A DNA stretch of 32,886 bases from the UHGV virus genome UHGV-1421593; one strand, 5' to 3'. How positions within the stretch are numbered: the stretch's first letter is position 1; each line of letters opens with the position of its first letter. The position numbers and the translations under genes were made by a program. The DNA is from a virus. The notes under the pieces are model-generated. The model saw only the letters and a list, made by a program, of their open reading frames with translations, did no database searches and was not told the DNA's origin. Positions 1-32,886 of this stretch are shown here, piece by piece.

Positions 1-7186: not shown

Positions 7187-8956
7187 TCATGGATAGTACA
7201 AATTTTTAAAGTGATTATTAATATCAACCATAGCATCAAGAATTGGTTTGAACAATGAAAAATCTATAGTCTGTCTATTTTCTCTGATAATATTGTTGGC
7301 AAACCTGTCTTTTCCAAAAGTAGTAGTGCTATCATGATTATTACTTTTATCAAAGGATTTACCGTTAATTGTCTTTGTCAGAACTTCATCTTTGAAAAAG
7401 TCTTCCATGCACGATTGTTTATCACCAGCCAATAGTGGAGTTAACAATACGTAGAGGTTATTCTCTAAATGTAAAAATTTATGTTTTCTTACGTCCTCTG
7501 ATTTTCTAGGCAGGTGAGAATATTCTTTGATTATATTATTAATAAAATCAGATGGCCCAGTGTCATTATCCAAAACAATTATTACTGGATTTTTAGGCGG
7601 TTGTCTTTCAAATTTCTTGCATTGTTCTCTATGCCTTCTAAAGAATCTTACATAGTCAGCAGCCCCACCGTAGAGGTCTAAAAAATATTCCTTTTTTGCG
7701 TTTGTTTTGAATAACGTAATATTTAAAATTCTATTCTTTGTTCTATCGTCAACTCTAACCAGAGCAGGATAACTTAAATACAAAGAATCAATTGCACATT
7801 TCAAATAAATTGGATCTGTTTTACCTTCTGTCAAAACTGTAGGCTTTATATTCCCATAAAAATACTTATAATGAAGAAAGTTACTGAATGCTGTCTCTCT
7901 TGAATTCAATTTGAGAGTAAAATTAATTCCAGTTTTCTTTAGCACATATTTTTCTGGGAGTGTATGTTTTTTAGCGTTAATGTTATTATACTTATCAAGC
8001 ATATCAATATAAACGAAGCGGCCTTCAAGTTCATTTAGAGTACCTTTTCGCGGTTTTCCACTAATATCCAAAAGGGTAAAATCCCCTTCTTTATAAAGTG
8101 CATGCGCCATAGCTCTGGTTTTTTTAATATAATCTTTATTGACATTTATTTTTTTGTTTACGGTTAAACCTGTTACTTCCTGCCTTGATGTATGCCGCAA
8201 TATTCTGGTCTTATTATTATTAATTTTAAATCCAGCTTTTTCAATTTCATTAACTAACAATGGTCCTAACTCGTTAGAATTCTCATTTATAACAATTGAG
8301 TCAGGAAACTGATTTTTGTTAGTTGAGAATGTTATATCATCTGCATATCGACTATAACTGCATCCATTAGAAAGTGCCAACTTTGACAATCTAATATCTA
8401 AAATATTACATATAAGATTGCTTATTACAGGAGAGCAAGGACTTCCTTGCGGAAGTTTTCCATCATAGCAAGCTATCTGCGCAATTATAGTTGCTATTGA
8501 TGGGTGCAAATTAAAATATTGATTCGCGATAAAATAACCACGGACCCTACCGAAATTAAATGTAGGGAAAAAATCCTCAAGATCAATATTTAAAACATTG
8601 GTTTTATTTCTATGTCTTTCTGCATTTGTTATTATTGTTTTATTTTTCTCAAATCCATGAGATAAGCTAGGGGTGATATTATTTGTTTTCCATATTTCGC
8701 TCTGACAAACATACAATAAATCTGATAAACGCCTTTGTATGTCTTTTAGTTTTTCAGTAGGCGCAAATATCTCTCTGTCACCTCCAGACTTCTTTTTTAT
8801 AATAAATCTTTCATATTGATGCTCAGGTCGTATTCTGTACAGGACATTAGTAAGAAAAGAAACTTTAATTTGAAGTAAGCGTGCAAACTCAAATTTGGTC
8901 TTGCATGACTTGAGTCTTTCTAAGTAGGAGGGAGTGAACATAATAGTAAATTCCAT
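7187..8956 (-). CDS. Retron-type reverse transcriptase with C-terminal Toprim domain (Retron-Eco2/Ec67-like architecture)
   Basis: RT motifs in order: GGDREIF...IQRRL (1/2), retron-specific NAxxH (TNAERH), LNIDLEDFFPTFN (A), QGSPCSPVISNL (B'), YSRYADDITFS (C, YADD), VTGL (retron VTG). C-terminal ~280 aa has Toprim signatures: TVLTEGKTDPIYL (Glu) and VIIVLDNDTGPSD (DxD). 589 aa. Confidence 0.88.
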   Translation of the reverse strand: MEFTIMFTPSYLERLKSCKTKFEFARLLQIKVSFLTNVLYRIRPEHQYERFIIKKKSGGDREIFAPTEKLKDIQRRLSDLLYVCQSEIWKTNNITPSLSHGFEKNKTIITNAERHRNKTNVLNIDLEDFFPTFNFGRVRGYFIANQYFNLHPSIATIIAQIACYDGKLPQGSPCSPVISNLICNILDIRLSKLALSNGCSYSRYADDITFSTNKNQFPDSIVINENSNELGPLLVNEIEKAGFKINNNKTRILRHTSRQEVTGLTVNKKINVNKDYIKKTRAMAHALYKEGDFTLLDISGKPRKGTLNELEGRFVYIDMLDKYNNINAKKHTLPEKYVLKKTGINFTLKLNSRETAFSNFLHYKYFYGNIKPTVLTEGKTDPIYLKCAIDSLYLSYPALVRVDDRTKNRILNITLFKTNAKKEYFLDLYGGAADYVRFFRRHREQCKKFERQPPKNPVIIVLDNDTGPSDFINNIIKEYSHLPRKSEDVRKHKFLHLENNLYVLLTPLLAGDKQSCMEDFFKDEVLTKTINGKSFDKSNNHDSTTTFGKDRFANNIIRENRQTIDFSLFKPILDAMVDINNHFKNLYYP

Positions 8957-9105
8957 TATTAATTATGTTATTGCACATGCAGGCACTCTTACGCATTTCA
9001 AAGTGACGCCCAAGAAGATCCGACGTCCGTCAGAGGCGAATACTGCCGACCTTTTAATCACTGATTGCGATACCACAACCAACAAATCTACCTGCATGTG
9101 CCTTG
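8957..9105 (-). ncRNA. Candidate retron msr-msd non-coding RNA locus
   Basis: 11-bp perfect inverted repeat (8973-8983 GCACATGCAGG / 9091-9101 CCTGCATGTGC) encloses 107 nt and ends 16 nt before the reverse transcriptase ATG, as retron a1/a2 repeats do. Exact msr/msd boundaries and branching G not determined. Confidence 0.3.
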
Positions 9106-9386
9106 CTAATTTATCATAGTTAACAATCAAAACAAGCACTTTTGAAAATGGCTGTATCTTATTGATTAACTAATCATGGTCAAAGCCGAACATTCCTCGT
9201 GAAGATTGTTAGAATTTGAGATCTTTACGAGCACTTAACAGACTGTCAGATTCAGTCATGGAGCAAGTTGAATGCAATGTTATCATGTATCACTTTTTCT
9301 TTTTCGTCGTTAAGATGGTTCATAAAACTTACCATTAAGTCGATTGATAACTAGTAATTACATCTGTAGGTTCTCTTGATGATTTG

Positions 9387-10127
9387 TCAGAGGGCATTTG
9401 AGCTAAATAAAGTTGATTCGACGAGTTCAATTGCTTCATCTTCGATAGTTGATTTGTCCATTGTTTTGGTCGGCTCAGAAATATCAATTTTCACAATTAC
9501 AATCTCGTCATCAAAAGATAGTTTTTCACCCCTTCTTTCTTTACGTAAAACGCTGTTCTCTTTGCTGAGTTCAGCGTTTTTCCTTTCTAACTCTGCGACT
9601 CTTTTCATCAAATCTTCCATTTTGGAATTCACAACATCTAGTCTCTGCTCAGTCGGAAATTCAATACTTTCGATGATTTCAATAAATTCACCAGTATACA
9701 TCTGAACAAACTGCTCGGTGTCTTTGATCTTCTGCATTCTTAGATCTGAACAGAAAGCTTTCCACGAGTTCTTTTTACCGTTAATTTCACAAGCAACGAT
9801 AACAGCATTATCGGTTGTATAAGCAACGATTGCAGGCAGATTATTAACTTCGGTCGTACCGATTTCGAAGCTATGCATATTTTTTACAGTCACAGCATTT
9901 TCAATCTTCTGTAACATCTTAGCTCGAACATTACGATGAATATCTATAGCTTTAACAAGAGCTTTCAGGCTGTTTTTGTTATTGGTCATTCTATTAACTT
10001 TGATAATATTTCTGTTCAGGCTTGCTTTAACTGTTCTGTCTAGATTTTCGAAGACTGCAAATTTGAAATTCAATTTATTTGCCTTTATTGATTGGTTGAG
10101 TTCTGATATTACGTTTTTTGCAAGCAT
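9387..10127 (-). CDS. Hypothetical protein with C-terminal coiled-coil
   Basis: 246 aa ORF on the cargo-island strand with coiled-coil segment MEDLMKRVAELERKNAELSKENSVLRKERR. True start may be an internal Met; overlaps the upstream small ORF by ~50 nt in another frame. Confidence 0.45.
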   Translation of the reverse strand: MLAKNVISELNQSIKANKLNFKFAVFENLDRTVKASLNRNIIKVNRMTNNKNSLKALVKAIDIHRNVRAKMLQKIENAVTVKNMHSFEIGTTEVNNLPAIVAYTTDNAVIVACEINGKKNSWKAFCSDLRMQKIKDTEQFVQMYTGEFIEIIESIEFPTEQRLDVVNSKMEDLMKRVAELERKNAELSKENSVLRKERRGEKLSFDDEIVIVKIDISEPTKTMDKSTIEDEAIELVESTLFSSNAL

Positions 10128-10233
10128 TATACATCGTTGCTTTATTCATTTGTTTAGATTCTGCAATTTGCTGAAATGTCTCACCAGAGTCTAAGCGAGA
10201 TTCAATTTCGAATTTGTTAGGTATAAATTTCAT
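10075..10233 (-). CDS. Small helix-turn-helix protein
   Basis: Start at internal Met (MKFIP). Helix-turn-helix-like segment GETFQQIAESKQMNKATMYNACKKR. May be the N-terminal part of a split gene with 9387-10127. Confidence 0.35.
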   Translation of the reverse strand: MKFIPNKFEIESRLDSGETFQQIAESKQMNKATMYNACKKRNIRTQPINKGK

Positions 10234-10245
10234 GGGGTTGCCTTT

Positions 10246-10282
10246 TTTATTGAATTGAAAAATAAGCACTCCGAAGAGTGCT
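10246..10282 (-). terminator. Candidate terminator hairpin (AGCACTC-cgaa-GAGTGCT) with U-tract on the minus strand
   Basis: 7-bp stem, 4-nt loop, followed on the minus strand by TTATTTTT, just upstream of the helix-turn-helix gene. Confidence 0.4.
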
Positions 10283-10483
10283 TTAAACTTAAGGAATTTT
10301 TAAATGAACTAAGCTAATTGCTTATATCTTATTTTATGACGGATAAAGTCAGTAGTAAACAAACGAGAGAAAATAACGAGGAAGAAGAAACTCTCTGTGT
10401 TCATACTAATATTTATATAGTTCACCGAAAGTGTAAACAAAGTCCGAAAAATAATTTAGTGAAAAGCAGGTGCATTGATGCAC

Positions 10484-10509
10484 ATCAAAACGCATCGATA
10501 ACGCATCGA
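10484..10509. promoter_or_regulatory. Tandem AACGCATCGAT x2 including 10-bp palindrome GCATCGATGC (operator-like)
   Basis: Direct repeat at 10485-10494 and 10496-10505; perfect palindrome at 10498-10507; related dyad GTGCATTGATGCAC just upstream. Confidence 0.3.
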
Positions 10510-10615
10510 TGCGACTCGGAGAAGTGCATGGACCCTAGAAAAAATCGCCCTATAAGAACAATTGGATAAAGATGAACTGGAAGGATATAGAAGCAGTACA
10601 AAACCTGGAAAACAT

Positions 10616-10757
10616 AGCGAAGCGAGCAGATTGCGCGAAGCGCGGGCGAAGCCCTAATTGATAAACATTAGCGCGAAGCGCGACAGATAACACTATCGAA
10701 CTTGATTACTAGCTACTGATTAGATGTTTCTAGATAAAGATTATTAGCGCTTCGCGC
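10616..10757. repeat. Cluster of GCGAAGC mini-hairpin motifs (4 direct, 1 inverted), including two GCGCGAAGCGCG copies and an inverted AGCGCTTCGCGCG
   Basis: GCGAAGC at 10617-10623, 10635-10641, 10645-10651 and 10673-10679; inverted GCTTCGC at 10747-10753, with another at 11083-11089. No ORF of 60 aa or more is credible here. Confidence 0.6.
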
Positions 10758-10959
10758 GTTCGCTACGCTCACAATATTATTTTTCAGATCTGGATAATAA
10801 TGATTACTGGATAACTGCATTATACTGTTCGTCTGACAATCAATAAACATAACGATCGATAATTAATTGAAATAACGTTAATGAGTTCTCCTTCGCTATC
10901 GCTACGTCGAACGGGCAAGCCCTATCTTTGATGATAGTAATGATTGACTGCTACATCAT

Positions 10960-11160
10960 CCCTCCTCGCTTCTCCCTGCTTCTACTGACCTAATGATACT
11001 CCAAGTCAATTCCCTGTTATCAAGTTCACCTGATGCTTCCTGCTTCGTTATCGACCTTATTGCTTTTGACTCTACGCTTTCAGCTTCGCAGGAAGTACGC
11101 CCTGCTGTTTGCAGATCGTTCTAAAGAACTGAGTAATCAAGTTCTCAACTATTTGATTCC
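10960..11160. repeat. Pyrimidine-rich (plus strand) non-coding segment with imperfect ~20-bp direct repeats (CCTGCTTC...GACC)
   Basis: CCTGCTTCTACTGACCTAATGAT (10972-10994) versus CCTGCTTCGTTATCGACCTTATTG (11037-11060). Strong strand-compositional skew by eye. Confidence 0.35.
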
Positions 11161-11220
11161 TTGCGCCCCAAAGATGCCTCCAGTATCTGTGGTTTACAAT
11201 CTACTCATTTGAAATTCAAT

Positions 11221-11243
11221 AAAAAAGGGAGCACTAAGCTCCC
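11221..11243 (-). terminator. Rho-independent terminator (GGGAGC-actaa-GCTCCC), A-run/T-run flanked, potentially bidirectional
   Basis: Perfect 6-bp stem. On the minus strand it is followed by TTTTTT directly after the stop of the 59-aa ORF. Confidence 0.6.
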
Positions 11244-11248
11244 TTTTG

Positions 11249-11428
11249 TCATTTCAGACCAAGCACTAATGCTTGTTCAAGTTTTTTCTCAAGCAGAGTG
11301 TTTAATCCACTTTCGAAAAATTCAATCGCTTGAACGTCTGAGTCTGTTTTTAAGCGAACAGCGGCATCGTCAACTGTTAACTCTTCGGTCTTAACATCAC
11401 CGTTTTTATAAACCACATTAGCAATCAT
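11249..11428 (-). CDS. Small protein (59 aa), unknown function; absent from the supplied ORF track
   Basis: ATG at 11428 preceded by AAAGGAGAAAGC (strong Shine-Dalgarno). Translation MIANVVYKNGDVKTEELTVDDAAVRLKTDSDVQAIEFFESGLNTLLEKKLEQALVLGLK; stop is followed at once by the terminator hairpin. Confidence 0.45.
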   Translation of the reverse strand: MIANVVYKNGDVKTEELTVDDAAVRLKTDSDVQAIEFFESGLNTLLEKKLEQALVLGLK

Positions 11429-11666
11429 GCTTTCTCCTTTGTTGCTAAAAAATAATAACCGAATGATATCACTTGTTCAATTTTTCTTTCAATCAAATAA
11501 GTATCCGATGAATAGTCGGCTCTCTAAACTAGCAGGTATGAAATAGTTCCTTAATTCTGAACTTCCTCACTTTGCTTCCTATTTAATATTGCAATTTTAA
11601 ATCTAGTGTAATTAATTTAGCTACAAACTTGCATTTATTATACATTTAAAAAATCGCCTCCATTCG

Positions 11667-12101
11667 TTAGGCATTCTCAGTTTCACTCATTTCTCCTTTA
11701 GTGCTATTCACACAGCGAAGAAACTGATCCCTCTGATACGCGGCAGTTTTGTCTGACATCTGTTTTTTGAATAACTCAAAATCCCCCTCTGTACGTTTAA
11801 AAATAATCATGCTAATCGCAGATGGTTTTTTATTAGCCGATTTGCTAGCAAGAAGTTTTTCGATGTTATCGAATCCGAAAGCCTGATTCACGATTCGTTG
11901 TGCTTCAACAGCATCGACAACTTCAACCGTATTTTCAGCTTTAACTTCTTCAACAACTGTATATTCCTCGATGTTAGCTTTAACACGACGAACAACAGAA
12001 CGAGGAACATCGTATTTTTCAGCAAGCTTACTCTCTGACATATCAGTACCAGCGTTTAATTCAGAAGCAATTCGGTTTTCAACAGTCAGTTCAGTTTTCA
12101 T
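11667..12101 (-). CDS. Helix-turn-helix DNA-binding protein (putative regulator)
   Basis: Start at Met (MKTELTV) with AGGAG Shine-Dalgarno 7 nt upstream. Helix-turn-helix segment SESKLAEKYDVPRSVVRRV. Divergent from the large terminase gene. Confidence 0.5.
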   Translation of the reverse strand: MKTELTVENRIASELNAGTDMSESKLAEKYDVPRSVVRRVKANIEEYTVVEEVKAENTVEVVDAVEAQRIVNQAFGFDNIEKLLASKSANKKPSAISMIIFKRTEGDFELFKKQMSDKTAAYQRDQFLRCVNSTKGEMSETENA

Positions 12102-12246
12102 TGTCGTTCTCCTGTGTTTTGTTGGAACAGACTTTAACAGGCGGATATCCAGGTGCAAGAACTCTTAGAAATAATTTTATGGAGGTTTTCATAAATACAG
12201 ACAGAGAAATGAAATCCATTTTGGGTTCATCCACTTAGGGCTGATT

Positions 12247-14130
12247 ATGAAAAACTCAAATAAACTGAAAAGTATCTTACAGAATGCAAAGCGCTTTTTA
12301 ATGCCACCTCCTGACTACACTCCGTCCGAGTGGGTCGAACAGTACCTGAAATTCCCTGATGGTCCTTATACAGGGCAGCCGATGAAACTGTTTGAGTTTC
12401 AGAAAGGCATGATTGACGTCATTAAAGAACGTAAGAAGAAAATCGTCTTCGAGACTTCTGCCCAGATTGGCAAGACAACCATCTTGAACGGAATTCTGTT
12501 CTATAAGTCTGCTACTGATCCCGGTAACGCTGGTGTCTTGCAGTCAACCGGTAAAGAGACGACTCAATGGCTATCAGGCAAGATTCGCCCAATGATTGAC
12601 GAATCGGAAGAAATGCAACGAATCGTCACCGACAAGAACGACAGAAACGCAGTGAATAACACCAGTCAAATTCAGCTACGTGCTGGAGGCTTTTGGTATT
12701 TCATGTCGCTCAATAGCCCTTCTCACTTACGCGGTAAAACTCTTCCGCTGATGTTGCTTGATGAAGTTGACGCAGTTGAAACAGACACAGAAGAAGGCAA
12801 CCCGATTATCATCGCGGAACAACGTGCTACGACGTTCGGTGAAGACGCTCGTGTTTTCATTAGCTCGACGCCTACAAGTAAATACGGTGCTATCCACACG
12901 CAGTATGAAGCATCCGACAAGCGCAAGTATCATGTTCCCTGTCCTACATGTGGTCATAAGCACGAACTGACGTGGGAGAATATCAAATTCGACTGGGTAA
13001 AAATCGATGGTAAATCATTACCTGATCCTAACTCTGCCAGAATTGAATGTCCTGAATGTCATCACGCTTTCTCTGAAGGCGACCGAGCACGAGCAATTAA
13101 ACAAGGTGAATGGATTATTCATCAACCTGAAAGTCGAATTGCTGGATTCCACGTAAGTCGTTTATACAGCCCAATGAGTTCTATCAAATCAGTTGTTGAA
13201 GACTATAAGCAAGCATGGCAAACGTTCAGCTTGTCAACGTTTTATAACACTGTTCTTGGTCTACCGTTTGATGATTTAAACGAAGACATTGAGGTTAGTA
13301 AATTAGAAACACTCAAGACGAATATCGGCATCAGCAATATACCAGAAGACACGTTGTTTTTAACCGCTGGGGTTGACCAACAGCAAGACCGTTTAGAAGT
13401 AACCTTGATGGGTCACAACGAACGAACCGTTTATATTCTTGCACATCGTAGCTTTATGACAATGAACGCTGAGGTTATCGATTCCCCTGCTTATAAAGAA
13501 CTTCTTGCATACGTTAAAGCACCGTTCAGAACAGCTTTGGGAAGAAAGGTTCCTTTAGCGTGGGTGAACGTCGATAGCTCAAACGGTCGAGCAACTAAAA
13601 CAATCTATCGTTTCTGCTCTCAGTGGACAAACCTGAAAGCAATTAAAGGTGCCAGCTCTGTTGATGCCCCTTATGTTCCAACGAAAATCACGAAAACCGG
13701 TGGTTATGAACTTTATATGATTGGTGTAAACCAAGGAAAAAACTTAGTTCGTGAACTGCTAAACAGAAGCGTGAAATCTGGAAATACACCAGTCAGAGTC
13801 GAAATCTCTGATGATGTTCCAGATGATTACTGCGAACAGCTTATGTCCGAAGAATTAAAACGCTCTGGTAATACTGTTAGATGGGTTATTAAACAAGGCG
13901 GTGTTCGTAACGAAGGTCTTGACTGCTTTAACTACGGTTATTGCGCGCGTCTGCAAGTTCTAGAGAAAATCAAATTTCACGAGTGGAGGAAACTCGCTGC
14001 TAAATCTGATATTGAAATGCCAGAAGAACAAAACGAAACAAATTCTCCTGTTATTCAAACTCATGAACCTCGTCGAAACATTATCAAACGAAACAGACCA
14101 GTTAATAAGCCTCGTGGTTTCGGATTATAA
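12247..14130 (+). CDS. Terminase large subunit, lambda GpA family
   Basis: Walker A (SAQIGKTT), Walker B-like LMLLDEVD, zinc-finger CPTCGH...CPECHH, nuclease-domain motifs LTAGVDQQQDRLEV and NEGLDCFNYGYCA colinear with lambda gpA. 627 aa. Confidence 0.92.
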   Translation: MKNSNKLKSILQNAKRFLMPPPDYTPSEWVEQYLKFPDGPYTGQPMKLFEFQKGMIDVIKERKKKIVFETSAQIGKTTILNGILFYKSATDPGNAGVLQSTGKETTQWLSGKIRPMIDESEEMQRIVTDKNDRNAVNNTSQIQLRAGGFWYFMSLNSPSHLRGKTLPLMLLDEVDAVETDTEEGNPIIIAEQRATTFGEDARVFISSTPTSKYGAIHTQYEASDKRKYHVPCPTCGHKHELTWENIKFDWVKIDGKSLPDPNSARIECPECHHAFSEGDRARAIKQGEWIIHQPESRIAGFHVSRLYSPMSSIKSVVEDYKQAWQTFSLSTFYNTVLGLPFDDLNEDIEVSKLETLKTNIGISNIPEDTLFLTAGVDQQQDRLEVTLMGHNERTVYILAHRSFMTMNAEVIDSPAYKELLAYVKAPFRTALGRKVPLAWVNVDSSNGRATKTIYRFCSQWTNLKAIKGASSVDAPYVPTKITKTGGYELYMIGVNQGKNLVRELLNRSVKSGNTPVRVEISDDVPDDYCEQLMSEELKRSGNTVRWVIKQGGVRNEGLDCFNYGYCARLQVLEKIKFHEWRKLAAKSDIEMPEEQNETNSPVIQTHEPRRNIIKRNRPVNKPRGFGL

Positions 14131-14150
14131 ATATAAGAAAGGAGAACTCA

Positions 14151-14645
14151 ATGCAAAAATCAAATTCAGAAATTTACATCGGTGAAAAACTCGCTGTTTA
14201 TAATCCTGAAGGTGCAACAGTCTCCATAGGCTCAACTGAAACTAAATTGTTTTCTCAAACTGATTGTCCAGCGAATATCTCGGTGGACACATCAGATTTT
14301 ATCGAAGGAACTTTTTCTGTTGTTGTTCTCTATGAAGGTGCGCTTATCAGTAACAGCATTATCAAAGTGAAATCACCATTCGTTTCAAAAACGAAAAGAG
14401 AACAACTCAGAGAAATGATTAACGATATCGATACAGTTATTCAGTATCGTCTGACAAGTAACGAAGAAGCTATTCAACAAATGAGTATTAACGGTAAATC
14501 ATTCGTTTATGAAACGCTTGATTCGCTGCTTATGGCTCGAAAACGACTTTTAGCTAACTTAGCAAATCTGATTAAGTCAGAACAAATGGCAAACGGTAAA
14601 TCTCCGATTGTTACTATTAAAGCGAGGTTCACGAATCCATCATGA
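14151..14645 (+). CDS. Head completion / head-tail joining protein (gpW-like C-terminal domain)
   Basis: Sits between large terminase and portal as gpW does in lambda. C-terminal segment REQLREMINDIDTVIQYRL...INGKSFVYETLDSLLMARKRL fits the gpW pattern. Confidence 0.45.
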   Translation: MQKSNSEIYIGEKLAVYNPEGATVSIGSTETKLFSQTDCPANISVDTSDFIEGTFSVVVLYEGALISNSIIKVKSPFVSKTKREQLREMINDIDTVIQYRLTSNEEAIQQMSINGKSFVYETLDSLLMARKRLLANLANLIKSEQMANGKSPIVTIKARFTNPS

Positions 14646-16192
14646 GTATTAGAGATTTTTTCACATTTAAAAAAGCAGAACCGAAAACACGTAAACAGAA
14701 ACAGAAACTGGTAATTGATAACGAGCAAGCATATGGCTCACAGTTACAGCGTATTCTTGGTCCTCGAACTGACCGTTTAGATGGCGACTTTCAAGAGAAC
14801 CTGATTACGACTGCAACGATTAATAACGAGATTCGAACTTATGCCGATGGCATTCGTAATATGTCTCGAACTCTTTCGATTAATACACCAGTTGGTAAAC
14901 GTGCTGTTCAATATCAAGTTGATAACGTTATCGGTGAAGGTATTAACCCACAATTGCGTATTCTGGGAACAAACGGAAAGCCAAGCAAGAAACTGAACTC
15001 TATGATTATGGACCAGTTCAGCTATTGGTCAAGTTCAGCAAAACGTTTCAGTAAAAATGAAAGAATGAACTGGCGCAGATTTCAAGAACTCGTTGAACGT
15101 TCAAGATTTGTTGACGGCGAGGTTTTTATTCGTATTCACGAATCTGATACTGAATTTAAGCTTGAAATTATCGAAGCTTCACGCTGTAAATTTGGCGACA
15201 GAGAAACCTCCGACAACGGTTATGTTCTTGATGGTATCGAATATAATAACGATGATGTTCCAGTTCGTTACTGGTTTAACACAATAAGCAAAGCAACACA
15301 GACTTCATCTGGTAAATCTGAAGGTATCGACGCTGAAAATATTATTCACTATTACAGAGAATTGTTCCCTGATCAACGCAGAGGCATTCCTGAATGTGTA
15401 GCGAATATTGATGTTATGAACCAATATGATGCTTTCACAAAAGCAACGTTGATTCAGAAACGCGCCGCAGCAAGCTCTATGGGTTTCATCACTCAAGACA
15501 AAGACGGTCAAGATAATATCGAAATTGATAGCGATAACGAAGGCATTGAAGAATCTCCTGATGTTATTCAAAACTTTGAATCAGGGACAATTCATAAACT
15601 TCCTGCTGGTTACGATATAAAGCAGTTTAGCTCTACTCAGGGCGGTGACGACTTTATGAACTTCACGAATCGTCTGGAAGACCTGCTTGCTATGGGTTAC
15701 GGTTTTTACAAACAAGGTTGGAAAGGTGACACAGCAAATATTAACTATTCTGCTGCCCGCTTCGGTGATCTTGCACAACGCGTAATGTTTAAATCAGTTC
15801 AGCGTAATATTAAAGAACAGGTTTTTGATGTTATTTTTGAACGTTGGTTACAATGGTCAATTATCAGAGAAACCGTTAATTTGAAAATGACAACTATTCC
15901 TTCAGTTCTTCGTCAGACTGTTTGGACATATCCTCAATGGCAAAGTATCGACCCAATTAAAGATACTCAGAAGGATATTTTTGATGTTGAAAACGGATTC
16001 AAATCTGCTTCTGATATTATTATTGCTCGCGGTGAAGACCCGGATATTGTATTTGCTCAGGTTGAACAAGAAAGAACTCGTTATGTTCCGAAATACGATA
16101 ATCAAATTAAAGTTGCTGCTGCACCTGCTGCATTAACGGCTGATGCTCAAGTGGAAGTTGCTGAAATTAATTCGGATAACTCGGTGGAATAA
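14642..16192 (+). CDS. Portal protein (lambda gpB-like)
   Basis: 516 aa, ATGA overlap with the upstream gene, in the canonical position between gpW-like and prohead protease genes. Assigned mainly by size and synteny. Confidence 0.75.
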   Translation: MSIRDFFTFKKAEPKTRKQKQKLVIDNEQAYGSQLQRILGPRTDRLDGDFQENLITTATINNEIRTYADGIRNMSRTLSINTPVGKRAVQYQVDNVIGEGINPQLRILGTNGKPSKKLNSMIMDQFSYWSSSAKRFSKNERMNWRRFQELVERSRFVDGEVFIRIHESDTEFKLEIIEASRCKFGDRETSDNGYVLDGIEYNNDDVPVRYWFNTISKATQTSSGKSEGIDAENIIHYYRELFPDQRRGIPECVANIDVMNQYDAFTKATLIQKRAAASSMGFITQDKDGQDNIEIDSDNEGIEESPDVIQNFESGTIHKLPAGYDIKQFSSTQGGDDFMNFTNRLEDLLAMGYGFYKQGWKGDTANINYSAARFGDLAQRVMFKSVQRNIKEQVFDVIFERWLQWSIIRETVNLKMTTIPSVLRQTVWTYPQWQSIDPIKDTQKDIFDVENGFKSASDIIIARGEDPDIVFAQVEQERTRYVPKYDNQIKVAAAPAALTADAQVEVAEINSDNSVE

Positions 16193-16251
16193 CACTAAAT
16201 ACATTCAGAAAAACAAAGAGCGTCGAAAGACGCTCCAACAGAGGACTGGTA

Positions 16252-18156
16252 ATGCTAAAACTTAAGCGCGATTACACAGTTCAGGGTATTGATTCTGTTG
16301 ATGGTGTTTTTGAAATTGCGTTCAGTTCTGAAACTCCTGTTGAAAGACAGATTCAGGATGAATACGGTCAAAACATTACTGTTAATGAAATTCTCGTTCA
16401 TGACGGCTCACATAACGCTGACTTGACCCGAATTAATAACGGTGCTGCTTTGCTGTTTAACCATGATTTTGATAAACACTTGGGAATCGTTATTCCTGAT
16501 TCTGTTCGAATCGATGAAGACAAAATAGGACGAGCAAAAGTCCAATTCAGTCAACACGGTGAATTAGCTAAAGAAATCGGTGCAAAAGTTCAAGAAGGAA
16601 CAATTAGTAAAATCTCTTTCGGATATGACATTAATGAATATCACTTAGAAGGCGACAATCTTATTGTTACGAAATGGGCACCATATGAAATTTCTTTCGT
16701 CACTGTTCCTGCTGACGATAAAGTCGGTTTGGGAAGACTACTAAATACAGATACAACAAACAAACTTAACAAAGGTACTCGAATGAAACGTATTGATGAA
16801 ATGACTAAAGATGAACTGGCAGAAATGACTATCGATGAAATTGAAATGCTGTCCGATGAAGATCGTGCAAAGCGTGAAGAAATTCTGGAAGAAGTAGTCG
16901 TTGAAAATGAAAACGCTGGTGATTCTGCTGTTGAAAAAACTGATGACGCTCCTGCTGCTGTTCCTGCTGGTGACGAACTGACAGAAGAAGAACGCGAAGA
17001 AGAAGCGGAAGAAATTCTTGAAATCGCACAACGCTACAAAGTAGCACAGAAAGACGTTGCAAGCGCTATCGCTAAAGGCATGACCGCACGTCAATTCAAA
17101 CGCTCTATTAAACCTAATAAATCTGCAACGGTGATTCGCAACATGACTAAAGATACTAAACAAACTCTGGAAAATAAATTCGACCTTGGCGATGCTGTTC
17201 GCTCTATGATGAATGGTAAAGCTGTTCGCGGTGCTGCTGCTGAATATACTCAAGAAATGTCCCGTAAGCGTCTGATGCGCGGTGCTAACGTTTCTCAAGG
17301 TATCTATATGCCAGTTAGTGCTCTGCAAGGCAAACGCGCTATTAACACTGTATCAACTGTTTCCGCAGTACAAGAAACTGTTCAGCGTTATGATTCATTC
17401 GTTGAAATGCTGTTGAAAGACACTGTTGCTGATAAGCTGGGAGTTAACTTCCTGACTGGTCTGACTACTCCGATTTCTGTTCCTAAGCAGACAAAATCAA
17501 GTGTTGATGCATTCGGTTTCGTTGATGAAAACGGTGAATCTCCAGAAGGCGAAAGCAAATTCGAAAACATTCAGTTTATGCCTAAGACATTTACTGGTGG
17601 TAACCCGATTTCTCGTCAAGCTCTGTTGACTCTGCCTAATCTGGGTGCGTTCATTTCTGACCATATCGTGAATTTCTCACGCGCTAAACTGGAAGGTCTG
17701 ATGTTCGGTTCTATTACCGACGCAAAAGCTCCTCAGTCTATCGTTGCTCAGTTAGTAGCAAAACAGATGGGAATGACCTACAAAGAATTCGTTGTTGAAG
17801 CTGCTAAAGCTAAAGGCGACGGCGTAGCAATGGACAAGTTCAAATATTTGATGGCTGCTGCTCTTGAAGGTGATTTGAAAACCACTCTGCGTGACGCTGG
17901 TGTTGCTGGTTATATCATCGACGACCTGAACAAACTGGGCGGACATGATGTTATCGGTTCCGGTCTTGTTAAAGAAGGTCAGGTTATCTCTGGTGACTTC
18001 TCTGCTGTAACCGTAGCTGAGTGGGAAGGTCTTGCTCTTGACCTAGACGACACAACTTACCGTAACAAAGGCGCTATCGTTCCTCGCGTTTGGGCTGATA
18101 TCGATTGGAAAGTTTGTGCTGATGATCGTCTGTTCCTGCACGAAAAAAAAGCCTAA
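16252..18156 (+). CDS. Prohead protease (HK97 S78/U35-type) - acidic scaffold-like linker - major capsid protein fusion
   Basis: N-terminal protease motifs LFNHDFDKHLGIV, ISFGYD, EISFVTVPADDKV. Acidic coiled linker EEEREEEAEEILE. C-terminal ~330 aa capsid-like domain. 634 aa. Confidence 0.78.
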   Translation: MLKLKRDYTVQGIDSVDGVFEIAFSSETPVERQIQDEYGQNITVNEILVHDGSHNADLTRINNGAALLFNHDFDKHLGIVIPDSVRIDEDKIGRAKVQFSQHGELAKEIGAKVQEGTISKISFGYDINEYHLEGDNLIVTKWAPYEISFVTVPADDKVGLGRLLNTDTTNKLNKGTRMKRIDEMTKDELAEMTIDEIEMLSDEDRAKREEILEEVVVENENAGDSAVEKTDDAPAAVPAGDELTEEEREEEAEEILEIAQRYKVAQKDVASAIAKGMTARQFKRSIKPNKSATVIRNMTKDTKQTLENKFDLGDAVRSMMNGKAVRGAAAEYTQEMSRKRLMRGANVSQGIYMPVSALQGKRAINTVSTVSAVQETVQRYDSFVEMLLKDTVADKLGVNFLTGLTTPISVPKQTKSSVDAFGFVDENGESPEGESKFENIQFMPKTFTGGNPISRQALLTLPNLGAFISDHIVNFSRAKLEGLMFGSITDAKAPQSIVAQLVAKQMGMTYKEFVVEAAKAKGDGVAMDKFKYLMAAALEGDLKTTLRDAGVAGYIIDDLNKLGGHDVIGSGLVKEGQVISGDFSAVTVAEWEGLALDLDDTTYRNKGAIVPRVWADIDWKVCADDRLFLHEKKA

Positions 18157-18195
18157 GAAAAGCAAAAGCGAAAGCTGAAACTGCTGAATAATCAG

Positions 18196-18221
18196 AGGAC
18201 TCCTTCGGGAGTCCTTTTTTC
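18196..18221 (+). terminator. Rho-independent terminator (GGACTCC-ttcg-GGAGTCC-TTTTTT)
   Basis: Perfect 7-bp stem with T6 tract after the capsid gene. Confidence 0.7.
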
Positions 18222-18255
18222 GTTTCTGGACTAAATATAATAAAAAGGAGACAAC

Positions 18256-18552
18256 ATGATTTTTCCATATTCAGAAAAACAAAAACAGTCTTTCTTAACT
18301 CGTTTCGGACAGAAAATCAAAATTAACGATTCTGATGAACTCGGTATTGTTGAAATTGAGATTAACAACGATAACGGACAAGTAAGCGAGACAATCTATA
18401 TAACCGCTGATATCAATAAAGTTAAGCAAGAAGATGAAGTTCTATTAAACGAGATTCTGTATACCATTGCGTATCTTGTTAATGATGGTTCAGGACTTGC
18501 TAATTGCTATCTGGCATTTAAAGGCGAACAGGAGACATCATTCTATGACTAA
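18256..18552 (+). CDS. Hypothetical head or head-tail connector protein
   Basis: 98 aa ORF with GGAG Shine-Dalgarno, located between capsid and tail genes. Confidence 0.45.
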   Translation: MIFPYSEKQKQSFLTRFGQKIKINDSDELGIVEIEINNDNGQVSETIYITADINKVKQEDEVLLNEILYTIAYLVNDGSGLANCYLAFKGEQETSFYD

Positions 18553-18943
18553 TCTGCCACGTTTAGGAATTAAACGCGCTCTGGAAGAAATAATCGTTAA
18601 AGAACTTAATCTGAAATACGTCAAAAACGCTTTCACAACTGGTGTTAAAGAACCTGTTCAAGTAATGATTCCAGGAATGACAGAAGAATATACGCGAATC
18701 GGTTTGCAATCGAAACTTGCAAGTGTTCTTAGTATCACGATTGATATTTTCTCAGAGAAAAGCGAAACCGGCGTTCACAAAGCCGTTTACGACTTAATTT
18801 CTATTAATGCTAATCATGAAAAACTTATCCCATTTAAAATCGATAAGATTTATCCAAGTTCAAGTTTCACTGATTATGATAGTGAAGCATCAAATGGTCA
18901 TGTTAGCGCACAAATAATTTTAACTTTCGAATACTTAATGTGA
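18545..18943 (+). CDS. Hypothetical head-tail joining protein
   Basis: Start at ATG 18545 (MTNLPRLG) overlapping the previous stop (ATGACTAA), replacing the track's 18467 start. 132 aa. Confidence 0.45.
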   Translation: MTNLPRLGIKRALEEIIVKELNLKYVKNAFTTGVKEPVQVMIPGMTEEYTRIGLQSKLASVLSITIDIFSEKSETGVHKAVYDLISINANHEKLIPFKIDKIYPSSSFTDYDSEASNGHVSAQIILTFEYLM

Positions 18944-18950
18944 GACTAAA

Positions 18951-19976
18951 ATGACAAACGATATTTTTGTAGGAAATAACGTCAGAGTTTCAGTTAATCC
19001 GCTAATCGTTGAAATCCCAGGATATAACGACCCAGGTTATGTAAGCACTGATAAACTGGCTGCATTCCCTGTTATCGGATTTAGAAAAGAAGTTCAGACA
19101 CTAGAAGATTACAGAACCGATTTTACAACGAAACTTTCAGGTGACGTAACAATTAATGACACTTCAATAAGCTTATTTGAAGACAGTTCTGACCCAGTTT
19201 ATCAGTTGCTTGATGAAGCTCTTATGGAAAAGAAACTCCTTAGATTCAGAAGTCTTTATGTTATCGATGGAGAAACAAAGAAAGATAATGATGCTGGTCT
19301 TTATCATATTTTTAATGCTTATGTAACTAAGAAAGAAACAACAGGCTCCGAAAACTCAGTCGTTACAACAACTTTTAATCTTTCTCCTGATGGTCAGTTG
19401 TTTACAGGTTTTGCTGAATTCTCGGTTCCGTTAAACGTTGGCGATTATGGTATTGGTGCTGGTACAGAAGAAATCGCAGGTGTTAAAGACTTAGGATTAT
19501 TAACTGGTAACAGATGTGTAACAGTCGATGCAACAAACAGCGATAACCCTTATAACTCTGGCACGTCTGCTATGGCTATTCAGCATCCTGATGGTCAAGG
19601 TTGGGAGCTTATTGGTTCGTCAGTCGGTAATCCAAGCATCAGAATCAGAAACAAACAACAAAGCGGTGAAACTGTTACTGAATCTCCGTGGGTCAAAGTC
19701 TATACAGAACTTGAACGTCCAACTCCTGAAGATATTAATGCTTTGCCTATTACTGGTGGAGAACTCAAAGGATCTTTGACTATTCAGGAATATCTGAACG
19801 TTCGTAAAAAGATTTCTGCGCCACAAGGTGAAATCTTGGCTCTAAATAGTAATGAAATTAACTCAACTTCTGTCAAGGTCAAAGGCAAAGAAGTCTATTC
19901 TCCAAGTAATAAACCAACGCCATTAGAGATTAATTGTGTAGCGTTAGGAGAAACCTTAGACGCAGGAGTATTTTAA
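18951..19976 (+). CDS. Tail tube (major tail protein-like) paralogue with ~180-aa C-terminal extension
   Basis: N-terminal ~160 aa aligns with the 23134-23610 product (DIFVGNNVRVSVN...EIPGY...AFPVIGFRKEVQT versus DIFAGSYVSVFYN...EIPETGAFPSTGIEREVIT; KLSG/KLVG; YVIDGETKK/YWIDATKK). Confidence 0.5.
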   Translation: MTNDIFVGNNVRVSVNPLIVEIPGYNDPGYVSTDKLAAFPVIGFRKEVQTLEDYRTDFTTKLSGDVTINDTSISLFEDSSDPVYQLLDEALMEKKLLRFRSLYVIDGETKKDNDAGLYHIFNAYVTKKETTGSENSVVTTTFNLSPDGQLFTGFAEFSVPLNVGDYGIGAGTEEIAGVKDLGLLTGNRCVTVDATNSDNPYNSGTSAMAIQHPDGQGWELIGSSVGNPSIRIRNKQQSGETVTESPWVKVYTELERPTPEDINALPITGGELKGSLTIQEYLNVRKKISAPQGEILALNSNEINSTSVKVKGKEVYSPSNKPTPLEINCVALGETLDAGVF

Positions 19977-19988
19977 CGGATAAAGAAA

Positions 19989-22900
19989 ATGGCAAATAAT
20001 AAAGTTAAACATTATAGAACAGACGTCGCCGGAAGAAAGCCAGAAGCGAAAAACATGCTTGATGGTGAAATCGCTATTAACTTAGCCGATAAAAAGATTT
20101 TCACTAAATTCGGTGACGCTGTTATTAACATCGGTAATGGTGCTGACGCTGTTGTTGAAGGCGGTCAGACCTTTACTGGTAAAATTAAAGCAAGTGATAT
20201 TGAATCCGATTCTAATCTGACTTTAAAAAATCTTGATAAAAGCGATATTGTTTTTGCTGATGAACACGACAAAGCAAAAGCGCGTATTAGTTCTCCTGCT
20301 CAAGCAGACGCTAAAGGTGAACTTCGTGTTACGGTAGCGAAAGGAAAAGCTACAGGAGAGAGTTCTGACTTTGTGCTTAACGGTAATGGTCAGTTATCTT
20401 TACCTGCTGCTCCTGTTGCTCCTGAAAGCGCTACGCGTAAAGATTACGTTGATTCTGAAATCAGTAAAGTCCAAACAGGCTCAAGTGCTGACCTGACGAA
20501 ACTCGAACAGAAAGTTGATGCTAACGACGCTGCTATTAACACTCGCGTTGATAATCTGAATTCAAAAGTTGATCAGAACGACGCTGCTATTAATACGAAA
20601 GTTGATGCGAATAAAGCTGATGCTGACGAAAAGATTAAAGCTGTTAACGACCGTCTGACTGTTGATAATCAGACTCTGACTAATATGATTAACGAAAAAG
20701 TTAGTAAGTCTGGTGATACTATGACAGGCAATTTGACAGTTCCTTCTGTTCATGCTGCTGGTGATGTATACGCTGGAACTTTGAAAGTTACATCTGCTGG
20801 TAATAACGGTGGTGTTCTGAGTATTGAAAACCACGGCAGAACTTCAAAGACTATTCATCAAATTGCATACGCAACGGATACGGATGATCGACTGTTATTT
20901 CGTCGTGATGCTAACGAAGGAACCGACGCATTAGATCTAATGACCATGGCTTGGGGAAAGACAGGCAGAGGAATGTCAATTGATATTTCAGGTCAAGCTA
21001 GAATCACTGATACAGTAACAACTCCTTTAATGTCCGTTGCAAGCAACTTTGCCGTTGGAAATTCACTGGGTTTAAACTCTATCGCTATTGGTGATTCCGA
21101 CACTGGTTTTAAATGGAGACAAGACGGTTGGTTAAACTTCTATTCTAATAACGTTGTAACAGCTTCTATCGCAGGATCTGAAAACTACTTTAATAGAAAA
21201 ACTTATTTCCGTTTCAGAAGTGATGATGGCGATTCGAATCTGTTGGCTCCTGAAGGTCAGGCATTAATTCAAATCGATACGACAACAGATGGGAATAACG
21301 TTGGTGATTCCACGACTTATTTCGGATTAGTTAATGGTGGAAAATACAATCATTATCTGAGAGGTAAAGGCAGAACGTATATTGATACTCATGAAGGTCT
21401 CGGCGTTGCTGGTCCTGCAAGTTTCTATCAGACGATTTTTAACAACAAAGGATACGGAAGTTACGATAGTGAATCATTGCCAACTTGGACAGATGCTGCG
21501 TATCAATCGAATCATTTAAGAAAAGTAAGAGCTAAAAACGGCGGAGCAATTTTTCATGAAGCTGTTGTTGCCGAACACGGTGATTCTAGAGCTAGTCAGT
21601 CTATAAGCTGGTATCACGGTAATGGTCCTGAAAACTTCATCGCATCGATGCAGATTGACGGAACAATTAACGCAACTCGTTTTAATACGTCTGCTGAATA
21701 TGAAGCGATTAACATCAAAACGAAAAATCGCGAAGCTGCTTATATTAGAGGCACAGACGGTGACAAAACTTCATGGTTATTTGGTCGTTTGAATCCCGGT
21801 GATAACAGGTTAATTGCTCGTTCTACTATCGACCAAGACGGAAGTTCTACTGTTGACTTGGAGATGGATTCAGGAAGCAAATACTTCGGTGTTAATGTTG
21901 GTGGGAATAGAATTGCAAGATTTCATGAAAAAAATATTATTATCGACGGAAGAAAGTGGGCTGCTGACAATAGTCACGCTTGGGCAGACCAATGGAATCA
22001 ACTTCCTCCTGTTGCTATAGAATTTGGTGCTGTTCCTTCTGGAAGTGATTATTATCCTGGATATGCATTACAAAGTAGCTCTGTTGGTTTTGGTTATTCA
22101 ACTCGATTCGAACTCGGTATGATTCGTGCTCCTGCTGATCAATTCGGTAGAGGTATTCTTCGTGTGGGAACATATGAAGAAGGTGCGTCGAAAACGATGG
22201 CGAATTACGAGTTCAGTATTGACGGAAGATTCGCAGTTCCTGGCAAAATTAATACTCCTTATCTAGAAACTTCTAGAATTACAAGTTTTGCTGTAGGTAA
22301 TACGAATAACGGTCTAGGCGGTAATTCAATTGCCTTCGGTGATCACGATACTGGTATTCGTCAGCAGGTTGACGGTATTCTTGAATTTCATGCTAATGGA
22401 TTTCATTCGATGTCTATCGATTCTGCTCAAGTTTGGTTAAACAGACATTTGAATATTTCTGCTCCTAACCACGGTCGTGGTGTTTATGTCAACGGTAATC
22501 GAGAAGGTGCCAGCAATTCGATGATTCAAGGTCAAGTCGAAGGATGGGCTGATTGGGGTTCATGGCGTGAACGTCCTGCGGGAATGATTGTTGAAGCTTC
22601 TGCTCGTTCGAAATGCATTAATATCTGGAAACATGTTCACTGGGGCACAGAATATAGTGCTGCAATGGACGTTTATAATCCCGACGGTGCAGGTCCTGAA
22701 GCCCAATTACACGTTGGTGGTGCAAACTATCATTTCAGCGGTAACGGAACAGCAAACGCCATTTCTTGGGTTAGCACTTCTGATAAACGTCTGAAATCAA
22801 ATTTTGAAGAAATTGAAAACGCGGTTGATAAAGTCGAGAAACTTACTGGTTACGTATACGATAAGAAATCTGATTTAGTCGAAACTGAATATTCATTCGA

Positions 22901-23072
22901 AGTTCGTGAAGCAGGTATTATTGCTCAAGAACTGAAAGAAGTATTACCAGAAGCTGTTAGTTCTTTCGGACCTGACGAAATTCTTGGTGTTAACTCTGCT
23001 GCTGTAAACGCGTTGCTGGTTAATGCTATCAAGGAATTAAGTGCTCGCGTTAAAGAACTTGAAGCTAAATAA
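19989..23072 (+). CDS. Long tail fibre with C-terminal intramolecular chaperone (peptidase S74) domain
   Basis: 1027 aa. Conserved fibre N-terminus, tandem 18-aa repeats (KVDANDAAINTRVD / KVDQNDAAINTKVD), C-terminal autocleavage motif SDKRLKSNFEEIENAVDKVEKLTGYVYDKK. Confidence 0.85.
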   Translation: MANNKVKHYRTDVAGRKPEAKNMLDGEIAINLADKKIFTKFGDAVINIGNGADAVVEGGQTFTGKIKASDIESDSNLTLKNLDKSDIVFADEHDKAKARISSPAQADAKGELRVTVAKGKATGESSDFVLNGNGQLSLPAAPVAPESATRKDYVDSEISKVQTGSSADLTKLEQKVDANDAAINTRVDNLNSKVDQNDAAINTKVDANKADADEKIKAVNDRLTVDNQTLTNMINEKVSKSGDTMTGNLTVPSVHAAGDVYAGTLKVTSAGNNGGVLSIENHGRTSKTIHQIAYATDTDDRLLFRRDANEGTDALDLMTMAWGKTGRGMSIDISGQARITDTVTTPLMSVASNFAVGNSLGLNSIAIGDSDTGFKWRQDGWLNFYSNNVVTASIAGSENYFNRKTYFRFRSDDGDSNLLAPEGQALIQIDTTTDGNNVGDSTTYFGLVNGGKYNHYLRGKGRTYIDTHEGLGVAGPASFYQTIFNNKGYGSYDSESLPTWTDAAYQSNHLRKVRAKNGGAIFHEAVVAEHGDSRASQSISWYHGNGPENFIASMQIDGTINATRFNTSAEYEAINIKTKNREAAYIRGTDGDKTSWLFGRLNPGDNRLIARSTIDQDGSSTVDLEMDSGSKYFGVNVGGNRIARFHEKNIIIDGRKWAADNSHAWADQWNQLPPVAIEFGAVPSGSDYYPGYALQSSSVGFGYSTRFELGMIRAPADQFGRGILRVGTYEEGASKTMANYEFSIDGRFAVPGKINTPYLETSRITSFAVGNTNNGLGGNSIAFGDHDTGIRQQVDGILEFHANGFHSMSIDSAQVWLNRHLNISAPNHGRGVYVNGNREGASNSMIQGQVEGWADWGSWRERPAGMIVEASARSKCINIWKHVHWGTEYSAAMDVYNPDGAGPEAQLHVGGANYHFSGNGTANAISWVSTSDKRLKSNFEEIENAVDKVEKLTGYVYDKKSDLVETEYSFEVREAGIIAQELKEVLPEAVSSFGPDEILGVNSAAVNALLVNAIKELSARVKELEAK
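20511..20615 (+). repeat. Tandem ~54-nt direct repeat inside the tail fibre gene
   Basis: GTTGATNNNAACGACGCTGCTATTAA at 20514-20540 and 20568-20594. Confidence 0.6.
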
Positions 23073-23077
23073 CAAAA

Positions 23078-23093
23078 AGGGGAGAAATCCCCT
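23078..23093 (+). terminator. Candidate terminator hairpin (AGGGGA-gaaa-TCCCCT)
   Basis: Perfect 6-bp stem after the fibre gene; short T-tract only. Confidence 0.4.
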
Positions 23094-23133
23094 TTGCTAA
23101 ATAAACTATATTAACTCAAATAGGAAATTAAAA

Positions 23134-23610
23134 ATGGCAGACAAATTTGATATTTTTGCTGGCTCTTACGTCAGTGTGTTCTATAACTCAGAAATTGCAA
23201 ACACCGATCTGAATTCAGAAAAGTTTGTTGAAATTCCTGAAACTGGTGCATTCCCTTCTACGGGTATTGAACGCGAAGTTATTACAGCTCCTAACTTCTC
23301 TCACAAATACTCCCGTAAACTGGTTGGTCGTGGCTCTGTTCCTGATATCGACTTGACCGTTAACTATATTCCAGAAAGCGTTCATGATGTTCTGATTAAG
23401 CTTGCGGAAGATGGTAAACGTGGTCAGTTTAAAATCGTTTATTGGATTGATGCTACTAAAAAACTGGGTGTTGCAAAAGTTTATAACGGCTTCTTGTCAA
23501 GCGCTGTTCATAATGGCGGTGAATCAGAAGTTCAAGGTCTGACAATGACACTGAGTGTTGATGGTGGTCCTGTTGTTTCTGGTGTTGTTGATTTGACATC
23601 AAGTGATTAA
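23134..23610 (+). CDS. Major tail (tube) protein, lambda gpV N-domain-like
   Basis: 158 aa. Pattern matches the lambda V tube domain (GAGTTLWVYKG...KVKDLTPGEL... versus AGSYVSVFYN...FVEIPETGAF...). Followed by a strong terminator. Confidence 0.6.
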   Translation: MADKFDIFAGSYVSVFYNSEIANTDLNSEKFVEIPETGAFPSTGIEREVITAPNFSHKYSRKLVGRGSVPDIDLTVNYIPESVHDVLIKLAEDGKRGQFKIVYWIDATKKLGVAKVYNGFLSSAVHNGGESEVQGLTMTLSVDGGPVVSGVVDLTSSD

Positions 23611-23617
23611 TTAAAAA

Positions 23618-23640
23618 GACTCCGCAAGGGGTCTTTTTTT
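23618..23640 (+). terminator. Rho-independent terminator (GACTCC-gcaa-GGGGTC-TTTTTTT)
   Basis: 6-bp stem (one G-U pair) with T7 tract. Confidence 0.65.
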
Positions 23641-23667
23641 GGCTCTAAATAAAGTCAGAGGTGAAAC

Positions 23668-24084
23668 ATGTTTAAATTTCAGGCTGACTTATCAAAATTA
23701 CTTAATCGCTATATCAATCAGCAACACGTTTTCGGTCAAAACGACTGTAATATCCTTGTTGCTGAATATATCGACCTTGTTTGTGCTACTGAATACACAG
23801 ACAAATTAAAAGACAAATACACGAGTATTCCTGAAGGACTGAAGATCTGTAAAGACCTAACAGGATTTAATAACGTTCTCGAAGCGTGTGAAACGCATCT
23901 TGAGAAATCAGAAACTATAGAAACAGGCTCGGTTATCTTAATTAAGAAAAAGCATAAAAACCGAATCTATTACGTTGCGTCTATCGTTTTTAATAATAGA
24001 GCATTAGTTGAACATGAAAATAAATATCAACTGATAAACGTCAACGATTTTAATTTTGAATTAATTTTTAACAGGAGAAAATAA
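23668..24084 (+). CDS. Putative tail tip protein with NlpC/P60-like Cys-His signature (gpK-like)
   Basis: 138 aa immediately upstream of the gpJ-like gene. GQNDCNILVAEY (candidate Cys) and ...KKKHKNRIYYVASIV...LVEHEN (candidate His residues). Weak call. Confidence 0.3.
   Translation: MFKFQADLSKLLNRYINQQHVFGQNDCNILVAEYIDLVCATEYTDKLKDKYTSIPEGLKICKDLTGFNNVLEACETHLEKSETIETGSVILIKKKHKNRIYYVASIVFNNRALVEHENKYQLINVNDFNFELIFNRRK

Positions 24085-32886: not shown

What the first reader, a model, noticed from the sequence alone, without database searches (positions are those of the whole stretch)
7187..8956. Retron-type reverse transcriptase fused to a Toprim domain, carried inside a phage genome
The 589-aa minus-strand ORF has the full RT motif set plus the two retron-specific signatures (NAxxH as TNAERH, and VTG as VTGL). 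Its ~280-aa C-terminal extension carries Toprim hallmarks: a conserved Glu (TVLTEGKTD) and DxD (VIIVLDNDTGP). That is the RT-Toprim architecture described for Retron-Eco2 (Ec67). It sits in an opposite-strand cargo island between the packaging genes and looks AT-richer than its neighbours by eye, consistent with a horizontally acquired defence or superinfection-exclusion module.
Basis: partly seen in the sequence, partly recalled or inferred. Interest (0 to 1): 0.85.

Follow-up and report, generated by a model that had tools for sequence, protein, structure and literature searches.

The report
Ec67-type retron on E. coli prophage
This is an intact retron of the well-studied Ec67/Eco2 kind (a reverse transcriptase fused to a Toprim RNase, plus its small RNA gene), carried as cargo in an E. 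coli prophage; RefSeq already labels the gene this way, so the finding is correct but ordinary.

Summary

It lies at 8972-9102 (minus strand) and is supported by strong covariation and by a covariance model built without the window (E about 6e-29, the only hit).

The window is an E. coli/Citrobacter prophage, identical to E. coli MS 115-1, where RefSeq already names the gene. The separation of terS from terL is a backbone feature. Only the slot at about 7000-9386 is cargo: it is empty or holds other genes in related phages. The same roughly 2-kb cassette also occurs in P2-like prophages and in a chromosomal island.

By homology it should work like Eco2: msDNA cages the Toprim, a phage nuclease degrades the msDNA, and tRNA cleavage follows. 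This is known biology and of low interest.

The parts
7187..8941 (-). RT-Toprim fusion gene (584 aa from Met6; the maximal ORF extends to 8956, 589 aa)
8159..8800 (-). Reverse transcriptase core (residues 53-266). Contains NAxxH (8612-8626), YADD (8336-8347) and VTG (8168-8176)
   Evidence: Pfam RVT_1 E=4e-23; motif residues invariant in the family alignment; coordinates verified
7202..7939 (-). Toprim (OLD-like) nuclease domain, residues about 340-585. Contains EGKTD (7814-7828), DND (7562-7570), E518 (7403-7405) and K549 (7310-7312)
8972..9102 (-). msr-msd non-coding RNA gene (131 nt), not annotated in RefSeq
   Evidence: Covariance model built from 11 relatives without the window gives a single hit, 107.1 bits, E=5.7e-29, full length; fold -53.4 kcal/mol, z=-4.8; aligns to the Ec67-type ncRNA
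9089..9101 (-). a1 arm of the terminal inverted repeat (GCACAUGCAGGUA)
   Evidence: 11-nt perfect inverted repeat, 13 bp including one G-U pair; 11 of 13 pairs show compensatory changes in 12 sequences, 12 of 13 in 74 sequences
8973..8985 (-). a2 arm of the terminal inverted repeat (UGCCUGCAUGUGC)
   Evidence: As for a1
9088..9088 (-). Predicted branching G (priming 2'-OH), equivalent to Eco2 G15
   Evidence: Invariant column 15 of alignment A3, directly 3' of a1; Eco2 G15 from PMC12916289. The position is inferred by alignment
9061..9082 (-). Conserved msr hairpin
   Evidence: 8 pairs, 98% paired in 12 sequences; all 8 pairs covary in 74 sequences
8987..9050 (-). msd template region; predicted msDNA of about 64 nt (inferred)
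   Evidence: Alignment to Eco2, where the template runs from A118 to G52 and terminates at G52:dC67; the msDNA is weakly self-structured, as in all 12 relatives
9103..9164 (-). Upstream region conserved with other retron copies; presumed promoter (inferred, not resolved)
   Evidence: Homology with the P2-borne and chromosomal copies extends to 9120-9164; contains TTGTTT...TATGATAAAT about 7-12 nt before the ncRNA 5' end; the consensus scan gave no strong hit here
7000..9386 (.). Variable cargo slot of the prophage, occupied here by the retron
   Evidence: Bounded by the conserved Zn-ribbon ORF (6787-6999, minus strand) and the coiled-coil ORF (9387-10127, minus strand). The slot is empty in L091, L096 and E. 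coli PSS-15, and holds a different 3-gene cassette in L087, L089 and L090. GC 0.322

Best explanation
This is an intact type I-C (Ec67/Eco2-family) retron carried as accessory cargo in a temperate E. coli/Citrobacter phage. It is a self-contained unit of about 2 kb: a promoter region, the msr-msd RNA gene (9102 to 8972) and one gene for an RT-Toprim fusion protein (8941 to 7187).

Shown here: both domains are complete with all catalytic residues; the ncRNA has the retron a1/a2 stem, the conserved msr hairpin and a G in the branching position; and the unit sits in a swap-in slot of the prophage.

Inferred by homology to Eco2 (about 50% identity, same fold): the RT primes on the 2'-OH of the G at 9088 and copies the msd into an msDNA of about 64 nt. 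RT-Toprim and msDNA assemble into a trimer in which the msDNA cages the Toprim active sites. A nuclease from a superinfecting phage (DenB of T-even phages or A1 of T5-like phages) degrades the msDNA. The freed Toprim then nicks tRNA acceptor stems and other RNAs, which stops translation and aborts the infection. The lysogen, and with it the prophage, is protected.
Against: Nothing functional was tested: msDNA production, trimer formation, the trigger and the RNA targets are all extrapolated from a homologue with about 50% identity. The msd sequence differs from Eco2's, so the msDNA length (about 64 nt) and the details of caging are predictions. The promoter is not resolved. In one host (MS 115-1) the prophage has an IS3 in terL, so at least that copy sits in a defective prophage. 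Subtype I-C1 versus I-C3 was not resolved, and the published subtype classification is itself questioned.
Confidence: 0.88

Rival explanations
1. It is a functional type I-C retron, but its trigger and/or substrates differ from Eco2's. Its divergent msDNA could sense another phage factor (a methylase, an SSB or a different nuclease), or its Toprim could prefer other RNAs or DNA.
For: The msd/msDNA region is poorly conserved between this retron and the Ec67-type locus, while msr and a1/a2 are conserved. Eco2 also defends against phage families that lack DenB and A1, so other triggers exist. Protein identity to Eco2 is only about 50%.
Against: All metal-binding and catalytic residues and the overall fold are the same. 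The msDNA is C-containing single-stranded DNA, as in Eco2, so DenB-type dC-specific endonucleases should cut it.
Confidence: 0.2
2. It is silent or decayed cargo: a retron remnant that no longer makes msDNA or defends.
For: It sits in a rare prophage that is IS-disrupted in MS 115-1. No strong consensus promoter was found.
Against: The ORF is uninterrupted and every catalytic residue is intact. The ncRNA pairs perfectly and scores 107 bits. The identical protein occurs on more than 138 contigs. The window's own terL is intact.
Confidence: 0.04
3. The retron mainly serves the phage itself, for example in competition with co-infecting phages during lytic growth, in packaging or life-cycle control (given its place beside terS), or as counter-defence, and does not act as a lysogen defence.
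For: It lies between the packaging genes. Relatives in P2-like phages also sit next to the portal and terminase genes. It is transcribed opposite to the late genes.
Against: The slot is empty in related phages that keep the same packaging genes, so the retron is dispensable for the phage. The same cassette sits in a non-phage chromosomal island next to another defence system. Cloned Eco2 defends without any prophage.
Confidence: 0.05
4. It is not a retron but another reverse-transcriptase class (DRT/UG, Abi or group II intron maturase) with an unrelated C-terminal domain.
For: Weak secondary hits to group II intron RT and Drt2 models.
Against: Those hits are far below their cut-offs (48 against 300 bits; 40 against 390 bits), while the Ec67 model is far above its own. 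The retron-specific NAxxH and VTG motifs and the a1/a2 ncRNA are present. The top structural neighbours are retron RTs.
Confidence: 0.01

Closest known systems
Retron-Eco2 (Ec67), type I-C1, E. coli (PDB 9lm3, 9i2f, 9i2g, 9s1f)
   Different: About half the residues differ. The msd/msDNA sequence is different and predicted to be about 64 nt against 67 nt. It is carried in a lambda-type-terminase, HK97-capsid, serine-integrase prophage, whereas Eco2 relatives are in P2/186-like prophages. It has not been characterised experimentally.
Uncharacterised type I-C retrons of Enterobacterales: P2-like prophage copies (Serratia L084, viral contig L098) and the E. coli JJ1886/ST131-type chromosomal copy (L100)
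   Same: 72-77% nucleotide identity over exactly the cassette (window about 7167-9164). The msr and a1/a2 are near-identical. All are labelled 'retron Ec67 family' by RefSeq.
   Different: Different genomic homes: next to the P2 portal and terminase genes, or next to an ABC-three-component system near dhaR. The msd differs in the central part. The JJ1886 type is common (527 of 5426 complete genomes), whereas the window's allele is in 2.
Retron types XI (RT-protease) and XII (RT-TIR)
   Same: The RT domain is closely related (PADLOC 332-337 bits over residues about 12-329; NCBIfam Retron_TIR_antiphage 284 bits). All are single-protein fusion retrons.
   Different: The C-terminal effector is Toprim, not TIR or protease. 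The TIR model scores below its cut-off of 600.
OLD-family Toprim nucleases, including Gabija GajA, PARIS AriB and the Retron-Eco8 OLD effector
   Different: There is no ATPase domain. It is fused to an RT. There is no sequence-level similarity (no Pfam Toprim hit; no PDB sequence hit other than Ec67). Mestre et al. place the I-C Toprim as a separate lineage.

Membership tests
Retron type I-C (Ec67/Eco2 family, RT-Toprim) | Retron-clade RT with YADD plus the retron-specific NAxxH and VTG motifs | tested here: met
   NAERH 111-115, YADD 204-207 and VTG 261-263 are present and conserved in the family: N111, A112, H115, Y204-D207 and G263 are invariant and T262 is at least 90% conserved. Best structural neighbours after Eco2 are retron RTs Ec86, Eco7 and Eco8.
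Retron type I-C (Ec67/Eco2 family, RT-Toprim) | Toprim domain fused to the RT C-terminus, with motif IV EGxxD and motif V DxD (Mestre et al. 2020) | tested here: met
Retron type I-C (Ec67/Eco2 family, RT-Toprim) | Curated family score threshold (NCBIfam NF038237 retron_Ec67_fus) | tested here: met
   708.7 bits against a cut-off of 450, covering profile positions 1-572 of 572. PADLOC RT-Toprim_I-C 716 bits, the same top models as Ec67-type P0016.
Retron type I-C (Ec67/Eco2 family, RT-Toprim) | msr-msd ncRNA immediately upstream on the same strand, closed by the a1/a2 inverted repeats, with a G directly after a1 | tested here: met
   Located at 8972-9102 on the minus strand. CM without the window gives E=5.7e-29. 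Covariation is shown. G at 9088 lies in the invariant column that aligns with Eco2 G15.
Retron type I-C (Ec67/Eco2 family, RT-Toprim) | Single protein-coding gene; no separate effector gene | tested here: met
   The unit shared among three unrelated contexts ends at the RT stop codon and about 20-60 nt upstream of a1. The flanking ORFs are conserved phage backbone genes that are present without the retron.
Retron type I-C (Ec67/Eco2 family, RT-Toprim) | Subtype assignment (I-C1, I-C2 or I-C3) | tested here: inconclusive
   DxD (not DxE) excludes I-C2. The ncRNA and protein align throughout with I-C1 Eco2, but no phylogeny was made, and the published subtype boundaries are questioned.
Retron type I-C (Ec67/Eco2 family, RT-Toprim) | Production of branched msDNA (2'-5' linkage) | not testable with these tools
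   Needs RNA/DNA extraction from a lysogen or a clone.
Retron type I-C (Ec67/Eco2 family, RT-Toprim) | Anti-phage defence that depends on both the RT and the Toprim active sites | not testable with these tools
   Shown for Eco2 only.
Temperate phage / prophage | Integrase plus packaging, head and tail genes, bounded by host genes | tested here: met
   Serine integrase, lysozyme, terS, terL, portal, protease-capsid fusion, tail fibre, J-like protein and tape measure. Lies between ybiT and ldtB in E. coli MS 115-1. Relatives are in IMG/VR. No replication genes were recognised, and inducibility is untested.

The most novel reading that the evidence does not exclude
The retron itself is conventional. 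The most novel reading still open concerns its home. The junction between the Zn-ribbon gene and the coiled-coil gene, inside the unusually split terS...terL region of this rare, low-GC E. coli/Citrobacter prophage lineage, may be a dedicated defence-cargo hot spot. In that case the unannotated three-gene cassette that replaces the retron in relatives (L087, L089, L090), and the 242-aa RxxxxH protein in L091, would be uncharacterised anti-phage systems. A second possibility is that this retron's divergent msDNA responds to a trigger other than DenB or A1.
Probability: 0.2. Interest if true: 0.4.

Novelty: already known. Interest (0 to 1): 0.15.

Why it matters
It matters little beyond good annotation. 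It is one more example of a minimal 2-kb type I-C retron cassette moving between unrelated prophage backbones and chromosomal islands, and it gives exact coordinates for an ncRNA that genome annotation leaves out. Two small practical by-products follow. First, type I-C msr/msd RNAs have no Rfam family, yet a simple covariance model finds them upstream of 88 of 90 RT-Toprim genes across phyla. Second, the variable slot in this prophage lineage could be mined for new defence genes.

Tried and rejected
- **Rfam.** Searches at the gathering threshold and at a permissive E-value found no retron RNA family, only chance snoRNA-like hits.
- **Phage records.** Megablast of the island against phage records found nothing. 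tblastn of the RT against phages found one full-length but unannotated match.
- **DCP80 as an 'empty site' reference.** I tried Escherichia phage DCP80 (closest TerL, 52%). Its first 12 kb look unrelated to its Straboviridae classification and carry no annotated terS, so I dropped it.
- **Promoter and terminator scan.** It gave no convincing promoter directly upstream of msr and no terminator after the RT. Its one minus-strand 'terminator' is the msd hairpin.
- **msDNA hairpin.** I expected a stable msDNA hairpin. It is absent (z=+0.9), but it is equally absent in Ec67-type and all other relatives, so this is not a peculiarity.
- **Full-length fold searches.** RT hits swamped the lists and did not show other Toprim proteins. 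This was solved by modelling the C-terminal region alone.
- **Literature.** A search for the RefSeq accession found nothing, and no supplements of the retron census are held.
- **Inverted gene block.** I looked for inverted repeats flanking the 2544-4285 block that is inverted in L089. None was convincing.

Full report
**1. The observation**

The ORF listing confirms a 589-aa ORF on the minus strand at 7187-8956.
- NAERH: residues 111-115
- YADD: 204-207
- VTG: 261-263
- EGKTD: 377-381
- DND: 463-465

The gene is AT-richer than its surroundings: GC is 0.315 against 0.384 for the window, and sliding windows over it read 0.30-0.32.

The first ATG is not conserved in the close relative L098, while the second (Met6, nt 8941) is. 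Database gene calls and RefSeq use the 584-aa form. The real CDS is therefore most likely 7187-8941.

**2. What the protein is**

Profile and sequence searches agree:
- Pfam sees only RVT_1 (residues 53-266, E=4e-23) and no Toprim model.
- PADLOC gives RT-Toprim_I-C at 716 bits over residues 10-585.
- NCBIfam gives retron_Ec67_fus at 708.7 bits against a curated cut-off of 450, covering the whole 572-position profile.
- Group II intron RT, Drt2, RT-TIR and St85 models all fall below their cut-offs.
- Against PDB sequences, the protein aligns over residues 9-585 with the solved Retron Ec67 (Eco2) chains 9lm3 and 9i2f (E=5.5e-189).

In an alignment of 40 family members (mean column identity 53%), these columns are invariant: N111/A112/H115, Y204-D207, G263, E377-G-K-T-D381, D463-N-D465, E518 and K549.

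Read off the alignment, they correspond to Eco2 YADD 199-202, E374, D378, D460, D462 and E515. Alanine substitutions of those Toprim residues abolish Eco2 defence or RNase activity (PMC12405507; PMC12916289).

Eco2 S513 aligns to a Cys here, but the family consensus has the Ser one position earlier, as the window does. That column is simply variable.

Structure prediction supports the same assignment:
- RT hits swamp those lists, so I modelled residues 335-589 alone (pLDDT 91.7).

**3. The missing part: the ncRNA**

Immediately upstream of the RT on the minus strand there is an 11-nt perfect inverted repeat (9091-9101 and 8973-8983). Including one G-U pair it extends to 13 bp. The 139-nt stretch folds at -53.4 kcal/mol (z=-4.8). 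Rfam has no matching family.

I located the equivalent RNA upstream of 11 other RT-Toprim genes whose RTs are 45-77% identical to the window's, including an Ec67-type E. coli locus. On these 12 sequences:
- RNAalifold recovers the a1/a2 stem, a conserved msr hairpin and a short long-range helix.
- 99% of cells are paired, against 17-47% when the partners are slid.
- 13 pairs show changes on both sides, against 4.1 in shuffles (0 of 500 shuffles as high).
- 11 of the 13 a1/a2 pairs covary and none is broken.

One caveat applies. I chose a2 positions by complementarity, but they fall in one alignment register next to invariant flanking bases.

As an independent test I built a covariance model from the 11 relatives only. 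It finds exactly one hit in the 32.9-kb window, at 8972-9102 on the minus strand, full length, 107 bits, E=5.7e-29.

The same model finds a full-length RNA just upstream of the RT in 88 of 90 further RT-Toprim loci, from Proteobacteria, Acidobacteriota, Firmicutes and viral contigs. In that model-fitted alignment 22 of 24 pairs covary.

By alignment to Eco2, where the branching nucleotide is G15 and termination is at G52:dC67:
- the branching G is nt 9088;
- the template runs from 8987 to 9050;
- the predicted msDNA is about 64 nt (inference).

Its weak self-structure (z=+0.9) is shared by all relatives, including Ec67-type. This fits the cryo-EM finding that Eco2 msDNA wraps the protein and does not form a free hairpin.

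**4. Context**

The window is a prophage. It carries a large serine integrase (114-1619), lysozyme, terS (6132-6680), terL (12247-14130), portal, an HK97 protease-capsid fusion, tail fibres, a J-like protein and a tape measure.

Its proteins occur verbatim in E. coli, Citrobacter and Enterobacter genomes. Window 6000-12300 is 100% identical to the E. coli MS 115-1 chromosome. There the element lies between ybiT and ldtB, and the RT is annotated as 'retron Ec67 family RNA-directed DNA polymerase/endonuclease', WP_000494974.1. In that strain terL is split by an IS3, whereas it is intact in the window.

The backbone is rare: 7 of 5426 complete E. coli genomes have it, and 2 of those carry the retron.

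Comparison with related phages (TerL 74-88% identical) corrects the 'cargo island' picture:
- In all of them terS and terL are 4-6 kb apart.
- In the closer relatives (L087, L089, L090), homologues of the minus-strand genes (Zn-ribbon ORF 6787-6999, coiled-coil ORF 9387-10127, and the ORFs at 10075-10269, 11249-11428 and 11667-12158) are recognisable.
- The split is therefore backbone, not an insertion.

Only the junction between the Zn-ribbon ORF and the coiled-coil ORF varies:
- It is essentially empty in L091, L096 and E. coli PSS-15, where the two genes overlap.
- It holds an unrelated three-gene plus-strand cassette in L087, L089 and L090.
- It holds the retron here.

**5. The mobile unit**

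Nucleotide homology with retron copies elsewhere covers only window about 7167/7190 to 9120-9164. That runs from the RT stop codon to a few tens of nt upstream of a1. Those copies are:
- in P2-like prophages, between the replication gene gpA and the portal and terminase genes (Serratia L084, viral contig L098, Ec67-type E. coli L083);
- in a chromosomal island next to an 'ABC-three component system' near dhaR in E. coli JJ1886. This variant is 73% identical and is present in 527 of 5426 complete genomes.

The cassette is thus a promoter region plus ncRNA plus one gene, which matches the definition of type I-C loci.

At least 209 stretches in IMG/VR encode relatives, about 50 of them full length among the 80 loci kept. 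Published work states that type I-C retrons are about 11% of retrons and are often on prophages. It also states that Ec107 is the only studied E. coli retron not linked to a prophage.

**6. Mechanism**

Established here:
- an intact RT active site;
- an intact two-metal Toprim site;
- a covarying msr/msd RNA with a G in the branching position;
- a self-contained cassette in a dispensable prophage slot.

Inferred from Eco2:
- msDNA synthesis is primed at the branching G.
- A 3:3 RT-Toprim:msDNA complex forms in which the msDNA cages the Toprim.
- Phage nucleases (DenB, A1) cleave the msDNA and activate the complex.
- The Toprim nicks tRNA acceptor stems and cuts other RNAs less specifically.
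- Translation shuts down.

For a prophage-borne copy the beneficiary is the lysogen. I put about 0.88 on 'functional Eco2-like retron'. Within that, about 0.2 goes to the trigger or substrates differing from Eco2, because the msd is divergent and Eco2 itself responds to unidentified triggers.

**7. Verdict**

The finding is correct and was well read from raw sequence, but it is known biology. The family has curated HMMs, four solved structures and a published mechanism, and this exact protein carries the family name in RefSeq.

No paper I could search mentions this allele, so it has not been characterised experimentally. Nothing about it departs from the family.

I rate it 'already known' with interest 0.15. 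The only leads with some novelty are peripheral: the variable slot and its unannotated alternative cargo, and the absence of an Rfam family for type I-C retron RNAs.

Noticed in passing
window 4626-5821 (+): A second defence-type gene pair lies between the lysozyme gene and terS: a 99-aa YuaX-family ORF, followed by a 298-aa protein with a CAP12/Pycsar-type TIR domain that matches PADLOC candidate system PDC-S35 (237 bits). It is 100% identical in relative L087, which lacks the retron, and is split by IS2 in E. coli PSS-15.
   Followed up: partly
L087:4730-6528, L089:4354-6152 (also L090); L091:5290-6018 (-): In related phages the retron's slot holds a three-gene plus-strand cassette (158, 168 and 240 aa; the 240-aa protein has an RNYFQH, HEPN-like Rx4H motif). 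L091 has a 242-aa protein with LRNIMVH next to terS. None has any Pfam or PADLOC hit, so they are possible uncharacterised defence genes.
   Followed up: partly
window 2544-4285: The block holding the DUF2163 tail gene, the distal tail gene and the lysozyme gene is inverted in relatives L089 and L090 compared with the window and L087. In the window the two tail genes are on the opposite strand to the rest of the tail module. No convincing flanking inverted repeats were found. A large serine recombinase is encoded nearby at 114-1619.
   Followed up: partly
whole window; L099 (E. coli MS 115-1, 3135117-3169011): The prophage has GC 0.38 in a host of roughly 0.51 (the host figure is from general knowledge, not measured here). 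It is only about 34 kb and lies between ybiT and ldtB. It has no recognisable replication or classical repressor genes; the only regulator-like gene is a GntR-like HTH ORF at 11667-12158 (minus strand). It is present in only 7 of 5426 complete E. coli genomes. In MS 115-1 its terL is interrupted by an IS3.
   Followed up: partly
window 6132-14130: terS and terL are separated by 5.5 kb of minus-strand genes in every member of this phage group examined. This is unusual for lambda-type (Nu1/gpA-like) terminases, whose genes are normally adjacent (that last point is from general knowledge).
   Followed up: partly
window 28100-28576 (+): An endonuclease VII / HNH-type gene sits inside the tail module (phrog_423, E=4e-36). 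It is conserved in the PSS-15 relative.
   Followed up: no
window 8972-9102 (-) and 88 other loci (alignment A5): Type I-C retron msr/msd RNAs have no Rfam family and are not annotated by PGAP. Yet a small covariance model (R1) detects them upstream of 88 of 90 RT-Toprim genes across several phyla.
   Followed up: yes
L100 (E. coli JJ1886, NC_022648.1 1349810-1355341): The common 73%-identical retron variant (527 of 5426 complete E. coli genomes) lies directly beside an annotated 'ABC-three component system' and a 628-aa hypothetical gene near dhaR. This looks like a chromosomal defence island and not a prophage.
   Followed up: no
L082 (Escherichia phage DCP80, PQ671644.1 1-12608): This 141-kb record is classified as Straboviridae/Tevenvirinae. 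It begins with a lambda-type terminase, portal and HK97 capsid module that is 52-76% similar to the window's prophage, which suggests a chimeric assembly or a mislabelled record.
   Followed up: no

What the first reader, a model, noticed from the sequence alone, without database searches (positions are those of the whole stretch)
8957..9386. Candidate msr-msd locus upstream of the reverse transcriptase, bounded by an 11-bp inverted repeat
A perfect 11-bp inverted repeat (8973-8983 / 9091-9101) encloses 107 nt and ends 16 nt before the RT start, the position and geometry expected for retron a1/a2 repeats. The enclosed length is similar to the ~118 nt I recall for Ec67 (58-nt msr, 67-nt msd). 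The whole 430-bp interval has no credible ORF, so the true msr-msd could also lie further upstream (a 5-bp-stem hairpin is at 9241-9257).
Basis: partly seen in the sequence, partly recalled or inferred. Interest (0 to 1): 0.7.

Follow-up and report, generated by a model that had tools for sequence, protein, structure and literature searches.

The report
Ec67-family retron msr-msd gene, confirmed
The inverted repeat next to the reverse transcriptase does bound the small RNA gene (msr-msd) of a retron of the well-studied Ec67/Eco2 anti-phage family, so this is an unannotated but ordinary new member of a known system.

Summary
On the minus strand, 9101→8973 is a 129-nt retron non-coding RNA gene. 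It ends 16 nt before a 589-aa RT-Toprim fusion gene (7187-8956). That protein scores 7e-216 against PADLOC RT-Toprim_I-C, is 50% identical to the Eco2/Ec67 RT, and RefSeq calls it "retron Ec67 family".

The 11-bp perfect repeat is the core of a 13-bp a1/a2 stem, extended by one G·U and one A-U pair. The stem ends at G9088, which aligns with Eco2's branching rG15.

A covariance model built only from 59 distant, non-E. coli relatives hits the window once, at 8968-9106(-), with 84.6 bits. Across 71 family members:
- the a1/a2 stem is 95% paired, with compensatory changes at 12 of 13 pairs;
- the msr hairpin is 91% paired, with compensatory changes at 9 of 9 pairs;
- the branching G and the opposing G-U are invariant.

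A family-conserved -10 box sits 12 nt before a1, so transcription should start at a1. The other 285 bp of the flagged interval (9102-9386) is ordinary, non-conserved spacer apart from this promoter. The predicted msDNA is about 64 nt.

msDNA production and phage defence are inferred from homology, not shown. This is a new member of a known kind, of low to moderate interest.

The parts
8973..9101 (-). Complete retron ncRNA gene (msr-msd), from a1 start to a2 end, 129 nt
   Evidence: CM R1 scores 139 bits here. The independent CM R2, built from 59 non-E. coli relatives, scores 84.6 bits at 8968-9106(-), and the next best hit in the window is 16 bits. The RNA fold is -53.4 kcal/mol, z = -3.8. The region is collinear with the Eco2 ncRNA.
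9089..9101 (-). a1 arm of the terminal stem (RNA 5'-GCACAUGCAGGUA-3')
   Evidence: It pairs with 8973-8985 over 13 bp, including one G·U pair. Across the family this helix is 94.9% paired, and 12 of 13 pairs show changes on both sides.
9088..9088 (-). Predicted branching guanosine, whose 2'-OH primes msDNA synthesis; equivalent to Eco2 rG15
   Evidence: G is present in 71 of 71 aligned family members, flanked by A (71/71) and A (70/71). The position aligns with rG15 of Eco2. Its priming role is inferred from PMC12405507 and PMC12916289.
9061..9082 (-). Single msr stem-loop: 9 bp with a GUAU loop, equivalent to Eco2 rG20-rU42
   Evidence: Predicted by the MFE fold and the RNAalifold consensus. 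Across the family it is 90.6% paired, and 9 of 9 pairs show changes on both sides. Loop U and the closing C are near-invariant.
8987..9050 (-). Predicted msd template, 64 nt. Reverse transcription would start opposite A8987 (giving dT1) and stop at G9050, possibly G9051.
   Evidence: The boundaries come from positional homology with Eco2. The same column rule returns 67 nt for Eco2, which is its measured length (PMC12916289: priming at G15, stop at G52:dC67). The template A and the adjacent G are 68/71 and 71/71 conserved. The exact 3' end is inferred.
8973..8985 (-). a2 arm of the terminal stem (RNA 5'-UGCCUGCAUGUGC-3'). G8986, just 5' of it, lies opposite the branching G.
   Evidence: G (column 296) and U (column 297) are 71/71 invariant.
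9108..9113 (-). Inferred -10 promoter hexamer TAAATT, placing the transcription start at about 9102-9100, the first base of a1
   Evidence: A TANNNT hexamer starts 12 or 11 nt before a1 in 38 of 71 family members, against a background of about 2 per position. This stretch is conserved with the SK1144-type retron, whose homology ends at 9120. It is below the threshold of the generic promoter scan.
9130..9135 (-). Inferred -35 hexamer TTGTTT, 16-nt spacer
   Evidence: The 'GCTTG' core is conserved between the window and SK1144 in a stretch that is otherwise much less conserved. This is a weak inference.
7187..8956 (-). RT-Toprim fusion gene, 589 aa; RefSeq WP_000494974.1 starts at 8941
   Evidence: Pfam RVT_1 4e-23. 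PADLOC RT-Toprim_I-C 7e-216. PDB Eco2 chains 9lm3 and 9i2f at 5e-189, with YADD, TEGKTD (EGxxD) and DNDTGP (DxD) all present. It is 50% identical to the Eco2 RT and 72% identical to the SK1144-type RT. RefSeq names it 'retron Ec67 family RNA-directed DNA polymerase/endonuclease'.
9136..9386 (.). Remainder of the flagged interval: non-conserved intergenic spacer, not part of the retron RNA
   Evidence: It is present in only 2 of 5426 E. coli genomes, whereas 8957-9120 is present in about 526. There is no CM hit and no Rfam hit. The fold z-score is +0.36.

Best explanation
Window 9101→8973 (minus strand) is the msr-msd non-coding RNA gene of a type I-C (RT-Toprim, Ec67/Eco2-family) retron carried on an E. 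coli prophage. The following are shown here: the RNA's family membership, its terminal a1/a2 stem, its msr hairpin, the invariant branching G, and an intact RT-Toprim gene 16 nt downstream.

The mechanism below is inferred by homology with Eco2.
1. A promoter whose -10 box lies 12 nt before a1 transcribes the ncRNA and the RT as one unit.
2. The a1 and a2 arms pair, and the RT binds the msr hairpin.
3. The RT primes DNA synthesis from the 2'-OH of G9088.
4. It copies the msd template from A8987 up to about G9050.
5. After RNase H trimming, this leaves a branched msDNA of about 64 nt.
6. Three msDNA-protein units assemble into a trimer in which the msDNA cages the Toprim nuclease.
7. A phage nuclease (DenB for Eco2) degrades the msDNA, and the freed Toprim cuts tRNA/RNA and shuts down translation, which aborts the infection.
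For: Identity and geometry of the repeat.

RT-Toprim protein: Pfam RVT_1; PADLOC RT-Toprim_I-C 7e-216; Eco2 PDB chains at 5e-189, with the YADD, EGxxD and DxD motifs intact; RefSeq name.

The Eco2 ncRNA sequence was first recalled from memory and then verified as a 132/132 match beside the Ec67-family RT of E. coli S10, the strain used in PMC12405507. The window RNA is collinear with it: 74% identity over a1+msr, 46% over msd and 86% over a2.

Among five E. coli variants, all 13 a1/a2 pairs are kept and 4 pairs covary.

CM R1 finds one strong site in the window. It also finds a site just upstream of the RT, on the RT strand, in 66 of 75 distant RT-Toprim loci at E ≤ 1e-3.

Pair counts on 71 sequences give 86% paired, against 34-46% when the partners are slid. 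The a1/a2 stem is 94.9% paired and the msr hairpin 90.6%.

The branching G, its flanking A residues and the G-U on the a2 side are invariant.

Model R2, built without any E. coli sequence, hits 8968-9106(-) at 84.6 bits.

A -10 box is enriched at -12/-11 relative to a1.

Mechanistic steps come from PMC12916289 and PMC12405507.
Against: There is no experimental evidence here for a transcript, for msDNA or for defence. Rfam 15 gives no hit, but it also appears to hold no model that recognises this RNA family.

The base equivalent to Eco2's flipped-out U51, just before the termination point, is G in this retron and in its SK1144-type sister (it is U in 53 of 71 family members). The msDNA 3' end is therefore uncertain by at least 1 nt.

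The predicted msd DNA has no stable fold (z = +0.78), although Eco2's does not either.

Neither candidate start codon has an obvious Shine-Dalgarno sequence.

The covariation counts were made on alignments fitted to the model, which favours the structure.
Confidence: 0.93

Rival explanations
1. The msr-msd lies further upstream in the interval (9102-9386, for example around the 9241-9257 hairpin), and the 11-bp repeat next to the RT is incidental.
For: A 5-bp hairpin exists at 9241-9257. A generic promoter-like site lies at 9183-9156(-).
Against: Neither covariance model hits 9102-9386 on either strand. The stretch folds no better than shuffled sequence (z = +0.36). It is not conserved with any other Ec67-family locus, because homology stops at 9120. 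The family-wide -10 box places the transcription start at a1.
Confidence: 0.01
2. The inverted repeat is a chance repeat or a protein-binding or terminator palindrome unrelated to a retron RNA.
For: About 2.7 perfect 11-bp inverted repeats within 200 nt are expected by chance in this window, and 4 are seen. A terminator-like hairpin was flagged inside the region at 9034-9019(-).
Against: Twelve of 13 stem pairs show compensatory changes across 71 loci from many phyla. The G that follows the stem is invariant. The independent CM scores 84.6 bits. The region is collinear with an RNA whose msDNA has been visualised by cryo-EM. The flagged 'terminator' lies within the msd template and is not followed by a true T-run.
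Confidence: 0.01
3. The locus is a true Ec67-family retron by descent but is no longer functional. It could be silent, make no msDNA, or give no defence.
For: No expression data exist. G replaces the U51-equivalent base at the termination site. There is no clear ribosome-binding site. This exact locus occurs in only 2 of 5426 complete E. coli genomes. In MS 115-1 the host prophage carries an IS3 element in its large terminase gene, so the prophage itself is decaying there.
Against: The 589-aa ORF is intact, with all RT and Toprim catalytic motifs. Every family-invariant RNA position is retained. The same G51 variant is kept in the sister retron found in about 511 E. coli genomes, which argues that it is tolerated. 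The -10 box sits at the family-typical position.
Confidence: 0.06

Closest known systems
Retron-Eco2 (Ec67), type I-C1, E. coli Cl-1 / S10
   Same: Both have one RT-Toprim fusion protein, with the ncRNA directly upstream on the same strand. Both have a 13-bp a1/a2 stem ending in A-G(branch)-A, a single msr hairpin and the ...AAGAGU... template start. The YADD, EGxxD and DxD motifs are shared, and the sizes are almost the same (129 vs 131 nt RNA; 589 vs 586 aa protein).
   Different: The RT is only 50% identical. The msd is 46% identical and the whole RNA 61%. The predicted msDNA is about 64 nt rather than 67 nt. The msr loop is GUAU rather than AAU. The U51-equivalent position is G. The genomic home differs: Eco2 sits in a P2-like prophage between the replication-endonuclease/DinI-like genes and the portal gene. 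This retron sits in a different prophage, next to ybiT, which has a recombinase-family integrase gene and an HK97-family prohead protease, and it lies between terminase genes.
Unnamed Ec67-family retron of E. coli SK1144 and about 510 other complete E. coli genomes
   Same: It is the closest relative found. The ncRNA is 88% identical with the same length, and a1+msr is 94% identical. The RT is 72% identical. It shares the G at the U51-equivalent position, the -10 region and both candidate start codons.
   Different: It lies in a chromosomal island near dhaR beside an 'ABC-three component system', not in a prophage. Its a1/a2 pair at stem position 12 is U-A rather than U·G. Its msd differs at about 18% of positions.
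Retron-Eco1 (Ec86), type II-A
   Same: It shares the general retron logic of a1/a2 repeats, a branching G and a retron-clade RT. PDB chain 7v9u matches at 1.7e-32 over the RT domain.
   Different: Its RT has no fused Toprim domain and it uses a separate effector. Its msr has an extra hairpin (PMC12405507). The RT similarity is far weaker.

Membership tests
Retron type I-C (Ec67/Eco2 family) | Retron-clade reverse transcriptase with a YADD catalytic motif | tested here: met
   Pfam RVT_1 4e-23. PADLOC retron RT models match. 'YSRYADDITFST' aligns to the Eco2 YADD motif.
Retron type I-C (Ec67/Eco2 family) | Toprim domain fused to the RT C-terminus, with motif IV EGxxD and motif V DxD (defined in PMC7736814) | tested here: met
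   PADLOC RT-Toprim_I-C scores 7e-216 over residues 10-585. TEGKTD and DNDTGP are present in the alignment to Eco2. The I-C1 versus I-C3 sub-variant was not resolved.
Retron type I-C (Ec67/Eco2 family) | ncRNA gene immediately upstream of the RT on the same strand, closed by inverted repeats a1/a2 | tested here: met
   A 13-bp stem joins 9101-9089 and 8985-8973 and ends 16 nt before the ATG. All 13 pairs are kept in 5 E. coli variants. The stem is 94.9% paired in 71 relatives.
Retron type I-C (Ec67/Eco2 family) | Conserved guanosine at the 3' end of a1 (the branching G), opposite a G that precedes a2 | tested here: met
   G9088 and G8986 are present, and both columns are 71/71 G. They align with Eco2 rG15.
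Retron type I-C (Ec67/Eco2 family) | A single msr stem-loop between the branching G and the msd | tested here: met
   The 9-bp hairpin 9082-9061 appears. Nine of 9 pairs show compensatory changes.
Retron type I-C (Ec67/Eco2 family) | Match to a family covariance model that does not include the sequence under test | tested here: met
   R2, built from 59 non-E. coli loci, scores 84.6 bits (E about 2e-24) at 8968-9106(-).
Retron type I-C (Ec67/Eco2 family) | Production of 2'-5' branched msDNA | not testable with these tools
   This needs msDNA extraction, urea-PAGE, debranching and sequencing.
Retron type I-C (Ec67/Eco2 family) | Anti-phage defence through msDNA-caged Toprim RNase activity | not testable with these tools
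   Inferred only from Eco2 studies (PMC12916289, PMC12405507).
Any Rfam 15 RNA family | Score at or above a family's gathering threshold | tested here: not met
   There were no hits at gathering thresholds over the whole window, and only snoRNA noise at E ≤ 10. This reflects the lack of a suitable Rfam model, not evidence against a retron RNA.

The most novel reading that the evidence does not exclude
The retron's strongly diverged msd (46% identical to Eco2's), its G at the termination-adjacent position and its unusual home between the terminase genes of a non-P2 prophage could together mean a functional difference. It might make an msDNA with a different 3' end or different architecture, and so sense a different set of phage nucleases than Eco2 does. 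A more remote possibility is that the neighbouring uncharacterised 246-aa gene (9387-10127) is a new accessory component.
Probability: 0.12. Interest if true: 0.45.

Novelty: new member of a known kind. Interest (0 to 1): 0.2.

Why it matters
The finding gives exact coordinates for an RNA gene that RefSeq leaves unannotated, in this genome and in its sister retron. Those coordinates cover a1, a2, the branching G, the msr hairpin and the msd template. The sister retron, in about 511 complete E. coli genomes, is equally unannotated, and Rfam 15 did not detect the RNA in this window.

The two covariance models built here recover the ncRNA in most type I-C retron loci across many phyla, so they could be used to annotate the family. 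For retron engineering, this locus is a second natural E. coli Eco2-type scaffold with a different msd and an RT only 50% identical to Eco2's.

Biologically it adds nothing unexpected. It is a standard single-gene retron carried as a defence cargo gene on a prophage.

Tried and rejected
- **Rfam.** A search at gathering thresholds over the whole window and a permissive search over 8900-9450 returned only snoRNA noise. This was uninformative because Rfam holds no fitting model.
- **Phage collection.** A distant blastn of 7000-10200 against the phage collection found no match.
- **msd hairpin criterion.** The criterion was dropped, in line with the three-way-junction structure in PMC12916289.
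- **Generic promoter scan.** It did not list the a1-proximal promoter. Its one minus-strand site upstream of a1 within the interval (9183-9156) is not conserved. The family-wide -10 profile was used instead.
- **Upstream alternative.** The hypothesis that the RNA lies upstream in 9102-9386 was rejected.
- **Plus-strand reading.** On the plus strand the region scores only 18 bits with R1, a mirror image of the palindromic stem, and gives no R2 hit.
- **Literature.** Searches for WP_000494974 and for 'MS 115-1' with 'retron' found no paper.
- **246-aa neighbour.** It has no Pfam or PADLOC hit and only weak PHROG hits, and it is absent from related retron loci. It was therefore not counted as part of the system.
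- **Not run.** The search for homologous proteins, the representative-protein search and structure prediction were skipped, because they could not change the verdict.

Full report
**Observation**

The minus strand of 8930-9400 was read directly. GCACATGCAGG (8973-8983) and CCTGCATGTGC (9091-9101) form a perfect 11-bp inverted repeat with 107 nt between the arms (pair I9). The repeat ends 16 nt before the first ATG (8956) of a 589-aa minus-strand ORF, 7187-8956. RefSeq starts the same gene at the second ATG, 8941.

The interval 8957-9386 carries no annotated CDS in the identical E. coli MS 115-1 chromosome. Taken alone the repeat is not statistically remarkable. About 2.7 such repeats within 200 nt are expected in this 38% GC window, and four are present.

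**The neighbouring gene**

The ORF has a Pfam RVT_1 domain (4e-23). It matches the PADLOC model RT-Toprim_I-C end to end (7e-216, residues 10-585). It matches the solved Eco2 ('Retron Ec67 protein') chains 9lm3 and 9i2f at 5e-189. In that alignment the RT YADD motif and the Toprim motifs TEGKTD (EGxxD) and DNDTGP (DxD) are intact. These are the motifs that define type I-C1/I-C3 retrons in Mestre et al. (PMC7736814).

RefSeq names the protein 'retron Ec67 family RNA-directed DNA polymerase/endonuclease' (WP_000494974.1). It is 50% identical to the Eco2 RT of strain S10. It is 72% identical to a sister RT found in E. coli SK1144.

**The RNA**

Folded as minus-strand RNA, 9110→8965 gives -53.4 kcal/mol (z = -3.8; no shuffle of 200 folds as well). 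The fold has three main features:
- The terminal stem is 13 bp, not 11. After the perfect 11 bp come a U·G and an A-U pair (a1 9101-9089, a2 8985-8973).
- The stem abuts G9088.
- A 9-bp hairpin follows at 9082-9061.

I recalled the Eco2 ncRNA sequence from memory and then verified it. It matches 132/132 beside the Ec67-family RT of E. coli S10, the strain from which PMC12405507 took Eco2.

Numbering that sequence reproduces every residue named in the two structure papers: rG15, the rG20-rU42 hairpin, rU51, rG52, and the dC63-dT64-dG65-dC66-dC67 end. The window RNA is collinear with it:
- G9088 corresponds to rG15.
- 9083-9060 corresponds to rG20-rU42.
- G9050 corresponds to rG52, where Eco2 reverse transcription stops.
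- A8987 corresponds to the template of dT1.
- G8986 lies opposite the branching G.

Identity to Eco2 is 74% over a1+msr, 86% over a2 and only 46% over the msd. A conserved msr with a variable msd is the usual retron pattern.

**Comparative evidence**

The stretch 8957-9120 is about 86% identical in roughly 511 complete E. coli genomes, always next to an Ec67-family RT. The rest of the interval, 9121-9386, occurs in only two genomes.

Five E. coli variants (window, SK1144, S10/Eco2, GF4-3 and 2014C-3061) keep all 13 a1/a2 pairs, and four of those pairs covary.

An RT alignment retrieved 80 distant RT-Toprim loci (34-53% identity) from many phyla. A covariance model built from the five E. coli RNAs (R1) found one strong site in the window (139 bits). 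It also found a site on the RT strand just upstream of the RT in 66 of 75 distant loci at E ≤ 1e-3.

Pair counts on the resulting 71-sequence alignment:
- 86% of cells are paired, against 34-46% when partners are slid by 1-3 columns.
- The a1/a2 stem is 94.9% paired, with changes on both sides at 12 of 13 pairs.
- The msr hairpin is 90.6% paired, with such changes at 9 of 9 pairs.

The alignment is fitted to the model, which favours the structure, but the margin is large. The helices inside the msd are much less supported (70-78% paired).

The motif A-G-A at the end of a1 is conserved 71/71, 71/71 and 70/71. The motif G-A-G-U before a2 is conserved 68, 68, 71 and 71 of 71. The window has all of these bases.

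To remove circularity, a second model (R2) was built from 59 distant hits only, with no E. coli sequence. It hits the window at exactly 8968-9106(-) with 84.6 bits (E about 2e-24). The next best hit in the whole window scores 16 bits.

**Promoter and the rest of the interval**

Among the 71 loci, a TANNNT hexamer starts 12 or 11 nt before a1 in 38, against a background of about 2 per position. The window has TAAATT at 9113-9108, with TTGTTT 16 nt upstream at 9135-9130. This predicts a transcript that starts at about the first base of a1.

Homology with the SK1144-type retron ends at 9120, just past this -10 box. The remaining 9102-9386 folds no better than shuffled sequence (z = +0.36), has no covariance-model or Rfam hit, and includes the trivial 5-bp hairpin at 9241-9257.

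**Predicted product**

Counting from the rG52-equivalent column to the template A gives 67 nt for Eco2, its known msDNA length. The same count gives 64 nt for the window. The family range is 58-128 nt with a median of 73.

The base equivalent to Eco2's flipped-out U51 is G here and in SK1144 (U in 53 of 71). The 3' end could therefore be one base longer.

As DNA, neither this msd nor Eco2's folds significantly. That agrees with the report that Eco2 msDNA strands form an intermolecular three-way junction rather than hairpins (PMC12916289). The centre of the predicted msDNA contains an imperfect inverted repeat (TCCGAC-GTCC-GTCAGA) around a GACGTC palindrome. It could play the analogous role, but this is speculation.

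**Mechanism**

The mechanism is inferred from Eco2 (PMC12916289, PMC12405507).
1. The ncRNA and RT are co-transcribed.
2. The a1 and a2 arms pair.
3. Synthesis is primed from the 2'-OH of G9088.
4. The msd is copied, and synthesis terminates near G9050.
5. The template is trimmed.
6. A 3:3 msDNA:RT-Toprim trimer assembles in which the msDNA cages the Toprim nuclease.
7. A phage nuclease degrades the msDNA.
8. The freed Toprim cleaves tRNA/RNA and arrests translation.

The RNA anatomy, family membership and intact catalytic motifs are shown here. Transcription, msDNA synthesis and defence are inferred.

**Novelty**

The system type is thoroughly known, and RefSeq already names the RT. The RNA gene itself is unannotated. 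No paper in the searchable library mentions this protein accession or this strain together with retrons. It is a new, diverged member of a known kind.

Noticed in passing
window 4638-5821 (+): A 298-aa protein at 4925-5821 has a C-terminal CAP12/Pycsar-type TIR domain (Pfam 4.8e-38). It matches the PADLOC candidate defence family PDC-S35 at 1e-70. An abutting 95-aa ORF precedes it at 4638-4925. This looks like a second defence cargo gene, about 1.4 kb from the retron on the same prophage.
   Followed up: partly
window 10128-11248: This is about 1.1 kb with no annotated gene. It carries three copies of the palindromic 11-mer GCGCGAAGCGC / GCGCTTCGCGC at 10633, 10671 and 10747, further GCGAAGC-like motifs, and tandem GCATCGAT motifs at about 10470-10515. 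It may be a phage regulatory, origin or packaging region, but it remains unexplained.
   Followed up: no
window 6132-14130: The retron, the 246-aa unknown gene (9387-10127, minus strand) and the non-coding stretch lie between a terminase-small-subunit-like gene (6132-6680, PHROG 57, 3e-21) and a 627-aa ORF at 12247-14130. That ORF corresponds to the phage large terminase, so this is an unusual cargo position. In E. coli MS 115-1 the large terminase is split by an IS3 element, whereas the window has the uninterrupted ORF.
   Followed up: partly
L002 (E. coli SK1144) 6017-6145, and about 510 other E. coli genomes: A sister Ec67-family retron (ncRNA 88% identical, RT 72% identical) is present in about 511 of 5426 complete E. 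coli genomes. It lies next to an 'ABC-three component system' near dhaR. Its ncRNA is also unannotated in RefSeq.
   Followed up: partly
L003 (E. coli S10) 3050-3148: RefSeq/PGAP starts the canonical Eco2 RT CDS at locus position 3050, inside the msr-msd gene (3002-3132). The annotated protein is therefore N-terminally over-extended across the ncRNA.
   Followed up: no
window 8968-9106 and loci L006-L085: Rfam 15 did not detect the ncRNA in this window. A model built here from five sequences recovered a site upstream of the RT in 66 of 75 RT-Toprim loci from diverse phyla. This suggests a curated Rfam family for this RNA is missing.
   Followed up: yes
window 19047-19059 / 19194-19206: A perfect 13-bp inverted repeat (ACTGATAAACTGG / CCAGTTTATCAGT) with a 134-nt spacer is the longest perfect short-range inverted repeat in the window. 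It was not examined.
   Followed up: no
window 10264-10283 (-): A strong intrinsic-terminator-like hairpin (AAGCACTCTTCGGAGTGCTT followed by a T-run) lies just upstream of the 246-aa gene on the minus strand. No terminator was found between that gene and the retron, so read-through into the retron is possible.
   Followed up: no

What the first reader, a model, noticed from the sequence alone, without database searches (positions are those of the whole stretch)
10270..11248. Roughly 1-kb non-coding region with clustered GCGAAGC mini-hairpin motifs and iteron-like repeats
No credible protein gene occupies this interval. It contains four direct GCGAAGC copies within 65 bp (two embedded in GCGCGAAGCGCG), inverted copies at 10747-10753 and 11083-11089, a tandem AACGCATCGAT repeat with a perfect GCATCGATGC palindrome, and a pyrimidine-skewed segment with ~20-bp imperfect direct repeats. 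d(GCGAAGC) is known as an unusually stable DNA mini-hairpin reported at some phage replication origins. The interval lies just upstream of the large terminase gene and is bracketed on the minus strand by two terminator-like hairpins. Candidate roles are origin of replication, cos/packaging site, operator array or a structured non-coding RNA.
Basis: partly seen in the sequence, partly recalled or inferred. Interest (0 to 1): 0.65.

Follow-up and report, generated by a model that had tools for sequence, protein, structure and literature searches.

The report
Conserved ORF-free structured region in prophage
A 1-kb gene-free stretch of an E. coli prophage is conserved at the same spot in related prophages and most likely holds a large folded non-coding RNA, absent from Rfam, plus the promoters and terminators of the neighbouring operon; no transcript has been shown.

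Summary
The motifs are real. GCGAAGC occurs 10 times in the window against about 3 expected, and 6 copies lie in the interval. No protein frame is conserved.

The window is a ~35-kb E. coli prophage between ybiT and ldtB. The interval lies in a minus-strand island that separates terS from terL. I found homologous ORF-free regions in 10 further lineages (Enterobacter, Citrobacter, Kluyvera, E. coli; 55-83% identity).

The interval has three parts:
- 11083-11248: remnant of a deleted gene plus a terminator.
- 10487-11089: conserved core. It folds far better than shuffles on the minus strand. Its small hairpins and one 380-nt-range helix show compensatory changes.
- 10255-10483: a palindrome, two conserved sigma70-like promoters and a leader terminator before a small HTH operon, which here also carries an Ec67-type retron.

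Best reading (about 0.45): the gene of a ~0.7-kb structured RNA, not in Rfam, followed by a promoter/terminator control region. The GCGAAGC motifs are its hairpins and helix arms. The window's copy has lost the upstream promoter that 8 of 10 relatives keep.

An origin, a cos site or a purely DNA-level operator region are less supported but not excluded. No expression data exist.

The parts
11223..11247 (.). Hairpin AAAAGGGAGC/GCTCCCTTTT flanked by A- and T-runs. It is the intrinsic terminator of the 59-aa minus-strand gene (11249-11428). It bounds the interval and is not part of the conserved element.
   Evidence: (I16)
11083..11212 (+). Remnant (about 43 codons) of the 3' end of a 184-aa gene that is intact in relative L043. 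The deletion junction lies at the CGAAG microhomology, 11083-11089.
10487..11089 (-). Conserved ORF-free core, the candidate structured RNA body. In the window it lacks its 5' end and its promoter. The 5' half is purine-rich and the 3' half pyrimidine-rich.
10959..10980 (-). Purine block AGCAGGGAGAAGCGAGGAGGGA, invariant in 4 of the 5 lineages compared. It contains helix arms Y (10975-10967) and Z (10965-10959).
10579..10585 (-). Z' (UCCUUCC), the partner of Z across about 380 nt. Pairs go G-C to G.U to A-U across lineages.
10518..10526 (-). Y' (CACUUCUCC here, CGCUUCUCC in most relatives), the partner of Y. This helix is weaker (73% of cells paired).
10913..10922 (-). Hairpin H1 (GGGCUUGCCC in RNA sense), directly 5' of the conserved GUUCGACGUAGCG...GAAGGAGAACUCA unit. 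Its third pair is G-C in 5 and C-G in 5 distinct sequences.
10633..10681 (-). Cluster of GC hairpins: GCGCUUCGCGC (10633-10643 and 10671-10681) and GGGCUUCGCCC (H2, 10644-10654).
10747..10757 (-). GCGCGAAGCGC, an 11-nt perfect complement of either GCGCUUCGCGC copy. The pair is predicted in every lineage that has it.
   Evidence: (I10, I11)
10487..10513 (-). T1: hairpin GCAUCGAU-GCGUU-AUCGAUGC followed by U4-5. It looks like an intrinsic terminator on the minus strand. On DNA it is the AACGCATCGAT tandem repeat.
10470..10483 (.). 14-bp palindrome GTGCATTGATGCAC, the third GCATCGATGC-type site. Centres of the three sites are 20 and 11 bp apart. It is a possible operator.
10408..10437 (-). P1: promoter-like TTTACA-N16/18-TAAATA. 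The TTGTTTAC and TAAA words are conserved while the spacer varies.
10331..10359 (-). P2: promoter-like TTTACT-N17-TAAAAT. TTGTTTAC is invariant in all 11 lineages and the spacer varies.
10255..10325 (-). Leader or short RNA from P2, ending in terminator T2 (stem 10283-10264, cUUCGg loop, U-run to about 10255). T2 lies 30 nt before the HTH start codon. The word UUCCUUAAGUUU (10301-10290) equals the antisense of the homing-endonuclease RBS in relatives.
10075..10233 (-). 52-aa HTH gene, the first gene of the operon served by P1/P2. It is a flanking gene, not part of the interval.

Best explanation
The interval is a composite of three parts.

(1) 11083-11248 is debris. It holds the terminator of the upstream 59-aa gene and the tail of a gene lost in a ~1.7-kb deletion.

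(2) 10487-11089, read on the minus strand, is a copy of a conserved ORF-free element of about 0.65-0.75 kb. The element sits at the same place in at least 10 other prophage lineages of Enterobacteriaceae. I think it most likely is the gene of a large structured non-coding RNA.
- In 8 of the 10 relatives a TTGACA promoter-like site points into the element from next to a divergent homing-endonuclease gene.
- The purine-rich 5' half pairs with the pyrimidine-rich 3' half: Z:Z', GCGCGAAGCGC:GCGCUUCGCGC, and AGCGAAGCGA:UCGCUUCGCU.
- Small GC hairpins cap the structure.
- The transcript ends at intrinsic terminator T1.

(3) 10255-10483 is the control region of the downstream operon. The operon encodes the HTH protein, a ~228-aa coiled-coil protein, here an Ec67-type retron, and a Zn-ribbon protein. 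The control region has a palindromic site, two tandem sigma70-like promoters and a ~65-nt leader. The leader ends in terminator T2, only 30 nt before the start codon, so expression of the operon must depend on read-through of T2.

Shown: conservation, absence of coding frames, hairpin and helix covariation, and the positions of promoter-like and terminator-like signals.

Inferred: that the core is transcribed, that it acts as RNA, and what it does. My guess is an RNA regulator or scaffold tied to this accessory island, in the manner of the long non-coding immunity leaders of P4/P1 or the large phage RNAs of unknown function.

The window's own copy lacks the upstream promoter and the first ~30 nt. 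It may be expressed only by read-through, or be partly disabled.
For: - Conservation without coding. The ORF-free gap between the HTH gene and a GIY-YIG/NUMOD3 endonuclease gene recurs in all relatives. Blocks of up to 35 nt are invariant although overall identity (55-83%) is near that of third codon positions (58-70%). No small ORF is conserved.
- Fold potential. The minus strand gives z = -4.6 to -6.9 in three lineages, the plus strand -1.3 to -4.3. Coding controls of equal length give about 0.
- Alignment-level test. The consensus fold is 5 sd below column-shuffled alignments.
- Local hairpins H1, H2, T1 and T2. They are 95.9% paired, with a covariation score of 0.132 against 0.065 and 0 of 500 shuffles as high. 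Slid controls are 27-40% paired.
- Long-range helix Z:Z'. All 7 core pairs form in 10 lineages. Two pairs go G-C to G.U to A-U. Single-sequence folding predicts the helix at p = 0.6-1.0 in 6 lineages, including the covarying ones. The G.U intermediates fit only the minus sense.
- Terminators. T1 (hairpin plus U4-5) is present in 10 of 11 lineages. T2 (hairpin plus U5-7) is present in 11 of 11 with three different stems and UUCG or GCAA loops on the minus sense.
- Promoters. P1 and P2 keep their hexamers while the spacers vary. TTGACA-N18/19-TACACT is found in 8 of 11.
- Synteny. A non-homologous 1.4-kb ORF-free region at the same position in L006/L007 is also strongly structured, z = -4.8 to -7.0.
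- Precedent. Phage ICP1 makes an ~800-nt transcript from a 1-kb ORF-less gap (PMC7567579).
Against: - There are no expression data of any kind.
- Whole-region RNAalifold on 5 sequences gave a net unfavourable covariation term of +10.55.
- The column-shuffle test is equally strong on the plus strand, -5.2. Most of the conserved structure is local, symmetric hairpins, which ssDNA or cruciforms would also form.
- I located Z' partly by its complementarity, so its statistics (16 of 500) are biased upward. Helix Y:Y' holds in only 73% of cells.
- The lineages are few and related.
- The upstream promoter has a long 18-19-nt spacer. It is absent in the window, L002 (TTGACT variant) and L030.
- T1 doubles as two 11-bp direct repeats plus a palindrome, and could be protein sites.
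- The central domain is swapped or duplicated between lineages, and homing-endonuclease genes sit inside or beside the element. A loosely constrained spacer would also allow that.
Confidence: 0.45

Rival explanations
1. DNA-level regulatory region only. On this reading the conserved blocks are binding sites for the flanking HTH/GntR-like proteins and host factors. They would control the divergent endonuclease gene and the HTH operon, and any transcript of the body would be incidental.
For: - Three GCATCGATGC-type palindromes lie 20 and 11 bp apart, just upstream of P1.
- The word TTGTTTAC is invariant at both promoters.
- DNA-binding proteins are encoded on both sides.
- GC palindromes such as GCGC-GAA-GCGC could be dimer sites.
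- Structure signals are equal on both strands in the column-shuffle test.
Against: - About 600 nt of conserved sequence upstream of the promoters is far more than known operator arrays need.
- Stems change by paired substitutions (G-C to C-G, G-C to U-A) and loops vary. That preserves pairing rather than a protein's sequence readout.
- The Z:Z' partners lie 380 nt apart and change together through G.U.
- Single-sequence fold z-scores are stronger on the minus strand.
Confidence: 0.2
2. Origin of replication. Hairpins extruded on single strands would act as priming or assembly signals, as in G4 oric or the RSF1010 ssiA/ssiB sites. Alternatively, a transcript from the region would prime DNA synthesis, as ColE1 RNA II does. 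Either would serve a prophage that has no recognisable initiator.
For: - The ~35-kb element has no recognisable replication genes.
- GAAGC-type motifs lie on the + strand in the left half and on the - strand in the right half.
- d(GCGAAGC)-class mini-hairpins occur at phage and plasmid priming sites (PMC13037366).
- Hairpin potential is conserved on both strands.
- The syntenic region of L006 carries about 2.5 copies of a 19-nt direct repeat.
- The G-rich 5' half of the RNA would favour R-loops (inference).
Against: - There are only two 11-nt tandem copies and no iteron array.
- No DnaA boxes or AT-rich unwinding element are conserved. TTATCCAGATCT is deleted in relatives.
- There is no adjacent Rep, primase or helicase gene.
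- Promoter and terminator signals account for the left third.
- The G.U path in Z:Z' is strand-specific.
- Large insertions are tolerated: a GIY-YIG gene in L031/L039 and domain swaps.
Confidence: 0.15
3. cos/packaging site. The GC-rich palindromes would be the nicking site and the repeated motifs the terminase-binding sites. They lie between terS and terL, next to a cargo hotspot.
For: - TerL is of the lambda gpA type.
- The interval lies between terS (6132-6680) and terL.
- Variable defence cargo (the retron here, other genes in relatives) sits nearby, as it does beside cos in 186/P2-like prophages (PMC6868368).
- GCGCGAAGCGCGGGCGAAGCCC is a GC-rich stretch with partial dyad symmetry.
Against: - Relatives with 75%-identical TerL (L006, L007) share no similarity and no 13-mer or longer with the whole terS-terL interval.
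- cos sites are about 0.2 kb, not 0.7-1 kb.
- Two minus-strand genes, plus an endonuclease cluster in relatives, separate the interval from terL.
- L004 has replaced one of the GC palindromes.
- No contig ends fall here.
Confidence: 0.1
4. Relic carried along with the homing endonuclease, or a duplication scar. On this reading the region has little function of its own. Conservation would reflect recent spread and gene conversion by the endonuclease.
For: - A GIY-YIG/NUMOD3 gene abuts the region in 10 of 11 lineages, and a second endonuclease gene is inserted in two.
- Direct repeats of 7-16 nt flank the region, namely the endonuclease RBS and the leader.
- The window lineage lost the 5' end without obvious loss of the rest.
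Against: - Lineages are 17-45% diverged yet keep invariant blocks and paired substitutions.
- The region is present once per genome and is not a repeat family.
- A non-homologous but equally structured region occupies the same place in L006/L007.
Confidence: 0.07

Closest known systems
Large phage-associated non-coding RNAs of unknown function: GOLLD, ROOL and the ~800-nt ICP1 transcript
   Same: - A 0.6-0.8-kb ORF-free, strongly structured element carried by phages or prophages.
- It lies in a ~1-kb gene-free gap near late or lysis genes.
- Peripheral domains vary around conserved cores (PMC12286853, PMC5737381, PMC7567579).
   Different: - It shows no similarity to GOLLD, ROOL, OLE or any other Rfam 15 family.
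- There is no tRNA neighbourhood.
- The host is Enterobacteriaceae.
- Transcription is not shown, and covariation support is far thinner than for those families.
RNA-based immunity leaders of P4 (CI RNA with seqA/B/C) and P1/P7 (c4 RNA)
   Same: - A long non-coding leader region holds internal complementary words. One GCGCGAAGCGC faces two GCGCUUCGCGC.
- Terminators lie ahead of an operon.
- The element has no recognisable CI-type repressor.
- A short promoter-to-terminator RNA is complementary to the RBS of another gene.
- The description of the P4 and P1 systems is from my own knowledge.
   Different: - There is no match to the Rfam C4 family.
- The complementary words here lie within one putative RNA body, not between a processed small RNA and downstream targets.
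- Processing and termination control were not tested.
ssDNA hairpin priming signals: G4 oric, RSF1010 ssiA/ssiB, N4 hairpin promoters
   Same: GC stems are capped by GAA-type triloops (GCGAAGC, GGCGAAGCC). The motifs sit on opposite strands in the two halves (PMC13037366).
   Different: - Those signals are 40-100 nt and act in elements with a single-stranded stage or a dedicated primase or RNA polymerase.
- None is encoded here.
- The hairpins here are embedded in long-range pairings and sit between a promoter-like site and a terminator.
Lambda-type cos site (cosQ-cosN-cosB)
   Same: The terminase is of the gpA family. GC-rich, partly symmetric sequence and repeated short motifs lie in the terminase neighbourhood.
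   Different: - The region is 3-5 times larger than a cos site.
- It is not adjacent to terS or terL.
- It is not conserved with related terminases.
- No DNA ends have been mapped.

Membership tests
Any Rfam 15 family (including GOLLD, ROOL, OLE, HEARO, C4, group I/II introns, retron msr) | Covariance-model score at or above the family's gathering threshold | tested here: not met
   - The whole window gave 0 hits.
- The interval at E<=5 gave only terminator-driven sub-threshold hits, the best being TarB at 29.9 bits against a gathering score of 80.
- Nine related loci gave no hit in the homologous regions.
Structured non-coding RNA (generic criteria) | No conserved protein-coding frame | tested here: met
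   PGAP annotates nothing here.
Structured non-coding RNA (generic criteria) | Base pairs maintained by compensatory substitutions | tested here: met
   - Four local hairpins score 0.132 against 0.065, with 0 of 500 shuffles as high.
- The Z:Z' helix goes G-C to G.U to A-U (16 of 500).
- The support is modest: there are few, related lineages, and I chose Z' partly by its complementarity.
Structured non-coding RNA (generic criteria) | Own promoter and terminator bracketing the element | tested here: inconclusive
   - Terminator T1 is present in 10 of 11 lineages.
- A TTGACA-N18/19-TACACT site is present in 8 of 11 but is absent from the window, where it was deleted.
- These are consensus matches only.
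Structured non-coding RNA (generic criteria) | A detectable transcript | not testable with these tools
   No expression data are available.
Intrinsic (Rho-independent) terminator: T1 and T2 | GC-rich hairpin directly followed by a U-run on the transcribed strand | tested here: met
   T2 keeps its position with three unrelated stems.
Iteron-type replication origin | An array of 3 or more 17-22-bp direct repeats beside an AT-rich unwinding element and a Rep gene | tested here: not met
   There are only 2 x 11 nt in tandem. No Rep, primase or helicase was found in the element.
cos site of gpA-type terminases | Sequence conserved among phages with closely related terminases and placed next to the terminase genes | tested here: not met
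   L006 and L007 (TerL 74-75% identical) share nothing in this interval. The interval is 1 kb and two genes away from terL.
cos site of gpA-type terminases | Virion DNA ends map to the site | not testable with these tools
   This needs virion DNA sequencing.
d(GCGAAGC)-type ssDNA mini-hairpin signal | Motif present and enriched | tested here: met
   (10 observed against 2.98 expected, 6 of them in the interval)
d(GCGAAGC)-type ssDNA mini-hairpin signal | Acts on single-stranded DNA and is recognised by a primase or polymerase | not testable with these tools
   No such enzyme is encoded in the element. The biochemistry cannot be tested here.
MITE / IS-derived element | Many copies per genome, with conserved terminal inverted repeats | tested here: not met
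   There is one place per genome in 7 of 5426 E. coli genomes. The 21-nt inverted repeat 10241-10261 / 11208-11228 is not conserved in L043.
Retron non-coding RNA (msr-msd) | Lies directly upstream of the RT, with a1/a2 inverted repeats | tested here: not met
   The retron's own msr-msd candidate is at 8973-9101. Relatives that lack the retron keep the interval.

The most novel reading that the evidence does not exclude
The core is a previously undescribed family of large (~0.7 kb) structured RNAs of enterobacterial prophages, found in E. coli, Enterobacter, Citrobacter and Kluyvera.
- Its modular fold would be built from GAA/UUC-capped GC hairpins and long-range purine-pyrimidine helices.
- It would act as an RNA-level controller. 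Candidate roles are immunity, anti-termination, replication priming or protein sequestration.
- Its setting is a small prophage that lacks a recognisable repressor and replication genes.
- A non-homologous but equally structured counterpart in sister phages would mean that the role is conserved although the sequence is not.
Probability: 0.3. Interest if true: 0.7.

Novelty: new variant of a known kind. Interest (0 to 1): 0.5.

Why it matters
Large structured bacterial RNAs are few (OLE, GOLLD, ROOL, HEARO/omega RNA, raiA), and most live in organisms that are hard to work with. A ~0.7-kb candidate in E. coli and Enterobacter prophages could be tested directly by Northern blot or RNA-seq, structure probing, deletion and complementation.

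It sits in an accessory island that splits terS from terL. That island collects defence cargo (a retron here) and homing endonucleases, so the element's function may bear on how such islands are regulated. The prophage has no recognisable repressor or replication module, so it may also bear on how such a prophage is controlled.

If the element proves to be a cos site or an origin, that would also help annotate this unstudied phage group.

Tried and rejected
- DNA searches of the interval and of 9 kb around it against INPHARED phages found nothing. A tblastn of the coiled-coil protein also found nothing.
- Exact-word scans of GTDB species genomes found nothing. A chance 19-mer hit (L017) was discarded.
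- tRNA/tmRNA scan: none.
- Group I/II intron, retron msr and C4 readings were rejected by Rfam.
- Pseudogene reading for the core was rejected. No frame survives in any of 11 lineages. The reading holds only for 11083-11212.
- Invertible-segment or MITE reading, based on the 21-nt inverted repeat. Relatives are collinear, the repeat is not conserved, and there is one copy per genome.
- The small ORF MNWKDIEAV... (10572, + strand) loses its start codon in L030 and its length varies.
- Whole-region RNAalifold on 5 sequences was uninformative.
- A naive all-against-all search for compatible helices was too noisy to use, beyond showing 46 helices on the minus sense against 20 on the plus sense.
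- nhmmer and k-mer comparison with the syntenic L006/L007 region found no homology.
- The AlphaFold model of the neighbouring ~228-aa protein was too poor (pLDDT 57) for fold search.
- CsrA-sponge idea (many GGA motifs in the purine half): considered but not tested. The purine richness alone could explain the motifs.
Full report
**Observation**

The sequence features are present.
- GCGAAGC occurs 10 times in the window on both strands, against 2.98 +/- 1.54 in dinucleotide-preserving shuffles. No shuffle reached 10.
- Six copies lie between 10617 and 11089: four direct copies at 10617-10679 and inverted copies at 10749-10755 and 11083-11089.
- The AACGCATCGAT tandem, the GCATCGATGC palindrome, the pyrimidine-rich 11-nt repeats and the two bracketing hairpins are also there.
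- The left half is purine-rich and the right half pyrimidine-rich on the + strand.
- GAAGC words sit on the + strand at 10590-10675 and on the - strand at 10749-11083.
- No ORF longer than 83 aa exists.

**Context**

The window is 100% identical to a chromosomal segment of E. coli 2021CK-01361 and 99.9% to E. coli MS 115-1.
- The element is a ~35-kb prophage between ybiT and ldtB. It has a serine integrase at one end, lambda-gpA-type TerL, a lambda-family portal, a protease-capsid fusion and tail genes. It has no recognisable repressor or replication genes.
- A phrog_57 small terminase gene (6132-6680, +) is separated from terL (12247, +) by a 5.5-kb island read entirely on the minus strand. 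In order, the island holds a GntR-like gene, a 59-aa gene, the interval, a 52-aa HTH gene, a coiled-coil gene, an Ec67-family RT-Toprim retron and a Zn-ribbon gene.
- RefSeq annotates nothing in the interval.
- Nothing similar exists in 50,697 phage records.

**Relatives**

I collected homologous regions through TerL, exact DNA words and the two neighbouring proteins. They come from IMG/VR, metagenomes and genomes of E. coli, Enterobacter hormaechei and E. kobei, Kluyvera and Citrobacter.
- There are 11 lineages with pairwise identity of 55-83% in this region, plus a few closer pairs.
- In every one, a ~1-kb stretch without a called or conserved ORF lies between the HTH gene and a divergent GIY-YIG/NUMOD3 homing-endonuclease gene. 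The window is the exception, because it has lost the endonuclease gene.
- Two lineages carry a second endonuclease gene inserted between T1 and P1.
- The retron is absent from all lineages except the window's, so it is unrelated to the interval.
- Overall identity (about 69% window against L002/L004) is close to that of third codon positions in neighbouring genes (58-70%). It is very uneven: blocks of 9-35 nt are invariant in four of the first five lineages compared, and eight words of 7-11 nt are invariant in all five, including the most distant, L030.

**The right end is debris**

- Window 11063-11222 matches L043 674-811 at 87%. That stretch is the 3' end of a 184-aa gene on the opposite strand.
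- The + strand of 11083-11212 still translates to RRKYALLFADRSKELSNQV..., which matches that protein's C-terminus.
- Relative to L043, the window lineage has deleted about 1.7 kb. The deletion took the rest of that gene, two small genes, the endonuclease gene, the promoter-like site and roughly the first 30 nt of the conserved element.
- The junction is a CGAAG microhomology, which created the GCGAAGC at 11083-11089.
- The 21-nt inverted repeat that seems to bracket the interval is not conserved in L043. It mostly reflects two T-run terminator flanks.

**The left third is a promoter-leader region (minus strand)**

- Two units, TTGTTTAC-N16/17-TAAATA (P1) and TTGTTTAC-N17-TAAAAT (P2), keep their words while the spacers differ between lineages.
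- P2 is followed by a ~65-nt leader ending in T2. T2 is a strong hairpin with a U5-7 run in all 11 lineages.
- T2 has three unrelated stem sequences, one compensatory pair (A-U to G-C), and UUCG or GCAA loops on the minus sense.
- T2 ends 30 nt before the HTH start codon. There is no room for another promoter, so the operon must depend on read-through.
- Upstream of P1 lie three GCATCGATGC-type palindromes. The first two also form T1, an 8-9-bp hairpin followed by U4-5 in 10 of 11 lineages. In L030 both arms carry A-to-G changes that remain paired as G.U.

**The core (10487-11089, minus strand)**

- Single-sequence folding gives z = -4.7, -4.6 and -6.1 on the minus strand in three lineages, against -1.3, -3.4 and -4.3 on the plus strand.
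- The full interval gives -6.9 against -2.6.
- Three coding segments of the same length give -0.7 to +0.25.
- An 11-lineage alignment of the conserved 5' and 3' blocks has a consensus fold 5.4 sd (minus sense) and 5.2 sd (plus sense) below column-shuffled alignments. Structure is therefore conserved, but this test does not choose a strand.
- Four small hairpins are 95.9% paired and have three compensatory pairs: H1 G-C to C-G in 5 of 10 distinct sequences, H2 G-C to U-A, and T2 A-U to G-C. Their covariation score was exceeded by 0 of 500 shuffles. Slid controls are 27-40% paired.

**Long-range pairing**

- Independent folds of each lineage repeatedly pair the invariant purine block with pyrimidine words about 380 nt downstream.
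- Helix Z:Z' is GGAGGGA with UCCUUCC in most lineages. It becomes UUCUUCC in L037 and L030 and UUCUUUC in L044, giving G.U pairs. In L039/L041 it is GAAAGAACC with GGUUCUUUC, all Watson-Crick.
- The three G's that became A are exactly those facing U. All seven core pairs form in all 10 lineages that have the segment.
- On the opposite strand the intermediates would be A.C mismatches. This is the main argument for the minus sense.
- I chose Z' in part by complementarity, so the shuffle statistics (16 of 500) are optimistic.
- Other recurrent helices are GCGCGAAGCGC with either GCGCUUCGCGC copy, (ACAU)AGCGAAGCGA with UCGCUUCGCU(AUGU), and CAGUAAA with UUUACUG. Helix Y:Y' is less consistent (73% of cells).
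- The GCGAAGC motifs are thus the caps and arms of these hairpins and helices.
- The central domain differs between lineages. The unit 'GC hairpin + GUUCGACGUAGCGAAGCGAAGGAGAACUCACUAAC' is duplicated in L030 and L037.

**Upstream signal**

In 8 of the 10 relatives a TTGACA-N18/19-T(A/T)CACT site points into the core, and its spacer varies between lineages. It lies about 40 nt from the divergent endonuclease start. The spacer is long for sigma70. The window, L002 (TTGACT variant) and L030 lack a clean match.

**Synteny without homology**

In L006 and L007 (TerL 74-75% identical) the same position holds a 1.4-kb ORF-poor region with no detectable similarity.
- It too folds far better than shuffles, z = -4.8 to -7.0.
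- It is rich in GC hairpins with GAA, UUCG or UUC caps, contains about 2.5 copies of a 19-nt repeat, and is followed by an endonuclease gene of the HNH type.
- A long structured non-coding region therefore seems to be a positional feature of this phage group.

**Interpretation**

- The most economical reading is an RNA gene (promoter-like site, ~0.7-kb structured body, T1) followed by the control region of the HTH operon.
- The function is unknown. I favour a regulatory or scaffold RNA tied to this island.
- The copy in the window has lost its promoter and 5' tip, so its expression is doubtful.
- The rivals remain open because no transcript, DNA end or initiation site can be observed with these tools. 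They are a DNA-only operator region, a hairpin- or transcript-primed origin, a cos site, and an endonuclease-linked relic.
- The origin idea gains from the absence of replication genes and the strand-symmetric motif layout. It loses from the absence of iterons, an unwinding element and a Rep gene.
- The cos idea gains from the position and the cargo hotspot (compare Ec67/Ec86 beside cos in 186-like prophages, PMC6868368). It loses from the size of the region and the lack of any conserved core in phages with related terminases.

**Comparison with known systems**

- No Rfam 15 family matches.
- In kind, the element resembles the large phage RNAs GOLLD and ROOL and the ~800-nt ICP1 transcript (PMC12286853, PMC5737381, PMC7567579).
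- In layout, it resembles the non-coding immunity leaders of P4 and P1. That comparison rests on my own knowledge.
- It is a member of none of these.

**Verdict**

This is a real, conserved, structured non-coding locus and a plausible new large RNA family. It is supported by modest covariation and signal logic only. Interest is moderate (0.5).

Noticed in passing
window 7187-9101 (-): There is an Ec67-family RT-Toprim retron (type I-C; NF038237 E = 5e-213). A candidate msr-msd lies directly upstream, bounded by the inverted repeats GCACATGCAGG (9101-9091) and CCTGCATGTGC (8983-8973). The retron is present only in the window's lineage.
   Followed up: partly
window 6787-6999 (-) and 9387-10073 (-): The 70-aa ORF downstream of the retron is homologous to the FmdB-type Zn-ribbon. 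In relatives that ribbon is the C-terminus of, or the gene right after, the coiled-coil protein. The retron therefore appears inserted inside the HTH / coiled-coil / Zn-ribbon operon. The coiled-coil gene probably starts at TTG 10073 (MNFKFAVFENL...), not at the listed ATG.
   Followed up: partly
window 11083-11212 (+); L043 674-2508: There is a remnant of a 184-aa gene. A ~1.7-kb deletion removed the homing-endonuclease cluster in the window's lineage. The junction is at a CGAAG microhomology.
   Followed up: yes
window 10290-10301 (-); L002, L004, L044 and others: The leader word UUCCUUAA(A)GUUU just 5' of T2 is identical over 7-16 nt (13-16 in L002, L004 and L044) to the antisense of the endonuclease gene's ribosome-binding site 1 kb away. 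L030 has a different but mutually similar pair. This is either antisense control of the endonuclease by the short P2-T2 RNA or a duplication scar.
   Followed up: partly
window 6132-12247: terS and terL are split by a 5.5-kb minus-strand island that carries variable cargo. The cargo is the retron here and three unrelated + strand genes in L002/L004. A terminator follows terS at about 6690-6712.
   Followed up: partly
L031 7057-7767; L039 3431-4099; L040 3433-4101: A second, GIY-YIG-like endonuclease gene is inserted inside the non-coding region, between the T1/palindrome and P1, in two lineages.
   Followed up: partly
L006 7902-9376; L007 about 5130-6553: A non-homologous 1.4-kb ORF-poor, strongly structured region occupies the syntenic position. 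It has about 2.5 copies of GAAATGCAATTTCTGAACC and is followed by an HNH endonuclease gene directly upstream of terL.
   Followed up: partly
window 4925-5821 (+): There is a TIR-domain protein (PADLOC PDC-S35, Pfam CAP12-PCTIR_TIR) preceded by a YuaX-like small protein. It is a likely second defence gene on the prophage.
   Followed up: no
window 5940-6040 (+): Upstream of terS there is a C-rich run, the hairpin GAAACACCGAGATGTTTC and a GAGCGCTCGGCTTTTTT terminator-like element. They are partly conserved even in L006/L007. This could be a late-promoter/terminator unit or the packaging site.
   Followed up: no
whole element (L036 3865-38726): The ~35-kb prophage between ybiT and ldtB has RcGTA-like tail genes (DUF2163, Gp84_N). 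It has no recognisable repressor, replication or holin genes. In some strains it is hit by IS elements: IS5 in terL of 2021CK-01361 and IS3 in the capsid gene of 2017.06.05CC.
   Followed up: no
L030 and L037, RNA-sense core: The ~55-nt unit (GC hairpin + GUUCGACGUAGCGAAGCGAAGGAGAACUCACUAAC) is present twice. L043, L031 and L044 carry a degenerate second copy.
   Followed up: no

What the first reader, a model, noticed from the sequence alone, without database searches (positions are those of the whole stretch)
18951..23610. Two paralogous tail-tube proteins flanking the long tail fibre gene
The first ~160 aa of the 341-aa product (18951-19976) and the 158-aa product (23134-23610) align along their length (DIF-G-V-V-N, EIP, AFP-G-R-EV-T, KLSG/KLVG, Y-IDG/A-TKK, FNLSPDG/MTLSVDG). 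One has a ~180-aa C-terminal extension. They are separated by the 3.1-kb fibre gene. This could be a tube protein plus a decorated or specialised paralogue.
Basis: seen in the sequence. Interest (0 to 1): 0.5.

Follow-up and report, generated by a model that had tools for sequence, protein, structure and literature searches.

The report
Tail fibre anchored by tube-protein paralogue
In this enterobacterial prophage, a diverged copy of the tail-tube protein has become the base of the side tail fibre, which suggests a way of attaching fibres to a phage tail that I did not find described.

Summary

They are not two equivalent tube proteins. The short one is the major tube protein. It is small and more conserved. 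Its codon bias is second only to the capsid gene, with no rare codons. RNA hairpins flank its gene. In relatives with the usual gene order it sits directly before the chaperone and tape-measure genes.

The long one has three parts: a tube domain, a strongly conserved glycine-rich linker with a beta domain, and a short fibre shaft. In 71 related loci the same pair occurs. In most of them the long protein is one 700-1350-aa polypeptide, with a tube domain at the front and a complete fibre behind. Here it is split into an anchor and a separate T4 gp37-like fibre (19989-23072).

The two tube clades are reciprocally monophyletic, so the duplication is old.

Best reading: the long paralogue forms one or a few specialised rings in the tail axis that carry the side fibres. 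The closest analogue is T5 p140. This looks like a new variant of a known kind. The location and copy number of the ring are inferred, not shown.

The parts
18194..18217 (+). Terminator-like hairpin after the protease-capsid fusion gene
   Evidence: Terminator scan. RNA fold -16.5 kcal/mol, z -2.0.
18256..18552 (+). 98-aa conserved small gene, probably a head-tail connector. First of two small genes always found between the capsid gene and the long paralogue.
   Evidence: Present in the same position in the loci examined. Only a faint profile match to a 'stopper protein gp12' chain, E 0.23. Its identity is not established.
18545..18943 (+). 132-aa conserved small gene, possibly a tail terminator or completion protein, directly upstream of the long paralogue
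   Evidence: Position is conserved. No significant Pfam, PHROG or PDB match. One of 19 members faintly matches PF11367. The role is inferred from position only.
18951..19415 (+). Long paralogue, residues 1-155: tail-tube-fold domain
19416..19736 (+). Long paralogue, residues 156-262: glycine-rich linker (GDYGIGAGTEEIAGVKDLGLLTGNRC, nt 19440-19517) plus a small beta domain. This is the most conserved part of the family.
   Evidence: Invariant columns G164 G167 G169 G171 G177 D180 G186 N187 R188 ... W247 K249 Y251. The motif G[DES][YF]G[VI]G[AS].G is conserved even in remote relatives. Remote 700-1400-aa proteins match the profile from position 4 to 207-355. dN/dS 0.15. The AF2 monomer model is poor here.
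19737..19976 (+). Long paralogue, residues 263-341: short fibre shaft with (Y..NKPTP..I.A) motifs and the conserved C-terminal ..LDAGVF. Proposed joint to the next protein.
   Evidence: PHROG tail-fibre hits within residues 219-335, E down to 2.5e-6, including weak hits to a T4 gp36-type hinge connector and to the gp34 family. tblastn hits to fibre genes of other phages. The C-terminal motif is conserved in all split relatives.
19989..23072 (+). 1027-aa distal tail fibre, T4 gp37-like, with a conserved N-terminal attachment segment of about 55 aa (19989-20153) and a C-terminal intramolecular chaperone (Peptidase_S74, about 22779-22958)
   Evidence: phrog_1699 'long tail fiber distal subunit' E 3e-112. 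PF13884 at 54.6 bits against a cut-off of 22. The N-terminal 55 aa are conserved across four loci whose fibres otherwise differ.
23076..23095 (+). Hairpin between the fibre gene and the short tube gene
   Evidence: RNA fold -12.4 kcal/mol, z -4.5, 0 of 200 shuffles as stable. Sequence.
23134..23610 (+). Short paralogue, 158 aa: the major tail tube protein
   Evidence: phrog_158 E 5e-16. Pfam Phage_TTP_12 only 15.1 bits, below the 26.1 cut-off. Distant family members carry PF16461/PF16460 and are named 'phage tail tube protein'. Fop 0.62 with 0% rare codons, second only to the capsid gene. Lies directly before the G/T/tape-measure genes in relatives with canonical order.
23613..23640 (+). Intrinsic-terminator-like hairpin plus U-run after the short tube gene
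   Evidence: RNA fold -13.9 kcal/mol, z -3.9. Sequence.

Best explanation
The 158-aa protein is the major tail tube protein of a lambda-like siphophage-type prophage. The 341-aa protein is an anciently duplicated copy of it that has become the anchor of the side tail fibre.

Proposed mechanism:
- Its tube-fold domain assembles as a ring stacked in the tail axis. One ring, or a few, is expected per tail.
- The conserved glycine-rich linker and beta domain lead outward from the ring and bring chains together. How a six-fold ring feeds presumably trimeric fibres is not worked out.
- The short C-terminal shaft joins the conserved N-terminus of the separate gp37-like 1027-aa fibre, in the manner of the T4 gp36-gp37 joint.
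- In most relatives all of this is one polypeptide.

By analogy with T5 p140, the ring most likely sits at the distal end, between the distal tail protein and the first ring of major tube protein.

Shown: the homology, the tube fold, the domain layout, the fused architecture in relatives, the old duplication, purifying selection, and lower codon adaptation than the short copy.

Inferred: ring formation, copy number, position in the tail, and the anchor-fibre contact.
For: - Homology and fold.
- Short copy is the major protein. It has the typical size and TTP Pfam hits in distant members. Its Fop is 0.62 with no rare codons, against 0.48 and 6.2% rare codons for the long copy. Hairpins flank its gene. 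It holds the canonical slot before G/T/TMP in L004, L005, L006, DCP80 and the IMG/VR loci.
- Long copy is a fibre anchor. Its C-terminal part matches fibre families. PF03903 occurs in homologues. A profile search of 1.84 billion representative proteins found many 600-1500-aa proteins whose first 200-350 residues match tube domain, linker and beta domain, and whose remainder matches fibre PHROGs.
- 71 loci carry exactly one long and one short copy, adjacent to each other.
- NJ tree of 72 pairs: the two clades are reciprocally monophyletic. Within-locus identity is 17-32%. The long tube domain evolves faster (37% against 53% mean pairwise identity) but co-diverges with the short one (r 0.79).
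- Positions conserved only in the short copy cluster in the long hairpin, residues 44-72, and are relaxed in the long copy. This is expected if the long copy does not polymerise on itself.
- dN/dS is 0.12-0.17 in all three parts.
- The fibre N-terminus is conserved while the fibre bodies are swapped.
- Distances of the long tube domain track the tail module (Dit r 0.85, gpL 0.84, T 0.83) more than the head module (0.53-0.61).
- Precedent: T5 p140 is a tube-protein duplicate that forms a single ring between the last tube ring and the distal tail protein, and it carries the fibre collar (PMC10038345).
Against: - There are no virion data of any kind. Ring formation, stoichiometry and position are untested.
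- AF2 confidence is only moderate (mean pLDDT 63). It is poor for the linker and the C-terminal part, so the six-fold to three-fold idea has no structural support.
- Gene order places the long paralogue next to the putative terminator and upstream of the tube gene. This would equally suit a head-proximal (neck) position.
- The mirror-tree signal is shared by the whole tail module and does not discriminate between positions.
- Several copies of the element are decayed: IS3 in the large terminase gene (TerL) of strain MS 115-1, and an apparently disrupted fibre gene in EN-1077. Whether this copy makes particles is unknown.
Confidence: 0.6

Rival explanations
1. Neck fibres. The long paralogue forms the last, head-proximal ring of the tube, under the terminator, so the fibres project from the neck rather than from the tail tip.
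For: In every locus its gene lies between the two small connector or terminator-like genes and the major tube gene. That is the place gene order would predict for a component between terminator and tube.
Against: - The identity of the upstream 132-aa protein as a terminator is not established.
- A tandem duplication of the tube gene explains the gene position equally well.
- The T5 precedent is a distal ring.
- Distances of the long tube domain correlate slightly better with Dit (r 0.85) than with the adjacent 132-aa gene (r 0.69). That test is weak.
Confidence: 0.2
2. Decorated tube subunit. The long paralogue co-polymerises with the short one along the whole tube at low ratio, as SPP1 gp17.1* does with gp17.1. 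The tail shaft would then carry fibres along its length.
For: It retains the full tube fold, including a hairpin-length insertion. It is in the same operon and has lower codon adaptation, which fits a minority subunit.
Against: - Only 17-32% identity to the major subunit, and an old, reciprocally monophyletic split. Known mixed tubes use an identical N-terminal sequence.
- The hairpin positions conserved in the major subunit are not kept.
- Relatives fuse up to about 1200 aa of fibre to the domain, which would be hard to pack in successive rings.
Confidence: 0.12
3. Peripheral adaptor. The tube-like domain does not form a ring in the tail axis. It docks on the outside of the distal tail protein or the tube as a monomer or trimer, in the way Ig or OB domains of other side fibres do.
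For: All four side-fibre attachment modes listed in PMC13455828 use peripheral domains. The hairpin region is relaxed in the long copy.
Confidence: 0.08

Closest known systems
Bacteriophage T5 p140, with the p132 collar and the pb1 L-shaped fibres
   Different: - p140 has no decoration. It holds a separate Ig-fold collar protein (p132) that in turn holds the fibre. Here the tube domain is covalently continuous with the fibre base, and in most relatives with the entire fibre.
- There is no sequence similarity to p140.
- The p140 gene lies among the baseplate genes, whereas this one lies directly upstream of the tube gene.
- p140 is a double-domain trimer. This protein has a single tube domain.
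C-terminally extended tube proteins: lambda gpV Ig-like domain, SPP1 gp17.1*, lactococcal frameshift extensions
   Same: A tube-fold domain followed by an outward-facing C-terminal addition that is thought to contact the cell surface.
   Different: Those additions are small Ig or FN3 domains. They sit on the major subunit itself or on a frameshift variant with an identical N-terminal sequence, and they decorate the whole tube. Here a separate gene, 28% identical to the major subunit, carries a fibre base. No Ig or FN3 match was found.
Tube-initiator paralogues of contractile systems: T4 gp54/gp48, PVC Pvc5, Afp5
   Different: Those belong to contractile machines, carry no fibre, and act in sheath or tube initiation.
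T4 long-tail-fibre gp36-gp37 joint
   Same: The downstream fibre is gp37-like (phrog_1699, E 3e-112). Some homologues of the long paralogue carry PF03903 (gp36). A small proximal protein is followed by a large distal one.
   Different: In T4 the proximal end is attached through gp34 and gp35 to baseplate protein gp9, not through a tube-fold domain. The window protein itself has no Pfam gp36 hit.

Membership tests
Siphophage tail tube protein (tube/Hcp fold; PHROG 158; Pfam PF16461 Phage_TTP_12) | Tube fold: beta-sandwich with a flanking helix and a long hairpin | tested here: met
Siphophage tail tube protein (tube/Hcp fold; PHROG 158; Pfam PF16461 Phage_TTP_12) | Score above Pfam's curated cut-off | tested here: not met
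   The short copy scores 15.1 bits against a cut-off of 26.1. The long copy has no Pfam hit. Distant members of the short family do carry PF16461 or PF16460. Both window proteins hit PHROG 158.
Siphophage tail tube protein (tube/Hcp fold; PHROG 158; Pfam PF16461 Phage_TTP_12) | Gene directly upstream of the tail assembly chaperones and the tape measure gene | tested here: met
   True of the short copy in L004, L005, L006, DCP80 and the IMG/VR loci. In this window and in L003 the chaperone and tape-measure block has moved downstream of the J-like gene. The long copy never occupies this slot.
Siphophage tail tube protein (tube/Hcp fold; PHROG 158; Pfam PF16461 Phage_TTP_12) | Polymerises as stacked hexameric rings around the tape measure protein | not testable with these tools
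   Needs complex modelling or microscopy.
T5 p140-type specialised tube-paralogue ring | Arose by duplication of the tube protein gene | tested here: met
   BLASTP E 2e-11. Reciprocally monophyletic clades in 72 loci.
T5 p140-type specialised tube-paralogue ring | Undecorated ring that holds a separate Ig-fold collar protein | tested here: not met
   The long paralogue has a covalent C-terminal extension. The small conserved ORFs scanned next to the fibre module (98 aa and 132 aa) gave no Ig-fold or other Pfam/PHROG family hit.
T5 p140-type specialised tube-paralogue ring | Single ring between the last tube ring and the distal tail protein | not testable with these tools
   Only an indirect and weak hint is available: distances correlate best with Dit.
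Frameshift-extended tube protein (SPP1 gp17.1* type) | Same N-terminal sequence as the major subunit, with the extension made by recoding | tested here: not met
   It is a separate gene 3.1 kb upstream, only 28% identical.
T4 gp36/gp37-type two-protein distal fibre | Distal subunit of the gp37 family with a C-terminal intramolecular chaperone | tested here: met
   phrog_1699 E 3e-112. PF13884 at 54.6 bits against a cut-off of 22.
T4 gp36/gp37-type two-protein distal fibre | Proximal partner with the gp36 domain (PF03903) | tested here: inconclusive
   The window protein has no Pfam hit, and phrog_1425 matches only at E 0.0075. Homologues P0019 and P0026 carry PF03903 in their C-terminal parts.

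The most novel reading that the evidence does not exclude
This would be a further, so far undescribed way of attaching side fibres to a non-contractile tail. The fibre polypeptide, or here its proximal adaptor, itself supplies a ring of the tail tube. A nearly invariant glycine-rich linker would convert the six-fold ring into trimeric fibres. The device is the rule in a large family of roughly 25-36-kb prophage-like elements of Enterobacterales and metagenomes. Only one deposited phage record, itself of doubtful assembly, carries it.
Probability: 0.45. Interest if true: 0.65.

Novelty: new variant of a known kind. Interest (0 to 1): 0.55.

Why it matters
A 2026 structural paper (PMC13455828) lists four ways in which side fibres are fixed to siphophage-type tails:
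- on a decorated distal tail protein;
- as an Ig-domain ring around the distal tail protein (Ur-lambda);
- on a collar around a tube-like ring (T5);
- on the central fibre shaft (F-pyocin).

A fibre whose own N-terminal domain is a ring of the tube would be a fifth. It would give a compact, genetically portable 'anchor plus exchangeable fibre' cassette. In the enterobacterial clade the anchor and the first ~55 residues of the fibre are kept while the fibre bodies are swapped. That layout is useful for engineering host range.

It also corrects annotation. Hundreds of proteins labelled 'hypothetical', 'tail fiber domain-containing' or 'major tail protein' (PHROG 158) are of this fused type.

Tried and rejected
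- **C-terminal fold.** A separate AF2 model of residues 150-341 was poor (pLDDT 55). Foldseek against the PDB gave nothing below E 0.09, with only faint resemblances to the R2 pyocin fibre and T4 gp34. The fold is unassigned, and the 'Ig-like' suggestion is not supported.
- **Sequence and profile searches of the PDB** with either paralogue or with the family profile found nothing significant.
- **The two small upstream genes.** I tried to identify them as stopper and terminator to fix the meaning of the gene order. Matches were only faint and non-significant.
- **Mirror-tree test for the position of the ring.** The whole tail module co-diverges, so Dit (r 0.85) against the 132-aa gene (r 0.69) is only a hint.
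- **Phage records.** Apart from DCP80, no deposited phage carries either the near or the remote form of the long protein. BFVD gave only ordinary tube proteins.
- **Literature.** Five full-text searches found no description of a tube-domain-fibre fusion or of this element's tail.
- **Apparent split forms in L059-L064 and L067** are frameshifted pseudogenes, not real two-gene versions.
- **Inverted repeats** that could explain the rearranged tail module. Only chance-level matches were found.
- **Pseudogene or decaying duplicate** as an explanation for the long copy. Rejected on dN/dS of 0.16 and on family-wide conservation.
Full report
**Observation**

The ORF list shows 18951-19976 (341 aa), 19989-23072 (1027 aa) and 23134-23610 (158 aa), all on the + strand. 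Both match PHROG 158 'major tail protein'.

**Context**

The window is a siphophage-type prophage. Its genes are:
- serine integrase;
- small and large terminase;
- a W-like protein and a lambda-type portal;
- a protease-capsid fusion;
- two small conserved genes;
- the long paralogue, the fibre and the short paralogue;
- a DUF6950 protein and a J-like tip protein;
- endonuclease VII;
- chaperone-like genes and the tape measure;
- a distal tail protein and a DUF2163 (gpL-like) protein, both on the minus strand near the left end.

The same element sits between ybiT and ldtB in E. coli MS 115-1 and in six other complete E. coli genomes. Close homologues occur in Citrobacter, Enterobacter, Klebsiella and Kluyvera.

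**Which paralogue is the major tube protein**

The evidence points to the 158-aa protein.
- Its family is uniformly 150-175 aa. Distant members carry the tube-protein Pfam domains and are named tail tube protein.
- It has the second-highest fraction of optimal codons in the window (0.62, no rare codons; the capsid gene has 0.70). The long paralogue scores 0.48 with 6.2% rare codons.
- Stable hairpins lie on both sides of its gene. The downstream one is followed by a U-run. A similar hairpin follows the capsid gene.
- In relatives that keep the usual gene order, it lies directly before the chaperone and tape-measure genes.

**What the long paralogue is**

An alignment of 17 homologues (341-698 aa) shows four parts:
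- a tube-like domain, residues 1-155;
- a glycine-rich linker and a beta domain, residues about 160-260, which form the most conserved part of the protein with about 20 invariant positions;
- a shaft that varies in length and sequence;
- a conserved C-terminal (I/L)D.G.F motif.

The C-terminal part matches tail-fibre PHROGs and fibre genes of unrelated phages. Two homologues carry the T4 gp36 domain. Its fold could not be assigned.

The downstream 1027-aa protein is a gp37-type distal fibre with a C-terminal intramolecular chaperone. Its first ~55 residues are conserved in four loci whose fibres otherwise differ. This is the pattern expected of an attachment segment.

**The wider family**

A profile of the long paralogue, run against 1.84 billion representative proteins, gave 504 hits. 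Among the 150 best listed, dozens are 600-1500-aa proteins whose first 200-350 residues match the tube domain, linker and beta domain. The rest of these proteins match tail-fibre PHROGs, and their N-termini match PHROG 158.

A scan of IMG/VR returned 76 loci. Where enough sequence is held, they share one structural module: TerS, TerL, W, portal, protease-capsid, two small genes, LONG, SHORT, (G), T, tape measure, Dit, gpL, gpK, J.

Across these and the earlier loci, 71 contain exactly one long protein (at least 400 aa, tube domain at the N-terminus) and one short one. The short gene usually starts 50-70 nt after the long gene ends.

In most loci the long protein is a single fused polypeptide of 700-1350 aa. 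The true two-gene form, anchor plus separate fibre, is confined to the enterobacterial clade that includes this window. Other apparent splits are frameshifted pseudogenes.

**Evolution**

These results come from the 72 pairs (71 loci plus the window).
- The long and short tube domains form reciprocally monophyletic clades in an NJ tree.
- Within-locus identity is 17-32%.
- The long domain diverges faster (mean pairwise identity 37% against 53%) but in step with the short one (r 0.79).
- Residues conserved only in the short copy cluster in the long hairpin, residues 44-72, and these are relaxed in the long copy.
- Against a diverged E. coli copy, dN/dS of the long gene is 0.16, and it is similar in all three parts.

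The gene is therefore old, maintained by selection, and specialised.

**Mechanism**

I infer that the tube domain of the long protein forms a ring in the tail axis and that the fibre grows out of it. The closest documented analogue is T5 p140. That protein is a tube-protein duplicate forming a single ring between the last tube ring and the distal tail protein, and the fibre collar is built on it (PMC10038345).

The four side-fibre attachment modes summarised in PMC13455828 do not include a fibre that is itself a tube ring.

A hexameric ring would feed two trimeric fibres. The conserved glycine-rich linker is a candidate for handling that symmetry change. This is speculation.

The position of the ring is open. 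A distal position is favoured by the T5 analogy and, weakly, by co-divergence with Dit. Gene order would suit a neck position. Co-polymerisation along the whole tube seems unlikely given the divergence and the size of the fused fibres.

**Novelty**

The components are known kinds: tube paralogues that form specialised rings, decorated tube proteins, and gp36/gp37-type fibres. The combination found here is a fibre anchored by its own tube-fold domain, conserved across a large family. I did not find it described. Among deposited phage genomes it occurs only in DCP80. I rate it a new variant of a known kind, with interest 0.55.

Noticed in passing
window 1-4300 and 23668-32772: The tail module is rearranged compared with relatives. 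In L004, L005, L006, DCP80 and the IMG/VR loci the order is tube, G, T, tape measure, Dit, gpL, gpK, J. Here, and in Kluyvera L003, the order is tube, gpK, J, 94 aa, endonuclease VII, 180 aa, 105 aa, G, T, tape measure. In this window the tape measure gene lies at the right prophage end, and Dit and gpL lie inverted at the left end beside the serine integrase. No flanking inverted repeats were found.
   Followed up: partly
window 4925-5821 and 7187-8956 (minus strand): The prophage carries defence-type cargo: a TIR-domain protein and a retron Ec67-family reverse transcriptase/endonuclease (PGAP names in the E. coli MS 115-1 copy). From memory, retron Ec67 was originally mapped to a roughly 34-kb foreign element near 19 min of the E. 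coli map. That would fit this ybiT-ldtB insertion.
   Followed up: no
whole window; L002; L084: GC content is about 38%, far below that of its enterobacterial hosts. The gene scans showed no obvious replication module. Several copies are damaged: an IS3 splits TerL in MS 115-1, an IS3 lies in strain L3Cip3, and the fibre gene is apparently disrupted in EN-1077. Whether the family consists of active phages, defective prophages or domesticated particles is open.
   Followed up: no
L001 (PQ671644.1, Escherichia phage DCP80) 1-26300: DCP80 is the only deposited 'phage' with this module. It is a 141-kb record classified as a T4-like Gaprivervirus, yet its first ~26 kb are a complete copy of this lambda-like structural module. 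It looks like a chimeric assembly of a T4-like phage and an induced element of this family. If so, such elements do get packaged.
   Followed up: no
window 18179-18225: The terminator hairpin after the capsid gene is 92% identical over 47 nt to a stretch in T4-like phages (YUEEL01, TOPO13, 215Ecol030PP) annotated at the small outer capsid or capsid genes. This is probably a shared terminator motif.
   Followed up: no
window 19440-19517 (long paralogue residues 164-189): The motif G[DES][YF]G[VI]G[AS].G, directly after the tube domain, is the most conserved stretch of the whole protein family, even in relatives about 25% identical elsewhere. AF2 nevertheless predicts it as disordered (pLDDT about 30). 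Its role is unexplained.
   Followed up: partly
window 16252-18156: The prohead protease (Peptidase_S78) and the major capsid protein are fused in one 634-aa ORF. The fusion is conserved across all related loci at about 580-660 aa.
   Followed up: no
window 28100-28576: An endonuclease VII/HNH-type gene lies among the tail genes, between the J-like gene and a 180-aa 'minor tail protein'. It holds the same place in DCP80 and Kluyvera L003.
   Followed up: no
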